Below are positions 1 through 64,000 of a stretch of DNA of 64,000 bases, one piece after another; position 1 is the stretch's first letter, and every line of letters starts with the position of its first letter. The stretch is taken from assembly GCA_963719945.1 (NCBI GenBank), contig CAVRDX010000001.1, positions 800,001-864,000 of the forward strand, in the 5' to 3' direction. The position numbers and the translations under genes are program-made. Source of the DNA: an uncultured Thermoplasmata archaeon. Its GTDB lineage: Archaea > Thermoplasmatota > Thermoplasmata > UBA10834. A model generated the notes under the pieces. That model did no database searches and had not been told where the DNA came from. It saw only the letters and a program-made list of their open reading frames with translations.

Positions 1-1077
1 GGGCACATGCCATACAAGAACTGGAAGAACAACCCCATGTCCATCGCGGTGGCGGTCAGGGGATGCACGCACAACTGCATCAACTGCGCAGGATCGTGCG
101 ACTCGTTCGCCAGGAACTTCGCAAGGACCAAGCCCGCATATCGATCACCAGACCTACTCGCAGATGACATCGCAAAGGCCGAGGAATACATCAAAGGTGC
201 CACATTCATAGTCGGTGATATCAGACAGCCAGGGAAGGCATATGCATCGAAGTTCCTCAAGGCGATAAAGGAGCGCAACGTGGAGAACGAGGTCATCATC
301 GAGCTCTTCACCCCAGCGGACAAGGAATTTGCTGCAGATGTCGGGAAGAGCATCGAGTCGTTCAGCGTCCAGATGTCACCCGAGACTCACGATGACGAGG
401 TCAGGAAGGCTCAGGGAAAGCCGTATACAACTTCAGGGCTTGAGAAATCCATAGATGCGTTCCTGAAAGCGGGTTGTGGTCGATTCGACATATTCTACAT
501 GATAGGGTTGCCGATGCAGACGAGCGATTCAGTCGACGGGACCGTGGCATACACCAGGAAGCTTTACGATCAGTTCAAAGGTCAGAATGTGTTCCCATTC
601 ATCAGTCCATTGGCACCATTCCTGGATCCTGGCGGGAACGCTTTCGAATTCGCGGATAAGCTCGGATACAAACTATTCGCGTCCACGCTCGAGGACCATG
701 TGAGGCTAGCATCCACACCGAGCTGGAAATACGTGCTAAACTACGAGACGCAATGGATGACGAGGGACCAGATTGTCGAATCCACATACTCGGCCGGACT
801 CAACCTCAACTTCATAAAGAAGGAGATGGGGCTGATAGGGGACGATATCGCAGACAGGACCGAGAACAGGATAATCGCTGCTAGGGATATGATGCGCAAG
901 ATCGATTCCATCGTGGCAAAGGGCAAGGCGAGTGGAAACGACCTCGATTCGCTGAGGGAAGCCGCGACCAGGCTCAGCGAATCCACGGTGTGTGAGAAGG
1001 AAGAGCTGGATTGGTCCGAGAGCTCGATCTATGCGAGCATACCAAGGATGGTCAGTGCCCTTCTCAGGAAGAAGTGA
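1..1077 (+). CDS. B12-binding domain/radical SAM protein (5'-truncated by window edge)
   Basis: RGCTHNCINC radical-SAM CxxxCxxC motif; frame open from base 1; resembles archaeal B12-binding radical SAM family. Confidence 0.75.
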   Translation, partial: GHMPYKNWKNNPMSIAVAVRGCTHNCINCAGSCDSFARNFARTKPAYRSPDLLADDIAKAEEYIKGATFIVGDIRQPGKAYASKFLKAIKERNVENEVIIELFTPADKEFAADVGKSIESFSVQMSPETHDDEVRKAQGKPYTTSGLEKSIDAFLKAGCGRFDIFYMIGLPMQTSDSVDGTVAYTRKLYDQFKGQNVFPFISPLAPFLDPGGNAFEFADKLGYKLFASTLEDHVRLASTPSWKYVLNYETQWMTRDQIVESTYSAGLNLNFIKKEMGLIGDDIADRTENRIIAARDMMRKIDSIVAKGKASGNDLDSLREAATRLSESTVCEKEELDWSESSIYASIPRMVSALLRKK

Positions 1078-1110
1078 GGCTGAAGTTATAAGAACGGAAT
1101 CGCCCATGCT

Positions 1111-1848
1111 ATGAGCGGTCCCATGATTCTGAACATATACGGTTATCAGGACTCAGGCAAAACCGTAACTGTGGAGAAGCTCGTCAAGAAGCTGGTTCAG
1201 ATAGGATACAGGGTGTCCTCCGTAAAGCACAGCAGCACTGAAGATGAGATCGACGAAGAGGGCAAGGACACCTGGAGGCACTGGAAAGTCGGAAGCGACC
1301 CTGTCGTCCTGTCCGCCAAGAAAGGGACCGTGTTCTTCATACATTCCGGATTGTCCAGCGATGAGATCATCGAAAGCCTCAAGTGCAGCCATGACCCGGA
1401 TGTGATCATACTCGAAGGATTCAAGGACTCCGACATCTACCCGAAGATCTCCATCGGAGACATAAAACCAAGAAAGGGCACCATAATGAACAACCCTGAC
1501 CTGAAGACCCTGGTGCATTATGTCGAGCACGAGGTCGAGGTCGAGCGACTGATCAAGAGACTGCCAATGCTCAACTGCAGAAAGTGTGGAATGGACTGCG
1601 ATTCACTGGCCAGGGCAATAGTGGAAGGAAGTCGTAGGATAGAGGACTGCAGGGAGATGCCGTCCAGAGAAGTCGAGATACTGGTCGGCGGGAAGAGGAT
1701 AGCGACAGGCACTTTCGTGTCTGAGATAGTCGACGACACGATTCGGGGCATGCTTGGGAGTCTGAAAGGTTACGAATCCGGCAAGGATGTTGAAATCCGT
1801 CTCAAGGCTAATAAGCAGGCTTCGAAAAGAAGTCCATCGAGGAAATGA
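1111..1848 (+). CDS. mobB: Molybdopterin-guanine dinucleotide biosynthesis protein B with C-terminal Fe-S domain
   Basis: GYQDSGKT P-loop, SSVKH, EGKDTWRH, ILEGFK motifs; LPMLNCRKCGMDC...C cluster. Confidence 0.85.
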   Translation: MSGPMILNIYGYQDSGKTVTVEKLVKKLVQIGYRVSSVKHSSTEDEIDEEGKDTWRHWKVGSDPVVLSAKKGTVFFIHSGLSSDEIIESLKCSHDPDVIILEGFKDSDIYPKISIGDIKPRKGTIMNNPDLKTLVHYVEHEVEVERLIKRLPMLNCRKCGMDCDSLARAIVEGSRRIEDCREMPSREVEILVGGKRIATGTFVSEIVDDTIRGMLGSLKGYESGKDVEIRLKANKQASKRSPSRK

Positions 1849-1999
1849 ATAGATGGAGATGACCCAGCACATCCATACATTCTGCGCTAGGTTTATGAAT
1901 GTCTACGATATCCCGAGAGCCAGTATCATATGGGTCCTTCCGCGCTGAAATCGCGGAGGGATCACAGAGGAGCGGTAAACGCTCACCTGGTGACAACTC

Positions 2000-3157
2000 A
2001 TGAGGAAGATCTCAGAGATCGAAAAGGACCTCGATGCATGCCTTCAATGCGGATACTGCAGGGATACCTGCCCAGTCTACAAACAGATCGGTTGGGAATC
2101 GGCCACGCCGAGAGGCAAAGTGTTCTACCTGAAACAGATAAAGAACAAGACCCCGGTGGACACATTGCTCCGAAGGACGCCGAAGATAGATGAGAAGTTC
2201 GTCGAGAGGATATTCCAGTGCACTTCATGCGCTGCATGCGAACATAACTGCCATGTCGAGATCGACTTCGCCAAGCTATGGGAAGAGGTAAAGGAATGGC
2301 TGATTGACCAGGGCCATGGGCCCATGGAAGCCCATAAGAAGATAAAGGAAAGGGTCGTGGCCAAGCACAACCCATTTGATGAGCCTAAGGAGAAGAGGCC
2401 GGCGTGGTTGCCAAAGGATGTGAAGCTCTCAGATAACCCAGAGGTGGTCTTCTTCACCGGTTGCACCGAGGCATACAGGATGCAGCCGCTCGCTGTTGCG
2501 ACCGCAAAGCTCCTGGACAAAGCTGGGGTCGCATTCACTACCATGGGAGAAGAGGAATGGTGCTGCGGGTCGCCGCTCCTTAGGACAGGGCAGAAAATAC
2601 CAGTGATGCAGGAGATCGCACCTCACAACGTGCAGGAGATGGAGAGGCACGGTTGGAAGACGATGGTCACTGCATGCGCGGGCTGCTACAACACGATGAA
2701 GAACGACTATCCGAAGATGGTCGGAAAACCATCGTTCAAGCTCTACCATGTCTCAGAGTACCTAGATAAGCTCATCAAAGAGAACAAGCTCAAATTCACC
2801 AAGGAGTTCAAGAAGAAGGTCGCCTACCACGACCCATGCCACCTTGGAAGGCACGCGAAGGTGTACGATGCCCCCAGGAACGTCCTCAGGGCCATACCTG
2901 GGCTGGAATTGGTTGAGATGAGGCACGAGAAGGGAGATTCTCAGTGCTGTGGCGCTGGTGGAGGGTTCAAAGCCGCCTTCAACGACATGGCGGAGAGCAT
3001 CGCAGCAGATAGGGTCAAGGAAGCCATCGATGCGGGGGCCGAGCTGATCGTCACATCGTGTCCGTTCTGTCAGGTCAACCTCAACGCAGGTGCCAAGAAA
3101 GCGGGCGTGGACATCAAGACGATGGATGTCGTGCAGGTCGCCTTGCAGGCTCTCTGA
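2000..3157 (+). CDS. HdrD/GlpC-like Fe-S oxidoreductase (2x[4Fe-4S] plus two CCG domains)
   Basis: CLQCGYC..CP and CTSCAAC..C ferredoxin motifs; WCCG, TACAGC, HDPCHLGR, CCGAGGG, TSCPFC. Confidence 0.9.
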   Translation: MRKISEIEKDLDACLQCGYCRDTCPVYKQIGWESATPRGKVFYLKQIKNKTPVDTLLRRTPKIDEKFVERIFQCTSCAACEHNCHVEIDFAKLWEEVKEWLIDQGHGPMEAHKKIKERVVAKHNPFDEPKEKRPAWLPKDVKLSDNPEVVFFTGCTEAYRMQPLAVATAKLLDKAGVAFTTMGEEEWCCGSPLLRTGQKIPVMQEIAPHNVQEMERHGWKTMVTACAGCYNTMKNDYPKMVGKPSFKLYHVSEYLDKLIKENKLKFTKEFKKKVAYHDPCHLGRHAKVYDAPRNVLRAIPGLELVEMRHEKGDSQCCGAGGGFKAAFNDMAESIAADRVKEAIDAGAELIVTSCPFCQVNLNAGAKKAGVDIKTMDVVQVALQAL

Positions 3158-3848
3158 TCGAGAGCCGTCTTAGGACGGCCTCGCTTTTCAGTTCTCTGAG
3201 AGCGTCCGAGGCAATCCATTTCGCAGTTCGGGAATCAGATTCGGAGATTTCCTCCGCAACTTCGATCGCCAACTCGTTCAATCTAAGATTGCGCTTGCCG
3301 ATCTGGCGTAGAGCCCAATTGACCGCTTTCTTGACGAAATTCCTATCGTCCCGTGACTCCCGCACGATGACTGGAAAGAATATCATGAATGATTCGTCGG
3401 GCGCATGCTTGTCATGAACAGAGAGTGCAGCCATGATGACGAAACCCGCCCTCTTGACGAACTCTCGATCTGATGATGCGAACTCCATCGCGATCTCATA
3501 GGCAAACGGGGTTCTATCGAAGAGGTTGCTGCAAACCTGGTCGCAAATGTCCCACGAATCGAAGTCAGAGGTCCATGTGATCACCTGCTCGCGCGTGATC
3601 ATCGAAGGTTCGTCTATCATGGAAGCGAGTATTCGGGCCTCGTGTATCCCTGAACCCCAAAGAGAGAGAGCAAGATCATGATCTCTCGGGATGGATTTCG
3701 CCATCCCCCTCAGAGTGGTCACTGAGATGCCAAGTGTGTCGTGAGAAGATATCCCGAATCGGGCCATCCCCGCCACATTAGAAGGATTCTCCATCGACCG
3801 TAGTTCTTCTACGATGGTTTCGAACCTCGATCTCAGATCCCCGTCCAC
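3114..3848 (-). CDS. DNA alkylation repair protein (AlkD-like HEAT-repeat glycosylase)
   Basis: SWDICDQ, FVKRAGF, FVKKAVNWALRQIGKRN motifs. Confidence 0.85.
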   Translation of the reverse strand: MDGDLRSRFETIVEELRSMENPSNVAGMARFGISSHDTLGISVTTLRGMAKSIPRDHDLALSLWGSGIHEARILASMIDEPSMITREQVITWTSDFDSWDICDQVCSNLFDRTPFAYEIAMEFASSDREFVKRAGFVIMAALSVHDKHAPDESFMIFFPVIVRESRDDRNFVKKAVNWALRQIGKRNLRLNELAIEVAEEISESDSRTAKWIASDALRELKSEAVLRRLSIREPARRPARHPSS

Positions 3849-4351
3849 GGAACTCCCTTATGGGCGCTCATAACTATCTGAGTATCTGTCTCCTTGACTC
3901 CATCGATCTTCAGGAAGTTGTCAATGAACTCCTGCAGCTCGCTCATGCCAACGAAGAGGGCAACGACGAGTAGGTCGTATTCGCCAGTTACGCGATATAC
4001 GGCGACCACGCGGTTGTGGTTGACGACATGGTCGACGACCCTGTCCAACTTATCGGTCACGGTCTTGAGGTGGATATAGGCCTTCACGGTATTCTCGATA
4101 AGTCGGTAGTCTATGTGGATCGAGAAGCGCATGATTATGCCCTTGTCAATGAGATTCTTGATACGCCTTCTGACGGTGGCCTCAGTGACATCGAGCTTCT
4201 TGGCGATCTCCGAGTTGCTCATCCTCGCGTTCTCGCGGAGTTCGCACAGGATGCGTATGTCTGTCTTGTCAATCGGGAGCAGCTTGAGATCCAGACCCTT
4301 CCATCTCTCGAATATCTCGCAAGGGTGCTGGCTTAGCGGAAGTGTGTTCAT
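3833..4351 (-). CDS. Lrp/AsnC family transcriptional regulator
   Basis: DKTDIRIL..L.ENARMSNSEIAKKLDVTEATVRRRIKNL HTH; VTGEYDL ligand-binding domain. Confidence 0.92.
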   Translation of the reverse strand: MNTLPLSQHPCEIFERWKGLDLKLLPIDKTDIRILCELRENARMSNSEIAKKLDVTEATVRRRIKNLIDKGIIMRFSIHIDYRLIENTVKAYIHLKTVTDKLDRVVDHVVNHNRVVAVYRVTGEYDLLVVALFVGMSELQEFIDNFLKIDGVKETDTQIVMSAHKGVPWTGI

Positions 4352-4490
4352 CAGATCCCGGAGTCCCGTAGATTGATAGAGTACTTCAATCTAACGGAAT
4401 TCATGCAAAAAAGCGTCCCCGTGTATGCGTTTTCGTACATGAACAGCACATTTGATAACGATTGGTGATACGAAAATCGGCGAAAACCGC

Positions 4491-5273
4491 TCATTTGCCG
4501 AACCGACGGCCTCTCATCTGATATGACCGCACAGCCCTCAGGAAGTCGATCTTCCTGAAGCCAGGCCAGTACACATCGGAAAAATATAACTCTGAATATG
4601 CGAGCTGCCACAACAGGAAGTTGGAGATTCGCTCCTCGCCAGACGTCCTCAGGATGAGGTCCGGGTCTGGCAGTTCAGCGGTGTAAAGATATCCCGAGAA
4701 CAACTCAGAATCGATGCTGTCCACGGTGATCTTCCCGTCCTTGACATCCCTTGCCATGTTCCTGATCGCATCTATGATCTCCTCCCTTCCGCCGTATCCA
4801 ACTGCGATATTGAAGAAGTAGTTGTCATAATCCTTTGTCTTCTCCTCCGCATACATGATGGATTCCTTGAGATCCTTGGGAAGGAGGTCCCGAGAACCTA
4901 TGACCCTGACCCGTATCCTGTTCTTGTGGACCCTGTCGTCGTCGCCCAGCACTTTGAAGTTCTGCACGAACATGCGCATCAGTGTCTCTATCTCACCCTT
5001 CTCCCTGCTGACGTTCTCTGTTGAGAAGGCATAGACGGTGAGCACCCTGATACCGAGCTCCAAACACCATTCAAGCATCTCCTCGAGCTTGTCCTTCCCC
5101 TTCTCATGGCCTTCTGAGACCAGAATGCCCACCTCGTGAGCATAACGTCTGTTGCCATCCATTATGACCGCTACATGGTGCGGGACCGGATTGGACATGA
5201 CCTCTTTCAGCAGACGCTTCTCATAGGTCTGGTAGGCAGTACTGGAAATAGCTCTTGAGATCTCACCAGTCAT
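4491..5273 (-). CDS. uppS: cis-polyprenyl (undecaprenyl-type) diphosphate synthase
   Basis: HVAVIMDGNRRYA, YAFSTEN, PDLILRTSGEERISNFLLWQ, RRFG. Confidence 0.95.
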   Translation of the reverse strand: MTGEISRAISSTAYQTYEKRLLKEVMSNPVPHHVAVIMDGNRRYAHEVGILVSEGHEKGKDKLEEMLEWCLELGIRVLTVYAFSTENVSREKGEIETLMRMFVQNFKVLGDDDRVHKNRIRVRVIGSRDLLPKDLKESIMYAEEKTKDYDNYFFNIAVGYGGREEIIDAIRNMARDVKDGKITVDSIDSELFSGYLYTAELPDPDLILRTSGEERISNFLLWQLAYSELYFSDVYWPGFRKIDFLRAVRSYQMRGRRFGK

Positions 5274-5311
5274 TTGTTTCGCACCAACTCTATAGAAGAG
5301 GCTTATTAAAG

Positions 5312-6268
5312 TTATGTGTGTCCGAAATCCTCGGGAAGGCCAGCACTGTAAAGGCCCAGGTCAAAACAGCCGATAGCGGCAACCGCTCCTATCGCCCCGC
5401 GTTCGCCTGTCACCTTTATGACCTTGACACCATTCATCTCGGCCACATGTTCTGCATCGTGTATAGATAATATTGTATCCTTGGCCTGGGCTCCGAATCT
5501 GACAAGGGATGCTGGTATGTCCAGACCTTCGAAGGCAGTCATAACGGTCTGGTCTGAGTATGTGTTCTCCGATATGAATTTCCGGCACCATTCTATGGTT
5601 CTCTCGATGTCGTCTGCAAGAACCGCGAAGGACAACGCTGTGGCCGCGCAATTAGTGGTCTTCTGAGGAGCATGAGGGTTGAGTTGGACAATCTTGTGCG
5701 ACAGCAGGAGTCCGTAGGGCATCTCCCGGCCCATCTTCAGACCAGTGACCCATGTCGCCCCCTTCTCCTTAGTGTCAGTGTCGTCAACGCCGATTATCAA
5801 ACGCCTATGCGCAGGAGTGGTCAACCGTATCTCCACCTGCCGCGAACCGCCGACCTGCTCGTCGCTCAGGTATTCAACTTTCTCCACGCCCTCGGCCTGT
5901 GGGAGGCATGCACCCACACCCACGCTAGCTCCTGCAAGGCCCATCCAAGTGGTCTCGACCTTGCCGTCGCGGACATGGAGGGATTTCAGCGCCTGCCCGC
6001 CAGTCTCCTTCGCAGCAGGTCCGAACCGGACTTCGCCCTCTCCTATCCGCGCATCCATTATCAGGGTGGTTCCCTGCACCTCGACATGATCGACAACGCC
6101 TCCTGCCCTGAGCCTATTGATCGCGTCCCATTCCACAGGCCCCTGAGCACAGCATTCTTCCACGATCTTGGCCCGTTTGGACCTCTCATCGACCATGGTG
6201 ATTAGCCGTCTGGCGAACATGCCACCATGCTTTTCACGTATCTGCGCTGGGGTAAATACCTTGGACAT
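5312..6268 (-). CDS. mmp11: Methanogenesis marker protein 11-like (DUF1743/TiaS-N related)
   Basis: GLAGASVGVG, IIGVDDTDTKEKGATW, HKIVQL.P....KTTNC, GAIGAVAAIG pattern recalled for this family. Confidence 0.7.
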   Translation of the reverse strand: MSKVFTPAQIREKHGGMFARRLITMVDERSKRAKIVEECCAQGPVEWDAINRLRAGGVVDHVEVQGTTLIMDARIGEGEVRFGPAAKETGGQALKSLHVRDGKVETTWMGLAGASVGVGACLPQAEGVEKVEYLSDEQVGGSRQVEIRLTTPAHRRLIIGVDDTDTKEKGATWVTGLKMGREMPYGLLLSHKIVQLNPHAPQKTTNCAATALSFAVLADDIERTIEWCRKFISENTYSDQTVMTAFEGLDIPASLVRFGAQAKDTILSIHDAEHVAEMNGVKVIKVTGERGAIGAVAAIGCFDLGLYSAGLPEDFGHT

Positions 6269-6274
6269 TCGTGA

Positions 6275-6955
6275 TCAGACTTCCAGGGTTTCGCCAGGTT
6301 CCATTATGGCTACTCTCGCCTTGGACGATTTCTTGACAAGCTTCGCAAATTCCGCTGGATCCTGCTCGATAAGAGGCCAGGTCCCATAGTGCATTGGTAT
6401 GACCATCTTGGGTTCTATCAACTTCGTCGCAAGGGCGGCCTGTCGCGGATCCATCGTATAGAAACCGCCGATTGGAAGCATGGCGATCTCTGGCTTGTAC
6501 AGCTCGCCGATAAGCTTCATGTCCCCGAACACACTGGTGTCCCCTGCATGATAAATGATCTTGCCAGTATCAATGATCAGCCCAACGGCCATGGCCGCTG
6601 AGAACTCCAGTCCTGGAGCACCTATGCTGGAAGAATGGAATGCTGGCACCATGGTGATGCTGGTATCCCGGACCTTCACGGTCCCGCCAAGATTGAATCC
6701 GATGCTCTTCACTTCACATCTCTCGAGATATGCGGACATCTCGACGATTGAGACGATCTCGGCTCCAGTCCGTCGTGCGATCGGTACGGCATCGCCAAGG
6801 TGGTCTCCGTGTCCATGAGTGACGCATATGATGTCGCAGTCTACCTCCTCGGGCTTAACGGCTGCCTTCGGATTGCCCGTCAGAAACGGATCGACCAGTA
6901 CCTTGTCTCGGCCTTCTATCAGAAACGCTGAATGACTTAGCCACTTTATCTTCAT
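6275..6955 (-). CDS. Metal-dependent hydrolase, UPF0173 metallo-beta-lactamase fold
   Basis: VDPFLTGNP, THGHGDH, YHAGDT, LPIGG.YTM, IPMHYGTW; start chosen at MKIKWLSH. Confidence 0.9.
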   Translation of the reverse strand: MKIKWLSHSAFLIEGRDKVLVDPFLTGNPKAAVKPEEVDCDIICVTHGHGDHLGDAVPIARRTGAEIVSIVEMSAYLERCEVKSIGFNLGGTVKVRDTSITMVPAFHSSSIGAPGLEFSAAMAVGLIIDTGKIIYHAGDTSVFGDMKLIGELYKPEIAMLPIGGFYTMDPRQAALATKLIEPKMVIPMHYGTWPLIEQDPAEFAKLVKKSSKARVAIMEPGETLEV

Positions 6956-7014
6956 GCCAACCATCCCATGGACTCCATGGCCCACTGGCTATTTCTTAGT
7001 TTTGAACCCAGCCA

Positions 7015-7869
7015 TCACGGAGCTGGATCGATAGCCAAGTACCTGCCGACCAGATCCTGTAGACTCATTGCCCGGACCCCATGATCCTCATATATCAACC
7101 ATTTCCCCTTGACCCCGAGGGGGTTGCCCCTGTGCCGGCCAGAGGTCTCCATGAGTTCCGGAGGGGATTGTAGAGGCAGAGATATCGGATATCCTTCCAG
7201 AAAGGTCAATGGCTCGGCCGAGAGCCCGTAACGATCATTGATCGAGGATGCGATCGATCGGTATACGCGCTCCATTGCAGGAGGATCTACGGGGTCGGTG
7301 AACCCCTGCAGCACAGTCCGCTGACGAATCCCCTGTGATATACTGAGCTTGGACGACACATCCTTCTCCGCAGACCGGGCTTTCTTCCTGTTCGGGTAGC
7401 TTCCGATTATGGAGAACGCATCTGCGCCCTGCTCGATCAATCGACGCTCGACCCTTCGGGTGGAGCTCATCCCGATCTTCGGGATCGTATTATAGAACGC
7501 AAGGTAGAGTACATGTTCCCTCTTGCAGAACTCGATGTCACATTCCTCCCCCTCGCACCTGGGCTCGAACACGCATTCCTGGAATGGGATGAAAGACTCG
7601 CCGGAGCATGATTCGCACTGAGGGAACTTGGTCACCTGAGATCCGCCAGGGCATTTGACATGCCTGTCACCATCGAAGTATCCCACACATGTCTTCGACT
7701 TGCTCACGGTCATGGCCAACCGCGGGACGTCCAGCTCTAAGATGCCACCGTCCCTCCGATCGAGGCAGACCAATGACGGTCTGAAACCGTTCCACTCGAA
7801 TTCGAGCACGTGTAACGGCAGGGAATCCTGCCTCATCTCGAGCCAAAGCACGTCTGCGCCGACGAACAT
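7015..7869 (-). CDS. DUF2797-like protein with Cys clusters
   Basis: C.GY, CESC, FCKREHVLYLA, KIGMS, RLIEQGA, GVKG motifs; start uncertain. Confidence 0.7.
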   Translation of the reverse strand: MFVGADVLWLEMRQDSLPLHVLEFEWNGFRPSLVCLDRRDGGILELDVPRLAMTVSKSKTCVGYFDGDRHVKCPGGSQVTKFPQCESCSGESFIPFQECVFEPRCEGEECDIEFCKREHVLYLAFYNTIPKIGMSSTRRVERRLIEQGADAFSIIGSYPNRKKARSAEKDVSSKLSISQGIRQRTVLQGFTDPVDPPAMERVYRSIASSINDRYGLSAEPLTFLEGYPISLPLQSPPELMETSGRHRGNPLGVKGKWLIYEDHGVRAMSLQDLVGRYLAIDPAP

Positions 7870-7950
7870 CTAGCATAACCTCTGACACGATACCTTTTAT
7901 CGATTACGGTGGGTCTACTGAAAATAGGCCTTGCCAGATCATCGGATGGT

Positions 7951-8688
7951 CTATTCCTCGACATCCTTGGAAGGAGAGGAATCATCGGGATCAGCGGGAC
8001 CATGATCGGCATCGCTGACATCGGTCGATTCCGGTGGTGGGTACTCCGACATATCGACCTCGATCCTCTTCAGATACTGGGGGGGTACATCGTTGGTGAG
8101 ATAGACCGTCTTGCCCGCTTTCTGGATCACGATACCGTCCTCGGCCGCGGCATTCGAATCGACCTCCAGTATAATCGGACTCTCCGTCCTGACCCTGCCC
8201 GCATTCACCGCGTCACCGACGGTCTTGCTGAGGTGGACTTTCTTCCTGTCCGAGGGTTTAAGACCGACCTCCAATACGATGTCGACCTCCTCGGCGGTTA
8301 TCGGATAGTAGAGCTTTTCTGGTGTCCCTATCGAGTCGGCGTCCAATTCTACCTCGAATGAGTGTGCATAGGTGGCCCGTATCATGCCGTCCCTGACCTC
8401 ATATCTGCCCTTGTCATCCGTCTCTATGATGGCGATTATGTGATGAGTCCTGAGCCAGTGATATCTCCTCTGCTTCCTCTGAATCGCGTTCACGAAGCCT
8501 CTGAGGTCCACGAAACCCTGTCGGTCCACTTGTAGATCGAATCTCTCGGGGAAGTGCCTGAGAACTCCTGCGAGGGTCCTGCTGAGCCTATCGAGTTCCT
8601 CATCGTTCATGAGAAACCGACCTTCTTGGCCGCAGACGGGGCAGAACTCGGCCCTGAAATAACCGTGATCCCTACATTCTTTCAACAT
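7951..8688 (-). CDS. kptA: RNA 2'-phosphotransferase (Tpt1/KptA) with N-terminal Zn ribbon and acidic tail
   Basis: CRDHGYFR...CPVC, LAGVLRHFPE, KGRYE, IRATYAHS, VHLS; start at MLKEC (8688). Confidence 0.9.
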   Translation of the reverse strand: MLKECRDHGYFRAEFCPVCGQEGRFLMNDEELDRLSRTLAGVLRHFPERFDLQVDRQGFVDLRGFVNAIQRKQRRYHWLRTHHIIAIIETDDKGRYEVRDGMIRATYAHSFEVELDADSIGTPEKLYYPITAEEVDIVLEVGLKPSDRKKVHLSKTVGDAVNAGRVRTESPIILEVDSNAAAEDGIVIQKAGKTVYLTNDVPPQYLKRIEVDMSEYPPPESTDVSDADHGPADPDDSSPSKDVEE

Positions 8689-8869
8689 GCTTTTCCCGAA
8701 GAACGGGTTATGCGGGAGCCCGATAAAAGCTTTCGCTCGTACGCGAGTGACTGGTGCATCTGCCAAACCATCGGTTAGCCAAGATAGTGCGCCAGGACAG
8801 GACTGCACAGAAAGAAGGAAAATGGTTGTTTGAAGGGGTTTGGGGCAAGAGCGATCTGCTCTGACCGCT

Positions 8870-10183
8870 TCAGGCTTCCTGCGGTTCGGCCTTCTTCTCG
8901 TAATTCCACGGGCCCTTGGTTATGAACGCGAGCGCAAATGCGACAAGCGAACCGATACCGACGGCGATGAACACGTACTCGAACCCGCCGGTGATTATGC
9001 CGGGGATGAGTCCGCCGATCACACCGCCCATTGCGTAGGCCGTGAAGACGATGCCGTAGTTGTTGCCGAAGTACTTGGTCCCGAAGAAGTCCGAAGTCGT
9101 AGGCGGAAACAAAGCGAAGTTGCCACCGAAGCAGAAGCCAGACAGGGATGCCAACGCCGTGAATCCAAGGAACTGCACATTCTCGTCCGTTGGCTTGCTC
9201 ATGATGAAGGCCGCAGCAGCGAACAATATTATCGCTTGAGTGAGGAACATCGCCCTCATGGCCTTCGTCCTTCCCAGCTTGTCGGATATTATGCCCCATG
9301 CGATCCTGCCTGCTCCGTTGAACACCGCCAGTATTCCGACGATAGTAGCGACCTGAGATATCACCATGACATTCTCTGCCACTGGATCGAAACTTGGGTT
9401 CGCATCAGCATAGATGTCCTCCAGATTCTGAGAGACGTTGCCGATGTTCCCGATCATCATCAGACCGCAGGTAGCGGACAATACGAACATGACCCAAAGG
9501 AGCTTGAAGCTCTTCGTCCCCATCATCTCTCGCCACTGGATGTCCTTGCCCTCCGAGCTGCCTGCCACCATCTTCGGAGGAGACCAGCCCTTCGGACAAT
9601 ATCCCGCTGGCGGGTTTATCAGGAACAATGCACCAATGAACACCATCGCGAAGAATATGATGCCGAGGTACAGGTACGCTGCAGAAATGCCACCCGAGTT
9701 GTCCACGAAGTACTTGCCTACCTGGGCGAATACAAACGTGCCAGCGCCGAAACCGGCTACCGCGATCCCGCTGACGAGTCCCTTCTTGTCAGGGAACCAC
9801 TTCAGGCAACATGCGATCGGGCAACCGTATCCGAAACCGACACCGATTCCAAGAACAGTATATCCGACATACATCAGGGCCAGGCTATCCGTGGACACTG
9901 ACGATATCATGTATCCCGCAGCGTATACAACGGCCGAGAGCATAGTGATCTTCATCGGACCGTGTTTATCCTGTAACTTTCCGCCAACCATCACGAACAA
10001 GCCGAAACCAGCCAAGCTCGTCGCGAATATCCCTAGCACCGCAAGCGACTTCGCACCTTCTCCGAGCTCAGCCGCCAAGGGCTTGTTGAAGACCGACCAG
10101 GCGTATATGGAGCCCAACGCAAGCTGGACCAACAAAGCGCCGATGACCGGTATCCATCTGTTCATTACTTTCTCTTCTGCCAT
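8870..10183 (-). CDS. OFA (oxalate/formate antiporter, OxlT-like) family MFS transporter
   Basis: GSIYAWSVF, KWFPDKKGLVSGIAVAGFGAG, FNGAGRIAWG..SDK.GR, FGGNF. Confidence 0.85.
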   Translation of the reverse strand: MAEEKVMNRWIPVIGALLVQLALGSIYAWSVFNKPLAAELGEGAKSLAVLGIFATSLAGFGLFVMVGGKLQDKHGPMKITMLSAVVYAAGYMISSVSTDSLALMYVGYTVLGIGVGFGYGCPIACCLKWFPDKKGLVSGIAVAGFGAGTFVFAQVGKYFVDNSGGISAAYLYLGIIFFAMVFIGALFLINPPAGYCPKGWSPPKMVAGSSEGKDIQWREMMGTKSFKLLWVMFVLSATCGLMMIGNIGNVSQNLEDIYADANPSFDPVAENVMVISQVATIVGILAVFNGAGRIAWGIISDKLGRTKAMRAMFLTQAIILFAAAAFIMSKPTDENVQFLGFTALASLSGFCFGGNFALFPPTTSDFFGTKYFGNNYGIVFTAYAMGGVIGGLIPGIITGGFEYVFIAVGIGSLVAFALAFITKGPWNYEKKAEPQEA

Positions 10184-10223
10184 CGTATCTCTCCCGTTTC
10201 AATTGTCAATTCATTCCCATTCT

Positions 10224-10790
10224 TCAGATGAATCTCACTGTGCCAGTCTTGATATCGAACATGGCACCGTACAGCGTAATCTTCTCAGCGTGAACGGCGT
10301 CCCGTATGATAGAGCTCATATCCATGAGCTTTCTCAACTGCACCCTGACATTCGTCTCTGCCACTAGATTCGGATCGCGTGATTTGACATCGTCGAGCTT
10401 TGACTTCGCACATTGTATTTCCTTTATCACGCATTCCATACTCTCCAGTCCCCCGCATTCGTATGAGGCCTTCACAGCACCGCATTCCGTATGACCCATC
10501 ACGAGGATCGCACGGACCTTCAGGTGAGATACGGCATATTCCAGGCTCCCGTACAGGCTTGGATCGCATACGCAATTCCCCGCCACACGGACGACGAACG
10601 CGTCGCCCAAGGACAGGTTGAATATCTTCACAGGGTCCACTCTAGAATCAGAACAGGTGACGATAGCCACGAACGGTTCCTGCTTCTTCGCGAGCCTCGC
10701 GAGAAACGAAGGGTCCGCGCCATTTCGGAACGTGGAATTCCCGTCGACCAATCGGGTCTTCGGATCCATGCTCGCGTCCGTAGCTAGCAC
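10224..10790 (-). CDS. Beta-class carbonic anhydrase
   Basis: CSDSRV, FVVRVAGN, GSLEYAV, GHTECGAV; start may be ATG at 10769. Confidence 0.92.
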   Translation of the reverse strand: MLATDASMDPKTRLVDGNSTFRNGADPSFLARLAKKQEPFVAIVTCSDSRVDPVKIFNLSLGDAFVVRVAGNCVCDPSLYGSLEYAVSHLKVRAILVMGHTECGAVKASYECGGLESMECVIKEIQCAKSKLDDVKSRDPNLVAETNVRVQLRKLMDMSSIIRDAVHAEKITLYGAMFDIKTGTVRFI

Positions 10791-10819
10791 CTCCTTTAGA
10801 GTGTCTTAAATTTAATATT

Positions 10820-10840
10820 GGAGGGGGGATGCCCCCCTCC
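10820..10840. terminator. Perfect 9-bp GC hairpin between acsA and carbonic anhydrase
   Basis: GGAGGGGGG-ATG-CCCCCCTCC inverted repeat 20 nt downstream of the acsA stop. Confidence 0.5.
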
Positions 10841-10859
10841 TAGAAAAGGATATTGGTGT

Positions 10860-12614
10860 TTAGTCCTCAAGAGTCGAGACGTCGCCAGTCGGGAGACCGA
10901 GCTCTCTAGCCCTGAGCAGTCTCCTCATGATCTTGCCGCTCCTGGTCTTAGGGAGTGACTTGACGACCTCAATCTCCCTCGGGTACGCGTGCCCTGCGAG
11001 CCTGCTCTTGACGTGCTTCTGGATGTCCGCCTTGAGCTCGTCGCTCTCCACATGGCCAGGGGTCAGGACGATGAACGCCTTGATGATATTGCCTCTGAGC
11101 TGGTCAGGCTTCCCGATGACGCCCGCCTCAGCGACCGCCTCGTGCTCGATCAGCGCGCTCTCGACCTCGAAGGGCCCGACACGCTCGCCAGATGTCTTGA
11201 TGACATCGTCGGCGCGACCGACATACCAGAAGTATCCGTCATTGTCGATCTGGGCAGTGTCGCCGGTGTAGTACCAGCCGTTCCTGAAGTATTCGTTGTA
11301 CTTCGCCGGGTTATTCCAGATCTTCCTCATCATGGACGGCCACTTTGGCCTGATCACCAGGCTGCCTTCCTCGCCGTCGGCCAGAACCGTGCCGTTCTCA
11401 TCGACTATGGCGGCCTCGATGCCCGGGAGCGGCTTGCCCATGGAGCCTGGCTTGATAGGCATCTCAGGGAAGTTGGTGATCAATATGCTGCCCGTCTCCG
11501 TCTGCCACCACGTGTCGTGGAATGGCTTGTTGTCGAAGACCTCCTGGGCCCACTTGACTCCCTCTGGGTTGAGCGGCTCACCAACGCAGTAGAGCGCCCT
11601 CAAACTCGAAAGATCGTACTTCTTCGGTATGTCATCACCCTTCGCCATCAGCATCCTGACGGCCGTCGGGGCTGTGTACCATATGGATATCTTGTAGTTC
11701 TGGATGGCCTGGTACCATCGGTCTGGATCGAACCTGCCGCCGAGCCCGACCTGTGTCGTTCCGTTCGACCAGGGTCCGAGACAGCCATAGACCACGCCAG
11801 TGACCCAGCCTAGGTCAGCACCGCACCAATATACGTCCTCATCATGGACATCCAACACCCAGTAAGTCGTGAGGGTCGCCTGCACTATTCCCTTGTGGGC
11901 ATGCACGACCCCCTTCGGCTTCCCGGTCGAGCCAGATGTGTAGAGCAGGTACATGAACTCCTCGGGGTCCATGGGGACGGTCTCGAACTTGTCGGAAGCT
12001 GATGCCATCTCCTTCTCCCAGCTCAATTCGCCCGGAGCGACGTCATCGCCGACGATGATCGTGTGCTTCATTTCTGGCAGCTGGTCCTTGACCTCGTAGA
12101 ACCTCGTCTTTAGTTCGCTGTCAGTGACCAGACAGACTGCACTGCTGTCCAGGAGCCTGTCCTTGATGGCGTCCGGACCGAACGCGGGGAACATTGGGCT
12201 GGCAATCGCGCCATACTTTATCGCGCCCAGGAATCCGATGTATAGCTCAGGGGACCTCTGCAGGAAGAAGAATACCCTGTCCTGCCTCTTTATTCCCAGC
12301 TTCTTCATCACGTTCGCGAACTTGTTCGTCTGTTCGTAGAGCTGCTTGAACGTGAACTTCTGGGAATTGCCCTCGCCATCGTCATATATGAGAGCGACCT
12401 TGTCAGCGTTCTTTCCTTTCGCGTGCCTGTCAACAACGTTGTAGGCTGCGTTGATCTTCCCGCCGGGGAACCAGTCAACCATCTTCTCAGCGTCAGCCCA
12501 CTTGAAACTCGACCTCAGTTCGTTGTAGCCGAGTAGATTCGGCTTCAATCTGAGTTTCGAGGGGTCCTTTACGATAATTTCGCCTTTTATTAGCTCGGTG
12601 TCTTTCTCTGCCAT
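10860..12614 (-). CDS. acsA: Acetate--CoA ligase (AMP-forming acetyl-CoA synthetase)
   Basis: YTSGSTGKPKGVVH, DTWWQTETG, TGD, GRADDVIK, LPKTRSGKIMRRLL. Confidence 0.93.
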   Translation of the reverse strand: MAEKDTELIKGEIIVKDPSKLRLKPNLLGYNELRSSFKWADAEKMVDWFPGGKINAAYNVVDRHAKGKNADKVALIYDDGEGNSQKFTFKQLYEQTNKFANVMKKLGIKRQDRVFFFLQRSPELYIGFLGAIKYGAIASPMFPAFGPDAIKDRLLDSSAVCLVTDSELKTRFYEVKDQLPEMKHTIIVGDDVAPGELSWEKEMASASDKFETVPMDPEEFMYLLYTSGSTGKPKGVVHAHKGIVQATLTTYWVLDVHDEDVYWCGADLGWVTGVVYGCLGPWSNGTTQVGLGGRFDPDRWYQAIQNYKISIWYTAPTAVRMLMAKGDDIPKKYDLSSLRALYCVGEPLNPEGVKWAQEVFDNKPFHDTWWQTETGSILITNFPEMPIKPGSMGKPLPGIEAAIVDENGTVLADGEEGSLVIRPKWPSMMRKIWNNPAKYNEYFRNGWYYTGDTAQIDNDGYFWYVGRADDVIKTSGERVGPFEVESALIEHEAVAEAGVIGKPDQLRGNIIKAFIVLTPGHVESDELKADIQKHVKSRLAGHAYPREIEVVKSLPKTRSGKIMRRLLRARELGLPTGDVSTLED

Positions 12615-12840
12615 CTCTTCACTTCCAATCTAGCTGGCCAGAGGGGTCGCTGTTCATGCCCTTGGCTTCGCCGTTCTCGTGATCAGGTCTCGCCCATCGC
12701 ACTCGCGCAACATCATCAGTGAGTCAATAATCCTCTCTGATCGTTCTTCTCTGCACTTCAGCGGCGCGGGTTAAGGTGCTCTTCACCGAAGCGGCATCCG
12801 AGCCCGCTAGGCGATATCCTATCGACTGCATTTGTCATAT

Positions 12841-12856
12841 CCTTATAAGGTTTTTC
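12841..12856 (-). promoter_or_regulatory. Putative BRE/TATA promoter of acsA
   Basis: Minus strand GAAAAA-CCTTATAAGG; best TATA-like element close upstream of acsA. Confidence 0.5.
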
Positions 12857-13020
12857 GATGCGACAACGGCGATTTCACTCGATTCGGTATCCTGCGTGCG
12901 GTATTTGGGGAGTCTAATGTGACGATATTCGTTCGGTTACGACGAAAAGCGAACCGTTTCCGACGACATATAATCAAATTAAGAGTATAGTAAGAGGTTT
13001 GCATCACATGTGACGAATAA

Positions 13021-13914
13021 TCACTCTTTCAAGTTGTGGTGTATCTTTGCGGCCTTGACCGTGTTCTTCATCAGCATTGTGATCGTCATCGGTCCCACTC
13101 CGCCAGGTACTGGAGTGATCGCCTTCGCCTTTTCCTTCACCGACTCGAAATCCACATCACCCACGAGCCTCGTGCCGTTCTTCGCGGTCGGGTCGTTGAT
13201 CCTGTTTACGCCTACATCTATCACGACGACTCCGTCCCTGACCATGTCTGCCTTCACGAAGTTGGGCACACCTATGGCCGCGATGAGGATGTCGGCCTGT
13301 TTCGTGAATTCGCTCATGTTCTGCGTTCTCGAATGACATATGGTGACGGTTGCATCCGCCCCCGGGGCTTTCTGAAGGAGTATGTTTGTGATCGGCTTCC
13401 CGACGATGTTGCTACGGCCTATGACGACTACATGCTTACCCTTAGGATCGTTCCCGCTCCTCACGAGGAGTTCCTGTATTCCATGAGGTGTGCACGGCAG
13501 ATAGCAGTCCTCGGCCCCGACGACCATCTTCCCTACATTCACGGGGTGGAAGCCGTCCACATCCTTGCTCGGATCGATCTTGAGCAACACATTCTGCTCG
13601 TTGATATGCTTCGGCAGCGGGAGCTGGACGAGGATACCATCGAACTTCTTGTCGTTGTTGTACTTGTCGATCAGATCAAGGAGTTCCTGCTCCGTCGTTT
13701 CCACGGGGAGACGTATCGTCTCGGAGTGCATGCCTAGCTCCACACACGCTTCACCCTTCTTCCTCACATAGACCTGTGAAGCTGCATCTTCTCCAACGAT
13801 GATCACTACCAGACCAGGGGTCACCCCGGACTTCTTCATCCCAGCGATCTCATCCTTGAGTTCTGCTCGGATGCTTTTCGCAACCTCGTTTCCGTTTATG
13901 ATTTGGGCCACCAA
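13021..13914 (-). CDS. folD: Methylenetetrahydrofolate dehydrogenase/cyclohydrolase
   Basis: YVRKK, GILVQLPLP, KDVDGFHP, PCTP, GRSNIVGKP, ITPVPGGVGPMT; GGAGG upstream of TTG. Confidence 0.97.
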   Translation of the reverse strand: MVAQIINGNEVAKSIRAELKDEIAGMKKSGVTPGLVVIIVGEDAASQVYVRKKGEACVELGMHSETIRLPVETTEQELLDLIDKYNNDKKFDGILVQLPLPKHINEQNVLLKIDPSKDVDGFHPVNVGKMVVGAEDCYLPCTPHGIQELLVRSGNDPKGKHVVVIGRSNIVGKPITNILLQKAPGADATVTICHSRTQNMSEFTKQADILIAAIGVPNFVKADMVRDGVVVIDVGVNRINDPTAKNGTRLVGDVDFESVKEKAKAITPVPGGVGPMTITMLMKNTVKAAKIHHNLKE

Positions 13915-14041
13915 TTAAAACGCCTCCTAAAACGTGATGCGCCTCGTTTACTTAAGATTTCGCGCAGTTTTAAGTGCAAATGGAAAAATTCCGAAAGGCT
14001 TTATTATGCGGTCCTTATACCGGTTAAAAGGGGGCTGACAA

Positions 14042-15721
14042 ATGGCGATGAAGCCAGATATTGAAATTGCTCAGGAAGCAAAGGTACAGCACATTGAGAA
14101 GATTGCGGAAAAGGTCGGCCTTTCCCGCGATGATCTAGACTTCTACGGGAAGTACAAAGCAAAGGTCCCTCTCGACGTGCTAAAGAGATATGAAAGCAAC
14201 AAGGATGGCAAACTCATCTTTGTCACCGCCATCACCGCCACAAAGGCCGGTGAGGGGAAGACGGTCACATCCATAGGTCTGTGCCAGGGCATGGGCCAGC
14301 TGGGAAAGAAGGTCATGCTTTCCCTCAGAGAACCATCGCTTGGTCCGACATTCGGAATCAAGGGTGGCGCGACCGGAGGAGGATACTCCCAGATCTATCC
14401 GATGTGGGATATCGACCTGCACTTCACAGGCGACATACACGCAGTTGGAACAGCTCATAACCTGCTGTCCGCACTCGTGGAGAACCATGTCACAAAGAAG
14501 AACCCGCTAGGGATCGACCCGACAAAGATCACCTGGAGAAAGGCCATGGACATGAACGCCAGGGAGCTGAGGAAGATCGTTGTCGGACTCGGAGGCAGGA
14601 CCGTGGGAGGTGTGCCACACGAGAGCGGCTTCGACATAACAGTCGCCAGTGAGATCATGGCCATACTGGCACTCTCAAAGGACATGGCCGACCTCAGACT
14701 CAGAATGTCTAGGATGGTCGTAGGATACACGTACGACAATAAACCTGTCACCGCGGACCAGCTGAAGGGAATAGGTGCTATGTGCCTCCTGCTGAAGGAC
14801 GCGATCGCTCCGACACTGGTTCAGACGCTCGAGGGGCAGCCCGCACTCATACACGGAGCGCCTTTCGCGAACATCGCGCACGGGAACAGTTCCATCATTG
14901 CGACCAAGTACGCACTCAAGATGGCAGATTATGTAATCACTGAGGGCGGATTCGCGATGGATCTCGGTGGCGAGAAGTTCTTCGATATCGTCTGCAGGAT
15001 AACTGGTCTGAAGCCTGACGTCGCCGTACTCGTCGCCAGCATAAGGGCCCTCAAGATGCACGGCGGGATGGACCAGAAGGAAATCGGCAAGCCCGATGTC
15101 GGATTCCTCGAGAAGGGTTACAGCAACCTCGACAAGCACATAGAGAACATCAAGAAGTTCGGAGTGCCTGTCGTAGTCGCGATCAACCAGTTCCCGACCG
15201 ACAGTCCAGAGGAGATCGAGCACATCAAGAAGCACTGCGCGAAGGTCGGTGCGAGATTCGGTCTATCCAGAGTGTTCGTCGAGGGTGGCAAGGGCGGCGT
15301 AGAACTCGCTCAGGCTGTGCTGGAATCGCTCGAGAAGGAGAAGAGCAACTTCAAGGTGCTCTATGACGAGAAGCTCCCAATAAAGGATAAGATAAAGATC
15401 ATCGCGACGGAGATCTATGGGGCAAAGGATGTAGTATACACTGGCACTGCTCCTGGAGACATCGCAGCGATCGAGGCGGCCGGCAACGACAAGCTTCCGA
15501 TCTGCATGGCTAAGACCCAGCACTCCCTCACGGACGACCCGGCGAAGAAGGGTGCGCCCAAGGATTGGGTCCTGACGGTAAGGGAGGTCAGACTGTCCGC
15601 TGGAGCGGGCTTCATAGTACCCCTGACCGGAGAGATGATGACGATCCCGGGATTGCCAACATCTCCTGCAGCGGAGAGGATCAACATCGACGACAACGGT
15701 TACATAACCGGACTCAACTGA
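14042..15721 (+). CDS. fhs: Formate--tetrahydrofolate ligase
   Basis: AGEGKT, LREPSLGP.FGIKGGATGGGYSQ, LHFTGDIHA, PFANIAHG, PICMAKTQ. Confidence 0.97.
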   Translation: MAMKPDIEIAQEAKVQHIEKIAEKVGLSRDDLDFYGKYKAKVPLDVLKRYESNKDGKLIFVTAITATKAGEGKTVTSIGLCQGMGQLGKKVMLSLREPSLGPTFGIKGGATGGGYSQIYPMWDIDLHFTGDIHAVGTAHNLLSALVENHVTKKNPLGIDPTKITWRKAMDMNARELRKIVVGLGGRTVGGVPHESGFDITVASEIMAILALSKDMADLRLRMSRMVVGYTYDNKPVTADQLKGIGAMCLLLKDAIAPTLVQTLEGQPALIHGAPFANIAHGNSSIIATKYALKMADYVITEGGFAMDLGGEKFFDIVCRITGLKPDVAVLVASIRALKMHGGMDQKEIGKPDVGFLEKGYSNLDKHIENIKKFGVPVVVAINQFPTDSPEEIEHIKKHCAKVGARFGLSRVFVEGGKGGVELAQAVLESLEKEKSNFKVLYDEKLPIKDKIKIIATEIYGAKDVVYTGTAPGDIAAIEAAGNDKLPICMAKTQHSLTDDPAKKGAPKDWVLTVREVRLSAGAGFIVPLTGEMMTIPGLPTSPAAERINIDDNGYITGLN

Positions 15722-15770
15722 TCGTCGACGGGATCACTCCCAACTATCCAAACCTCTTATTTTCGTTGCC

Positions 15771-15796
15771 CACCGGGAGGGTTTCTGTCCCCGGTG
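15771..15796. terminator. Hairpin between fhs and hdrA-like gene
   Basis: CACCGGG...CCCGGTG inverted repeat following a pyrimidine tract after the fhs stop. Confidence 0.35.
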
Positions 15797-15872
15797 AGCC
15801 AAACACATTATCCAGACGGTCGTTCGACCGCTCTGCCAGCCCTTCATGGTCTAGCAACACGGGAGGGGAAGT

Positions 15873-17111
15873 ATGTCGAAAAGTGTCCTCATTATTGGAG
15901 GAGGGCCCGCAGGCGTATCCGCGGCGAAGGCCCTCGTTGACAGAAGCGAAGGAATCGTGCTCGTGGAGAGGTCCGAATCCCTCGGCGGTATGGCAAGGGA
16001 GCTGACCTGCAAGGGCGTGAGCGAGTGCAGGAACTGCGGAGCATGCTATGTCGTCGATCGATCGGCAGAGCTGCTGAGAGATAAGATCGCAGAGGTCCTG
16101 CTGCTCTCAGAGGCTACCCAGATCAAGAAAGAGGGAGATGGGTACGAGGTCAAGATCAAAATCTCGCCTAGATATGTCACCAACAACTGCGTAGGGTGCA
16201 GCAAGTGTATCGAAGTGTGCCCGGCAGATGGCAAGGCGATCTTCGCGCCAACTGGCAACGGTCAGCCGAGGCAGCACTGGATCGACAGGAGCAAGTGCCT
16301 GCACTTCAAGAAGGACAAGTGCCAGAAGTGTGCCGATGTGTGCCCGACCAAAGCCATAGATTACGAGGATAGGGCGAAGAACATCACCAGGAAGGTCTCA
16401 TCTATTATCTGCGCCACCGGCATGGAACCAGTGGACGCATCCGAAGTCAAGAGGCTCGGCGGTGGCGTGCTGGAGAACGCAATCTCGAGCTTGGACGCGG
16501 AACGAATCCTTAACAATCATGGTAGGCTGCTCAGACCATCGGACGGCAAGCAGCCGAAGAAGATCGCAGTCATTCAGTGTGTCGGGTCCAGATCAGCAAA
16601 GACAGGTGTGGAGTATTGCTCCAAATTCTGCTGCAAGTATGCGACCAAGATCTCCCAGCTGCTCATCGACCAGGACCCGGAGGTCAACCTGGATTTCTAT
16701 TTCATGGACCTGAGGACCCTATACGAACCTCACGACGAATTCAAAAAATGGGTCAGGGAGAGGAAGAAGACGGTCAGGATGATCCGGAGCATGCCCGCAG
16801 TCGTGTTGCCTGGCAACGATGGGAATCTGGTCGTGAGAGCATCCACGGAGACTGACTCGGAAGTCATCGAAACGGAATATGACCTGGTCTTGCTCTCGGT
16901 CGGAATGCGCCCCACCACAAATCCAAAGGAACTCATCGATTCCCTCGCAATAAAGACGGACGAGAGAGGGTTCGCGATCTGCGACAAGTCGCTCGAAGAA
17001 TCGGGCGTCTTCATGGTCGGGACCACCTGTGAGCCCATGGACATAGAGGAGACAACTGTGAGGGCAGCTGCCGCAGCATCTCGTGCGAGCCATCGGAAGG
17101 AGGGAGTCTGA
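15873..17111 (+). CDS. hdrA: HdrA-like FAD/Fe-S protein, part 1 (FAD domain with inserted ferredoxin)
   Basis: IIGGGPAG, CVGCSKC..VCP, CQKCADVCP, IQCVGSR...YCSKFCC, DLVLLSVGM. Confidence 0.85.
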   Translation: MSKSVLIIGGGPAGVSAAKALVDRSEGIVLVERSESLGGMARELTCKGVSECRNCGACYVVDRSAELLRDKIAEVLLLSEATQIKKEGDGYEVKIKISPRYVTNNCVGCSKCIEVCPADGKAIFAPTGNGQPRQHWIDRSKCLHFKKDKCQKCADVCPTKAIDYEDRAKNITRKVSSIICATGMEPVDASEVKRLGGGVLENAISSLDAERILNNHGRLLRPSDGKQPKKIAVIQCVGSRSAKTGVEYCSKFCCKYATKISQLLIDQDPEVNLDFYFMDLRTLYEPHDEFKKWVRERKKTVRMIRSMPAVVLPGNDGNLVVRASTETDSEVIETEYDLVLLSVGMRPTTNPKELIDSLAIKTDERGFAICDKSLEESGVFMVGTTCEPMDIEETTVRAAAAASRASHRKEGV

Positions 17112-18688
17112 TGAAGGGGCATATACAGGTCATCGGATGCAAGTCCTGCACCGAGATTCCTCGGCTCATAGACATGAACAAGCTGATTGAGAAGGCATCT
17201 ACGATGGAGCTTGTCGTCTCGACAGTACTTGTCGGCGCCGTTTGCGATATAAAGAGCATAAAACAGGTCGTCCAGGAAGCCAGAGAGAGGGAGGTGGACA
17301 GGGTCGTGGTACTCGCATGTCCCAAGAAGGTGGTAAATCCCGCGCTCCTGGCTGCATTCAAGAAGGCTAAGGTGAACGAGTTCCTGGTCGAGTATGTCAA
17401 CATCAGAGATGAGGCTGTCCTTCCGCACATGAACGACTCGGTCAGAGCGCAGACAAAAGCGGAGACTATGATGATAGCTGCTCTCCAAAAGGTGCTCGAA
17501 CTCAAGCCGCTTGAGACTCTGGAAGAGAACATGAGGACGAGGAACGTCGTCGTGCTAGGCGGAGGTTCATCCGGAAGGAAGGCTGCGGAAACCGCCGCGA
17601 AGACCGGAGCTCATACGATAATCATCGAGAAGGGCACGAAGAGCTTCAAAGCTCCCGGCATACTGATGCAGAACTCCGTCCTGTTGAAATCCAAAGGATA
17701 CGGTGGCAATTTCATATTGACCATCAGGGCAGGGGAGAAGGTGGAGGAGCTCGAATGCGCGGCAATCGTGGTCGCAACTGGCGGCGGCTGGACCGGGCTC
17801 AAGGGGCCGCTCGCAAAGGCATGCAAGAGCGCGTTGCCCCTGTACGAATTGGATGAACAGATACGCTCAGGCGGGAAGCCGGAAGGCCCCATCGTGATCG
17901 TCGATTCGTCGGACCCAGCTGGCAAGTCCATGCAGGTCCGTGATTACGCATGGGATGAGTCCCTTGATCTGGCAGTCGAACTCAAGAGACGTTCGGCGGA
18001 TGCTGACATCACAATCATATTCCAGGAGATGCGGGCTTTCGGCCTATCCGAGCTGAAGTACAAAGAGGCCGCGGAGCTTGGTGTCAGGTTCATCAGATAC
18101 GACCTTGCTGGAATCCCCAAGATCGACTCCAAGGAACCGAACGTGATCTCGGTCAGGGACCTCGCACAGGGCGAGACTATCAGGTTGAGGTTCGGGACTC
18201 TGGCATTCGCATCGATACCTGCGAACGATGACAATGAAGGCATCGCGGAGACACTGAGGATACCGATGTCTCCGGATGGAGGTGTCCGGCACGGAAGCAT
18301 ACAGAGAGGACCGGTAAGCACCCCTAGACCAGGGATATTCGTCTGCGGCTCCGCCCTTTTCCCCAAGACGAAGGATGTCGCCGAAGATGAAGGCACTGTT
18401 GCAGGCGAACTTGCAGGAGAGTTCGCATCGAAGGGGATCATTGAATACGGAGGACTGGTCGCCGAGGTAACGCAGGAGAAATGCTCCGCGTGTCTGACGT
18501 GCATCAGGACATGTCCATACGAGGCCCCGTTCATAGGCACTGCCAACAAAGCAGAGATACGCATACAGGCCTGCCAAGGATGCGGGATGTGCGTCGGCAT
18601 ATGCCCGAGCAAAGCGATCGAGTTACGCAACTGCACTGACGGCCTCATAATGCAGGAGACCAAGACGATGCTTAGAGGTGATTTCTGA
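17111..18688 (+). CDS. HdrA-like protein, part 2 (N-terminal Cys domain, degenerate FAD domain, C-terminal 2x[4Fe-4S])
   Basis: GCKSC..VC..LACP..EYVNIRD, VLGGG, IVVATG, TPRPGIFVCGSA..PK, CSACLTCIRTCPY, CQGCGMCVGICP. Confidence 0.8.
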   Translation: MKGHIQVIGCKSCTEIPRLIDMNKLIEKASTMELVVSTVLVGAVCDIKSIKQVVQEAREREVDRVVVLACPKKVVNPALLAAFKKAKVNEFLVEYVNIRDEAVLPHMNDSVRAQTKAETMMIAALQKVLELKPLETLEENMRTRNVVVLGGGSSGRKAAETAAKTGAHTIIIEKGTKSFKAPGILMQNSVLLKSKGYGGNFILTIRAGEKVEELECAAIVVATGGGWTGLKGPLAKACKSALPLYELDEQIRSGGKPEGPIVIVDSSDPAGKSMQVRDYAWDESLDLAVELKRRSADADITIIFQEMRAFGLSELKYKEAAELGVRFIRYDLAGIPKIDSKEPNVISVRDLAQGETIRLRFGTLAFASIPANDDNEGIAETLRIPMSPDGGVRHGSIQRGPVSTPRPGIFVCGSALFPKTKDVAEDEGTVAGELAGEFASKGIIEYGGLVAEVTQEKCSACLTCIRTCPYEAPFIGTANKAEIRIQACQGCGMCVGICPSKAIELRNCTDGLIMQETKTMLRGDF

Positions 18689-19107
18689 TGACGCAGCAAA
18701 GACCCAAGATAGTCGGCTTCTGCTGTGAACGACATGGCCTGGACTCGGCGATTGTGGCTGCGAAGTCGGGCACCACATATGATGCGAGTGTGAGGATCAT
18801 CGATGTACCGTGCACTGGAAGGGTGGATGGACTGCATATCCTAAAGGCGCTCGAGGATGGCGCAGACGCCGTCTTCGTGCTCGGCTGTCTCGAGAAGAAC
18901 TGCTACTATGACACTGGCTCAATCGAAGGCAGGAAGCGTGTGGAATATGTCAGATCGATGCTCGCAGAGGCAGGCATCGAGAAGGAGAGGGTCGAGATGT
19001 TCAATACCTCCTCGACCATGGCCTGGAAATTCCCGGAGATAGTCTCGAAGATGTGTGACATCGTCAATCGACTCGGTCCGCTCGGAAAGGATGGTGATGA
19101 GCAATGA
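18688..19107 (+). CDS. mvhD: MvhD-like [2Fe-2S] subunit
   Basis: PKIVGFCC, VPCTGRVD..HILKALEDGADAV.VLGC...C.Y..G, ERVEM. Confidence 0.88.
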   Translation: MTQQRPKIVGFCCERHGLDSAIVAAKSGTTYDASVRIIDVPCTGRVDGLHILKALEDGADAVFVLGCLEKNCYYDTGSIEGRKRVEYVRSMLAEAGIEKERVEMFNTSSTMAWKFPEIVSKMCDIVNRLGPLGKDGDEQ

Positions 19108-19808
19108 TAGTCGCGAAGAGAAAGCCCCTCGGAGAGATCGCTGACATGATCGCTCCGTACAAGAAGGTCTCGGTGATCGGGTGCCGGAGCTGTGTGGCGA
19201 TCTGTCTGGCCGGTGGAGAGAAGGAAGTCAAGATGCTCGTCTCCGCACTCAAGGTCAAGAACAAGAAGGAGGGCAGGAAGCAACAGTTCGAAGCACTCGT
19301 CGTAGAGAGACAGTGCGAGAAGGAGTGGATCCAGGAGGTCGAGGACAAGATACTCGATTCCGACCTCGTATTGTCCATGGCGTGTTCGTTGGGAGCCCAG
19401 ACGATAGGTGACAACTACCCGCACAAGCTCGTGTTCCCCGCGCTCAACACTGGGATATTCGGCGTGCCCGAGGAGCAGGGCGTGTGGTCCGAGAAGTGCG
19501 TTGGCTGCGGCAACTGCATCATCCATACGACCGGAGGCATATGCCCGATCGCGAGATGCGCCAAGAGCATGTTGAACGGCCCTTGCGGAGGTTCGTCCAA
19601 CGGTCATTGTGAAGTTAACCTGGACATCGATTGCGCATGGTATGCGATCCATGAGAGGCTGAAGCTGCAGAACAGGCTTGAGCTGATCGAGCAGGTATCA
19701 GCACCAAAGGATTGGTCCACAAGCCACTCGGGTGGAAGGCGAATATACGTCAGAGAGGACGCGAAGCTGACTCAACACCAGAAGAAGGGTAAGGAGGCGG
19801 TCAGATGA
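19104..19808 (+). CDS. metV: MetV (methylene-THF reductase small Fe-S/Zn subunit)
   Basis: GCRSCVAICLAGG, ERQCE, EKCVGCGNC, GGICPIARCAKSMLNGPCGG, CEV...DCAW. Confidence 0.9.
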   Translation: MIVAKRKPLGEIADMIAPYKKVSVIGCRSCVAICLAGGEKEVKMLVSALKVKNKKEGRKQQFEALVVERQCEKEWIQEVEDKILDSDLVLSMACSLGAQTIGDNYPHKLVFPALNTGIFGVPEEQGVWSEKCVGCGNCIIHTTGGICPIARCAKSMLNGPCGGSSNGHCEVNLDIDCAWYAIHERLKLQNRLELIEQVSAPKDWSTSHSGGRRIYVREDAKLTQHQKKGKEAVR

Positions 19809-20788
19809 AGACTGGCAGCAACCTGGAGAAGGTCTTCGAATCGGGCAAGTTCGCTGTCACTGCCGAGATCGGTCCGCCACAGTCTGCGAATCCTGAACCG
19901 CTCGTGCACCATGCAAAGATGTTGAAAGGCTATGCAGACGCATTCAACCTTACAGACAACCAGACCGCAGTGGTGAGGCTTTCCAGCATCGCCAGCGCGG
20001 CCATAATCATGAGAGAAGGAGTGGAGCCGGTCATACAGATGACCTGCAGGGACAGGAACAGGATCGCCCTCCAGAGCGATCTTCTGGGCGCAAGTGCGCT
20101 AGGCATCAGGAACGTGCTCTGCCTGACCGGGGACCATCAGACCTTCGGCAACGAGAAGGGCGCGAAGAGCGTTTTCGACTTCGATTCGATCTCTGAGCTG
20201 CAGGTTTTCGACAGGCTTCGGAGGGAAGGCAAGCAGGTCGGCGGAGGAGAGATAAAAGATCCGCCCAAGGTGTACCTAGGTTGTGCAGAGAACCCTTTCG
20301 CGACTCCGTACGAGTTCAGGGCTTCGCGGCTGGCGAAGAAGGTAGCGGCCGGCGCTGACTTCTGTCAAACGCAGGCCATATTCGACATGGACATGTTCGA
20401 GAAGTGGATGGACGAGGTCCGTAGCCGAGGTCTCGACAAGAAAATCCACATACTAGCAGGGGTCATACCCATGAAGACCGCTGGCGCTGCCAGGTACATG
20501 AAGAACAAGGTCCCTGGAATGATCGTGCCCAACCACATCATCGACAGGATGAAGAATGCCAAGGACTCAAAGGAAGAAGGCATCAGGCTATGTGTGGAAC
20601 AGATCGAGACTCTCAAGAAGATGAAGGGGGTCCATGGCATCCACATAATGGCAGTCATGTGGGAGGATATCGTGCCCAGGATAGTCGAAGAGGCAGGGCT
20701 CCTTCCGAGACCGACAGTTCTGACCAGGCTCCGCAGACGACGCCTCCGAGGTACGATACGATGTCGCAAACTGAGTTCGACCAATTGA
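19805..20788 (+). CDS. metF: Methylenetetrahydrofolate reductase MetF
   Basis: TAEIGPP, NLTDNQTA, QMTCRDRNRIALQSDLLGA, LTGDH, KKVAAGADF.QTQ, GIHIMA. Confidence 0.93.
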   Translation: MKTGSNLEKVFESGKFAVTAEIGPPQSANPEPLVHHAKMLKGYADAFNLTDNQTAVVRLSSIASAAIIMREGVEPVIQMTCRDRNRIALQSDLLGASALGIRNVLCLTGDHQTFGNEKGAKSVFDFDSISELQVFDRLRREGKQVGGGEIKDPPKVYLGCAENPFATPYEFRASRLAKKVAAGADFCQTQAIFDMDMFEKWMDEVRSRGLDKKIHILAGVIPMKTAGAARYMKNKVPGMIVPNHIIDRMKNAKDSKEEGIRLCVEQIETLKKMKGVHGIHIMAVMWEDIVPRIVEEAGLLPRPTVLTRLRRRRLRGTIRCRKLSSTN

Positions 20789-22419
20789 ACGAGCAGATGC
20801 TTGTGAAGCTATTCGAGATCTGCCCGGACGCTGCTACGCAATTTGGAAAGCACAGACCGTACGACCTGCATCTGCCTCATGGCGGGTTCAAGCGCCTGGG
20901 CGACACGCTCAAGCTCCTTGAATCATGGAACAAGGAAGCAAGCAGGATAGCTGATTCGACCGACCTCACGACAGACCAGACCATATCATTCGAGGTGCTG
21001 AGGATGTCCCTCGAACTCCAGAGGTTCGCGATAGAGGATTATCCGCTCTGGAAGATGTACCCAGATGGGCTCGAGCATCCAGGCTGGCTCCTTTTCTTGA
21101 TGGCTGTGCGTGAGTATGCGCCCCTTCCGGAGAGGGTTGAAGGAATCGTATCGAGGATAGGCGAATTGCCACGCTATCTCGGGGAATTCAGACAGAGGTT
21201 CTCGGATTCGAAACCTGTGAAGGTATGGACAGAGAGCGCGATCGAGACATGCGAAGGCGTACCAGACTACCTTGCTCATCTACGAAGCTTCGCCCAGGGC
21301 AGCATATCATCATCCCTTCTCGCCCAGATGGACAAGAACATCGCGTATGCGAACGAGGAGATCGCCAATCACAAGGACTGGTTGAAAGGAATGCTCGACA
21401 TATCCGTCGAACAGTTCGCGATGGGTAGGGAGAAGTTCTCCAAGTTGCTCAAGATTCGTGGGATCGATTACCTTCCGGACGAAGTCCTTGTCATAGCCGA
21501 GATGACAATACACGAGCTCAAAGAAGAACGCGCCATCATCTCGAGCAGGATATCCCCGGACGGGATTCCAGAGAAGGCCAAGGAGATAGTGGAATCGGAC
21601 ACGCCGGATACCATCGAAGAGGTGCTGGCAATCACAGGCAGCGAAACAGAGAATGCAAAACGATTCCTGATCAAGCACGATCTCATCTCACTTGATCATG
21701 GAGGGATCCTCAATTTCGTCAGGACTCCTGAATTCCTAAGCCTCACGATCCCTACCGCGGCATTGATGATGCCGGCAGTCTTTGATGAGACCCAGCACGG
21801 GACCTACCTAATCACGAACCCGCCAGACAAAGACGACCTCCGAAGCCTTTGGAATCGCGCGGCCATCATCAACACAGTGGTCCACGAGGCATATCCTGGC
21901 CATTTCCATCAAGGAGTGGTATCGAACAGGAAGCCGTGGATGCATCAGCTCCCGCACATGCTGATCGCCCCGGATACCATGATTCCTGCCTATGAGATGA
22001 TGGAAGGTTGGGCGCATTATTGTGAGAAAATGATGTACGACCACAAGTTCTGCGGGACCGATAAGGACGCTCATGCGATGATAGAGTTCGGCCTCTGGAG
22101 GGCCTGCAGGGCGATATACGATGTAGAACTCGCCAGCGGTGACGCATCGATCGATGAGATGGTGGAGATGTTCGTCCGTGAGACGAGCACCACCAGAAAC
22201 TCAGCAGAAGCGGATGTCAAAGGATTCTCGCACACGCCTGGGTACGGTCTATCATACATGATGGGAAGGAAGATGGTCCTGGAGTTCAGGAAGGAGCTGG
22301 AGAACGAGCTCGGACAGCGGTTCGACGAGAAGCTATTCCACGACCTCATGGCGGAGAACGGCAACCTCCCATTCCATCTGGCCAGGAGAGCGGTCAAGTC
22401 AGCGATGGTACTGCACTGA
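20761..22419 (+). CDS. DUF885 family protein (putative gluzincin-like metallopeptidase), paralog 1
   Basis: VHEAYPGHFHQ, EGWAHYCE, PGYGLSYMMG, FHD; start at MSQTEF (20761). Confidence 0.85.
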   Translation: MSQTEFDQLNEQMLVKLFEICPDAATQFGKHRPYDLHLPHGGFKRLGDTLKLLESWNKEASRIADSTDLTTDQTISFEVLRMSLELQRFAIEDYPLWKMYPDGLEHPGWLLFLMAVREYAPLPERVEGIVSRIGELPRYLGEFRQRFSDSKPVKVWTESAIETCEGVPDYLAHLRSFAQGSISSSLLAQMDKNIAYANEEIANHKDWLKGMLDISVEQFAMGREKFSKLLKIRGIDYLPDEVLVIAEMTIHELKEERAIISSRISPDGIPEKAKEIVESDTPDTIEEVLAITGSETENAKRFLIKHDLISLDHGGILNFVRTPEFLSLTIPTAALMMPAVFDETQHGTYLITNPPDKDDLRSLWNRAAIINTVVHEAYPGHFHQGVVSNRKPWMHQLPHMLIAPDTMIPAYEMMEGWAHYCEKMMYDHKFCGTDKDAHAMIEFGLWRACRAIYDVELASGDASIDEMVEMFVRETSTTRNSAEADVKGFSHTPGYGLSYMMGRKMVLEFRKELENELGQRFDEKLFHDLMAENGNLPFHLARRAVKSAMVLH

Positions 22420-22456
22420 CGGAGGGCGAGAAACCGATTGTGGCTTCGGAAGGCTC

Positions 22457-24136
22457 ATGTCGCATGATGCTATCACCCTGTCAGGTGATCATGTGGGGGC
22501 ACATGCTTTCGGTCAGCTGAACGAAGAGATGCTCAAGAAACTACTCGCTGTGAATCCAGATATGGGCACAGCAATGGGATTGCACGACCCTTATGATATG
22601 TATCTGCCCCATGGCGGACTGAAGCGCATCGATGATACTCTCGACATCCTCAAAGAATGGAGGATCAAGGCACGTGAGATCGATTCCAAGGATTTCACAT
22701 TGGACGAGAGACTGATGTTGAGAGTGCTTGACATCTCCATCGATTTTACCACCTTCAGCAGGCACGAGTATCCACTCTGGAGGATGCACCCAGACGAGAT
22801 CGAAGCACTCGGCGGGCTCGTCTTCATGATGTTCTCCAGGGACTATGCGCCGATCGAATTCAGGGCTCGGGCCATGGCCAGCCGACTCCATCAGGTGCCG
22901 AAGCACTTCGAGGAGTTCAGGGCAAGGTTCAACGGACAAAGGACCGTGAGACTCTGGACAGAAGCAGCTATCGAATCCTGTGACCAGTTCCCGGATTTCC
23001 TGACATTCATCGAGCAATCCTGGAAGGATGATATCACACCTGAGACAGCCAAGGCTCTGTCCGAGGGCGTGAACATGACCAAGACGGCCGTCGCGAAACA
23101 GAAAGAGTGGCTCAAAGGACGCCTGCAGACTGCGGATGCGGACTTCGCCATGGGCAGAGTCAAGTTCGAGAAATTGATCGAGATGAGAGGTTTGGGCATG
23201 GATTCGGATGCAATCCTCTCTCTCGGAGAGAAGTACCTGAAGGAACTCAAAGCCGAACGGGAGGTCATATCCGAGAAGATCTCCCCAGGCGGAGGAGTCG
23301 ATGGCGCGAAAAAAATTGTGGAATCACACGCGCCAAAGACCTTCGAGGAAGGGCTGAAGGCTACAGAGGAGGAGATGCTCAAGGCCAAACGGTTCATAAT
23401 TGAAAACGGGATAGCCACCATAGATGAGAGCAGCGTCCTCAAGATAATCGAGACACCTGCATTCCTTGCCCCCGTGCTGCCCTATGCGGCGTTGTTCATG
23501 CCGTCCAAGTTTGACAAGGTCCAAGAAGGGGCATATGTCGTGACCAGGCCGAAGGATCCAAAAGACCTTGGCAGCCATCTCAACCATGGGTCCATAATAA
23601 ACACCGCAGTGCACGAAGCATACCCGGGCCACTTCCACCAGGGGGTCAGGTCCAATGGCAAGCACTGGATGCTCCAGCTGCATCAGATGTCGGACAACCT
23701 ATACGTCGCTGCGGAGACCGTGGAGGGATGGGCGCACTACTGCGAGAAGATGATGTACGATCATGGATACGGAACCGATGACGAAGCGGTTCTGGAGATG
23801 ATCAACGGAGCCCTTTGGCGAGCTTACAGGATAATCGCAGACATCAAGCTTGCAAGAGGTGAAGCGACTGTCGATGAGATGGTCGACCTCGCCGTGAACG
23901 AGATAGGCATTCCGAGGAACGCCGCGAGAGACGAAGTGATCAGATACACCAGAAGCCCTGGACAGGCCCTATCATATCTCATCGGCAGACATCTGATAAT
24001 CGAGTTCAGGAAGGATATGGAGAAGGAACTGGGAGATGCGTTCGACGAGAAGAAGTTCCATGACCTTGTCGCGGACTATGCGTACCTGCCGATATTCCTG
24101 CTGAGCGACGCGGTCAGGGAATGCATGAAAAGGTGA
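22457..24136 (+). CDS. DUF885 family protein, paralog 2
   Basis: VHEAYPGHFHQ, EGWAHYCE, PGQALSYLIG, FHD. Confidence 0.85.
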   Translation: MSHDAITLSGDHVGAHAFGQLNEEMLKKLLAVNPDMGTAMGLHDPYDMYLPHGGLKRIDDTLDILKEWRIKAREIDSKDFTLDERLMLRVLDISIDFTTFSRHEYPLWRMHPDEIEALGGLVFMMFSRDYAPIEFRARAMASRLHQVPKHFEEFRARFNGQRTVRLWTEAAIESCDQFPDFLTFIEQSWKDDITPETAKALSEGVNMTKTAVAKQKEWLKGRLQTADADFAMGRVKFEKLIEMRGLGMDSDAILSLGEKYLKELKAEREVISEKISPGGGVDGAKKIVESHAPKTFEEGLKATEEEMLKAKRFIIENGIATIDESSVLKIIETPAFLAPVLPYAALFMPSKFDKVQEGAYVVTRPKDPKDLGSHLNHGSIINTAVHEAYPGHFHQGVRSNGKHWMLQLHQMSDNLYVAAETVEGWAHYCEKMMYDHGYGTDDEAVLEMINGALWRAYRIIADIKLARGEATVDEMVDLAVNEIGIPRNAARDEVIRYTRSPGQALSYLIGRHLIIEFRKDMEKELGDAFDEKKFHDLVADYAYLPIFLLSDAVRECMKR

Positions 24137-24225
24137 AATCGGGACATCACCAGATGCAGCATTCGAGATGGACGCGGAACTGCATCACGTCCAAATCATT
24201 CATGTGCTAGCTCGTCATCCACCCT

Positions 24226-25446
24226 ATGGATATGCAGCTCTTCAAGAGACCGTTCCTCGGAATCGCGTTCCTGACATTCCTAGCGATGTTCAACCTGACC
24301 TTCGTGGTCCCTTCGATAAAGGAGATGGTCGTTGACAGATTCGATACGACGGCTACGATGGCTTCACTCTTCGTGACCATCGAGATGGTCGCGTACATCA
24401 TCTTCGGAGTGGTCTGGGGCGCTCTATCCGACAAGCGAGGAGAACGCAGGATATTCATCGTGATAGGATTCCTCGGGTCTGCGATGATGTACTACATGAT
24501 GACACTCGCGACCGACCTTACGACCCTCTTTGTGATGAGGTTCGTCCAGGGGTCATTGACGGTCATGGCATGGTCGCTACTCATGACTCTAGCTATGGAC
24601 ATGTCGCATTCAGACAGCAGAGGAGCGCACATGGGCATAATCGGTGCATCGCTCGCTCTGGGGATGGGGCTGGGGGCGCCTATCGGGGGACTCATCGCAG
24701 ATCATGGGGTTCTCCTTCCGCTTTATGCAGCATCCGCCGTGTTCGTCATGGCCACCGTGCTCTCCATCATGTTCATCAAGGATATTCCGATAAGGAGCAA
24801 GGCCGAATCACTAGTTCAGACCATCAGACACATATCGAAGGACAGCGAGGCGAGAGCGCCATACCTGTTCAGCTTTGCCGAGCGATTCAGCGCAGGATAT
24901 CTCGTGGTCCTGCTCCCATTGTATCTGGCATATGAGTTCGATTCATCTCCTGGAGTCAGAGGGATGTACCTCGCAGCGTTCCTCCTACCATTCGCATTGC
25001 TCCAATACCATTTCGGGAAACTCTCGGACCGGTACGGCAGGGAATGGATGCTGATCATAGGCGGTTTCGCATACGCGGCACTGTTGGGAACCCTATGCTT
25101 CGTTGACATCGATGTCCTCTTCGTACTCATGGTCGTCTCCGGCGCGCTCGCTGCGATGCTCCTGCCTGCAAGCCTGGGACTCCTTGCCGACATAGCCCCC
25201 AAGGGAGAACACGCGACGTTCATGGGCGGATTCAATGCGTTCGGGTCCCTCGGATTCGCAATCGCGCCCCTATTGGCGGTCGGCCTATCCGAATGGGTAG
25301 GATACCAATTATCGCTGGTGACTGGCGCTGCGATAATCGCTGTCACGGTCGCGCTCACCTTCCCAACCTTATTCCCGGGGAAGGAAGAGATCGATGGAGA
25401 GAGTCCTGAGCTCAGCCTCTATGAGATGCAGCATGAAGACGATTGA
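24226..25446 (+). CDS. MFS transporter
   Basis: About 12 hydrophobic segments; WGALSDKRG and FGKLSDRYGR loop motifs. Confidence 0.88.
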   Translation: MDMQLFKRPFLGIAFLTFLAMFNLTFVVPSIKEMVVDRFDTTATMASLFVTIEMVAYIIFGVVWGALSDKRGERRIFIVIGFLGSAMMYYMMTLATDLTTLFVMRFVQGSLTVMAWSLLMTLAMDMSHSDSRGAHMGIIGASLALGMGLGAPIGGLIADHGVLLPLYAASAVFVMATVLSIMFIKDIPIRSKAESLVQTIRHISKDSEARAPYLFSFAERFSAGYLVVLLPLYLAYEFDSSPGVRGMYLAAFLLPFALLQYHFGKLSDRYGREWMLIIGGFAYAALLGTLCFVDIDVLFVLMVVSGALAAMLLPASLGLLADIAPKGEHATFMGGFNAFGSLGFAIAPLLAVGLSEWVGYQLSLVTGAAIIAVTVALTFPTLFPGKEEIDGESPELSLYEMQHEDD

Positions 25447-25573
25447 GGCCGATGCCTCGGTTTGCTCATAAGCTAACAAAAACGGTTATATCGGAATAGG
25501 GGATACCATTCAGGCATACCTTTTGCCTTGCACGGGGAGGGATGCATCAGCCAGATAACGGAGCGTATGATAG

Positions 25574-27127
25574 ATGAGCAAGGTAAGGCGAGCATTGATA
25601 AGCGTATCTGACAAGACAGGATTGGTTGAATTCGCAAAGGGCCTATCAGAGATGGGCGTGCAGATTTTGTCGACCGGTGGAACGGCTTCGACTCTGGAGA
25701 AGAACGGAGTCCCAGTCGTTGGCGTGTCCGATGTGACCAAATTCCCTGAGATGCTGGACGGAAGAGTCAAGACACTTCATCCAGCGATCCACGGTGGTCT
25801 GTTGGCCATGAGAGAGAAACAGGAGCACATGGATGCCATAAAGAAGCATGGGATAGAACCCATCGACATGGTCGTCGTGAACCTGTATCCGTTCGAGGCC
25901 ACCGTCGCAAAGCCCGACGTGAAGATCGAAGACGCGATAGAGAACATAGACATCGGCGGACCCTCGATGATAAGATCGGCCGCTAAGAACAACTCATCCG
26001 TCACAGTCGTCGTGAACCCTGCACAGTATGAGAAGATACTTGCTGAGATGAAAGAAAACGATGGTAGGGTATCTGACGAGACACGAAAGGCATGCGCCCT
26101 CGAAGCGTTCAGGGCCACTGCAAGATATGATTCGGCAATCGCATCATATCTCGGCAAGAAGTTCAGCAATGAGTTGCTCCCGAAGAACCTGACATTGTCG
26201 TTCGAGAAGCTCAGTGACCTGAGATATGGAGAGAACCCGCACCAGAAGGCAGCTTTCTACAAGGACCTGTTCGACCAGACACCTCTGAGCGTCGCAGCTG
26301 CCGAGAAGATGCATGGTAAGGAGATCTCCTACTGCAACGTCCTGGACCTTGATGCAGCACTTGCGATCGTTTCAGATTTCGAGAGGCCGACGGCGGCTGT
26401 CATAAAGCACACCAACCCATCGGGCGTTGCCAGTGCGGACACCATCGCCGAAGCTTTCAGGGTTGCGTACAACGCCGATTCCCTCAGCGCATTCGGCTGC
26501 GTGGTCGGTCTTAACAGGCAGGTCGATCTCGAGACGGCCAAAGAGATTTCGAGCCACTTCGTGGAAGCCGTCATCGCACCTGGATACGACCCCGAGGCGG
26601 AGAAGCTTCTGGAAGAGAAGAAGAGCATCAGACTACTCAGGACCAACATGCCGATCAAGAGAGAGGAAGGCCGCAAGTTCATGGCGAAGGTCAAGGGCGG
26701 ATTGCTCGTTCAGACTGATGCCTATGCTGAGATAGACCAGAGCAAGCTCAAGGTGGTCACCAAGCGCAAGCCGACACAGGAAGAGATGGATGCGATGATA
26801 TTCGGCGTCAAGATCTGCAGACACATCAAGTCCAACACGATCCTGCTGGTCAAGGGTGAGAGGACTGTTGGTGTCGGAGCAGGACAGATGAGCCGGGTGG
26901 ATTCTGCGACCATCGCAGGTATGAAGGCGGGCTCGGAAGCTAAGGGCTCGGTTCTGATATCCGATGCGTTCTTCCCATTCAGAGATGGGATCGATGCAGC
27001 AGCAAAGGTGGGCGCATCAGTGATCATCCAGCCAGGCGGATCAGTCAGGGACGATGAGGCCATCGCGGCAGCCGACGAATACGGGATGGCCATGGTGTTC
27101 AGCGGCCTCAGATTATTCAAGCACTGA
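25574..27127 (+). CDS. purH: Bifunctional AICAR formyltransferase/IMP cyclohydrolase
   Basis: RALISVSDKTG, LDGRVKTLHP, IDIGGPSM, LRYGENPHQ, KHTNP, GQMSRVDS, SDAFFPF. Confidence 0.97.
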   Translation: MSKVRRALISVSDKTGLVEFAKGLSEMGVQILSTGGTASTLEKNGVPVVGVSDVTKFPEMLDGRVKTLHPAIHGGLLAMREKQEHMDAIKKHGIEPIDMVVVNLYPFEATVAKPDVKIEDAIENIDIGGPSMIRSAAKNNSSVTVVVNPAQYEKILAEMKENDGRVSDETRKACALEAFRATARYDSAIASYLGKKFSNELLPKNLTLSFEKLSDLRYGENPHQKAAFYKDLFDQTPLSVAAAEKMHGKEISYCNVLDLDAALAIVSDFERPTAAVIKHTNPSGVASADTIAEAFRVAYNADSLSAFGCVVGLNRQVDLETAKEISSHFVEAVIAPGYDPEAEKLLEEKKSIRLLRTNMPIKREEGRKFMAKVKGGLLVQTDAYAEIDQSKLKVVTKRKPTQEEMDAMIFGVKICRHIKSNTILLVKGERTVGVGAGQMSRVDSATIAGMKAGSEAKGSVLISDAFFPFRDGIDAAAKVGASVIIQPGGSVRDDEAIAAADEYGMAMVFSGLRLFKH

Positions 27128-27319
27128 GACACCTGAACGATTCGACTGGAAACCCCTTAATCATATTTCTAACAGGTAACTGTGTCAATGGTCCATGATT
27201 CGCTGACCCGATTCACCGTGGATCTGTATGGACATGCCTCGACGAACGTGGTCTTCTCAACGCTGAGCGTACAGCATGACCAATTCTAGGCTAGGCGTTA
27301 TGAATTCACTTGCCAGATT

Positions 27320-28888
27320 CTAGAGTATCGGCACGAGCTTCGGTCTGAAATCACCCTTCTCCGGATCCGTCATCGCATACGGAGCGGAATAGGGTTCTTC
27401 TCCGCGGACTATTGTAATGCCCGAAGTCTTATCGATTCTTATGTGCGTGTGTGCCAGGTCGGTCAATCTGCTCGTGGACTTCACGGACGGAGTCACCGTT
27501 GCTACGAACACACCATCATTGTTCAGGAGTGAAGTCAGGAAATCCATCAGACCGTCCAGGACCCCTGGACCATACATCGATTCCAGAGAGTCGAACCCGA
27601 TCATTGCCATGTATGGCTGTTCCGTGCCCTTCAGAGCGTACTGAATATCCTGCCACTTGATGTCCACCTTGACATCCTCACCTTCGAGTGTCATGGCGTA
27701 TGGCTTCGGAGATTCCGAGGCAGCGTGAGGCTCCAGTATCCGGACATGCTCGTCGAAATCGCTCTCCTTGAGGAATCCGAGCAGGTCCTCTCTAGCAGCT
27801 TCCGCTCCAGTCTTCTTCGTGGGAAGCCAAGCCACACCTCTGCCAAGGGACGCAGCGTTGCAGATGATGGCGTTCTCGATGGACGATGAGGACACCACGG
27901 GCACACCATGCCCCAATTCTATCAACGCAATCGTACCCTTTCTGAGACCCCCTTCCAGGAGTTCGTCCAAGGCACCGTTGCCAGTGGATACGAACCTCTT
28001 GGACAGATCTGGGATAGGTTCGATCGTCTTTGGTTTCTCAGGCTTGGAGTATCTTGAATACTCGAATGTCCGGACACGGCCGCCAAGAAGTGTGTATACG
28101 TACTTCGGCTGCCTTATCTCGCAACCTCTGAGCTTCAGCAGATCCAGCTCCCTGATCCTGCGACCAGTCGAGCTGCACAGAGAGAGATACACTACACCGT
28201 CTCCAAGGTAATCCAGGAGCGGGTCAGGGGTCTCCAACACATACACGATGTTGGTGCCGCATCCCTCCACCAAGTCCTTCTGAAGTGCATTGATCAATCG
28301 CGACGGCTGAAGTCCATATTTCTCCGCGAGCGCGTCAATGCTATCGATGATTATGAGCGTCCTCTCAGGAAGAGCCTTGTCCACTACATCGTATGCCATC
28401 TCAATCTCAGGCATCATCGCTCCGACAGTCACAGTGATCTCGGATTCACCGGTTGGCTCCGCAACCGATTCTTCATCCCCGCCAGCCTCAATGTTGCCCT
28501 CAAGACGCTTGAGCTCTTTTCTTGGAGATTTGATCTTGTCAGACTTGATCTCACCCTTCATCGCTGCCAGACCAAGAAGTATCTTCTCAACGGCCATCTC
28601 AGAATCCGCCTTCTTTCTGAGCTTCTTCCTCGCCTTGAGAATCTCTCCTTCCTTGACTTTCTCGAGCAACCAAGGGAATTGGTTGAAGAGCGAATGGTCC
28701 GACACTCTTGTCGACATGTAGTAGCTCTGCTGCACTTGAGCAAGCTCTTCAATCAGCTGCAGCGCGAGCGTTGTCTTCCCCGTGCCAGCCATACCCCTGA
28801 CTATCAACGAGTGCCCGCCGGGGTTCGACAGGAACTTGATCATCTCCCTTGGGAATGTCGCCGTCCCAGCTACTGTCTCTTCAGCCAT
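27320..28888 (-). CDS. GvpD-like/KaiC-superfamily double RecA-fold ATPase
   Basis: SLIVRGMAGTGKTT, YMSTRVS, IIDSIDAL, LDYLGDGVV, KLRG; second domain STG...LDELL.GGL with degenerate P-loop. Confidence 0.75.
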   Translation of the reverse strand: MAEETVAGTATFPREMIKFLSNPGGHSLIVRGMAGTGKTTLALQLIEELAQVQQSYYMSTRVSDHSLFNQFPWLLEKVKEGEILKARKKLRKKADSEMAVEKILLGLAAMKGEIKSDKIKSPRKELKRLEGNIEAGGDEESVAEPTGESEITVTVGAMMPEIEMAYDVVDKALPERTLIIIDSIDALAEKYGLQPSRLINALQKDLVEGCGTNIVYVLETPDPLLDYLGDGVVYLSLCSSTGRRIRELDLLKLRGCEIRQPKYVYTLLGGRVRTFEYSRYSKPEKPKTIEPIPDLSKRFVSTGNGALDELLEGGLRKGTIALIELGHGVPVVSSSSIENAIICNAASLGRGVAWLPTKKTGAEAAREDLLGFLKESDFDEHVRILEPHAASESPKPYAMTLEGEDVKVDIKWQDIQYALKGTEQPYMAMIGFDSLESMYGPGVLDGLMDFLTSLLNNDGVFVATVTPSVKSTSRLTDLAHTHIRIDKTSGITIVRGEEPYSAPYAMTDPEKGDFRPKLVPIL

Positions 28889-28929
28889 TTTGACTCAACT
28901 CCTCTCTGAGCGTCATGTTCATGGATGGA

Positions 28930-29352
28930 TCAGCGTTCCTTTGGCCTGAACAGGCCTCCAGGTAACGCATCCTCATCTTCTTCCTCTTCGATCAGCTTGA
29001 TCTCTTTCCATTCTCCTCCGAAGTCCTGAGTCTGTCCAGTGATCATCTGGAACCTGACCCTGAGCTTCCCGCCTTCGAAGAAGATGTAGGCGTTCTTCAA
29101 TTGCGAAAGGTAAAGCACAATACGTTTCCCCTGCTGTGTCAGTGCTCTCTCGACCGGCTTCAGAAGGCCGGCCTTCTCGAGAGCGTGTATTCTCCGATAG
29201 CAGGCTGCGATTGGGATGTTCAACTTGGCACTCAGCTCAAGGGCGTGCTTAGGCTTACGTGAGCATGCAACTAGTATCTTTGCGGCGTAGGTGTCCATTA
29301 TGAGCCGCGATGCTTCGATAGGATCCAAGAGCTGGCCTCCGTTGGTTGACAT
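28930..29352 (-). CDS. Winged-helix (ArsR-like) transcriptional regulator
   Basis: AKIL...KPKHALELS.KLNIPIAACYRRIHALEKAGLL; start uncertain (ATG 29352 or TTG 29379). Confidence 0.8.
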   Translation of the reverse strand: MSTNGGQLLDPIEASRLIMDTYAAKILVACSRKPKHALELSAKLNIPIAACYRRIHALEKAGLLKPVERALTQQGKRIVLYLSQLKNAYIFFEGGKLRVRFQMITGQTQDFGGEWKEIKLIEEEEDEDALPGGLFRPKER

Positions 29353-29549
29353 CGCTGCGGGTGCCTTTGGCAGTATCAAGATCTGGGGGGATCGATCCGC
29401 AGCATACCAATCGTATTACGCGAGGAGCGAATATACTCCTGGCGTTTAATAGTCTTTCGTTAACGGCAGAATTTCACGGATGACGTCTATTCCACAACAA
29501 ATATAATGACGAAGATGAGCAGTCAGGTGAATCTAGTAGCGATGTCAGG

Positions 29550-29882
29550 ATGGAGATGACCGATTTGAAAGGCTCGAAGTGCAGATGCGGCTTCGCAATG
29601 AATGCCGCGAGCATCAAATGCCCCAAGTGCGGGAAGAACATGAAGCCCGCAGAATGGGCTGATCAGGGCATTGTCCTATCTTGTGTGAAGGTCGGTTTCC
29701 CTCCTGAAGGAGAGAATGGACCCACGAACATCGCATTGGTCCAGATGGTTGACCGAGGACCAAAGGTCATCTGTTGGACTGATATCTGCCTCTCCACGGG
29801 TGATGCGGTCGCGATAAGCGAGTCTGCCAAGCAGCGGTATCTATGCCAAAAGGTCTCTGACCAGCCCGCAATCAAATCTTGA
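29550..29882 (+). CDS. DUF35-like Zn-ribbon/OB-fold protein
   Basis: GSKCRCG...CPKCG followed by G.VLS...PPEG..IALV OB-fold pattern. Confidence 0.7.
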   Translation: MEMTDLKGSKCRCGFAMNAASIKCPKCGKNMKPAEWADQGIVLSCVKVGFPPEGENGPTNIALVQMVDRGPKVICWTDICLSTGDAVAISESAKQRYLCQKVSDQPAIKS

Positions 29883-30798
29883 TCGGGGCGATCCCTTCCA
29901 ACGAGAAGGCAGGACCCAGAGACTCTATCGATTTCTTCAGTGCCGCTTCGATCGCATTCAAGTCCTTTCCTGATGCGCGTATGTCCGCGACCACTTCGCA
30001 TTTCATCTTCTCGTAGTATACCAGCACATTGGTATAGCCAGTGATCACGTTTATCGAGAGACCGCCCAAAGTCTTCATAATCTCGAACACTGCGCCAGGT
30101 CTGTCAGGGATATCGAACTTCATCCGCACAAGGGATACATCATCGTTCAGGAACACGACTGACAGGATCCATGAATCAGGTTCAGCAATGAACATCACCG
30201 GACCGGAGTCCTTTCCGAGGAAGTTGATGTATGCCTGAGGCATCTCGAATGTCCCATCATTGATTGTGCTCGCCTTCTTCTCAGTCTTTCTGAGAGCTTT
30301 GGTCTTCACCTTCTCGTTGTCCGTTGCCGCGCCCCTGGTATACCGCGTGGCAAGGTCCGAACTCTCGACGATCATGCAGTCCACCATGCTCATGGTCTGG
30401 TCCCTGGACTGCTTGGCATCGTCAAACTCGGATTTCAGCGACAGCGAGTCGCCGAAGAACGATAGATCGACCAGCATCTCCCACACCATGACGACGTTCG
30501 GTATGGAGCTGACCGTCTCTGAATTCAGTATATCGATGTTCCGTACCTTCAGGAACTGGGCGGCCTGAGCCAGTGCACCCGGCTCATCCCGGACATGGAA
30601 TGTGACATATGCGATTTCGCGGTAGTTCTCCGGTCCGAACGGTGAGAGCACTATCTCGAAGGTCCCCTTTCCGTTCGCCTCATAATTGAACATGGAGCTG
30701 AACACCTCACTCCCGTCCACAAGACCCAATGGGGCACCGATCTTCTGACCAATCCTGATCTTCCCGGACTCCATCCGTCCGAAGTCTACCAAAGTCAT
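29872..30798 (-). CDS. Tandem ACT-domain protein
   Basis: VRDEPGALAQ...NIDIL and IPDRPGAVFE...SINVI ACT motifs. Confidence 0.75.
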   Translation of the reverse strand: MTLVDFGRMESGKIRIGQKIGAPLGLVDGSEVFSSMFNYEANGKGTFEIVLSPFGPENYREIAYVTFHVRDEPGALAQAAQFLKVRNIDILNSETVSSIPNVVMVWEMLVDLSFFGDSLSLKSEFDDAKQSRDQTMSMVDCMIVESSDLATRYTRGAATDNEKVKTKALRKTEKKASTINDGTFEMPQAYINFLGKDSGPVMFIAEPDSWILSVVFLNDDVSLVRMKFDIPDRPGAVFEIMKTLGGLSINVITGYTNVLVYYEKMKCEVVADIRASGKDLNAIEAALKKSIESLGPAFSLEGIAPIKI

Positions 30799-30856
30799 CG
30801 TTCTCGCCTCACGTGGGCGGTAAGCAAAGCACGGAAATAAAGCTGTTGAGCAAATC

Positions 30857-31249
30857 TCAACCTTTAGGAGAGAAAATGTACAGCGTAGGTATCCTGCGCT
30901 TCAACCCCGTCCAATACCCACATGCCTTACACTTGTATCCTCGAGTGACCGTCCCGCCGTATACCGTCAAGTTCTTTATGCGCTCCGTGCGGCCCCCGCA
31001 TACAGGACAGGCGCCCGCTGAGGTCTTCTCGTCCGATTCCCGAGCCCGAATATCGATAGAGACTACATCGTTAGCCAGGGCGAGCCTGCGTATCCTGGCC
31101 TCGCTCACAGAATAATCGGAATCGTGCCTGCGCAACTCTGCCAGGACCAGCTCTCCGAACTTCTTCTGAGAATGAATTATCCCATGCCTACGCAGAGCGT
31201 CCCTGATCGCTTCGACAATCTCCGTATCGGAAGGTTTCCTGTAGGCCAT
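30857..31249 (-). CDS. Conserved hypothetical protein, N-terminal helical domain plus C-terminal Zn ribbon
   Basis: CPVCGG...YKCKACGYW. Confidence 0.7.
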   Translation of the reverse strand: MAYRKPSDTEIVEAIRDALRRHGIIHSQKKFGELVLAELRRHDSDYSVSEARIRRLALANDVVSIDIRARESDEKTSAGACPVCGGRTERIKNLTVYGGTVTRGYKCKACGYWTGLKRRIPTLYIFSPKG

Positions 31250-31361
31250 CGAGAGTGCATGGATATCCGTTTACGAAAAGCTTTCCATCCCATACTGACA
31301 CTTCTCGTCGATTAGCAAATAATATATCGTCGCACCGTTTAACCGGGAAACCAGTGAGAGC

Positions 31362-32669
31362 ATGCGAGCGAAAGTAATAATTATGGGGGCAGCAGGAAGG
31401 GACTTCCACAACTTCAATGTCTACTTCCGCGACAATGCGAACTATGAGGTAGTGGCGTTCACCGCCACACAGATACCGAACATAGATGGACGCAAGTACC
31501 CGGCCAGTCTTGCTGGCAAATTGTACCCGAACGGGATCGATATCCATCCCGAGAAGGACCTGCCAGGACTGGTCAAGAAATTCGGTGTAGAACAGGTCGT
31601 GTTTGCGTACTCGGATATCGCACACGTAGACGTCATGCACAAGGCATCGATCACGAATGCCGCTGGAGCCGACTTCAGGCTCATGGGCGCCAACCAGACA
31701 GAACTCAAGGCCAAGGTGCCGGTCATAGCGATATGTGCCGTCAGGACAGGGTCTGGCAAGAGCCAGACTACAAGGGCTGTTGCGTCGTACCTCATCTCAA
31801 AGGGGAAAAAGGTCGTCGCGATCAGACATCCGATGCCATATGGCGACCTCGAGAAGCAGGCGGTCCAGAGATTCGCGACATACGATGACCTCGACAAGCA
31901 CGACTGCACGATCGAGGAGCGAGAGGAATACGAACCTCACATCGATAAGGGCATCATAGTCTACGCGGGCGTCGACTATGAGAGAATCCTTAGGCAGGCA
32001 GAGCAGGAAGCCGATGTAATACTCTGGGATGGCGGCAACAACGACACTCCATTCTACTCAGCGGACCTTCACATCGTAGTGGCTGACCCGCACAGGGCAG
32101 GCCACGGCAAGCTATACCACCCCGGTGAGACTAACATGAGGATGGCAGATGTCATCATCGTGAACAAGGTCGACACAGCGGACCCGAAGAATGTCGAGCT
32201 CGTGAAAGAGGTTGCAAAGGAGCTCAACCCCAACGCGAAGGTCGTGTTGGCAGATTCACCTGTCACGGCAGAGAAGCCCGAGATGATCATGGGCAAGAGA
32301 GTGCTCGTAATAGAGGACGGCCCTACAGTCACCCATGGAGACATGGCCTTCGGCGCAGGCCTTATAGCCGCCCAGAAATCCGGTGCAAAGGAGATCATAG
32401 ACCCGAGGCCTTTCGCGGTCAACTCCATCAAGCAGACCTTCGAGAAGTACAAACATCTCGAGAAGGTACTTCCTGCGATGGGCTACGGAAACGAGCAGAT
32501 CAAGGATCTCCAGGAGACCATCAACAGGGCGGACTGCGACTTGGTTGTCTCTGGGACACCGATCGACCTGAACAGGGTCCTGAAGGCTAACAAGCCCATT
32601 GTCAGGGTCAGCTACGAACTCAAGATCAGGGAAGGAGCTTCTCTGGCAGACATACTGAAGCAATTCTGA
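31362..32669 (+). CDS. Cyclic 2,3-diphosphoglycerate synthase-family P-loop protein
   Basis: IMGAAGRDFHNFN, RTGSGKSQT, RHPMPYGDL, TIEEREEYE, WDGGNND, EDGPT.THG, LPAMGY. Confidence 0.8.
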   Translation: MRAKVIIMGAAGRDFHNFNVYFRDNANYEVVAFTATQIPNIDGRKYPASLAGKLYPNGIDIHPEKDLPGLVKKFGVEQVVFAYSDIAHVDVMHKASITNAAGADFRLMGANQTELKAKVPVIAICAVRTGSGKSQTTRAVASYLISKGKKVVAIRHPMPYGDLEKQAVQRFATYDDLDKHDCTIEEREEYEPHIDKGIIVYAGVDYERILRQAEQEADVILWDGGNNDTPFYSADLHIVVADPHRAGHGKLYHPGETNMRMADVIIVNKVDTADPKNVELVKEVAKELNPNAKVVLADSPVTAEKPEMIMGKRVLVIEDGPTVTHGDMAFGAGLIAAQKSGAKEIIDPRPFAVNSIKQTFEKYKHLEKVLPAMGYGNEQIKDLQETINRADCDLVVSGTPIDLNRVLKANKPIVRVSYELKIREGASLADILKQF

Positions 32670-32710
32670 CCTCGAAAAGGGTTAAGGAGCCCCTCGAAGA
32701 TAGGGGCGCT

Positions 32711-32817
32711 GCGGGAGTAGCTAAGCCTGGACAACAGCGCAGGACTTAAGACCCTCCAGATGAGGATAGGAAATCCTGTCTCGAAGGAGTCCGGGGGTTC
32801 GAATCCCCTCTCCCGCA
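32711..32817 (+). tRNA. tRNA-Leu(UAA) with 22-nt canonical 37/38 intron (32751-32772)
   Basis: Acceptor GCGGGAG/CTCCCGC-A, anticodon stem CAGGA/TCCTG, anticodon TAA 32747-32749, long variable arm, GTTCGAATC T-loop; BHB helix CTTA/TAGG. Confidence 0.93.
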
Positions 32818-32838
32818 CATTTTTCATTCATCCATCGG

Positions 32839-34068
32839 TCATGAGCGACTGATGAGCTCTCGGACCAGCTCGTAATAGGCATTGGCAGCCGGCCCCAACT
32901 GGGCCACGCTTATAGCTTCTTCCGGCTGATGATAGCGAGCAAGTTTCCCAGTCTCTCCCGGGCCCATGCATATTGTAGGTATCTTGAGAGCATGGGCAAT
33001 CAGATTATCGTCCGCTTCTGATACACCACAAACTAGCGTTGGTTCAGTGCCGACTATTCCTTTTAGCACTTTGGAGGCCGCCTGTACCAGGGGAGAATTC
33101 GCAGGGGTCATGTAGGGATGGTATAGCTCCTTGGGGTCTGTGTTCAACCGCAAGCTGACCTTGCTTTTCAAGCCGAGGCGGTCTATGACAGAAACGAACT
33201 CGTCGCTGATGTCTACCTTGCCCCCCGGTATGGTGCATCTGACAACCCGTATGGAACACTTCTCAGGAACGCTCAGGCTCCACGAACCACCGGATATTCT
33301 GAGCACAGTCTGAGACTCCGATAACGGTCGCAGCTCGTCTGAGAGGACACCGTCAGTCTTGCTCATCGGCATGTCAGAGATGGCGGTTACAACCTTCGAA
33401 GCGTCCTCGATGGCATTCACGCCCCTGTGCGGTATTGCTCCGTGCGAAGATATGCCTTGGACATCGATATCGTAATATGACCCGCCCCTTCTGCCGATCG
33501 TGGCCACCTTTAGCCCGCCGAAACCTTCGCCGACTATTACAGCGGAGGCACCGTCGAGCTCTCCAGATTCTATCAATTTCCTGGTCCCGTCTCCAAGCCG
33601 TTCCTCGCCGGACACCGCCTGGAAACACACATGTGCATGATCCGCCAAATCGGATTCCGCCAGATGTCGGAATGCAAGCATCATGGCGGCCAGACCACAT
33701 TTCATATCAAGAGAGCCGAGACCGTACAGAAACCCGTCTTCGACAACAGCTCCGAACGGGTCGTGCCGCCATCCATTCATGACCTCAACGGTATCCATAT
33801 GACCAGTGAGTACGATCTTTGGATTGGATCTTGAACCGAAAGATGCGATGACGTCAGGACCATGATCTGCAACATCTATCTTCTTGGTAGTGAAACCGTT
33901 CTCCTCCAACCATGAACCAATGAATCCTGCGATAGCCGCTTCCTTGCCATACATACTCGGTATCTGTATGAGCCTCTTGGAAAGGTCCAGCACGTCTCCG
34001 CCTTCGATAGTCTTCTGCGTGGCCACGAACAACAACTCCGATGAGATCGTCGAGACGACTGTCCTCAT
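32839..34068 (-). CDS. M20 family metallopeptidase (ArgE/DapE-like)
   Basis: LTGHMDTV, LYGLGSLDMKCG, SGEE, HGAIPHRGVNAI, HQPEE. Confidence 0.9.
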   Translation of the reverse strand: MRTVVSTISSELLFVATQKTIEGGDVLDLSKRLIQIPSMYGKEAAIAGFIGSWLEENGFTTKKIDVADHGPDVIASFGSRSNPKIVLTGHMDTVEVMNGWRHDPFGAVVEDGFLYGLGSLDMKCGLAAMMLAFRHLAESDLADHAHVCFQAVSGEERLGDGTRKLIESGELDGASAVIVGEGFGGLKVATIGRRGGSYYDIDVQGISSHGAIPHRGVNAIEDASKVVTAISDMPMSKTDGVLSDELRPLSESQTVLRISGGSWSLSVPEKCSIRVVRCTIPGGKVDISDEFVSVIDRLGLKSKVSLRLNTDPKELYHPYMTPANSPLVQAASKVLKGIVGTEPTLVCGVSEADDNLIAHALKIPTICMGPGETGKLARYHQPEEAISVAQLGPAANAYYELVRELISRS

Positions 34069-34181
34069 GCGACTTTAACCTTACTCAAAGAAAAGACATT
34101 CAGATTACATTCAGATAATTGGGTAATAACCAAGTATCATCAGCCCATTTACACGAGCGCATACCAGTTCGAGGGACCATC

Positions 34182-35795
34182 ATGACGGAGATATCTGAGG
34201 AGACGTCAACGAAGATCGAGGAATATCTGAGCAAGTGGATGGCATTCAACGGCACCCCTGGACTCTCGATGGCAATAACGGACAGAGACAAGACGATGGC
34301 TACATTCTGCACCGGAGAGGCAGATATTTCGAGCCATCAGCCAGTATCCCCCAAGACGCTTTTCCAGATAGGGTCGGTCAGCAAATCGTTCACGTGCATA
34401 GCCATACTTCAGCTCGTGGAGAAGGGCATCATCGACATCAACGAGAAGATCACCACATATCTTCCATGGTTCCGGACGAGGTCGGGATATGATGAAATAA
34501 CCCTCCATCATCTGATGACACATACCTCGGGCCTGATGATTGGATCGGACACCATTCCGACTGCAGAATCAGAGGTATGGTCACTCCGATTTTCAGATGC
34601 CACTTCTCCGAAGGGATCCTATTTTCACTACTCAAATTCCGCGTACAAGACACTGGGAGTGATGTTGGAGACCGTAACAGGCGGCAGCTACGATACGATT
34701 TTGAATGATCACATAATGCGCCCGCTGGCGATGGGATCGACCGAACCGGTCATCAATAACGGTTCGAGAGGACTTCTGGCAGTCGGATACACACCATTGC
34801 ATGATGATAGACCGTTCATCGCAGGCTCAGAGTTGGCGCCGGCCACTTGGTTCGAGAGCAACACAGCCGATGGATCAATATCATCCACAGGAACTGACAT
34901 GTGCATCTACATGCGCATGCTGCTCAACCAAGGCAGACATCCAGAGGGAAGAATCCTCTCAGACGAAAGCTTTCGGAAGATGACTTCGCCATTCGTGGAC
35001 ACCAACGATGGAGTCCATGGACGGAACTACGGATACGGACTCAATATAGAGGATATCGACGGCAACCTATGCCTAGGGCATCAGGGAGGGATGGTCGGTT
35101 ATTACACGTCGATGCTCATGGATACCGTGAACGGCGTCGGAGTGATCGTTATGATAAACGGTCCTGGTGAACCATATGAGGTGGCCAAGGCGGTGCTAGG
35201 GATCGTGGTGTCTGGTAGAGAGGGGGAATCCCCAGTACCAAAGGACCCGATCAAGATCAGAAACCCGATGGATTGGCCTGGCAGATTCACCTCAAAGGAC
35301 GGAGCGATTGAGTTCGTCACCAGGGACGGAGAGGTCTTCCTAAGAAGTGAGGGAGAGGAGCATCAGATGACCGAGATCGATGTAGACCTCATCTATGTAA
35401 ACACGATCAAGACAGAATTGTTCCCGTTCAGACTGGTGAGGAAAGAGAACAAGGTCGTTGGGGTGACTCACGGACCATCTGAATACTCCAAGCATGGAGA
35501 AGAGATTCCATCTGGCATCACACCACATGAGGAGTGGAAAGCATATTCGGGGCATTATAGATCGCACAATCCGTGGCTGAACAACTTCAGAATCGTGCTC
35601 AGGCATTCAGGATTGGTCATGATATCCCCAGGCGGACAAGAGGAACCGTTGATTCAACTGAATGACGGTGAGTTCCGGATAGGCGCAGACCCAAGGTCCC
35701 CTGAGAGGATATCTTTCGACGCTATCGTCGAAGGCAGAGCGCTCATTTCGAACATGTCGATCGGGGGTACATACGGCAGGGCTTTCACTTCCTAG
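34182..35795 (+). CDS. Serine hydrolase, beta-lactamase/class C-like family
   Basis: FQIGSVSKSF (SxxK), LMTHTSG, FHYSN, GHQGG; start at MTEISE. Confidence 0.9.
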   Translation: MTEISEETSTKIEEYLSKWMAFNGTPGLSMAITDRDKTMATFCTGEADISSHQPVSPKTLFQIGSVSKSFTCIAILQLVEKGIIDINEKITTYLPWFRTRSGYDEITLHHLMTHTSGLMIGSDTIPTAESEVWSLRFSDATSPKGSYFHYSNSAYKTLGVMLETVTGGSYDTILNDHIMRPLAMGSTEPVINNGSRGLLAVGYTPLHDDRPFIAGSELAPATWFESNTADGSISSTGTDMCIYMRMLLNQGRHPEGRILSDESFRKMTSPFVDTNDGVHGRNYGYGLNIEDIDGNLCLGHQGGMVGYYTSMLMDTVNGVGVIVMINGPGEPYEVAKAVLGIVVSGREGESPVPKDPIKIRNPMDWPGRFTSKDGAIEFVTRDGEVFLRSEGEEHQMTEIDVDLIYVNTIKTELFPFRLVRKENKVVGVTHGPSEYSKHGEEIPSGITPHEEWKAYSGHYRSHNPWLNNFRIVLRHSGLVMISPGGQEEPLIQLNDGEFRIGADPRSPERISFDAIVEGRALISNMSIGGTYGRAFTS

Positions 35796-38700
35796 CAGCA
35801 CCTAGGTCCCTGAACTTGCCAGGCGGAACAACGATTTCGAACCTCGCCCCTTTGCCGTATTCACCTACTTCTTGTATCGTGATATTGGTCATACTTAGGA
35901 TTTCACGGCACAGGAACAACCCAAGACCGGTATTGCGTCCATATCCCTTGTCGAATATGAGTTCTTTCGATTCCGGAAGAACTCCAGCTCCATCATCCTC
36001 ATACGTGATGAAAAGACGCTTCCCTCTGATGACGGCATGAACGCCAATTCTATTCACATTCTTCCCATGACGCAATGAATTGTCGATGAGATTGAACATC
36101 ACCTTCTCAAACATGGGATCCGCCCAGATCTCGATATTGCCTAAGTCTTGTTCGACTCTAACATCACCGATGTCGAGCGAGCTCAACGCGCCTGCGAGGT
36201 CGAGTCGCATATGAACCCATTCGGGAGCCTTCGTCCCGGCCTTCTGATATGAACCAGCGAACTCCAGCTGCATGATGACTGTTGAACAGGCATCCCTGGC
36301 CAAACGATGATGATTGATCCTATCTCTTTCGTTCTTATCGTCCTCCATGAGTGTGAGTGCACCCATGATTATGCCTATCTGATTCATCACATCGTGACGG
36401 GTGATACTGCCCATGAGATTCAGCTTCTCGTTAGCCAGTCTCAGCGCTTCCTCCGCCTGCTTCCTGGCAGTGATGTCCATCACGATGCCCTGGTGGTAAT
36501 CGATGCCGCCCTTGTCTCCAGGACGGACAGTCGTTCGATCATCAACCCAGCGAACGTTTCCATCCTTCGTGATGACCCTATATTCAAGAGTGAACTCGCG
36601 ATCCGAATTCTTATGATGATCCATCAGCTCCCCGAGGATTCGCCCACGGTCTTCTGGCAGGATAATCGATGAATAGGATGGATTACCAGCGAGCAGCTCA
36701 GAAGGCGGATAGCCGAACTGTCGAACGCTATTGGTCACGAACTGAACTTTCCTCTCGCCATCGAAGGTCCATCGGAATACCACTGCAGGGCTAGCGTTGA
36801 CAATCGTCTCCAACTCCTCGAGGCTCGCCATGACGGTCCGCAAGGCATCCTCAGCCATCTTCCGCTCGGTCGTATCACGGGCGATCGCCAGCAGTGCAGG
36901 TCTCCCAGAATAATCGATCAGTCTGACATTGATCTCAAGAGGCAGCTCAGATCCATCTTTGCGAATCAGGACGAACTCATATGAATCTTCACCGATTGAT
37001 TCAATCTTATCCCGACGCTCATTGAATGAAGATGCCAAATCTGGCCTTTCGAGATCGAAGATTGTCTTTGTCATCAGCTCATATCGCGAATAGCCTGTAG
37101 ATGTGACCGCTGTCATGTTCACATCGAGGAATCGTCCGTCCAAGTCGATTATGAATATACCATCGCTCGCATTGTCGAATAGCGTTCTGTATTTCCGTTC
37201 AGATTCGGAAACCTGTTCCTCGGCCTCTTTCCGACTAGTTATGTCAAAGATAACTCCATGGAGACGAACGACAGCACCCTCAATATCTCGCACAGCGGTT
37301 GTCCGCTCGTCCACCCAACGGATTTCGCCAGTCGTGGTCATTATCCTGTATTCGTGATGCCAATTGCGAATTCCCTTGCCCGTCTTGCTTCTTATCTCGG
37401 CCTCCAATCGAATGACGTCATCTGGATGGATCAGATCGGAGTATTTCAAGCGACCAGACAGCAAATCATCCTGGGAATAGCCAAATCGAGATATGTTCTT
37501 GGAAACGAATCGAACTGGCCAGCCAGGTTGATCTGACCAAATAAGGACCGTCACCGGGCTCGAATCTATTATTTCGTCAATCTCCTCTAGTCTAGCCATA
37601 GTATCGCGAAGCGCCTGCTCGGTCTTTCTCCGCTCAGTGATGTCGAAGCCAATGAACACGGCATCAGATTCCCCACCAAGAAGCATCCTGCTTATCTGCC
37701 ACGAAACAAACTTCTCCTCACCGGTCTTCGACCTCATCGAAGCCTCGAGATAAGGGACGGATGGTTCATTCCAGATTCGTTCATCACCAAGGATGCTGAA
37801 CATCGAAGTCTCAGATGATTCATCCGCGAAAACATCGCGCCAGTTTCGACCCTGGACATCATCACGCAGATATCCTGTGAGTTTCTCAGCTTCATCGTTG
37901 AAAAATCGAATTAGTCCATCGTTCTGAACTGCGACCACGATAGCGTTCGCATTCTGTATCAGATTCTCTGCGTGTTCCTTCGCCATCCGGAGCAGATTCT
38001 CTGCAGTTTTGCCCTCCGTGATGTCGAGGATCACACCCTGAACGAGATATGGTCGACCGCTCTCATCAACCACATTATTCGCGATTTCGTGCACCCATCT
38101 GATAGCACCATCCTTTCTCACTATTCGATAAAGCCGACTCTCAGAGTGGCCGGGAGTCGCCTTGAACTTATCAGCGAGTTCATGGAGAGACCGCACATCA
38201 TCTGGATGGACCAACTGATCCCATCGCAATCGAGACGCGGTGAAATCTTCCAGAGGGTAGCCAGTGATCTCCTCTACAGGACCATGCATGAATCTAGTTT
38301 CGAAATCCAGATTACCCTGGTAAGAAATCCCTGGAAACTGTTGGACAAAAGTCCGATACATGTCCTCGTTCGTCCTCAGAGACTCCTCCGCCCTCCACCT
38401 ACGCACAGACTCACGTAAGATTGTCGGGAGAATTGAACGAACCATTGCATCAGTGGTGTCTGATCTGATGTATGCATCAGGTCCGTCCTCAGATAGACCC
38501 GTGTCAGAGCCCACCGGTACCTCGGATGCTAATGCGATGAATGGAATGTGCCCATACTGGCCTCTGACGGACCTTAACAGGCGATGGCCATCGATTTCTG
38601 ATACGGAATAATCACATAGGACTGCGTCAAAACCTGATGTGGCCAACTCTCTGAGTGCCTCGTCCTCGGAAGATGCACGCACAAGCTCAAGCCCAGGAAT

Positions 38701-38823
38701 CATCTCGATAAGTCGCATGCGCATCTCGTTGAAGCATCTGTCATCACATACGCATAGAACTCGAACGGTGCCAAGATTGGCAACACCCGATTCGATGATC
38801 TCTGCATCGTTTTCACGGACCAT
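35785..38823 (-). CDS. Hybrid sensor kinase: receiver + about 5 PAS/PAC + HisKA/HATPase
   Basis: FDAVLCDY receiver; repeated HPDD..., RKDG..RWV, DITERK PAS/PAC units; ITRHDVMNQ, NLIDNSLRHG, EDDGAG, TGLGL. Confidence 0.92.
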   Translation of the reverse strand: MVRENDAEIIESGVANLGTVRVLCVCDDRCFNEMRMRLIEMIPGLELVRASSEDEALRELATSGFDAVLCDYSVSEIDGHRLLRSVRGQYGHIPFIALASEVPVGSDTGLSEDGPDAYIRSDTTDAMVRSILPTILRESVRRWRAEESLRTNEDMYRTFVQQFPGISYQGNLDFETRFMHGPVEEITGYPLEDFTASRLRWDQLVHPDDVRSLHELADKFKATPGHSESRLYRIVRKDGAIRWVHEIANNVVDESGRPYLVQGVILDITEGKTAENLLRMAKEHAENLIQNANAIVVAVQNDGLIRFFNDEAEKLTGYLRDDVQGRNWRDVFADESSETSMFSILGDERIWNEPSVPYLEASMRSKTGEEKFVSWQISRMLLGGESDAVFIGFDITERRKTEQALRDTMARLEEIDEIIDSSPVTVLIWSDQPGWPVRFVSKNISRFGYSQDDLLSGRLKYSDLIHPDDVIRLEAEIRSKTGKGIRNWHHEYRIMTTTGEIRWVDERTTAVRDIEGAVVRLHGVIFDITSRKEAEEQVSESERKYRTLFDNASDGIFIIDLDGRFLDVNMTAVTSTGYSRYELMTKTIFDLERPDLASSFNERRDKIESIGEDSYEFVLIRKDGSELPLEINVRLIDYSGRPALLAIARDTTERKMAEDALRTVMASLEELETIVNASPAVVFRWTFDGERKVQFVTNSVRQFGYPPSELLAGNPSYSSIILPEDRGRILGELMDHHKNSDREFTLEYRVITKDGNVRWVDDRTTVRPGDKGGIDYHQGIVMDITARKQAEEALRLANEKLNLMGSITRHDVMNQIGIIMGALTLMEDDKNERDRINHHRLARDACSTVIMQLEFAGSYQKAGTKAPEWVHMRLDLAGALSSLDIGDVRVEQDLGNIEIWADPMFEKVMFNLIDNSLRHGKNVNRIGVHAVIRGKRLFITYEDDGAGVLPESKELIFDKGYGRNTGLGLFLCREILSMTNITIQEVGEYGKGARFEIVVPPGKFRDLGAARK

Positions 38824-39025
38824 TGTCCTCCGAGTACAATCATGGAGTCATGGTATCAAACTTTCGCACCGAAACTCTGCTTTTGAAAATAGACCGTATC
38901 CTGCACGGTGATTGATCCAGCTGTAACCTAAGATATCTCCGGAGAGCTAACTCATCAATAGATGGAGACTCCGGATAGGTCTGACATTCCGCACTGGCAC
39001 CAATGCCCATCCATAGAGAATTGAT

Positions 39026-39175
39026 CTATCGGCGGATCATATGAGTGTAATGGCATTCGGGACACTCGAGTACCTTGCCATTTGCCTCCACCAGCTTCAC
39101 GTGCTTCTTATGCTTCTCACATTCAGGGCACATAGTGTCCTTCTCAGATTTCTTCATATAATCGAATATCCCCAT
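39026..39175 (-). CDS. 49-aa zinc-ribbon microprotein (CPEC...CPEC)
   Basis: MGIFDYMKKSEKDTMCPECEKHKKHVKLVEANGKVLECPECHYTHMIRR; GGGTGA SD and TTATATA upstream. Confidence 0.75.
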   Translation of the reverse strand: MGIFDYMKKSEKDTMCPECEKHKKHVKLVEANGKVLECPECHYTHMIRR

Positions 39176-39242
39176 GAAATCACCCGTTAAAGTATCCGTG
39201 ACTTCAGTATATAATCTTGTGACGTGCAGGTTTGGTTTTGCC

Positions 39243-39980
39243 TCATACGGAGTGCGCTGCTTCAATCACATGCTCGAGCCGAGACTCATAAGCGCCATTC
39301 TCAACGAGGGTCCCAGTCACGATGATATCTCCACCAGCCCTCAGAACGGATGCAGCATGTTCCGAAGAAGTTATTCCGCCACCTATTATGATCGGGATCC
39401 GGACACTCTCCCTCACGGCCCTGATCATTTCGCTCGGAACGGGTTCAGGCGCTCCTGATCCCGCCTCCAAGTAGAGAAGATCCATGCCCAACATCTCGGC
39501 GGTCAAGGCATATCCGATTGCCGTCTTGATATCGCCTCGGGAGACGAGGTCTGCTTCCCCGACCTCACCCACTTTCATGCCAGGGTCCACGATGATATAA
39601 CCCATGGATATCGTCTCGAGTCCGAGTCTTCTGATCGCCGGTGCACCCTTTGACTGTTCCCCGGTGACATTCCGTACATTGCGCGAATTCAACATGCTCA
39701 TGAAGTATATCGCATCGCATTTCTGGGCGATGGCATTGGCTCCTGAAGGGAAGTAGATCACCGGAAGGCTCGTCACGCCCTTTATGCACTCAATCGTCTT
39801 ATCGAGTTTCTCCTGCGTGATCCCAGTCGATCCTCCGACCATTATCGCATCCGTCTTGAACGCCGCCGCTCGCTCTGCGATTTTGGCGGACGCCTCGGGC
39901 AGCTGTTTATCCGGGTCAATCAGCGTCATATGCATCTTGTGATCATTCAATGTCTCGAGGATGTATTGTTTGACGCTCAG
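39243..39980 (-). CDS. Geranylgeranylglyceryl phosphate synthase
   Basis: MTLIDPDKQ, DAIMVGGST, SMLNSRN, YLEAGSGA, IIGGGI, IIVTGT; probable CTG start at 39980. Confidence 0.93.
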   Translation of the reverse strand: MSVKQYILETLNDHKMHMTLIDPDKQLPEASAKIAERAAAFKTDAIMVGGSTGITQEKLDKTIECIKGVTSLPVIYFPSGANAIAQKCDAIYFMSMLNSRNVRNVTGEQSKGAPAIRRLGLETISMGYIIVDPGMKVGEVGEADLVSRGDIKTAIGYALTAEMLGMDLLYLEAGSGAPEPVPSEMIRAVRESVRIPIIIGGGITSSEHAASVLRAGGDIIVTGTLVENGAYESRLEHVIEAAHSV

Positions 39981-40825
39981 ATTATCCCTCCGAAAAGGAA
40001 TGCGATCAATGCGACAAGCATGGCCAGCTTGGCCACCTTCTGACCTCTTTTTGGGTCGGCGAAATGAACCATAGCGCAATATATAAAGATTGCATCCGAA
40101 ACAAGCACGATGGGCACATAGTATATCGACAGGAGCTCCTGCAGATAGGGAACCGGACTGAGCAGCACGGCACCGATGAACGACAACGATGCCGCGAATC
40201 CTGCCTTCCGTACTCCAATCCTCATCGGCAGAGTGAGTCGGACCCCTTTATCGCCCTCCACATCCTGAATGTCCTTTATGACCTCTCTACCTAGCGTTGC
40301 CAGGAACGCCAACGCAGCCAATATCCATGCGACTTCCATCCGCCCCACCGCTGCGCCACCGAATAGGAAGAGAGCACCTGTCAGCCAACTGATTGCGAGG
40401 TTGCCCGCAATCCCTTCGCGCTTCAGGCTCACCTCGTATGAAATCATGAATAGTATCGATGTGAGGACTATACCGAGGGACCATAGATTGATGAACGAGC
40501 TGAAGATGACCGCTATCGAGAAGAATACAATTGAGAGTATCAATGCGGATCGTGGCGATACCAACCCTTGGGGTATCGGGCGCTCAGGGTGCGCAGTCTT
40601 GTCGATATCCCGGTCGAAATAGTCGTTCAATGAATTGCCCGCGCCCGTGAAGAATATGACCACTAGCAATGAGAAGAGCACCTCCAATCCATAATCAAGT
40701 AACCCATCGGGACCCGCGCATATGATCGACGCGAGCAGTGTCCCCGCCGCACCCATAAGGCAATTCGCGGGCCGGAGCAGATGGAATAGACCCGTTATGG
40801 GATTCCGCTCAATCCGATTCGCCAT
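39977..40825 (-). CDS. Digeranylgeranylglyceryl phosphate synthase (UbiA family)
   Basis: LRPANC, NSLNDYFDRDIDK..HPERPIPQG, REVIKDIQDVEGD, TLP; adjacent to GGGPS. Confidence 0.9.
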   Translation of the reverse strand: MANRIERNPITGLFHLLRPANCLMGAAGTLLASIICAGPDGLLDYGLEVLFSLLVVIFFTGAGNSLNDYFDRDIDKTAHPERPIPQGLVSPRSALILSIVFFSIAVIFSSFINLWSLGIVLTSILFMISYEVSLKREGIAGNLAISWLTGALFLFGGAAVGRMEVAWILAALAFLATLGREVIKDIQDVEGDKGVRLTLPMRIGVRKAGFAASLSFIGAVLLSPVPYLQELLSIYYVPIVLVSDAIFIYCAMVHFADPKRGQKVAKLAMLVALIAFLFGGII

Positions 40826-40927
40826 CAATGATGTCAGATAATGCCCGGATATAAGACTTTTCTCAAATGCTGGCTGCGGGATTACGTACAAAGTCTTATG
40901 TAGTGATGCCATGTTGGGCAGAATACC

Positions 40928-42760
40928 ATGGTACAATCCGCCCCACCAGATGCTTCAAAAGAGATAGAATTTGTGAAGGGTCTGGTGGCCAGACACTTTC
41001 CTGTCTACGATGTTCGCATCAGCTATGACGTCGTGCAATTCTTCTGCAAGATTGACGAATCCATACTCGAAGCGGAATTTGAGACATTACGAGAGGAGAT
41101 GGCCCCTCACGGATTCATACCGATGGTCACCTACGAGAAGGGCGAGCACATAATCATGGTGGGGAGAAAGCCCCCGGCGAAGTACAAGAGCATCTACGTG
41201 AACCTGGCGATGTTGATCATCACATTCCTCGCGATGATGCTCGCTGGAGTCCTGGATTGGACTTCCTATGCAGATGTGCCTGGAAACGAGACTTTCTCCA
41301 TGGAAAATATACTCATGGGAACACTCGTGTTCACCTTGCCATTGATGGCCATCTTGGGAGTCCATGAGCTCGGCCACTTCTTTATGGCACGCAGGAGAAA
41401 GGTCGCCGCGTCACTGCCATTCTTCATACCTTCGATCCCACCATTGGGAACATTTGGAGCGTTCATATCCCTGAGGGACCCGATACCGAACCGGAAAACC
41501 CTATTGGAGATAGGTGTCGCAGGACCGCTTGCAGGATTGGCAGTAGCGATACCATTGGCAATCCTTGGCCTCATACTCACGAATGCAGAAGCTCGTCCTA
41601 TTCCAGAGGACCTGGGCACGGGCAGTGTGGCAAGCATCTCGTTTCCTATGATATACCTCTGGCTCGAACAATTATTCCCAATCAAAGGAGACTATCTCCT
41701 TCATCCGACTGCATTTGCAGCATGGGTAGGATTCCTCGTGACCGCCTTGAACCTCCTCCCTGCAGGTCAACTCGATGGCGGACACATCGCAAGGGCTCTC
41801 CTCGGCAACAAGGCCAAGTATGCGAGTTGGGTCACAATCATAGCACTAATCGCGATTTCGATGTTCTACATATCGTGGTTATTCTTCGCGATCCTGATAC
41901 TATTCTTGGGTTCGAAACACCCACCGCCCCTCAATGACATCAACAAGCTCGATCTCAAGAGGAAGGTCATTGGCGCTTTCGCGTTCGTCGTATTGATCAT
42001 CGCGTTCGTCCCTGTGCCCATGGCGATTATAACTCCAGATTACACATATGGCATGGAATCAATGGATGATTCGACGAACGTCACTATCATACCAGGCGAA
42101 TCCGTGATATTCACAATCTTCGTCGAGAATCTAGGCAACACGAAGAACAACATCTCATTCGAGAAGGCATCGTCACCCCAGGGGTGGGCTGTCTCGTTCA
42201 AATTATCCACCGACTCCGACGATGCATACTCTGAGGTCTACCCGCTCGTACTGAACAACTCGCAGAATGCCACGATGAACGTAATGATCGAGTCGGCTTC
42301 GAGCACTCCCATCGGCAACTACACGGTATCGATCGAAGGATCGGCACCGGCATCTGAAGAAGTAGCAAGCTATACGGGTTCAATGGACTTCCACTTCGAT
42401 GTCATCCTGCCATCATTGACATTCTCGCTGCAGGACGACGGACAGACGGTACCGATCGGATCCAGTGGCAATTATACGATCCAGGTCAACAACACTGGCA
42501 TCGTTGATGTCACGATAACCATATCCGTAAGAGACCTGCCAGCATATGTCGCTGCGGTGATCGGCGTTGTCGACTCAGAAGAATCGACCTGGACCTCAAC
42601 AAGCTTGGAGGTCACGGTCCCTGCGGAGGGAAACATCACACTCATAGCCGAGTTCATCGTATTGAATGATGCAACCCCGGGAACACAGTATGCAACTATA
42701 GAATCGACCTACCAGGACTTGCTGCTCGAAGAGACGATCATATCCATTGTAATCGAATGA
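40928..42760 (+). CDS. Site-2 protease (M50) with C-terminal beta-sandwich/Ig-like extension
   Basis: HELGH, GTFGAFI, IGVAGPLAG, NLLPAGQLDGGH; acidic Thr/Ser/Val-rich C-terminus with V.N.G motifs. Confidence 0.88.
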   Translation: MVQSAPPDASKEIEFVKGLVARHFPVYDVRISYDVVQFFCKIDESILEAEFETLREEMAPHGFIPMVTYEKGEHIIMVGRKPPAKYKSIYVNLAMLIITFLAMMLAGVLDWTSYADVPGNETFSMENILMGTLVFTLPLMAILGVHELGHFFMARRRKVAASLPFFIPSIPPLGTFGAFISLRDPIPNRKTLLEIGVAGPLAGLAVAIPLAILGLILTNAEARPIPEDLGTGSVASISFPMIYLWLEQLFPIKGDYLLHPTAFAAWVGFLVTALNLLPAGQLDGGHIARALLGNKAKYASWVTIIALIAISMFYISWLFFAILILFLGSKHPPPLNDINKLDLKRKVIGAFAFVVLIIAFVPVPMAIITPDYTYGMESMDDSTNVTIIPGESVIFTIFVENLGNTKNNISFEKASSPQGWAVSFKLSTDSDDAYSEVYPLVLNNSQNATMNVMIESASSTPIGNYTVSIEGSAPASEEVASYTGSMDFHFDVILPSLTFSLQDDGQTVPIGSSGNYTIQVNNTGIVDVTITISVRDLPAYVAAVIGVVDSEESTWTSTSLEVTVPAEGNITLIAEFIVLNDATPGTQYATIESTYQDLLLEETIISIVIE

Positions 42761-42762
42761 TC

Positions 42763-43755
42763 TCAGAGACGCTCGAGGATCGAGAAATATCGGGTCAATG
42801 AACGATGCACCCATAGAGGATGCGTTTCCACCGTCGCAAATCCGTCTACAGATGAGATCATAGATTCTTCCGGTTTGGCGAGTACCACGCGTGAACCCCG
42901 TTCAATTACTTCTCCGAAGGACGCGACTGATCGGGCAAACAACGAATCGAGGCTTTCCCCGTTGGTGCTTGTGGAACGACCATATGGAGGGTCGGTTGCG
43001 ATACCATCTACAGGACCGACGACATCTCTCAGATGGCCGACATCGCATACGAAGAATTCCGCACTTACGCCCAAATGAGCCATGTTCTCCTTGGCTCCAG
43101 ATATCATGTCCTCTGACAGGTCTGAACCAAGTGCGTTCTGACCAGCTAATGCAGCCTCAGTAACGATAGCGCCCGTCCCGCAGAACGGATCAAGGACAGT
43201 CCCTCCATCTCCGACACGAGTGAGATTGACCATCGCCCTCGCGAATTTCGGATGGACCGAGATGGGATATGTGAAAGGGAGGTATCTGTTCTTGCGCCTC
43301 TCGAACGAGGGACGATCAATCGAGCCAAGCAGCCGTCCCATGTACAATCGATTCGATGAAACGATTCGAAGCTCGGATCGAGGGGAGTGTAAATCGACGC
43401 CCCGGCCCTTGCCGATTATCCCCCCGATCCTGCGGGACAGTTCCTGCAGATCAAGTCCTTCCTTGGGCAGGCCCACCTTGGTCGCCCTCACCCGGATAGG
43501 ACCCTCGACTTCGGTCGCCTCCGCCAATGCATCGATATCCGCAAGGTCAGAAGATCCCTTGAACTCGGATATGTGATGGCATAGCGCGAGCCTATCAACC
43601 AAGCGCTTGGGATCAGCACACGTTTCCAGCACCAGTATGCCGTCATCCTCTGCTATCACTCGAGGAGGATCTGAGTCCATGATCGAGGCAACAGCCTTTG
43701 CCTCTGAACGGGCGAGAGACTCGCATTCCAGGGACAGCTCGAACAGCAGCTTCAC
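42763..43755 (-). CDS. tRNA (guanine-10-N2)-methyltransferase, THUMP plus methylase (Trm11/TrmG10-like)
   Basis: VDLHSP THUMP region, HPKFARAMVNL, VLDPFCGTG, TDPPYGRS, VHRSLTR. Confidence 0.85.
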   Translation of the reverse strand: MKLLFELSLECESLARSEAKAVASIMDSDPPRVIAEDDGILVLETCADPKRLVDRLALCHHISEFKGSSDLADIDALAEATEVEGPIRVRATKVGLPKEGLDLQELSRRIGGIIGKGRGVDLHSPRSELRIVSSNRLYMGRLLGSIDRPSFERRKNRYLPFTYPISVHPKFARAMVNLTRVGDGGTVLDPFCGTGAIVTEAALAGQNALGSDLSEDMISGAKENMAHLGVSAEFFVCDVGHLRDVVGPVDGIATDPPYGRSTSTNGESLDSLFARSVASFGEVIERGSRVVLAKPEESMISSVDGFATVETHPLWVHRSLTRYFSILERL

Positions 43756-43794
43756 GCATCTGCCAGATGCGCACGTATGCTTTAATCCTTCGAC

Positions 43795-45258
43795 CTAGTC
43801 AGATATCCCGCCCTCTGAGACCATGAACACTGCCTCGGCCTCCGGCAGGTTGGGTGAGTCGATGAGTCTGGCGATCCTCTTGCCGCCTTTGCTCTTGCGC
43901 AGGTATATCCTGAATGTCGCGGTGTGGCCCACAATATGACCGCCTATAGGCCTCGTCGGGTCTCCGAAGAACGCGTCAGGTTTTGCGGACACCTGGTTGG
44001 TGACCGCTATCACCGAGTTGTTCAGATCTCCGAACCTCAGAAGGTCGTGCATGTGCTTGTTCAGCATCTGCTGTCTCTCCGCAAGCGCACCCCTACCTAT
44101 GTATTCCGCGCGGAAATGCGCGGTCAGAGAATCGACTACGAGCAGACGGACAGGGTATTCCTTTGATAGTTCAGTCGCCTTGTCGACCAATAGAGTCTGA
44201 TGGTGGCTGTTGAAGGCCCTCGCGACATGTATCTTCTTCAAGATCTCTTCGGGGTCGAGGTCCTGCGCCTCGGACATCTGGACGATCCTCTCCGGCCTGA
44301 AGGTCTGCTCCGTATCTATTATCATTGTGTGACCATCCAACCCCCCGTCTTCCACGGGCTTCGTGGTGTTCACAGCCAGCTGATGACAGAGTTGAGTATT
44401 GTGAAGCACCGTTGGAAGATTGCCCCCTATGAACGAATGCGTCTTCGGGACGACGAGGTCGTACACATAATCTTCGTGAATGAACGGGCGCACTGCTCTG
44501 ATCTCGTCCCATGAAAGAAGGTCCCGACGCTCGATGAATCCATCATCATCGTAACAGTCCTTGCTCGCTGGAGTCGCGATGAGATCTCCGGGCCTCAGTG
44601 CGGAAGTCGGAGTCCACGCTATATCACTATCCCTCATCGCAAACAACCTATGGGGACCCGTGAGTTCCAGCACTCGCCCGCCCTGGGTGACTACCTCGAA
44701 CATGCGGGATACGCGTTCGCGATATATCGCCGCAGCGGGCACCTTCGCCAACGCGCCTTCAGACAGGCTGGGCACGCGGATGTCGTCCAGCGACGCCATC
44801 TCGCCGGAATCGAACGGCCTCGATCTATCGCTCGCGTAGCGTTCGTACATCCTAGCAATCGATTCGACACGCACAGTGTCCGAGCAGGAGTATACCAGCT
44901 CGGTCTGGCCTGAGACGCACTTGCCTGATCCGAACTCGCCGAAGAACTCTGTGATGGCGCGACTCTCGAACCCGCCACCCATCAGCTCGTCCAATGCCTT
45001 CGAGTTCGAGCCTAGCTTGGAGATGCTCTTCCTGCGCTCGAGGAGGATGTCCCCTGTCTCGAATCCGCCCACATCGGCAGCTTTCTTGGCGGCCGCGATT
45101 ATCTTTGCGGCGGTGGACTCCCCTATCTCGGCGACCTCTGCCAGGTTCTTAGGTGAATCTACGGCAATCGTCATGACATCTGTATAGCCCGCCTCTCTGA
45201 GCTTCTCAAAGATCGCTGGGCCGACACCAGGAAGCTTTTCGATATCCTCCTCGGACAT
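43795..45258 (-). CDS. radA: DNA repair and recombination protein RadA, intein-containing
   Basis: LPGVGP Hh[11 protein letters not shown]|[42 protein letters not shown]. Confidence 0.96.
44398..44919 (-). mobile_element. 174-aa mini-intein in the RadA Walker A motif
   Basis: Begins CVSGQT after GSGK; block B LELTGPH; ends YVYDLVV..THSFIGG..TVLHN followed by Thr; no LAGLIDADG domain. Confidence 0.95.
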
Positions 45259-45430
45259 AGTGATCAAACACCTTCTGAATCAAAACCAGCTGGACTGTTT
45301 ATAAGCATATTGATTGGAGGTATGCGAAAATGGTCGCATACCATGTGCCGTGGGTCGGTCCAGTCATCTTGAATACGTTAGAAATGGTCACCGAAAGGTA
45401 TTAAACCAGATTCGTTCTTCGAGGGAAAGA

Positions 45431-46177
45431 ATGGCCAAGAAGAGGAAGAAAGAGGAGAAAGAGGAATACGAGTTCAAGCCTCCTACATTCGATGAGAAGG
45501 AGTTCCTGCAGAAGGAACTCCGAGACACGAGGACCGTGCTGTTCACTATCGGATATGGCGCGCTGGCCGGACTCATCGCAGGACTGATATCCGACTTCAA
45601 CCAGGATCTCGTGTTCATCGGTTTGATCATAGTCATAGCCGGTCTGGTCTCCCTCAAATACTTCTACTCGGTGATCAAGGTAGATACATCCCAGTTCCAG
45701 AAGAAGAACTGGGCGGGCAATGTTGTGTGGTTCTTCTTCACGTTCCTGGCCATATGGGTGCTACTATTCAATTTTCCGTTCGCTGACCATGCAAACCCTT
45801 CGGTCAGGGATGTGGTCGTCTGGGTCTATGACGGGGACAGCTACACTGCGGTCGACTACAAATATGTGGACTCGTCCGGAAGCTATGAATGGGTACCAAG
45901 GGACGATGTCATACTCAGCACCCTTGTCCATGCATCATCCAACTACACGGTCAATATAACCGCCAGGATAGCTGATAATGGCAATCTAGCATCGGCGAGG
46001 ATCGTCATCGGCAGCGGCACATACGTTCCGATGACCTACGAAGGGAATCACAGATATGGGTATCAGATAGATGGTGCCGACCTTCCTTCTGGCGGGCTGT
46101 CATTCTCGATCGAGGCAATTGACGAAGTCGATAACATCACCATCTTCGAGCCTGTCTCTGCGATACCTGTGGTCTGA
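45431..46177 (+). CDS. Hypothetical membrane protein (about 3 TM plus extracellular beta domain)
   Basis: Charged N-terminus FKPPTFDEKEFL, three hydrophobic segments; TATA-like GTATTAAA upstream. Confidence 0.7.
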   Translation: MAKKRKKEEKEEYEFKPPTFDEKEFLQKELRDTRTVLFTIGYGALAGLIAGLISDFNQDLVFIGLIIVIAGLVSLKYFYSVIKVDTSQFQKKNWAGNVVWFFFTFLAIWVLLFNFPFADHANPSVRDVVVWVYDGDSYTAVDYKYVDSSGSYEWVPRDDVILSTLVHASSNYTVNITARIADNGNLASARIVIGSGTYVPMTYEGNHRYGYQIDGADLPSGGLSFSIEAIDEVDNITIFEPVSAIPVV

Positions 46178-46200
46178 TGAACCCACGATGGGAACACTCA

Positions 46201-47535
46201 TCATTCATCTCTTTCCCAGGGCATGCGATCGTCAAAGTGTTGCGTCAGCGCCGCCATATAATCTTTTGATGCGAGCGTCTTGCCGCTGACGACCGAGATA
46301 TCATCCAGCTTCTTGACGTCCTTGCCCAGCCTCAGGTTCCTTATATTGCTCCGAAGGATGGCATCGGCGCGGGTGAACTCGCGCTTCACATGAACGAACC
46401 ATCTGCCGTCTTCGATATACGGCTCAGAGAGTCCGCTCGAGCGCCACTTCTCCAGAAACTCGGAAGCGTTCTCAGAATACTCCGGCGGCCCTTTGTGTAC
46501 CCTCATATCCTGCAGCCTGCTCGACGAGAGCTCGATGAGAAGATCCACTCTACTATCCTGGACGAAGACTGATGCCTTCTCCACCTCGAAATCGTTCCTC
46601 TTGAGCAATGATTCTGCAGCGACCAGCGATTTCCTCAACTGAGGGTACAGGACATCGTCGATGAGGTCCAGTTTGGGCATGCTGATGGCCACCATCTCGT
46701 CTAATCTCTTCCCTGCCACCTTCATAAGCCTATCGGATCGCCAGGTCTTCCGCTCAGCGGGATAGAAGAATCTTGCAGAGGGATGGCCCATGTACTCCCT
46801 GCTGGCCCTGACGAAGCGGACCAGAGACTCGAGCGAGACCGCAGATGCCACGTTCCTGCCATGGTCGACCGGGTCAATGAACGTCAAAGGCTCCCTGAAG
46901 GGTTCCCCTGAGTGTTCAGACAACTCGATATGCTGTCCCGAGGTCCATCCCGTCGCCGACTCGAGCACCTCACGGAAGCCTCCGAAGCGAATGATCAGCA
47001 GTTCGCACAGATAGCCTGAGAAGCCCTGGACCTTCGCTTCGGCACCGTAGCACTCTATCCCTTTCATGAACCGCTTCAGAAGGCGGACCTGGTCGGTCTG
47101 CTCCTTGGACAGATTGTCATTTATGAACCTCGTATGGAATGGCGTGCGGTCGACCGCGCTCATCTTCATCCTGGTGTCGCGTATCTTGAATGCTGGAACG
47201 AGGTCCACCTGGAACCCCATGAAATGCCCTCGCACGTAAGGGTGCTGCGCATAGTGCTCCCTCCCGGTGATGACATTCCTCGCGATCTCCAGCCCCTTCT
47301 CCTTGAGCGTCTCCAACGGGGTGCTCTCCGGGAACAGCATGAACAGGTCGATGTCAGGGTCCTTCAGATGGGTCCCCTTGGCCACAGAGCCTACGAGCAT
47401 GACCTCGATGTGCGCGTGTCTTCTACGCGCCTCGTTCAGAACCATCTCCGTAAGCTCGCTGGCGGCATCATGTACCTTGCGGTCCTGGACCGCAGTGGGC
47501 CTGCACTTCGTAAGGATCTCCGTCTCGATGGACAT
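46201..47535 (-). CDS. cca: Archaeal CCA-adding tRNA nucleotidyltransferase
   Basis: VGSVAKGT.L.D.DIDLF, YAQHPY, SAVDRTPFH, VRLLKRF, GFSGYLCELLI, IDPVD..RNVA. Confidence 0.95.
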   Translation of the reverse strand: MSIETEILTKCRPTAVQDRKVHDAASELTEMVLNEARRRHAHIEVMLVGSVAKGTHLKDPDIDLFMLFPESTPLETLKEKGLEIARNVITGREHYAQHPYVRGHFMGFQVDLVPAFKIRDTRMKMSAVDRTPFHTRFINDNLSKEQTDQVRLLKRFMKGIECYGAEAKVQGFSGYLCELLIIRFGGFREVLESATGWTSGQHIELSEHSGEPFREPLTFIDPVDHGRNVASAVSLESLVRFVRASREYMGHPSARFFYPAERKTWRSDRLMKVAGKRLDEMVAISMPKLDLIDDVLYPQLRKSLVAAESLLKRNDFEVEKASVFVQDSRVDLLIELSSSRLQDMRVHKGPPEYSENASEFLEKWRSSGLSEPYIEDGRWFVHVKREFTRADAILRSNIRNLRLGKDVKKLDDISVVSGKTLASKDYMAALTQHFDDRMPWERDE

Positions 47536-47654
47536 TGCCCAGTTATTGGCCCATGAGATAATAAAGAGAGACGGGCGACCCCGATTGAAAATTCTTTAAC
47601 GAATATCGGACCTGCATGAATCATGCACATTCGTGCCCTATCGTTTTGTCACAA

Positions 47655-47755
47655 AATCAGGATGGAAAGGAAGGATGGTGTCTTTCGGTCGGTGTGGTGG
47701 GGATTGTCAAAACTTCTTGCTTAGGAGGAAAGTTGAGCCACCAACCTAAGACACC
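47655..47755 (-). ncRNA. Candidate small hairpin ncRNA
   Basis: GGTGTCTT/AAGACACC closing stem, TGGTGG/CCACCA and AACTT/AAGTT inner stems; TATATA 23 nt upstream; pyrimidine tail. Confidence 0.5.
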
Positions 47756-47848
47756 GAAAATAGCCTAGTCGAGACGGTATATATGAGCGTTTCTGCCATA
47801 CTTACCCAGATAGGCCGGGATTAGTATCGAAAGGATGTATTTCGTATG

Positions 47849-48205
47849 TCAGAGGCCGTCCCTGATAGTGGACGACTGGATATTTGAGGCGGATATCGAA
47901 TCCTCGAGTTCCTTCAGGTGGATTTCATCGATCTCTGATACGCTTACGAGTTCCGTATTCGTCCCTCCGAGATACAACACTACGACGATTCTTCCGTTCG
48001 AATATAGTTCAGCGAATCCGAAATCGGAAGCCGGGGCCCACATGTTCCTCCTAAAGGACAGCGAGCATGCTGACGCTATGCTTTCGAACAGAGGGACCAA
48101 CTCCCTCGGTGCCTCGTCGGTGCGGATGATCGCCAAAGTCATCGCCGATTTCATGCAATGAGCGCTTATCTCGGCGATTTCGTGGTCCGCCAATTTGGCT
48201 GGCAT
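47849..48205 (-). CDS. Hypothetical protein
   Basis: 118-aa ORF filling the gap; no motif recognised; start uncertain. Confidence 0.45.
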   Translation of the reverse strand: MPAKLADHEIAEISAHCMKSAMTLAIIRTDEAPRELVPLFESIASACSLSFRRNMWAPASDFGFAELYSNGRIVVVLYLGGTNTELVSVSEIDEIHLKELEDSISASNIQSSTIRDGL

Positions 48206-48333
48206 CAGCCGCGCCTATCCCGCGGATGTTAGATAATCCTTCCGCAGGAAGGGCATACACAGATTCTGGACGATGTCTCAAGATTTAATATCCCAAACCG
48301 CAATCACGCGATTCAAGGGGATGGGGTCACACA

Positions 48334-48471
48334 ATGTGTTCTGATAGAGATTGCCAGATATTCCGAGGGATGATCATCGCATGCGACCTGTGCATGAAGA
48401 ACGACAAGAACGGTTCCCAGAATGCCGTCGCCGGCATTCCGGATGAGAGGACAAGCGCTCGGATGCTTTGA
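48334..48471 (+). CDS. 45-aa Cys-rich microprotein (not in ORF track)
   Basis: MCSDRDCQIFRGMIIACDLCMKNDKNGSQNAVAGIPDERTSARML; TTTAATA and G-rich SD upstream; stop abuts the convergent stop at 48472. Confidence 0.55.
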   Translation: MCSDRDCQIFRGMIIACDLCMKNDKNGSQNAVAGIPDERTSARML

Positions 48472-49284
48472 TCACTTCTCAGGCGACAGCCTTATCCTGT
48501 CGCTGACCTCGATGCCGTCCTTCTCGAACTCGAGGCACATGAAATCGCGGGCGGCGACCGTCCTGACGCCAGAGCTGTTCTCGATCCATTTGGCCTGTGT
48601 CTCCGGGTTCTCCTGTATCACGCGCATGCCGAAGTGCGTGATGACCGCCATCTCAGGACGTATCTTCTCGATGAGGTATCCAGCATCCTCGGTGCTCAGG
48701 TGGTGCGGTATCCTCTGCCCGAGCGGGCGCGTGACGCACGCTATGAGTATCCTGCACTTCTTATGGGCCTTGATGACCTGCTCCAGGAGCTGCGTGTCCG
48801 ATATGTATGACACGATACCGCCGGAGGTCTGTATCCTGAACCCCACAGAGCTCGTGTCGGAATGAGCCGACGGGGTCGCCCATACCTCGAACGGTTTCAG
48901 TGTCATCTTGGAGAACGGCTCCATTATCTTGACATGCTTTGGCTTGGCCAGATGATACTTGGATATCGCAGGGCCAAAACCGCCGTCGCCTTCGATGACG
49001 CTCCTGCTGCCGATCAGTATGCCCTGCTTCCTGGTCCCGCCCTCGGTCATCGCCTCGATGAGTATCTCCGCGTCCATGTAATGGTCTGGGTGGCAATGGG
49101 ATACGAGGATGGCATGGGTCTTCATAGGGTCTAGCCCTATCGAACGCATTTGCACCAGGGCTCCAGGACCCGGATCGACATGCAGGTTCCTCTCGTCCTC
49201 TATATATATGCCGCCCGTCGCCCTGGCCTGATAAATCGTAGCGAACCGTCCTCCGCCAGTCCCCAGAAAAGTGATACGTACCAT
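48472..49284 (-). CDS. MBL-fold metallo-hydrolase (RNase Z/PhnP-like)
   Basis: ITFLGTGGGR, VDPGPGAL, SHCHPDH, YISDT, HHLS, ITHFG. Confidence 0.88.
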   Translation of the reverse strand: MVRITFLGTGGGRFATIYQARATGGIYIEDERNLHVDPGPGALVQMRSIGLDPMKTHAILVSHCHPDHYMDAEILIEAMTEGGTRKQGILIGSRSVIEGDGGFGPAISKYHLAKPKHVKIMEPFSKMTLKPFEVWATPSAHSDTSSVGFRIQTSGGIVSYISDTQLLEQVIKAHKKCRILIACVTRPLGQRIPHHLSTEDAGYLIEKIRPEMAVITHFGMRVIQENPETQAKWIENSSGVRTVAARDFMCLEFEKDGIEVSDRIRLSPEK

Positions 49285-49344
49285 GACTGACAAACCTTAA
49301 TGCTTGGTCCCTTTAATACCCTTCCGCAGCCAGAGGTGAGCCAT

Positions 49345-50634
49345 CTGTCGACCCTGATCAAGAACGGAATCGTCGTGACCCAGAATGCGAGCAGGCAGAT
49401 ACTGAGAGGAGATGTTCTCATCGACGGGGACAGAATAGTCCAGGTGGGAAAGGTGGACCGAAAGGCAGATGACATCCTGGACGCCAGCGGATGCATCGTT
49501 ATGCCCGGGCTCATCAACTGTCATTCGCATGTCTCGATGGCGCTCATGCGCAGCGTAGCGGACGATGTGAAGCTAGAGGGGTTCCTTGCGCGCACATTCG
49601 CAGTAGACTCCAAACGCACGGCGGAAGACGTCGGCATCGGAGCGAGTCTGGGATGCCTCGAGATGGCGAGGACCGGCACCACGACTTTCCTGGACATATA
49701 CTATCACCAGGATGTAATTGCGAAGAGCGTCGAAGAGGTCGGGATAAGAGGATATCTGGGATGGGCTGTCCTGGACGAGCAGTTCACCACGCAGGATGGT
49801 GTGCCGGTCGAGAACTGCGAGAAGTTCATACGAGGCCATGAGGGAAGGAAGCTCATCACCCCAGTGGTAGCGCCTCAGGGCGTCTATGTCTGCTCAGACG
49901 AGACGCTAATGAAATCAAAGGAGCTCGCAGCCAGGACCAAGACCTTCTGTCACTTTCACTTGTCCGAGACGAGGTACGAGGTGTACGAGTATCAGAAGGT
50001 CAAGGGGAAGAGACCATGCGATCATCTCGCAGACATGGGCTTCTTCTCGAAGGGGGATGTCGCCGCCCACGGAGTCTGGCTCACGATCAACGAGATAAGG
50101 AAGCTGGCCAAGGCCGGAGTGGCAGTCGCCCATTGCCCCACATCCAACATGAAGCTCGCGAGCGGGGGAGTCGCACCCCTTCCAGAGATGTTCGAGAACG
50201 GCGTCACCGTCGCCTTGGGCACGGACGGATGCTCGTCAAACAACGGGCTCGACATGTTCCTGGAGATGAAGTTCGCATCCCTCATGCACAAGGCGCACAA
50301 ATGGGATGCGTCCGTGCTGCCTGCTCAGAAGGTCCTCGATCTCTCGACCATAGACGCGGCCAAGGCATTGGGCGCGGAGAAGGATCTTGGCTCGATCGAA
50401 CCTGGAAAGAAGGCGGACATCGTCATAATCGACTGCGACACTCCAGGCATGACGCCCACCACTCTAGACAACGCTGTCGCGAACCTCGCCTACGCATCTG
50501 CCGGCTCGGCGGTCAGGGATACGATAGTAGATGGAAGATTTGTGGTGCTCAACCATGAGGTCGTGACGGTCGACGAGAAGAAGGTGCTTCAGAGCGCCCG
50601 AGAGGCGGCAGAGGACCTGCTCTCAAAGTGTTGA
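49345..50634 (+). CDS. Amidohydrolase, MTA/SAH deaminase-like
   Basis: MPGLINCHSH, HLSET, AHGVWL, HCPTSNMKLASG, LGTDG, GSIEPGKKAD; probable CTG start at 49345. Confidence 0.88.
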   Translation: MSTLIKNGIVVTQNASRQILRGDVLIDGDRIVQVGKVDRKADDILDASGCIVMPGLINCHSHVSMALMRSVADDVKLEGFLARTFAVDSKRTAEDVGIGASLGCLEMARTGTTTFLDIYYHQDVIAKSVEEVGIRGYLGWAVLDEQFTTQDGVPVENCEKFIRGHEGRKLITPVVAPQGVYVCSDETLMKSKELAARTKTFCHFHLSETRYEVYEYQKVKGKRPCDHLADMGFFSKGDVAAHGVWLTINEIRKLAKAGVAVAHCPTSNMKLASGGVAPLPEMFENGVTVALGTDGCSSNNGLDMFLEMKFASLMHKAHKWDASVLPAQKVLDLSTIDAAKALGAEKDLGSIEPGKKADIVIIDCDTPGMTPTTLDNAVANLAYASAGSAVRDTIVDGRFVVLNHEVVTVDEKKVLQSAREAAEDLLSKC

Positions 50635-50690
50635 AATGGATAGAAAGCAAGGGGTTTAGCGGAAAGGGTTTGACTCCTCACCAAGAAGAC

Positions 50691-51812
50691 CTATTCGTCG
50701 TCAACCGCCTTCTGGCCGACCCTTGCCATCTTGTCCTTCTTGGCGATATCAGCGATCTTCTCGGCATCGATCTTCTCCTGGATCAGAACATCCTCGATGG
50801 CTTTCATGTCCCTTCGGAGTTCCTCCGGCTTCGGGATAGGACCGAGGACGTCGTCGGCCTTGCCTACCGATCGCTCAATGTCTGCGATGTTCGAGACCTC
50901 ACGCTGCGGGGTGAGACGACCTACGCCCAGGTACTCGGAAACACCATCCATAAGTCTCGTCATCTCGAACGGGAAGATGATCTTGGTCGCCTGTCCGTTG
51001 CTCAGATGCTTGAGGGCCTCAAGGGACAGCACGGTCAATGCTTTCGAGTCGAGCGGGGCTGCACCGACGGATATCACCCTCAGTTTCTGGGCCTCACCCT
51101 GAGCCTCCAGTATTATCGCTAGCCTGGCGCCTTCGGCCTCGAGTATCCTCGACTGCCTCAGGCCTTCGGCCTGCAATATGCGGGATTGCTTGTCACCCTC
51201 GGCGTTGAGGATAGAGGCGCGCTTCTGGCCGTCCGCCTTCAGGATCGCCGCCCGCCTCAACCTCTCCGCGGATGTCTGCTCCTCCATCGCATCCTTGACC
51301 TTGCCTGCGGGGTCGACCTCTCTGATCTCAACCGCCTCGACCTTCACGCCCCACTTATCAGTGGCCTCGTCCAGAACGTCCCTCAGGTGAGTATTGATCC
51401 TCTCCCTGTTGGAGAGTATCTCATCCAGCTCCATGTCACCGATGACGGATCTAAGGGTTGTCTGCGCGAGGTAGATGGTCGCTGTGCGATAGTTAGTGAC
51501 CTCGAAGAACGCCTTCTTCGGGTCGATGACCTTGATGTAGATGATTGCATCGACGTTCGTAGGCGAGTTGTCCTTTGTTATGACCTCCTGCCTCGGGACG
51601 TCGAGCACCTGGGTCCTCAGGTCGATCTTGATGACCTCGTTTATCAACGGACGGACCCAATTGAAACCCTGGTCCAGTATCTTCATGTACCTACCCAGGC
51701 TCATGTAGATACCCTGCTCGTACGGTCTGATGATCTTGATCCCGTTCGTCAATATGACCAGGGCTACGATGACCATCAGTATGACGAATGCTATGATTGT
51801 CCCTACTGCCAT
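50691..51812 (-). CDS. SPFH/band 7 (stomatin-like) protein
   Basis: DLRTQVLDVPRQEVITKDN, AQTTLRSVIGDMELD, WGVKV, AER.RRA.IL.A.G repeats. Confidence 0.93.
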   Translation of the reverse strand: MAVGTIIAFVILMVIVALVILTNGIKIIRPYEQGIYMSLGRYMKILDQGFNWVRPLINEVIKIDLRTQVLDVPRQEVITKDNSPTNVDAIIYIKVIDPKKAFFEVTNYRTATIYLAQTTLRSVIGDMELDEILSNRERINTHLRDVLDEATDKWGVKVEAVEIREVDPAGKVKDAMEEQTSAERLRRAAILKADGQKRASILNAEGDKQSRILQAEGLRQSRILEAEGARLAIILEAQGEAQKLRVISVGAAPLDSKALTVLSLEALKHLSNGQATKIIFPFEMTRLMDGVSEYLGVGRLTPQREVSNIADIERSVGKADDVLGPIPKPEELRRDMKAIEDVLIQEKIDAEKIADIAKKDKMARVGQKAVDDE

Positions 51813-51854
51813 TCCAAATCCTCCTCCAATATCGATATTACATATTCAGAAGGC

Positions 51855-52325
51855 TCACTTAGCCTTCTCGACTACCTCGGGCAGCTCCTCCACTACCACA
51901 TGGACGCCCATGCTGTCCCGAACGATGACCTTCTTCCCAACAGGGATGACCTTCGGCGACGTGGCGCTCCAAGTGTCGTTGGCCACGCGCACCTTGCCCT
52001 TCAACGAATCCGGAAGCACCTCCCTCTCAACGATGCCCACCTTACCGATCAGCGATGTCGCGACGGTGGTCTCAGGGGGTCCGGGTGGGGCCAGGTTCTG
52101 GTAGAGCTTGATCGTGACCAGTGTCATCGGCACCAACACCACGAGTGCCAGGACCGGTGCGTACCAGGTGACCAGCCAATCGGGATACAGCAATCCCACG
52201 CCACCTAGGACGACGAGTACCGTCGCCGGCACGATTATGAATGACCCTGGCGACATTGCCTCTGCCAAGAGCATGAAGATTCCCACGACGAGAATTACCA
52301 GAGCCAATTCGAATTCGATGGCCAT
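51855..52325 (-). CDS. NfeD family protein (partner of the SPFH gene)
   Basis: 3 TM N-terminus; LIGKVG.V, GKVRV..DTWSA OB-fold; directly upstream of SPFH. Confidence 0.88.
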   Translation of the reverse strand: MAIEFELALVILVVGIFMLLAEAMSPGSFIIVPATVLVVLGGVGLLYPDWLVTWYAPVLALVVLVPMTLVTIKLYQNLAPPGPPETTVATSLIGKVGIVEREVLPDSLKGKVRVANDTWSATSPKVIPVGKKVIVRDSMGVHVVVEELPEVVEKAK

Positions 52326-52422
52326 ATTCAACAACACTTCATTGTGCCTATATATTGTTTATGTAGGAAAACCAGAACGGCACTTCCGCTGAGATCAAAC
52401 GATTTCGAGAGGGTTCACACCA

Positions 52423-52800
52423 TCACCTAAGTCTCATCCTGGCGACATGGTAGCACCAGAGGCCGTGTCTCCTAAGCGCGTCATTAGTGTTCTCGGGTGT
52501 GACTCTCTGAGGCTCCGTCCTGTATTTCAGGACGTCCTCGATGGGATAGCCGATGTAATCCGAGAGCTTCAGAAGGCGCTCGTAAGGGAACGGCTGCTCA
52601 CCCACGAGTATCTGGCGCACGCTCCAGCCGGGGTGTATCCTCGAGCGGTACCCCATCTCTCTGGCGAGTCGGTTGATGCTTCCAGCCTTCTCGATCCCAG
52701 TCTTGATTAAAAACACTCGGAACGACGATGCTATCCAAACGCGCGCATCGTTGGCCTGAGCCCTAATGTGTCTACCGCCATATACGTCCGCGGGACCCAT
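52423..52800 (-). CDS. Hypothetical protein with XRE-like helix-turn-helix
   Basis: AGSINRLAREMGY...VRQIL.GE...ERLLKLSDYIGYPIEDVL pattern. Confidence 0.6.
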   Translation of the reverse strand: MGPADVYGGRHIRAQANDARVWIASSFRVFLIKTGIEKAGSINRLAREMGYRSRIHPGWSVRQILVGEQPFPYERLLKLSDYIGYPIEDVLKYRTEPQRVTPENTNDALRRHGLWCYHVARMRLR

Positions 52801-52958
52801 GTGAGGGCACTATTGCAATCATTCATTATATATCTCTGCCTGAGATGTACATCACACTCGCGGTACGTACCAATTTATTTGGTCGTTAATCTAGTACAGT
52901 TATCAAACTATGCATCATTTATCAGTATTGGCACCGTTATAGTTGATGAGGAAAGACC

Positions 52959-53381
52959 ATGACTGTTTTTTCGGACAGGATCAAGCTGCAGACCAAGGCT
53001 CGCGACGACATCGTCGACATCACGGGTAGCGTGCAGGAGATCGTTACGGAGTCCAAGGTATCGGATGGCTTGGTGTGCGTGTTCGTCGCAGGCTCCACCG
53101 CCGCCATAACCACGATAGAATATGAGCCTGGATTGGTCATGGACATCCATAAGGCGATGGACAGGCTGTACCCCAAGGACGAGGAATACGAGCATCACAA
53201 CCGATGGGGTGACGGCAACGGACATTCGCACGTTAGGGCGTCATTCATGGGACCGTCGTTGACGGTCCCAGTCGAGGACGGGAAGCTCATACTCGGGACC
53301 TGGCAGCAGATCGTTTTCCTTGAGCTGGATGTGAGGGCCAGAACAAGGGAGATCGTCGTCAAGGTTCTAGGAGAACCTTGA
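52959..53381 (+). CDS. YjbQ/UPF0047 (secondary thiamine-phosphate synthase) family protein
   Basis: DIT..V, GSTAA, NGHSH.RAS.MGPS, LGTWQQI. Confidence 0.92.
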   Translation: MTVFSDRIKLQTKARDDIVDITGSVQEIVTESKVSDGLVCVFVAGSTAAITTIEYEPGLVMDIHKAMDRLYPKDEEYEHHNRWGDGNGHSHVRASFMGPSLTVPVEDGKLILGTWQQIVFLELDVRARTREIVVKVLGEP

Positions 53382-53439
53382 AGTCGACCATTTCGACATG
53401 GGCGCAAGCATATTATAGATGAGACCGTTGGCCTGCACT

Positions 53440-54675
53440 ATGCCGATCGAGTGTGAATTCCTGGGCGGTGGCGATGAGGTCGGAAGGCTCGGGATATATC
53501 TGAAGAAGGAAGGAGCGCGCATGCTCTTCGACTACGGCATGACGGCGGCGGACCCGCCGAAATACCCGAAGCCTGCGCCACCGATCGACCGTGTATTCCT
53601 GACACACTCGCATCTGGACCATTGCGGTATGATACCGTGGCTGACAGCACGATACGACATCGACATAACTGCCACCAGGGCGTCCAAGATGGTCGGTCAG
53701 CTCCTTATGGAGGACAGTATCAAGGTCGCTGCTTCCGAAGGGTACCCGGAGATGTACGGGAAGGGCGAGGTCAGGATCGCATCTAGGAGATTCAACGACA
53801 TCACTTTCGGAGAGGAGGTGGTCGTCGGTTCCACTCATATCACCGCGCACACGGCCGGACACATCCCGGGTGCGACCATGTACGAGATAAGCGGCAAGAG
53901 GACCACGCTCGTGACAGGTGACCTCCACACGATCGACACCCGCCTGGTGGGCGGAGCGAAACCCGTCAAATGCGACAACCTCATCATGGAATCCACCTAC
54001 TCGGGCAGGAACCATCCGAACAGGAACAAGACGGAGTACGAGTTCATCAAGAAAGTCCACGAGGTCGTAGACCGGGGAGGGAAGGCGATCGTGCCTTCGT
54101 TCGCGGTCGGCAGGACCCAGGAGATACTATTGCTCCTGAAGGACAGCAAGCTCGAATACTGGCTCGACGGCATGGGCAAGTCCGTGAACAGTATCTACCT
54201 CGACAACCCCGAATATGTGAAGTCGGTCAAGAGGCTGAGACAGGCGATCACGAGGACCAACGAGGTCAGGAACTACAAGGCCCGCGAGCGGGCGCACAAG
54301 GGCCAGGTGATCGTGACCACGAGCGGGATGCTAGACGGAGGGCCTGTGCTCGGGTACGTCGAAGGGGTCAGGAGCGATCCGAAGAGCGCCATATTGCTCA
54401 CTGGCTATCAGGTCGATGGCAGCAACGGCAGACAGCTGCTGGATACGGGCACGATGGAGTTCCAGGGAGTCACTGAGAAGGTGGCGTGCGAGGTCGTCAA
54501 ATTCGATTTCTCTGCCCATGCGGGACACGACGACCTGTTCAAGTTCGCCAAGGAGTGTTCCCCGGAGAAGATAGTCCTGTGCCACGGGGACAACAGGGAA
54601 CCGCTCGCTGAGGACCTCACCAAGGAAGGGTTCGAGGTACTTCTCCCGAAGGACGGCGAGAAGTTCAAGCTCTGA
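53440..54675 (+). CDS. Beta-CASP metallo-beta-lactamase ribonuclease (aCPSF2-like)
   Basis: GGGDEVGR, THSHLDHCG, AGHIPG, MESTY, FAVGRTQE, TSGMLDGGP, FSAHAG, HGD. Confidence 0.88.
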   Translation: MPIECEFLGGGDEVGRLGIYLKKEGARMLFDYGMTAADPPKYPKPAPPIDRVFLTHSHLDHCGMIPWLTARYDIDITATRASKMVGQLLMEDSIKVAASEGYPEMYGKGEVRIASRRFNDITFGEEVVVGSTHITAHTAGHIPGATMYEISGKRTTLVTGDLHTIDTRLVGGAKPVKCDNLIMESTYSGRNHPNRNKTEYEFIKKVHEVVDRGGKAIVPSFAVGRTQEILLLLKDSKLEYWLDGMGKSVNSIYLDNPEYVKSVKRLRQAITRTNEVRNYKARERAHKGQVIVTTSGMLDGGPVLGYVEGVRSDPKSAILLTGYQVDGSNGRQLLDTGTMEFQGVTEKVACEVVKFDFSAHAGHDDLFKFAKECSPEKIVLCHGDNREPLAEDLTKEGFEVLLPKDGEKFKL

Positions 54676-54724
54676 ACCTATGGATGAAAGGATTATTAGG
54701 GGTCATATCTCTACGACAGAATGC

Positions 54725-55549
54725 ATGAGGTCCAAGATCCACGAATACCTGCGAGAGGACATCGGGTCAGGTGACATCACATCCGAGCTCCTCATACCCC
54801 CGGATCAGAAGGCTCGGGGTAGGATAATCGCGAAGGAGCGGTGCATCCTTGCCGGAGCCGCAGAGGCGTCCGAGGTGTTCAAGGAGCTGGGCGCTAAAGC
54901 AGTGATGCGCAGGAGCGACGGCGCCCCGGTCAAGAAAGGGGATTTCGTGCTGAGCGTGTCTGGGCCTGCGAGGTCCATACTCGCGGGCGAGAGGTTGGCA
55001 CTGAACTTCCTGATGAGGATGAGCGGCATAGCCACAGTCACGAATGAGTTGCTGGAGAAATGCCGTGCCAAGAACCCGCACATCAGGATAGCCGCGACGA
55101 GGAAGACCACGCCTGGGTTCAGGGAGTTCGAGAAGAAAGCAGTGGTCCTCGGAGGCGGCGACCCGCACAGGTTCGGGCTGAGCGATGCGATCCTGATCAA
55201 GGACAACCACATCATGCTGGCAGGTAGTGTCAAGGAAGCGCTCAGGAGAGCCAGGAAATCGAGCTTCACGAAGAAGATCGAGATTGAGGTCGAGAACGAG
55301 AAGGATGCGTTCACTGCGCTGGATGCAGGAGCGGATATCATAATGTTCGACAACTTCTCACCTTCCGATGCGAGAGCCCTGTACATGGTGTTGAAGGACA
55401 AGTGCCCCGACATAATCATCGAGGCTTCGGGAGGCATGAAGCCAGACAACATAGCGCTCTACGCGGACGCCGCGGACATCATATCCGTTGGCTGGTTGAC
55501 CCACTCCGTCAGATCCATAGACTTCTCGATGTCCGTCGAGAAGGTATAG
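54725..55549 (+). CDS. nadC: Nicotinate-nucleotide diphosphorylase (carboxylating)
   Basis: EDIGSGDITS, ERLALN, MSGIAT, TRKTTPG, LIKDNH, EIEVE, IMFDN, EASGG. Confidence 0.96.
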   Translation: MRSKIHEYLREDIGSGDITSELLIPPDQKARGRIIAKERCILAGAAEASEVFKELGAKAVMRRSDGAPVKKGDFVLSVSGPARSILAGERLALNFLMRMSGIATVTNELLEKCRAKNPHIRIAATRKTTPGFREFEKKAVVLGGGDPHRFGLSDAILIKDNHIMLAGSVKEALRRARKSSFTKKIEIEVENEKDAFTALDAGADIIMFDNFSPSDARALYMVLKDKCPDIIIEASGGMKPDNIALYADAADIISVGWLTHSVRSIDFSMSVEKV

Positions 55550-55598
55550 CACAGAGCACAGGTTTTTCTAGACGCCGATTGCTCCATGTAGTGTTAGC

Positions 55599-56297
55599 AT
55601 GGATGCGAAACAGGCATGGGGAGCGTTCTCCCTGATACTCGTCCTAGCGGTGGTCACTGTCGCAGCCATGCTCATCAGCACAGGACGCAACTCATATCAG
55701 ATATCCGCGTTCGCAGCCATCGTGTTGATGGTATACCTCTACATATTGTACAAGAGGTACCACATCGAGGTCGTGACCGAGGGTGATGTCCTCCTGTTCA
55801 ACGATGAGGACGACCTGAAGATCCTGTGCGAGATATACGGACTAGGTGATTCCGGCAGAGCATACATAAACAGACAAAGGCTGCGCAATTTCGCGAGGGA
55901 GAACAAGGACACGGACTTCGTCTGGATAGCTCCCGGGTTCGTACATTCATTCAGCTCGGCGCTGGAGGTCGAGTTGCCCGCAGAAGAGGCGAAGGAACTC
56001 AGCGTGCCCGATCTGATCAAGCGGCTGGTGTCGGATGCGCCATCCAAGGACAGGCTCACGAGTCCCCTCACATGGGGTGTATCCAGGGATTCCAAGAGAC
56101 TGTCGACCATTGATTCCTGTCCGGTCTGCGAGGCCGATGTGAAAGGATCGACCGGAGTATGCAAGGAATGCGGCGCAGACCTCGAATTCTATTCGGTCCT
56201 GGCGGAGTCGAAGCTGGGCAGAAGGCTCCTGTCGGCGAAGGCAGTGGCGGGCAAGAGGAAGCTTAGATATTCGGTCGCCATGATACCGGACAAGTGA
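55599..56297 (+). CDS. Hypothetical protein, 2 N-terminal TM plus C-terminal Zn ribbon
   Basis: Two hydrophobic helices; CPVC...CKECG. Confidence 0.7.
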   Translation: MDAKQAWGAFSLILVLAVVTVAAMLISTGRNSYQISAFAAIVLMVYLYILYKRYHIEVVTEGDVLLFNDEDDLKILCEIYGLGDSGRAYINRQRLRNFARENKDTDFVWIAPGFVHSFSSALEVELPAEEAKELSVPDLIKRLVSDAPSKDRLTSPLTWGVSRDSKRLSTIDSCPVCEADVKGSTGVCKECGADLEFYSVLAESKLGRRLLSAKAVAGKRKLRYSVAMIPDK

Positions 56298-56309
56298 GGA
56301 GGCAGGCAG

Positions 56310-56483
56310 TTGATCAAGGACGAGACTTGTCAGATATGCGGGAAGCCAGCAAAGAGATTCCTGTTCGCAGCCTTCGTTTGCGATGACGAGAAATGCATCG
56401 AGAAGGCTCGCATTGATAGAGGAGGACCAGGCGGCCATAAGAAGCAGGATTTCCTGAAATTCTCGCGAGACGATAAGTGCTGA
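56310..56483 (+). CDS. 57-aa zinc-finger microprotein (not in ORF track)
   Basis: MIKDETCQICGKPAKRFLFAAFVCDDEKCIEKARIDRGGPGGHKKQDFLKFSRDDKC; GAGGAGG SD upstream of TTG. Confidence 0.75.
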   Translation: MIKDETCQICGKPAKRFLFAAFVCDDEKCIEKARIDRGGPGGHKKQDFLKFSRDDKC

Positions 56484-56529
56484 CTGCGCCTGGAGAAGTA
56501 TTATACGACTATCATCATTCCCTGGACCC

Positions 56530-57687
56530 ATGAAGGGAAGTGCATTTGCGGGTCTCATGTTGATCGAGACCATGCTCGCATTCGGCAACACGTTTGCCGC
56601 ATCCTTCAGCATGATCTACCTCTACAACGAGCTCGATATGCCCTTGTGGTCTGGGCCGATCTACATCTGCCTGGGCTTCGCGATATCCGCAGTCATCAGC
56701 CTCTGGATGTCGCGTAGGCCGAGGATGGATCCGAGGAACGCCATAATATTCGCGCTCGCTTGGCTGATAATAGAATACTCGCTCTTCCTAGTGGTCCATA
56801 ACGGCTGGATGATCGGCCTGCTCGTGGGCATAGCCTTCGGGATATACTATCCGTTCTTCTGGACGCCCATCAACATGCTGATGGCGCAGATGACCGAGAA
56901 GAACGACCGAGGGGTGAAGTACGGCGCGTTCTTCTTCGTCTGGCCCCTGGCAGGATTCATAGCTCCACTCCTTGGCGGCATCGTGATCAGCTTATGGAAC
57001 TACAGGATCCTGTACCTGGTCGGAATCGCGATCATATCGTTGACGGCACTGCTCGTGGTCGCGTATAGGAACCATATACCAAAGGACCAGGTCATGAAGA
57101 TACGAATGGAGGCTGTCGGGCGCAGGAATGTCATCGCACTCATCGGCGAGGGGGGGTTCGAAGGGATATTCTGGATAGATGTCACGCTCGTAGCCTACAT
57201 GTTCTCCCAGGACGAGGTCTCGCTTGGAGCGCTGTTCTCCCTATTCGGGCTCTGCGCAGGCATAATGGGAATCATCCAAGGGAAGGTGTCTGATAAGATC
57301 CAGAACAGGTCATTCTTCCTGAAGCTGAGCGTGATCGGTTCGATCCCGTGCATCTTATTGATAGCGTTGGTGACCAACATGGACGAGTTCATCCTGGCAA
57401 ACGGACTCCTCGAGTTCGCATGCTTCGTCCTCCCGGTCTTCATGTTCGCGATACTGACGGACACCATGGAAGATAAGAAGAACGATTCAGTCATCACCAG
57501 GGAATACATACTCGACATCGCAAGGGCAGGGGCCATAGGACTCCTGATGCTGGTGATCTACCTTGGAGTCTCACCGCAGGAGGCATTCCTTCTCGCCATA
57601 CCGTTCCTGATACTCATGCTTCTCGCGAAGGAGAAGAAGAAACATGAAGAGACGGCTCATGAGAGTATCATCGACAAGAACCAGTAG
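56530..57687 (+). CDS. MFS-like transporter
   Basis: About 12 hydrophobic segments; GKVSDK loop motif. Confidence 0.8.
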   Translation: MKGSAFAGLMLIETMLAFGNTFAASFSMIYLYNELDMPLWSGPIYICLGFAISAVISLWMSRRPRMDPRNAIIFALAWLIIEYSLFLVVHNGWMIGLLVGIAFGIYYPFFWTPINMLMAQMTEKNDRGVKYGAFFFVWPLAGFIAPLLGGIVISLWNYRILYLVGIAIISLTALLVVAYRNHIPKDQVMKIRMEAVGRRNVIALIGEGGFEGIFWIDVTLVAYMFSQDEVSLGALFSLFGLCAGIMGIIQGKVSDKIQNRSFFLKLSVIGSIPCILLIALVTNMDEFILANGLLEFACFVLPVFMFAILTDTMEDKKNDSVITREYILDIARAGAIGLLMLVIYLGVSPQEAFLLAIPFLILMLLAKEKKKHEETAHESIIDKNQ

Positions 57688-58142
57688 CCCAAGACGACGA
57701 ATATTCCGGTGACGATTATTCCGACAGCCGCTGCCCACTTGCCGAAATCGTCTCTGATGAGGTCGTCACCCGCGAGCATGAACATCGGACTCAGTATTAT
57801 GTCTGGACGGTCGAGCGTTGTGAGCATACGTGGGTCCGATCCATAGGTCTTAACATACCTCTTCTTGAAGCCCACGAACCGGTAGTACATGCCCCACGAG
57901 AACGCGATGAAACCCAGCAGTACGAACACCACGGACATCGTCTCGCTGTCCAGTATCATCGCGATTATCGACAGGAAGAAGCCGACGAAGAGCGCAGCGA
58001 TGCCTAGAGCGAAGGCGACTATGCCTATCGCCCTGTTCTGCATGAGAAGGAAGTGCCGTGGGTCCACTGGCCTCTGGTTTCTGGAACGGTTGATGGCCCG
58101 ATCGGACGGGCGATCCCCTGGTGGTGGCGATGTCTCGGTCAT
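57657..58142 (-). CDS. Hypothetical membrane protein (about 3 TM)
   Basis: Hydrophobic segments; starts 7 nt downstream of the HdrD-like gene. Confidence 0.65.
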   Translation of the reverse strand: MTETSPPPGDRPSDRAINRSRNQRPVDPRHFLLMQNRAIGIVAFALGIAALFVGFFLSIIAMILDSETMSVVFVLLGFIAFSWGMYYRFVGFKKRYVKTYGSDPRMLTTLDRPDIILSPMFMLAGDDLIRDDFGKWAAAVGIIVTGIFVVLGYWFLSMILS

Positions 58143-58149
58143 GAACTCA

Positions 58150-59370
58150 TCAATCCTTGCAGGCCGATGCGACCAGCTCCATGAGATCGGTCATCTTGAG
58201 CCTGGAACCTCTTGCGTCAATCGAGGTCTTCAGGCTCTGATAACAGAACGGGCAAGAAGTGGTCAGAATATCCGCACCAGACGCCTCGGCATCGTCTGTG
58301 CGCAGGTCAGATATCTTCTGCGCGAGGTCTGGAAATGCGGTCTTGACGCCGCCACCGGCTCCGCAGCATCTCGACTCCGATCTGTTCCGCTCCATCTCGA
58401 CGAGCTCGAGCCCGGGCACATATCTCAGGATCCTCCTCGGCTCCTCGTACAATCCGTTGTGTCGGCCGAGGTGACATGGATCGTGGAATGTCACCTTCTG
58501 ATCGATCCTCTTGTCGAGCACCAGCTTTCCGGAATCGAGCAGCTCGTTCACCATCTCGGTTATGTGCATCACCTTCGGCTGCACCTTGCCGATCTTCGGA
58601 TAATCCTGACGGATAGTCTTGTAGCACCCAGCACAACTCGTGACGATGATGCTCGGAGAGGCCCTCTCGAACATCTCGATGTTCTTCTCGGCCATCTTGC
58701 GCGCATTGTCGATCAAACCTGTCCTCAGAAGAGTGGAGCCGCAGCATCCTTCCTCGTTTCCGAGGGTCCCGAAATCAACCTTCGCCTTGGAGAGTATGCG
58801 CGCCGTGTTGAGAGCCATCTCCTTGATGTTGGGATCATAGGCTGCCGTGCACCCAACGAAGTAGAGCACCTCGCACTTCTCCTTCAATACATCCTTGACC
58901 TTGATATCCTTCTCGAGTCGACGAGCCCACCGGGAACGCTGAGTCCTGGGCTGCATCCACGGATTATCGTAGTTCTCGATGCTCTTAATCAACTGGTCAT
59001 GCTCGGGCATAGGTCCGAGACCGTTATGGACCAAGAACTCCCGCATGTTCTCCCACATCTCGATAGTATCCAGATGCGCCGGACACACCGTCTTGCACTG
59101 CCCGCAAATCGTGCACTCATATGCTCGCTTGGATAATTCGGCCAATTGATCCTGAGGTATCTCCTTCGGACCGAACAACTTGGCCTTCAGCCCGTACTGC
59201 GCTTTGTAGAACTCCCTGAGCCTCAGTATCTTGCCCCTCGGCGTGACGAACTCGTCCTCCTGCGCTTCACCGCCCGTGGGGCATGTGGTCGTGCACTCGC
59301 CGCACCGAGTGCACGCATCGTACCTGATGAGCGAGAGCACATCCAGCTTGGATATGTCCAGCTCCTTCAT
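58150..59370 (-). CDS. HdrD-like Fe-S oxidoreductase (2x[4Fe-4S] plus two CCG domains)
   Basis: CTRCGECTTTCP, CTICGQC..VCP, GCCG, TSCAGC, HDPCHLGR, CCGAGGG, TSCPFC; ATGA overlap with upstream gene. Confidence 0.9.
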   Translation of the reverse strand: MKELDISKLDVLSLIRYDACTRCGECTTTCPTGGEAQEDEFVTPRGKILRLREFYKAQYGLKAKLFGPKEIPQDQLAELSKRAYECTICGQCKTVCPAHLDTIEMWENMREFLVHNGLGPMPEHDQLIKSIENYDNPWMQPRTQRSRWARRLEKDIKVKDVLKEKCEVLYFVGCTAAYDPNIKEMALNTARILSKAKVDFGTLGNEEGCCGSTLLRTGLIDNARKMAEKNIEMFERASPSIIVTSCAGCYKTIRQDYPKIGKVQPKVMHITEMVNELLDSGKLVLDKRIDQKVTFHDPCHLGRHNGLYEEPRRILRYVPGLELVEMERNRSESRCCGAGGGVKTAFPDLAQKISDLRTDDAEASGADILTTSCPFCYQSLKTSIDARGSRLKMTDLMELVASACKD

Positions 59371-60281
59371 GCGCTCCCCTCCTTGTCGGTCATCATGCGT
59401 TCCAGTTCGATCGCGATCGGGGTCGCGATCATGTGGAAGAGCTTGCTGAACGGTATGTAGGCGATCAGGAGGGCGCTCATCACACCATGCACGAGCCACG
59501 CAGCATCGTACCAGTCACCGCTCGAAGCTGGCACCAACAACGAGAACGCATACCCGACGAACGAGTATTCTACATTCTGGTCATGGCCAGGTATGCCACC
59601 TGCAATACCCATGCCTTCGAGTATGAACCCACCCAGAACGACTGCTAACAGGAACAGGATTGATGCGGCGTCGGGAAGCTCGGTCCTCACAATCTTGGGC
59701 TTCAGAATCGACCGTCGGATAGCTGCCAGGACCAGGCCGATAAGCATCATCAGACCTACGAGGTCGAAGCCGAAGTCACGCAGCCATAGTTTGGCCCAGC
59801 CAGTCTCGTCAATCATAGGTTGATATCTTAGGATGTCCAGCGAGAATGTGACTATGAGATCGAGAATGAACATTAGTATGAATCCGCCCAGGATCATGAT
59901 GTGCATGAACCATCGTGAGACGCTCCTTTCCTTCAGCTTGGACAGATAGAGAGCATCCATCAGGAGAGAGCGCGTGGCCTTCATCAAGCGGCCGTGAACC
60001 AAGGAGACAATGGCGAGCTTGGCGAATCCCATGAGCCTACGCTCGGGAGTGGTGGTCAGACCTTTTCCTCGCATCCACATGAGGAAGTTGTAGAGAGTGC
60101 CGAGCAAGAACACCACGACGCTCAGCACTATCACGACAAGGAACAGGGACAGGTAGGTCCGGTCGCGTACGTACACCGTCTCGTACGGCAGGAGAAGGAT
60201 CACGGCGCAAAGCAGCACGATGAATGAGAAGAACGGCACGTACAGAGTCGCCCTCTCGCTCAGGTATCCGTCCGTTGCCAT
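59367..60281 (-). CDS. NarI/HdrE-like membrane cytochrome b anchor
   Basis: RWFMHIMILGGF, WLVHG..., YIPFSKLFH heme-ligand motifs; multiple TM; start at MATDG. Confidence 0.8.
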   Translation of the reverse strand: MATDGYLSERATLYVPFFSFIVLLCAVILLLPYETVYVRDRTYLSLFLVVIVLSVVVFLLGTLYNFLMWMRGKGLTTTPERRLMGFAKLAIVSLVHGRLMKATRSLLMDALYLSKLKERSVSRWFMHIMILGGFILMFILDLIVTFSLDILRYQPMIDETGWAKLWLRDFGFDLVGLMMLIGLVLAAIRRSILKPKIVRTELPDAASILFLLAVVLGGFILEGMGIAGGIPGHDQNVEYSFVGYAFSLLVPASSGDWYDAAWLVHGVMSALLIAYIPFSKLFHMIATPIAIELERMMTDKEGSA

Positions 60282-60316
60282 CGCGGCTCTAATCAGATTC
60301 GGGCGATATATATTCG

Positions 60317-61429
60317 TTACCTTCTGGAGGAGAAGTGCTCGTTGACCGTCAGTCTTGCGGCCTCGACCAGGTTCGACGGGGCGCTTTCGACCTCCTGCGC
60401 GTTGCTTGATGACGATTCGAGTATCTCGTCTCTGGCGATCCCAAGGAGACTGTCGACCCGATCTGATACGGATCCATCGATACTTGCTTTCCTGATCTCG
60501 ATCGCATTGAGGAGTTCCATGAGTCGGCCGCCGTCCCACAACTTCGAACCGACGACGAACGACCTATGCTCGAGGCCCAGAATGGCCACTTTAAGATCGG
60601 CGATCGATCTGTCAAGATTCGTCTTCCGTTGCTCATGGGTACGAGTCGATTTGTCATTACCAGCCATGTGCATAAGGTCGAGCATGACATCGTTCGCTTC
60701 CGGGAAATCGGGATGCTCGAGATGAGGCCCGAGCAATAACAGCTCTCCTGATCCGAAGCGGCATCTTATGACGGCAGGTGCGCGGTCCAATACATTTCTC
60801 ACCTCGTCATGCGACATATTCATCGTGGCTTGCTCTGCCATTCCAGCATATCTGATCAAGACTTCGTCATCATCCGGCTCAGTGAATACCGGTCCTCCGT
60901 ACAATGGGGCGACCATCGAAGAGCCGTTTATGTCCAATAGGACACTTCCCCGTACAGGATGGAATATGCTGCAGCTTCCGTATCGCACGGCATATCTCGT
61001 AGTCGATGATTCGGCCATAGAAATGCCAGGTCGGATGTTGGTGATCCTGGTCTTCGAGATGTTGAACTGCTGAAATGGGGGTATCGAAGAGGGCAGCGGA
61101 AGATAGGCGCCCGCGCATATGCCTATGTACTGACCGCCGCTTCGGATGAATCCCTTCAGGTTTGAGAAACCTTTGCCGTTGAGGGCTTCCGCGATCTCAA
61201 AGCCGTCGCCCCCGGATATGATCACTCTCGAATAGGAACCTTCGATATCGCGCTGAAGATCGCTCTCGCTCGCGAACACTACGTTGAATATACCGCGATT
61301 CTCGAACAGGTCCGCGAGCCATGTCCAAGAGTGCGAGGAACCCGAGCCCGCGTAGACCATTGTGCTGCGACTATTCCTGGGCACGAACACCGAAATGCTC
61401 CCTGGGCCCATAAAGGGAGCGCAGAACAC
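60317..61429 (-). CDS. BPL_N (biotin-protein ligase N-terminal, class I GATase-like) domain protein
   Basis: VYAG.GS, ISGGD, GGQYIGICAGAY, YGGPVF, GPHLEHP; start uncertain. Confidence 0.75.
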   Translation of the reverse strand: MFCAPFMGPGSISVFVPRNSRSTMVYAGSGSSHSWTWLADLFENRGIFNVVFASESDLQRDIEGSYSRVIISGGDGFEIAEALNGKGFSNLKGFIRSGGQYIGICAGAYLPLPSSIPPFQQFNISKTRITNIRPGISMAESSTTRYAVRYGSCSIFHPVRGSVLLDINGSSMVAPLYGGPVFTEPDDDEVLIRYAGMAEQATMNMSHDEVRNVLDRAPAVIRCRFGSGELLLLGPHLEHPDFPEANDVMLDLMHMAGNDKSTRTHEQRKTNLDRSIADLKVAILGLEHRSFVVGSKLWDGGRLMELLNAIEIRKASIDGSVSDRVDSLLGIARDEILESSSSNAQEVESAPSNLVEAARLTVNEHFSSRR

Positions 61430-61492
61430 TGGCCCGAGCTTGGGGGCATAGAAAGTGTTATAGAACCCCTTGCCTTATCTCGCTCCCCACAA

Positions 61493-61593
61493 GGGCCCAT
61501 GGTCTAGCGGTTATGACACCTGCTTGACATCGCTTTTCCTCCGGGAAGGCGTCAAATTGCAGGTAATCACCGGTTCGAATCCGGTTGGGCCCA
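61493..61593 (+). tRNA. tRNA-Val(GAC) with 28-nt canonical 37/38 intron (61530-61557)
   Basis: Acceptor GGGCCCA/TGGGCCC-A, anticodon stem CCTGC/GCAGG, GAC 61526-61528, ACCGG-TTCGAAT-CCGGT T-arm; BHB helix TTGA/TCAA; TTATAG TATA upstream. Confidence 0.93.
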
Positions 61594-61800
61594 CTATCTT
61601 CCTTCTGGCTATTTTCCAATCAGGGTCTTTTTGTACCGGGATATGAACCTTTTCATCGCCTTTCCTCGTGAAATCGATGGTTCAGGTTGCAACGCATGCA
61701 GAACCCGACAGACTGGCTGATTTCTATCGCAGGAAATTGACGACGATCTGGACCCCTTCTCAGCTTCTTTTCCTGCTATTGCTACAGAGGAATTAATGGG

Positions 61801-61826
61801 TGGACCGAAAGGGATTTGAACCTCTG
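61801..61826 (-). repeat. Orphan tRNA 3'-end fragment (tRNA-Ala-like)
   Basis: Minus strand CAGAGGTTCAAATCCCTTTCGGTCCA = T-arm plus acceptor strand with U70; no 5' half found. Confidence 0.55.
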
Positions 61827-61877
61827 AAGTGCCAGTGTGTCAAGACTCGGATTCAATCAACGGGGAATTGGCCGGAG

Positions 61878-62060
61878 CTAACCCCCTTTCTTTTCCTTCA
61901 AATTCTTGTTCGGAGTGAAGATTCCAGCAGATGAACTAATCAAACCGATTCCGATAATGCCCACAACAGCTGCCACACCAGGTTCAATCTTACCCATCAA
62001 CAATAGCCCTGAAGCGATTCCACAAATCACCAATCCAGTGATGAAAAGAATCTTAATCAT
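61878..62060 (-). CDS. 60-aa two-TM membrane microprotein
   Basis: Two hydrophobic helices plus basic tail; GAGGGA SD upstream; AT-richer codons than core genes. Confidence 0.65.
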   Translation of the reverse strand: MIKILFITGLVICGIASGLLLMGKIEPGVAAVVGIIGIGLISSSAGIFTPNKNLKEKKGG

Positions 62061-62227
62061 TGCCAGTCCCTCTCTTGGTCGAATCGCCTCAGGTGGTTTA
62101 AGGGTTTCTCCGGAGTCCCGCTCCTATGGCATTTTCCGAGGCGAGGCTCAACCCCCCCCCCCCTTCCCTGTTTTCAGAACGGTACGAATTCTTATCTATG
62201 AAGAACTCGATGAACAAAACGAAGGAA

Positions 62228-62572
62228 ATGATGCTATATCTGACAAGCTACAATCTGAAAGATGGGCGTGCTGGGGAATACTCTGCTTGGGTGAAGAAGA
62301 ACAAGAAGAGCATACAGGACCATGCACCTCCGGGATGGAAGTTTCGCGGGATTTATGGATCTGTTCTGGGCTTTGGTCGGTATGATGTCACCGAGATATG
62401 GGAGCTCAGGAAGTACGCTGACTTCGACACCTTCCGCGACTGGGACGACAAGGTCAGTCTCCGATTGCAGGCGGAAGCGCAAGACTTCATGCTACCCGGG
62501 GCGAATGAATCGACATTGCTTAGAGAAGTCAGCGATGTTGTGGTCATCGATCACAAGAAGCCGAAGAAGTGA
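62228..62572 (+). CDS. Hypothetical protein, probable dimeric alpha-beta barrel (NIPSNAP/GYD-like)
   Basis: YLTSYNLK.G...GWKFRGIY...GRYDVTEIWEL..YADFD pattern; GAAGGA SD. Confidence 0.65.
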   Translation: MMLYLTSYNLKDGRAGEYSAWVKKNKKSIQDHAPPGWKFRGIYGSVLGFGRYDVTEIWELRKYADFDTFRDWDDKVSLRLQAEAQDFMLPGANESTLLREVSDVVVIDHKKPKK

Positions 62573-62949
62573 ATCTAGTCGTCCTAAACCTTTTGGTCTT
62601 TCCGCCCCTATGGCCTTTTGCGCGCTCTCAGATGCGGTTCGAGGCGGGATTCGCCAAGACCGAATAACGACCGGTTCCAACGTCGTTGTCGCGACCGGTT
62701 ACGACCTATCGTGACGCTCTATCGTGAAACACGATCTTCAAAGAGCTGTACTGGCGCCACCTGCTCGTCTGTAGCTCGTCTCATCTCGTGAGAACGGTGC
62801 GAGTGCCGGCACGCGCTTCGGACGCCTATTGATGCAAGGAATCATGAAGAGGAACAAGAAGGAGGAAAAGAAAAAGATCAAGAGGTTTCTCGGACTGGCC
62901 TTCTGCTATCGATAATGAATTAGAATCCGAGCCGCACTATCTGGCCGCG

Positions 62950-63008
62950 CACGAGTTCAGGCCCGGTTGGGCCCACTACATCTTATCTGGCTAAATTCTA
63001 ATCAGCGT
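62950..63008 (+). repeat. Copy 2 of the tRNA-Val 3' end plus downstream arm (att-like)
   Basis: CCGGTTGGGCCCACTA (62963-62978) identical to 61581-61596; followed after 7 nt by TCTGGCTAwwTTCyAATCAG as in copy 1. Confidence 0.85.
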
Positions 63009-63129
63009 TTTGGGTTTTTCGCAACAGGTGCTTCCCAGGCTGTCGCATGAGGGAGAACGCGGGTTCGAATTTAATCAGTGACAGAGCGTCTATATTACCA
63101 CGGACACCATTATGGGTCCGAGGGGAAAA

Positions 63130-63723
63130 ATGGCGGGGTCGTCGGGAAACTCGAAGAGCAGTGTAATTCTGACGTTCGTCGCAGTGTTCTTCGTTATGGC
63201 ATCAGCATGGATGACATGGTACACCATCTCCAACGAGCATACGACTGTGTCCGAGTATTGGCTGGACCACTTCGATCCGGAATGGGGCAATTATGGAGTC
63301 GAGACATATGACATCTATGACCAGGTTGACGAAGTGATGTTGGGACTGAAGTTTTTCACCATTCTGTGGTTCCTTGCAGCTCTATTCTTTGTGGGTCAAA
63401 TCATGACAGACAAATCCGGTCCTATCAGGGAAATCATCGCGGGTGCAACTCCTATTGCTTTGGGCATTGGGATGCTGGCATACTTTGCACTAGCGTTCCC
63501 TGGAGCTTGTCCTTCACCGTTAGTCTCAGGATTCTTTTCGAGCACAACGGTCGGCGGCGTCGTGTATACAGGAAGCCCCGGAGGAGGATTTTATCTGGTT
63601 GCAGTAGCCTGTGTATTTCAGGCATTGGCAGTAACGCTTCGTTTCAAATCAGTCTTCTCAAAACCGCGTTCGCCTGAACCCACCGCATGCGAGGCTCGCG
63701 TTGGCACGGAACCCCCGAAGTGA
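63130..63723 (+). CDS. Hypothetical 4-TM membrane protein
   Basis: Four hydrophobic segments with W..Y N-terminal loop and PGGGFYL before the last TM; start at 63112 or 63130. Confidence 0.7.
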   Translation: MAGSSGNSKSSVILTFVAVFFVMASAWMTWYTISNEHTTVSEYWLDHFDPEWGNYGVETYDIYDQVDEVMLGLKFFTILWFLAALFFVGQIMTDKSGPIREIIAGATPIALGIGMLAYFALAFPGACPSPLVSGFFSSTTVGGVVYTGSPGGGFYLVAVACVFQALAVTLRFKSVFSKPRSPEPTACEARVGTEPPK

Positions 63724-63861
63724 GCTGCATCATATCCGACGGATCAGACCTAATGAAATTTCGTGCAGAGAAGGTTTGAGGAAGGAAAGAAGAAAATGAT
63801 CTGCTGCGTTCCACCTCGAAATCCCCAGATTGCAGATTAGATTACAGCTAGTGTGCCCTAC

Positions 63862-63886
63862 TCGAATCGGGTTGGGCCCACTACAT
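63862..63886 (+). repeat. Copy 3 of the tRNA-Val 3' end (att-like)
   Basis: TCGAATCGGGTTGGGCCCACTA matches the tRNA end plus flank at 21/22; shares an extra CAT with copy 2. Confidence 0.85.
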
Positions 63887-64000
63887 ATTCTTGCCAGATA
63901 ATGGACTACAGGATTCAGACCGCATGATTTCGCATACTTCGAAGTCTTGAGCCTTTATGCTGAATGACGCTTGGTTCGGGACCAAATAGACCCACTCTTG

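What the first reader, a model, noticed from the sequence alone, without database searches (positions are those of the whole stretch)
61568..63886. tRNA-Val-anchored array of tiny integrase-free gene cassettes (integron-like architecture)
Seen: the 3' end of tRNA-Val (core GGTTGGGCCCACTA) recurs in direct orientation at 62963-62978 and 63862-63883. These copies delimit segments of about 1.4 kb and 0.9 kb that carry only 1-2 small hypothetical genes. Copies 1 and 2 also share a non-tRNA arm at identical spacing (7 nt, then TCTGGCTAwwTTCyAATCAGsGT); copies 2 and 3 share an extra CAT. No integrase lies in either segment. Known: tyrosine integrases duplicate tRNA 3' ends on integration. Inference: repeated tandem capture of related non-autonomous mini-elements mobilised in trans, forming a cassette array that may continue past the window edge.
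Basis: partly seen in the sequence, partly recalled or inferred. Interest (0 to 1): 0.8.

Follow-up and report, generated by a model that had tools for sequence, protein, structure and literature searches.

The report
Integrase-less gene cassettes stacked behind tRNA-Val
Behind a valine tRNA gene of an uncultured Thermoplasmata archaeon lie three small insertions that have lost their own integration enzyme but keep its docking sequences. One of them has recently moved to a different valine tRNA gene in a related species, so this is an archaeal, miniature version of the stacked mobile-element build-up known from bacteria, not an integron.

Summary
tRNA-Val(GAC) carries a 28-nt intron and lies at 61493-61594. 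Its 3' end recurs at 62957-62978 and 63862-63883, and a fourth time 2.2 kb beyond the window edge, giving three integrase-less segments of 1.4, 0.9 and 2.3 kb.

The shared "arm" is the integrase-proximal arm of a family of Thermoplasmata tRNA-integrating elements. In relatives it lies at the same spacing between a tyrosine-integrase stop codon and the tRNA end.

- **Segment 2:** it begins with this arm plus about the last 25 codons of such an integrase, so it is an integrase-deleted derivative.
- **Segment 1:** it is 99.7% identical, core to core, to a copy behind tRNA-Val(TAC) in a relative whose backbone is only 87-91% identical. An integrase-less unit therefore moved recently.
- **Relatives:** they carry different content at this site, including a full element with integrase, resolvase and primase-helicase.

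The best reading is tandem accretion of CIME-like non-autonomous elements. It is not an integron: there is no IntI and no attC-type hairpin. Mobilisation in trans or in cis is inferred, not shown.

This scan has reported the same kind of array before, at tRNA-Leu and tRNA-Ala in this genome and in more than 20 other Thermoplasmata genomes.

The parts
61493..61594 (+). tRNA-Val(GAC) gene with a 28-nt intron; the integration target
   Evidence: Rfam RF00005, 58.2 bits; aragorn -i
61575..61596 (+). att copy 1: the 22-nt core, made of the tRNA 3' end plus CTA. The CTA comes from the cassette.
   Evidence: G000's own tRNA-Val(TAC) and G005's tRNA-Val(GAC) lack the CTA.
61597..61772 (+). Left-end module of cassette 1. 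It holds the integrase-proximal-type arm (motif at 61605-61623) and a second arm-like motif about 110 nt further in. It is not protein-coding.
   Evidence: The arm aligns at fixed spacing with arms next to full-length integrases. The module recurs at 75-92% identity, several times per genome. The ORF in it is broken in other copies.
61799..61878 (-). Inverted tRNA-Ala-type att remnant (tRNA-Ala 3' fragment plus class II arm) nested inside cassette 1
   Evidence: An 87-nt match at 89.7% lies in G005's tRNA-Val(GAC) island.
61878..62060 (-). Cargo ORF of 60 aa, predicted small membrane protein, no family hit
   Evidence: This module recurs in G010, G058, G020, G055 and G059.
62198..62572 (+). 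Cargo ORF of 124 aa, an archaeal hypothetical family with only a weak NIPSNAP-like lead. A 12-C homopolymer lies upstream at about 62152-62163.
62900..62956 (+). Right-hand (class II) arm of cassette 1
   Evidence: Aligns with the arm before copy 4, with the Ala fragment arm, and with integrase-proximal arms of Arg/Trp-type integrases
62957..62978 (+). att copy 2 (82% identical to the 22-nt core). This is the right boundary of the unit shared with G005.
62979..63085 (+). Left end of cassette 2: the arm plus a remnant of about the last 25 codons of a Val-type integrase gene, read on the minus strand and carrying a 1-nt deletion
   Evidence: L001:2963-3066 is 88.6% identical to the 3' end of a full-length integrase gene plus its arm in L127. 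It is 91.5% identical to G010 core 2 plus integrase remnant and appears in alignment A1. The codon reading is my own inspection of the sequence.
63112..63723 (+). Cargo ORF of 203 aa, a predicted multi-pass membrane protein with no family hit and a patchy distribution (8 of 46 family genomes including G000)
63785..63861 (+). Right-hand (class I) arm of cassette 2: an inverted arm motif followed by a degenerate inverted copy of the core
   Evidence: 79.6% identical to the right end of the 2.6-kb Val element of G060; alignment A2; local hairpin
63862..63883 (+). att copy 3 (95% identical to the 22-nt core)
63884..64000 (+). Start of cassette 3. It runs to C1:866191 and carries a 179-aa ArsR-type HTH regulator, an 86-aa membrane ORF and a 355-aa ORF, all on the minus strand. 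att copy 4 lies at C1:866192-866213.

Best explanation
This is a tandem-accretion array at the 3' end of tRNA-Val(GAC).

Elements of one family of Thermoplasmata integrative elements inserted here repeatedly. These elements encode a non-suicidal tyrosine integrase that lies convergent on the target tRNA. Each insertion recombined at the 12-nt block shared by all copies and pushed older insertions outward.

The three resident units have lost the integrase and whatever replication genes they had. They keep the tRNA-derived core and the element arms on both sides, so each is still a complete attL...attR unit: a CIME-like, non-autonomous element with 1-3 cargo genes.

A family integrase supplied by another element could still excise and re-insert them. 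That element could lie elsewhere in the cell (trans) or be integrated next to them (cis). Insertion is possible into any tRNA gene with the same 3' end, namely Val-GAC, Val-TAC, Val-CAC and Ile-GAT.

**Shown:** the att copies, the arms and their link to integrases, the integrase remnant in cassette 2, variable site occupancy in relatives, and the near-identity of cassette 1 at another tRNA-Val gene in another species.

**Inferred:** that the arms are integrase-binding sites, the position of the crossover, and which integrase acts.
For: **att copies.** There are four direct copies of the core, far above chance.

**The arm belongs to integrase-bearing elements.**
- The arm after copies 1, 2 and 4 sits at the same spacing as in sites where a full-length integrase ends next to the tRNA. 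Examples are G004 and G022 at Leu-CAG and metagenome contig L127 at Val-GAC (alignment A1).
- By my reading, about 19 of 30 integrase loci in relatives show the motif between the integrase stop codon and the tRNA.
- In G000 the AT-rich form of the motif occurs only next to tRNA-type cores: 4 of 47 loose regex hits, the rest looking random.

**A complete parent element exists.** L127 is the syntenic locus (BPL_N, HdrE-like and HdrD-like genes). It carries a full element with a 392-aa integrase, a serine resolvase and a D5-like primase-helicase.

**Cassette 2 is a deletion derivative.**
- The sequence after copy 2 is 88.6% identical to that integrase's 3' end plus arm.
- Integrase 3' remnants of graded length lie next to tRNA-Val in G056, G060, G020 and G010.
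- Both ends of cassette 2 bound a 2.6-kb element in G060.

**Cassette 1 moved recently.**
- Window 61578-62977 matches G005:C2 with 3 substitutions and 1 homopolymer indel.
- In G005 it sits behind tRNA-Val(TAC).
- Identity stops exactly at the second core.
- The flanking chromosome is only 87-91% identical.

**Site occupancy varies.**
- G005's tRNA-Val(GAC) lacks all three cassettes and runs straight into the arm that follows copy 4 in G000.
- G006 and G010 carry other content.
- Cassette-1 end modules recur in 28 of 45 family genomes, often several per genome.

**Composition.** GC of the island is 0.45-0.50, against 0.52-0.57 in the flanks.
Against: - No cognate Val/Ile-type integrase was found in this assembly (87% complete). 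It holds only a XerA-like gene and one family integrase, which lies at a tRNA-Leu(CAG)-type site on contig C2.
- Cassettes 2 and 3 show no sign of recent movement. They could be inert fossils.
- Integrase binding to the arms is inferred from position and conservation only.
- Cassette 1 combines a Leu-CAG-type left arm with a Val core and a different class of right arm, so its ends are not a simple matched pair.
Confidence: 0.75

Rival explanations
1. The segments are inert fossils. Each is what remains, in place, of a full-size integrated element after internal deletions. None is mobile any more, and the array only records past integrations.
For: - Cassette 2 starts with an integrase 3' remnant.
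- Relatives show a graded series of truncated integrases at this tRNA.
- Loss of integrase genes after integration is described for archaeal elements (PMC8371274).
- No cognate integrase is in the assembly.
Against: - Cassette 1, without an integrase, is almost identical at a different tRNA-Val gene in a species about 10% diverged, with the same core-to-core boundaries. Independent identical deletions are very unlikely.
- Its end modules are multi-copy across the family.
Confidence: 0.15
2. This is a dedicated integron-like gene-capture platform. A specialised recombinase encoded elsewhere inserts and shuffles standardised cassettes at tRNA genes as a host-beneficial system.
For: - Several tRNA genes of this genome carry such arrays: Leu-CAA with 8 extra copies, Arg-TCG with 2, and Ala.
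- The ends are standardised and shared between different tRNA targets.
- The cassettes are small.
Against: - No IntI-like gene or attI-like site flanks the array.
- The sites are not attC-like hairpins, with z-scores of -0.85 to +0.43.
- The arms are those of ordinary self-mobile elements that carry an integrase and a replication module.
- Gene orientation is mixed, and there is no common outward promoter.
Confidence: 0.07
3. The repeats arose by chance, by assembly artefact, or by local duplication of the tRNA 3' region without site-specific recombination.
For: The exact repeats are short (12-22 nt).
Against: - Zero of 100 shuffles reach the observed count.
- The contig is 906 kb in a 4-contig assembly, and 16-22-nt repeats cannot mislead an assembler.
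- The same end types bound elements in other genomes.
- Cassette boundaries coincide with the cores in two genomes.
Confidence: 0.02

Closest known systems
CIMEs (cis-mobilizable elements) and tandem accretion at att sites, ICESt1/ICESt3 family of Streptococcus (reviewed in PMC5704250; Pavlovic et al. 2004 and Bellanger et al. 2011 as cited there)
   Same: [quoted passage not shown] It sits in tandem with other elements at the 3' end of a tRNA gene, after successive site-specific integrations into the regenerated att site.
   Different: - The host is an archaeon.
- The parent elements are small integrase plus primase-helicase elements, not conjugative ICEs.
- The units are very small, 0.9-2.3 kb.
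- The ends are mosaic, with two arm classes and a nested inverted Ala-type att.
- Cis-mobilisation has not been shown here.
Tycheposon-built islands at tRNA genes in Prochlorococcus (bioRxiv 10.1101/2020.12.28.424599)
   Same: These are islands next to tRNA genes in which elements are separated only by partial tRNA copies. Newer arrivals push older ones inward, and fragmented integrases and extra partial tRNAs lie scattered through the island.
   Different: - The domain of life and the integrase lineage differ.
- That paper treats integrase-less pieces as degenerate fragments without clear boundaries. Here the integrase-less units keep precise boundaries, and one has moved.
Tandem integrated elements and post-integration integrase loss in archaea (PMC8371274; PMC6563490)
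   Same: Archaeal elements with tyrosine recombinases re-use one site and form arrays. Integrated elements without an integrase are attributed to gene loss after integration.
   Different: In the passages I read (term searches in these two papers) I found no account of kilobase-size integrase-less units with conserved two-sided arms, and none of such a unit found near-identical at another tRNA gene in another species.
Integrons and CALINs (clusters of attC sites lacking an integrase); comparison from my own knowledge
   Same: A row of small cassettes is separated by recombination sites, with no recombinase inside the row.
   Different: - There is no IntI, attI or Pc promoter.
- The sites are tRNA-derived cores with flanking arms, not single-strand attC hairpins.
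- The cassettes derive from self-mobile elements.

Membership tests
Integron / CALIN | IntI-type tyrosine recombinase with attI next to the array (integron), or attC sites (CALIN) | tested here: not met
   There are no PF00589 hits in the island. The only hits in the genome are the XerA-like gene at C1:430395 and the integrase on C2.
Integron / CALIN | attC sites: imperfect palindromes recombined as folded single strands | tested here: not met
   The sites with their arms fold no better than shuffles, with z between -0.85 and +0.43. Rfam found only the tRNA. The sites are copies of a tRNA 3' end.
Integron / CALIN | Mostly promoterless single-ORF cassettes in one orientation | tested here: not met
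   Cassette 1 has two ORFs on opposite strands. Cassette 3 has three ORFs on the minus strand, and cassette 2 has one on the plus strand.
CIME / tandem accretion | Unit bounded by attL and attR copies of the target's 3' end | tested here: met
CIME / tandem accretion | No integration or transfer genes inside the unit | tested here: met
   Pfam, NCBIfam and tblastn with three integrase queries found none.
CIME / tandem accretion | Derived from an integrase-bearing element with the same att specificity | tested here: met
   Cassette 2 carries an integrase 3' remnant plus arm, 88.6% identical to L127. The arms of cassettes 1 and 3 match arms next to integrases.
CIME / tandem accretion | Excision and transfer promoted by the integrase of a related element | not testable with these tools
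   The only evidence is indirect: cassette 1 is near-identical at tRNA-Val(TAC) of G005. The read-level test was unavailable.
SSV-type (suicidal) archaeal integrase elements | The att site lies inside the integrase ORF, so integration splits the gene | tested here: not met
   In relatives the integrase gene is intact and ends about 25-60 nt from the tRNA end, outside the core.
Non-suicidal tRNA-targeting tyrosine-integrase elements (parent family) | Intact PF00589 integrase adjacent to a tRNA 3'-end att site, with a direct repeat of the core at the far end | tested here: met
   This was met for parent elements in relatives, not inside this array. G006 has a 15-kb element with attL and attR at tRNA-Leu(CAG). 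L127 has one at tRNA-Val(GAC).

The most novel reading that the evidence does not exclude
Thermoplasmata of this family may run a genome-wide cassette economy. Kilobase-size, integrase-less gene cassettes with standardised modular ends would be inserted, stacked, inverted and exchanged between several tRNA genes and between species. The enzymes would be a few element-borne tyrosine integrases acting in trans. That would be a functional analogue of integrons built on tRNA att sites, in which the arm modules rather than the cargo are the unit under selection.
Probability: 0.3. Interest if true: 0.75.

Novelty: new variant of a known kind. Interest (0 to 1): 0.55.

Why it matters
Uncultured Thermoplasmata have no described plasmid or virus genetics, and how their small genomes gain accessory genes is poorly known.

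This locus shows, with base-level boundaries, that a 1.4-kb unit without a recombinase is shared almost unchanged between two species and between two tRNA-Val genes. It also ties the unit's ends to a definable integrase family with a complete parent element. The integrase, core and arms are therefore all identified, which gives a testable archaeal model for non-autonomous integrative elements.

It also warns annotators. The tRNA fragments and small 'hypothetical' genes behind tRNA genes in these genomes are mobile-element debris and cargo, not core genes.

Tried and rejected
- **Default ARAGORN tool:** it found no tRNA in the window because of the intron. Rfam and aragorn -i resolved this.
- **Integrase remnants in the array:** tblastn with the C2 integrase, the G023 Ile-type integrase and the G056 Val-type remnant found no protein-level remnant in the Val array. 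The remnant after copy 2 was seen only at the DNA level.
- **Metagenome scan:** an exact 30-nt scan for the right arm of cassette 1 gave 0 hits.
- **The search for related loci for the 124-aa cargo in genome contigs:** one distant locus only.
- **Arm as a general genomic motif:** a loose regex gave 47 hits, of which only the 4 beside tRNA cores have the AT-rich form. Rejected.
- **42-aa ORF in the left-end module as a conserved small protein:** for example an excisionase. It is broken by stops and frameshifts in other copies. Rejected.
- **attR of the L127 element:** not found within the 15.9 kb held.
- **Homologues of the 124-aa cargo:** most lie away from tRNAs or arms, so the gene family itself is not cassette-specific. 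Only the 100% copy (G005) and the 67% copy (G045) are flanked by arms.
Full report
**1. What is in the sequence**

The window is C1:800001-864000 of a 1.78-Mb, 4-contig assembly (87% complete) of an uncultured archaeon. The only hit in named genome records was a 'Thermoplasmata archaeon' MAG.

A tRNA-Val(GAC) gene with a 28-nt intron lies at 61493-61594. Rfam scores it at 58.2 bits and aragorn with introns allowed finds it. The default tRNA tool missed it.

A genome-wide search added a fourth direct copy with one mismatch at C1:866200, 2.2 kb past the window end.

As 22-mers, the copies are 100, 82, 95 and 77% identical. A 12-nt block, the last nine bases of the tRNA plus CTA, is common to all four. 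The start-to-start spacings are 1382, 905 and 2330 nt.

The three segments contain the following:

| Segment | ORFs | Strand |
|---|---|---|
| 1 | 60 aa and 124 aa | opposite strands |
| 2 | 203 aa membrane ORF | plus |
| 3 | 179-aa ArsR-type regulator, 86 aa, 355 aa | minus |

None contains a recombinase. The whole assembly has only a XerA-like gene and one other PF00589 gene, on contig C2. The island has a GC content of 0.45-0.50, against 0.52-0.57 around it.

**2. What the arm is**

The 19-nt motif sits at fixed spacing after copies 1, 2 and 4 (alignment A1). It also follows the tRNA-Val(GAC) gene of relatives in other genera (G005, G018, G020).

I searched the family's 46 genomes for homologues of the C2 integrase and read the DNA beyond each gene's 3' end. 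In about 19 of 30 loci the integrase gene runs towards a tRNA gene on the opposite strand. The motif, in reverse complement, then lies between the stop codon and the tRNA 3' end, again at a spacing of about 8-12 nt. The targets include Leu-CAG, Ile-GAT, Val-GAC, and others that use a second arm type.

The arm is therefore the integrase-proximal arm of a family of ordinary, non-suicidal, tRNA-integrating elements. It is not a feature of cassettes as such. In G000 the AT-rich form of the motif is found only beside tRNA-type cores.

A complete 15-kb element at tRNA-Leu(CAG) of G006 shows the motif again, inverted, 10 nt before the far-end core. The reconstructed attP therefore has inverted arm motifs on both sides of the core.

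The upstream arms in the Val array fall into two classes (alignment A2):
- **Class I** (copy 3, G060, G006, G010 and the C2 site): an inverted motif about 10 nt from a long core.
- **Class II** (copies 2 and 4, and an inverted tRNA-Ala-type site nested in segment 1): resembles the integrase-proximal arms of more distant family integrases at tRNA-Arg and tRNA-Trp.

That these arms bind the integrase is an inference from position and conservation.

**3. Parent elements and decay**

A protein search with the 109-aa integrase remnant that lies beside tRNA-Val in G056 found full-length integrases at 77-78% identity.

One of them, P0001 (392 aa), lies on a 26-kb metagenome contig in the syntenic chromosomal neighbourhood (BPL_N, HdrE-like and HdrD-like genes). 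It is convergent on tRNA-Val(GAC) and sits in an element that also carries a serine resolvase and a D5-like primase-helicase.

The G000 sequence from copy 2 onward (L001:2963-3066) is 88.6% identical to that integrase's 3' end plus arm. On the minus strand the last 25 or so codons can still be read, with a one-base deletion (my reading of the sequence). Segment 2 is therefore an integrase-deleted derivative.

Other genomes show the same decay at different stages:
- Its two ends also bound a 2.6-kb element in G060 that keeps 111 integrase codons.
- G056, G020 and G010 keep 109, 55 and 61 codons.

**4. Site occupancy in relatives**

The three closest relatives have 86-88% protein identity in the flanking BPL_N gene. 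They carry different content between tRNA-Val(GAC) and the conserved msrA/ClC genes:

| Genome | Distance from tRNA-Val(GAC) to msrA | Content |
|---|---|---|
| G000 | 10.6 kb | three cassettes plus later genes |
| G005 | 6.9 kb | other content |
| G006 | 2.8 kb | other content |
| G010 | not measured | 9.8-kb element, then a core and an integrase remnant |

In G005 the tRNA runs directly into an arm 86% identical to the one after G000 copy 4. The three cassettes are therefore additions, or G005 losses, relative to a shared older arm.

**5. Evidence that an integrase-less unit moved**

The 124-aa cargo protein of segment 1 has a 100% identical copy in G005 on another contig. At the DNA level, L001:1566-2977 matches L039:870-2280 at 99.65%.

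The five differences break down as follows:
- one native T-loop base of the two different tRNAs,
- three substitutions,
- one change in the length of a C-run (12 versus 11).

In G005 the unit sits behind tRNA-Val(TAC), and identity stops right after the second core. The surrounding chromosome of the two genomes is only 87-91% identical.

G000's own tRNA-Val(TAC) has no cassette and lacks the CTA, which is therefore cassette-derived. The crossover must lie between the T-loop and the end of the tRNA.

Identical boundaries at two different tRNA genes in two species are what site-specific excision and re-integration of the integrase-less unit would give. Independent decay of two full elements would not give this.

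Segment 1 is the unit next to the tRNA. That position fits the expectation that the newest arrival lies there.

**6. Modularity**

A DNA search with segment 1 found its pieces in 28 of 45 family genomes, often several times per genome. The recurring pieces are:
- the roughly 170-nt left-end module,
- the Ala-type site,
- the 60-aa gene,
- the right-end module.

In most other copies the left-end module follows an inverted, slightly degenerate tRNA-Leu(CAG) core rather than a Val core. Arms and cores are therefore re-assorted.

The module is not protein-coding and contains a second arm-like motif.

**7. Comparison with known systems**

[quoted passage not shown] This array fits it.
- **Tycheposons.** Tycheposon islands show the same layout, with partial tRNAs and fragmented integrases.
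- **Archaea.** Tandem integration and post-integration integrase loss are on record. In the passages those term searches returned, I found nothing on kilobase-size two-armed integrase-less units, or on one shared between tRNA genes of two species.
- **Integrons.** This is not an integron. There is no IntI or attI, and the sites do not fold like attC.

**8. Limits**

- No read-level evidence of circles or empty alleles could be obtained.
- The cognate integrase is absent from this incomplete assembly.
- Mobilisation in trans and in cis cannot be told apart.
- Cassettes 2 and 3 may be inert.

**9. Earlier notes of this scan**

Earlier notes, which are unchecked AI leads, report the same kind of array at tRNA-Leu and tRNA-Ala in this genome and in more than 20 other Thermoplasmata genomes. 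I saw the Leu-CAA, Arg-TCG and Ala copies myself.

Noticed in passing
G000 C1:139110-157855 (outside the window): tRNA-Leu(CAA) is followed by 8 further copies of its 3' end, each preceded by a highly conserved upstream arm of about 70 nt. Two pairs of copies lie exactly 13,416 nt apart with identical flanks, which suggests a large internal duplication.
   Followed up: partly
G000 C4:316095-318650 (outside the window): tRNA-Arg(TCG) has two further 3'-end copies. Their upstream arms are class II, like those before Val copies 2 and 4.
   Followed up: partly
G000 C2:21651-22830 (L003:997-2180): The only element-type integrase of the assembly is followed by the arm and then a tRNA-Leu(CAG) core in sense orientation. 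This is flipped relative to the usual integrase-convergent-on-tRNA layout of relatives. G042 (L083) shows the same flipped layout with a tRNA-Ala core. The matching intact tRNA-Leu(CAG) lies at C1:900492-900577, near the end of contig C1, so the element may span the C1/C2 gap.
   Followed up: partly
window 61799-61878 (minus strand): A tRNA-Ala-type att remnant (3' fragment plus class II arm) lies inverted inside cassette 1. An 87-nt stretch recurs at 89.7% in G005's tRNA-Val(GAC) island and in many other genomes.
   Followed up: partly
window 62152-62163: A 12-C homopolymer lies upstream of the 124-aa cargo gene. The G005 copy of the cassette has 11 C. This is a possible slippage-prone tract or a sequencing-length ambiguity.
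   Followed up: no
window 63849-63883: Copy 3 is preceded by a degenerate inverted copy of the core, forming a local hairpin in the fold. This right-end type is shared with G060.
   Followed up: partly
window 62118-62145 and 62600-62658: Two further arm-like motifs without a tRNA core bracket the 124-aa gene. The second lies in a stretch that recurs on its own in several genomes.
   Followed up: no
G000 C1:85044-85175 and C1:479914-480021 (outside the window): Short integrase C-terminal remnants lie next to tRNA-Ala(TGC) and tRNA-Ala(CGC), convergent on the tRNAs. These are further decayed members of the same element family.
   Followed up: no
L124 (G010:C75) 213-10021: The 9.8-kb element behind G010's tRNA-Val(GAC) encodes very large ORFs (698, 338, 523 and 1320 aa) and no integrase. 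Its right end carries the cassette-1 left arm in inverted orientation. The cargo was not annotated.
   Followed up: no
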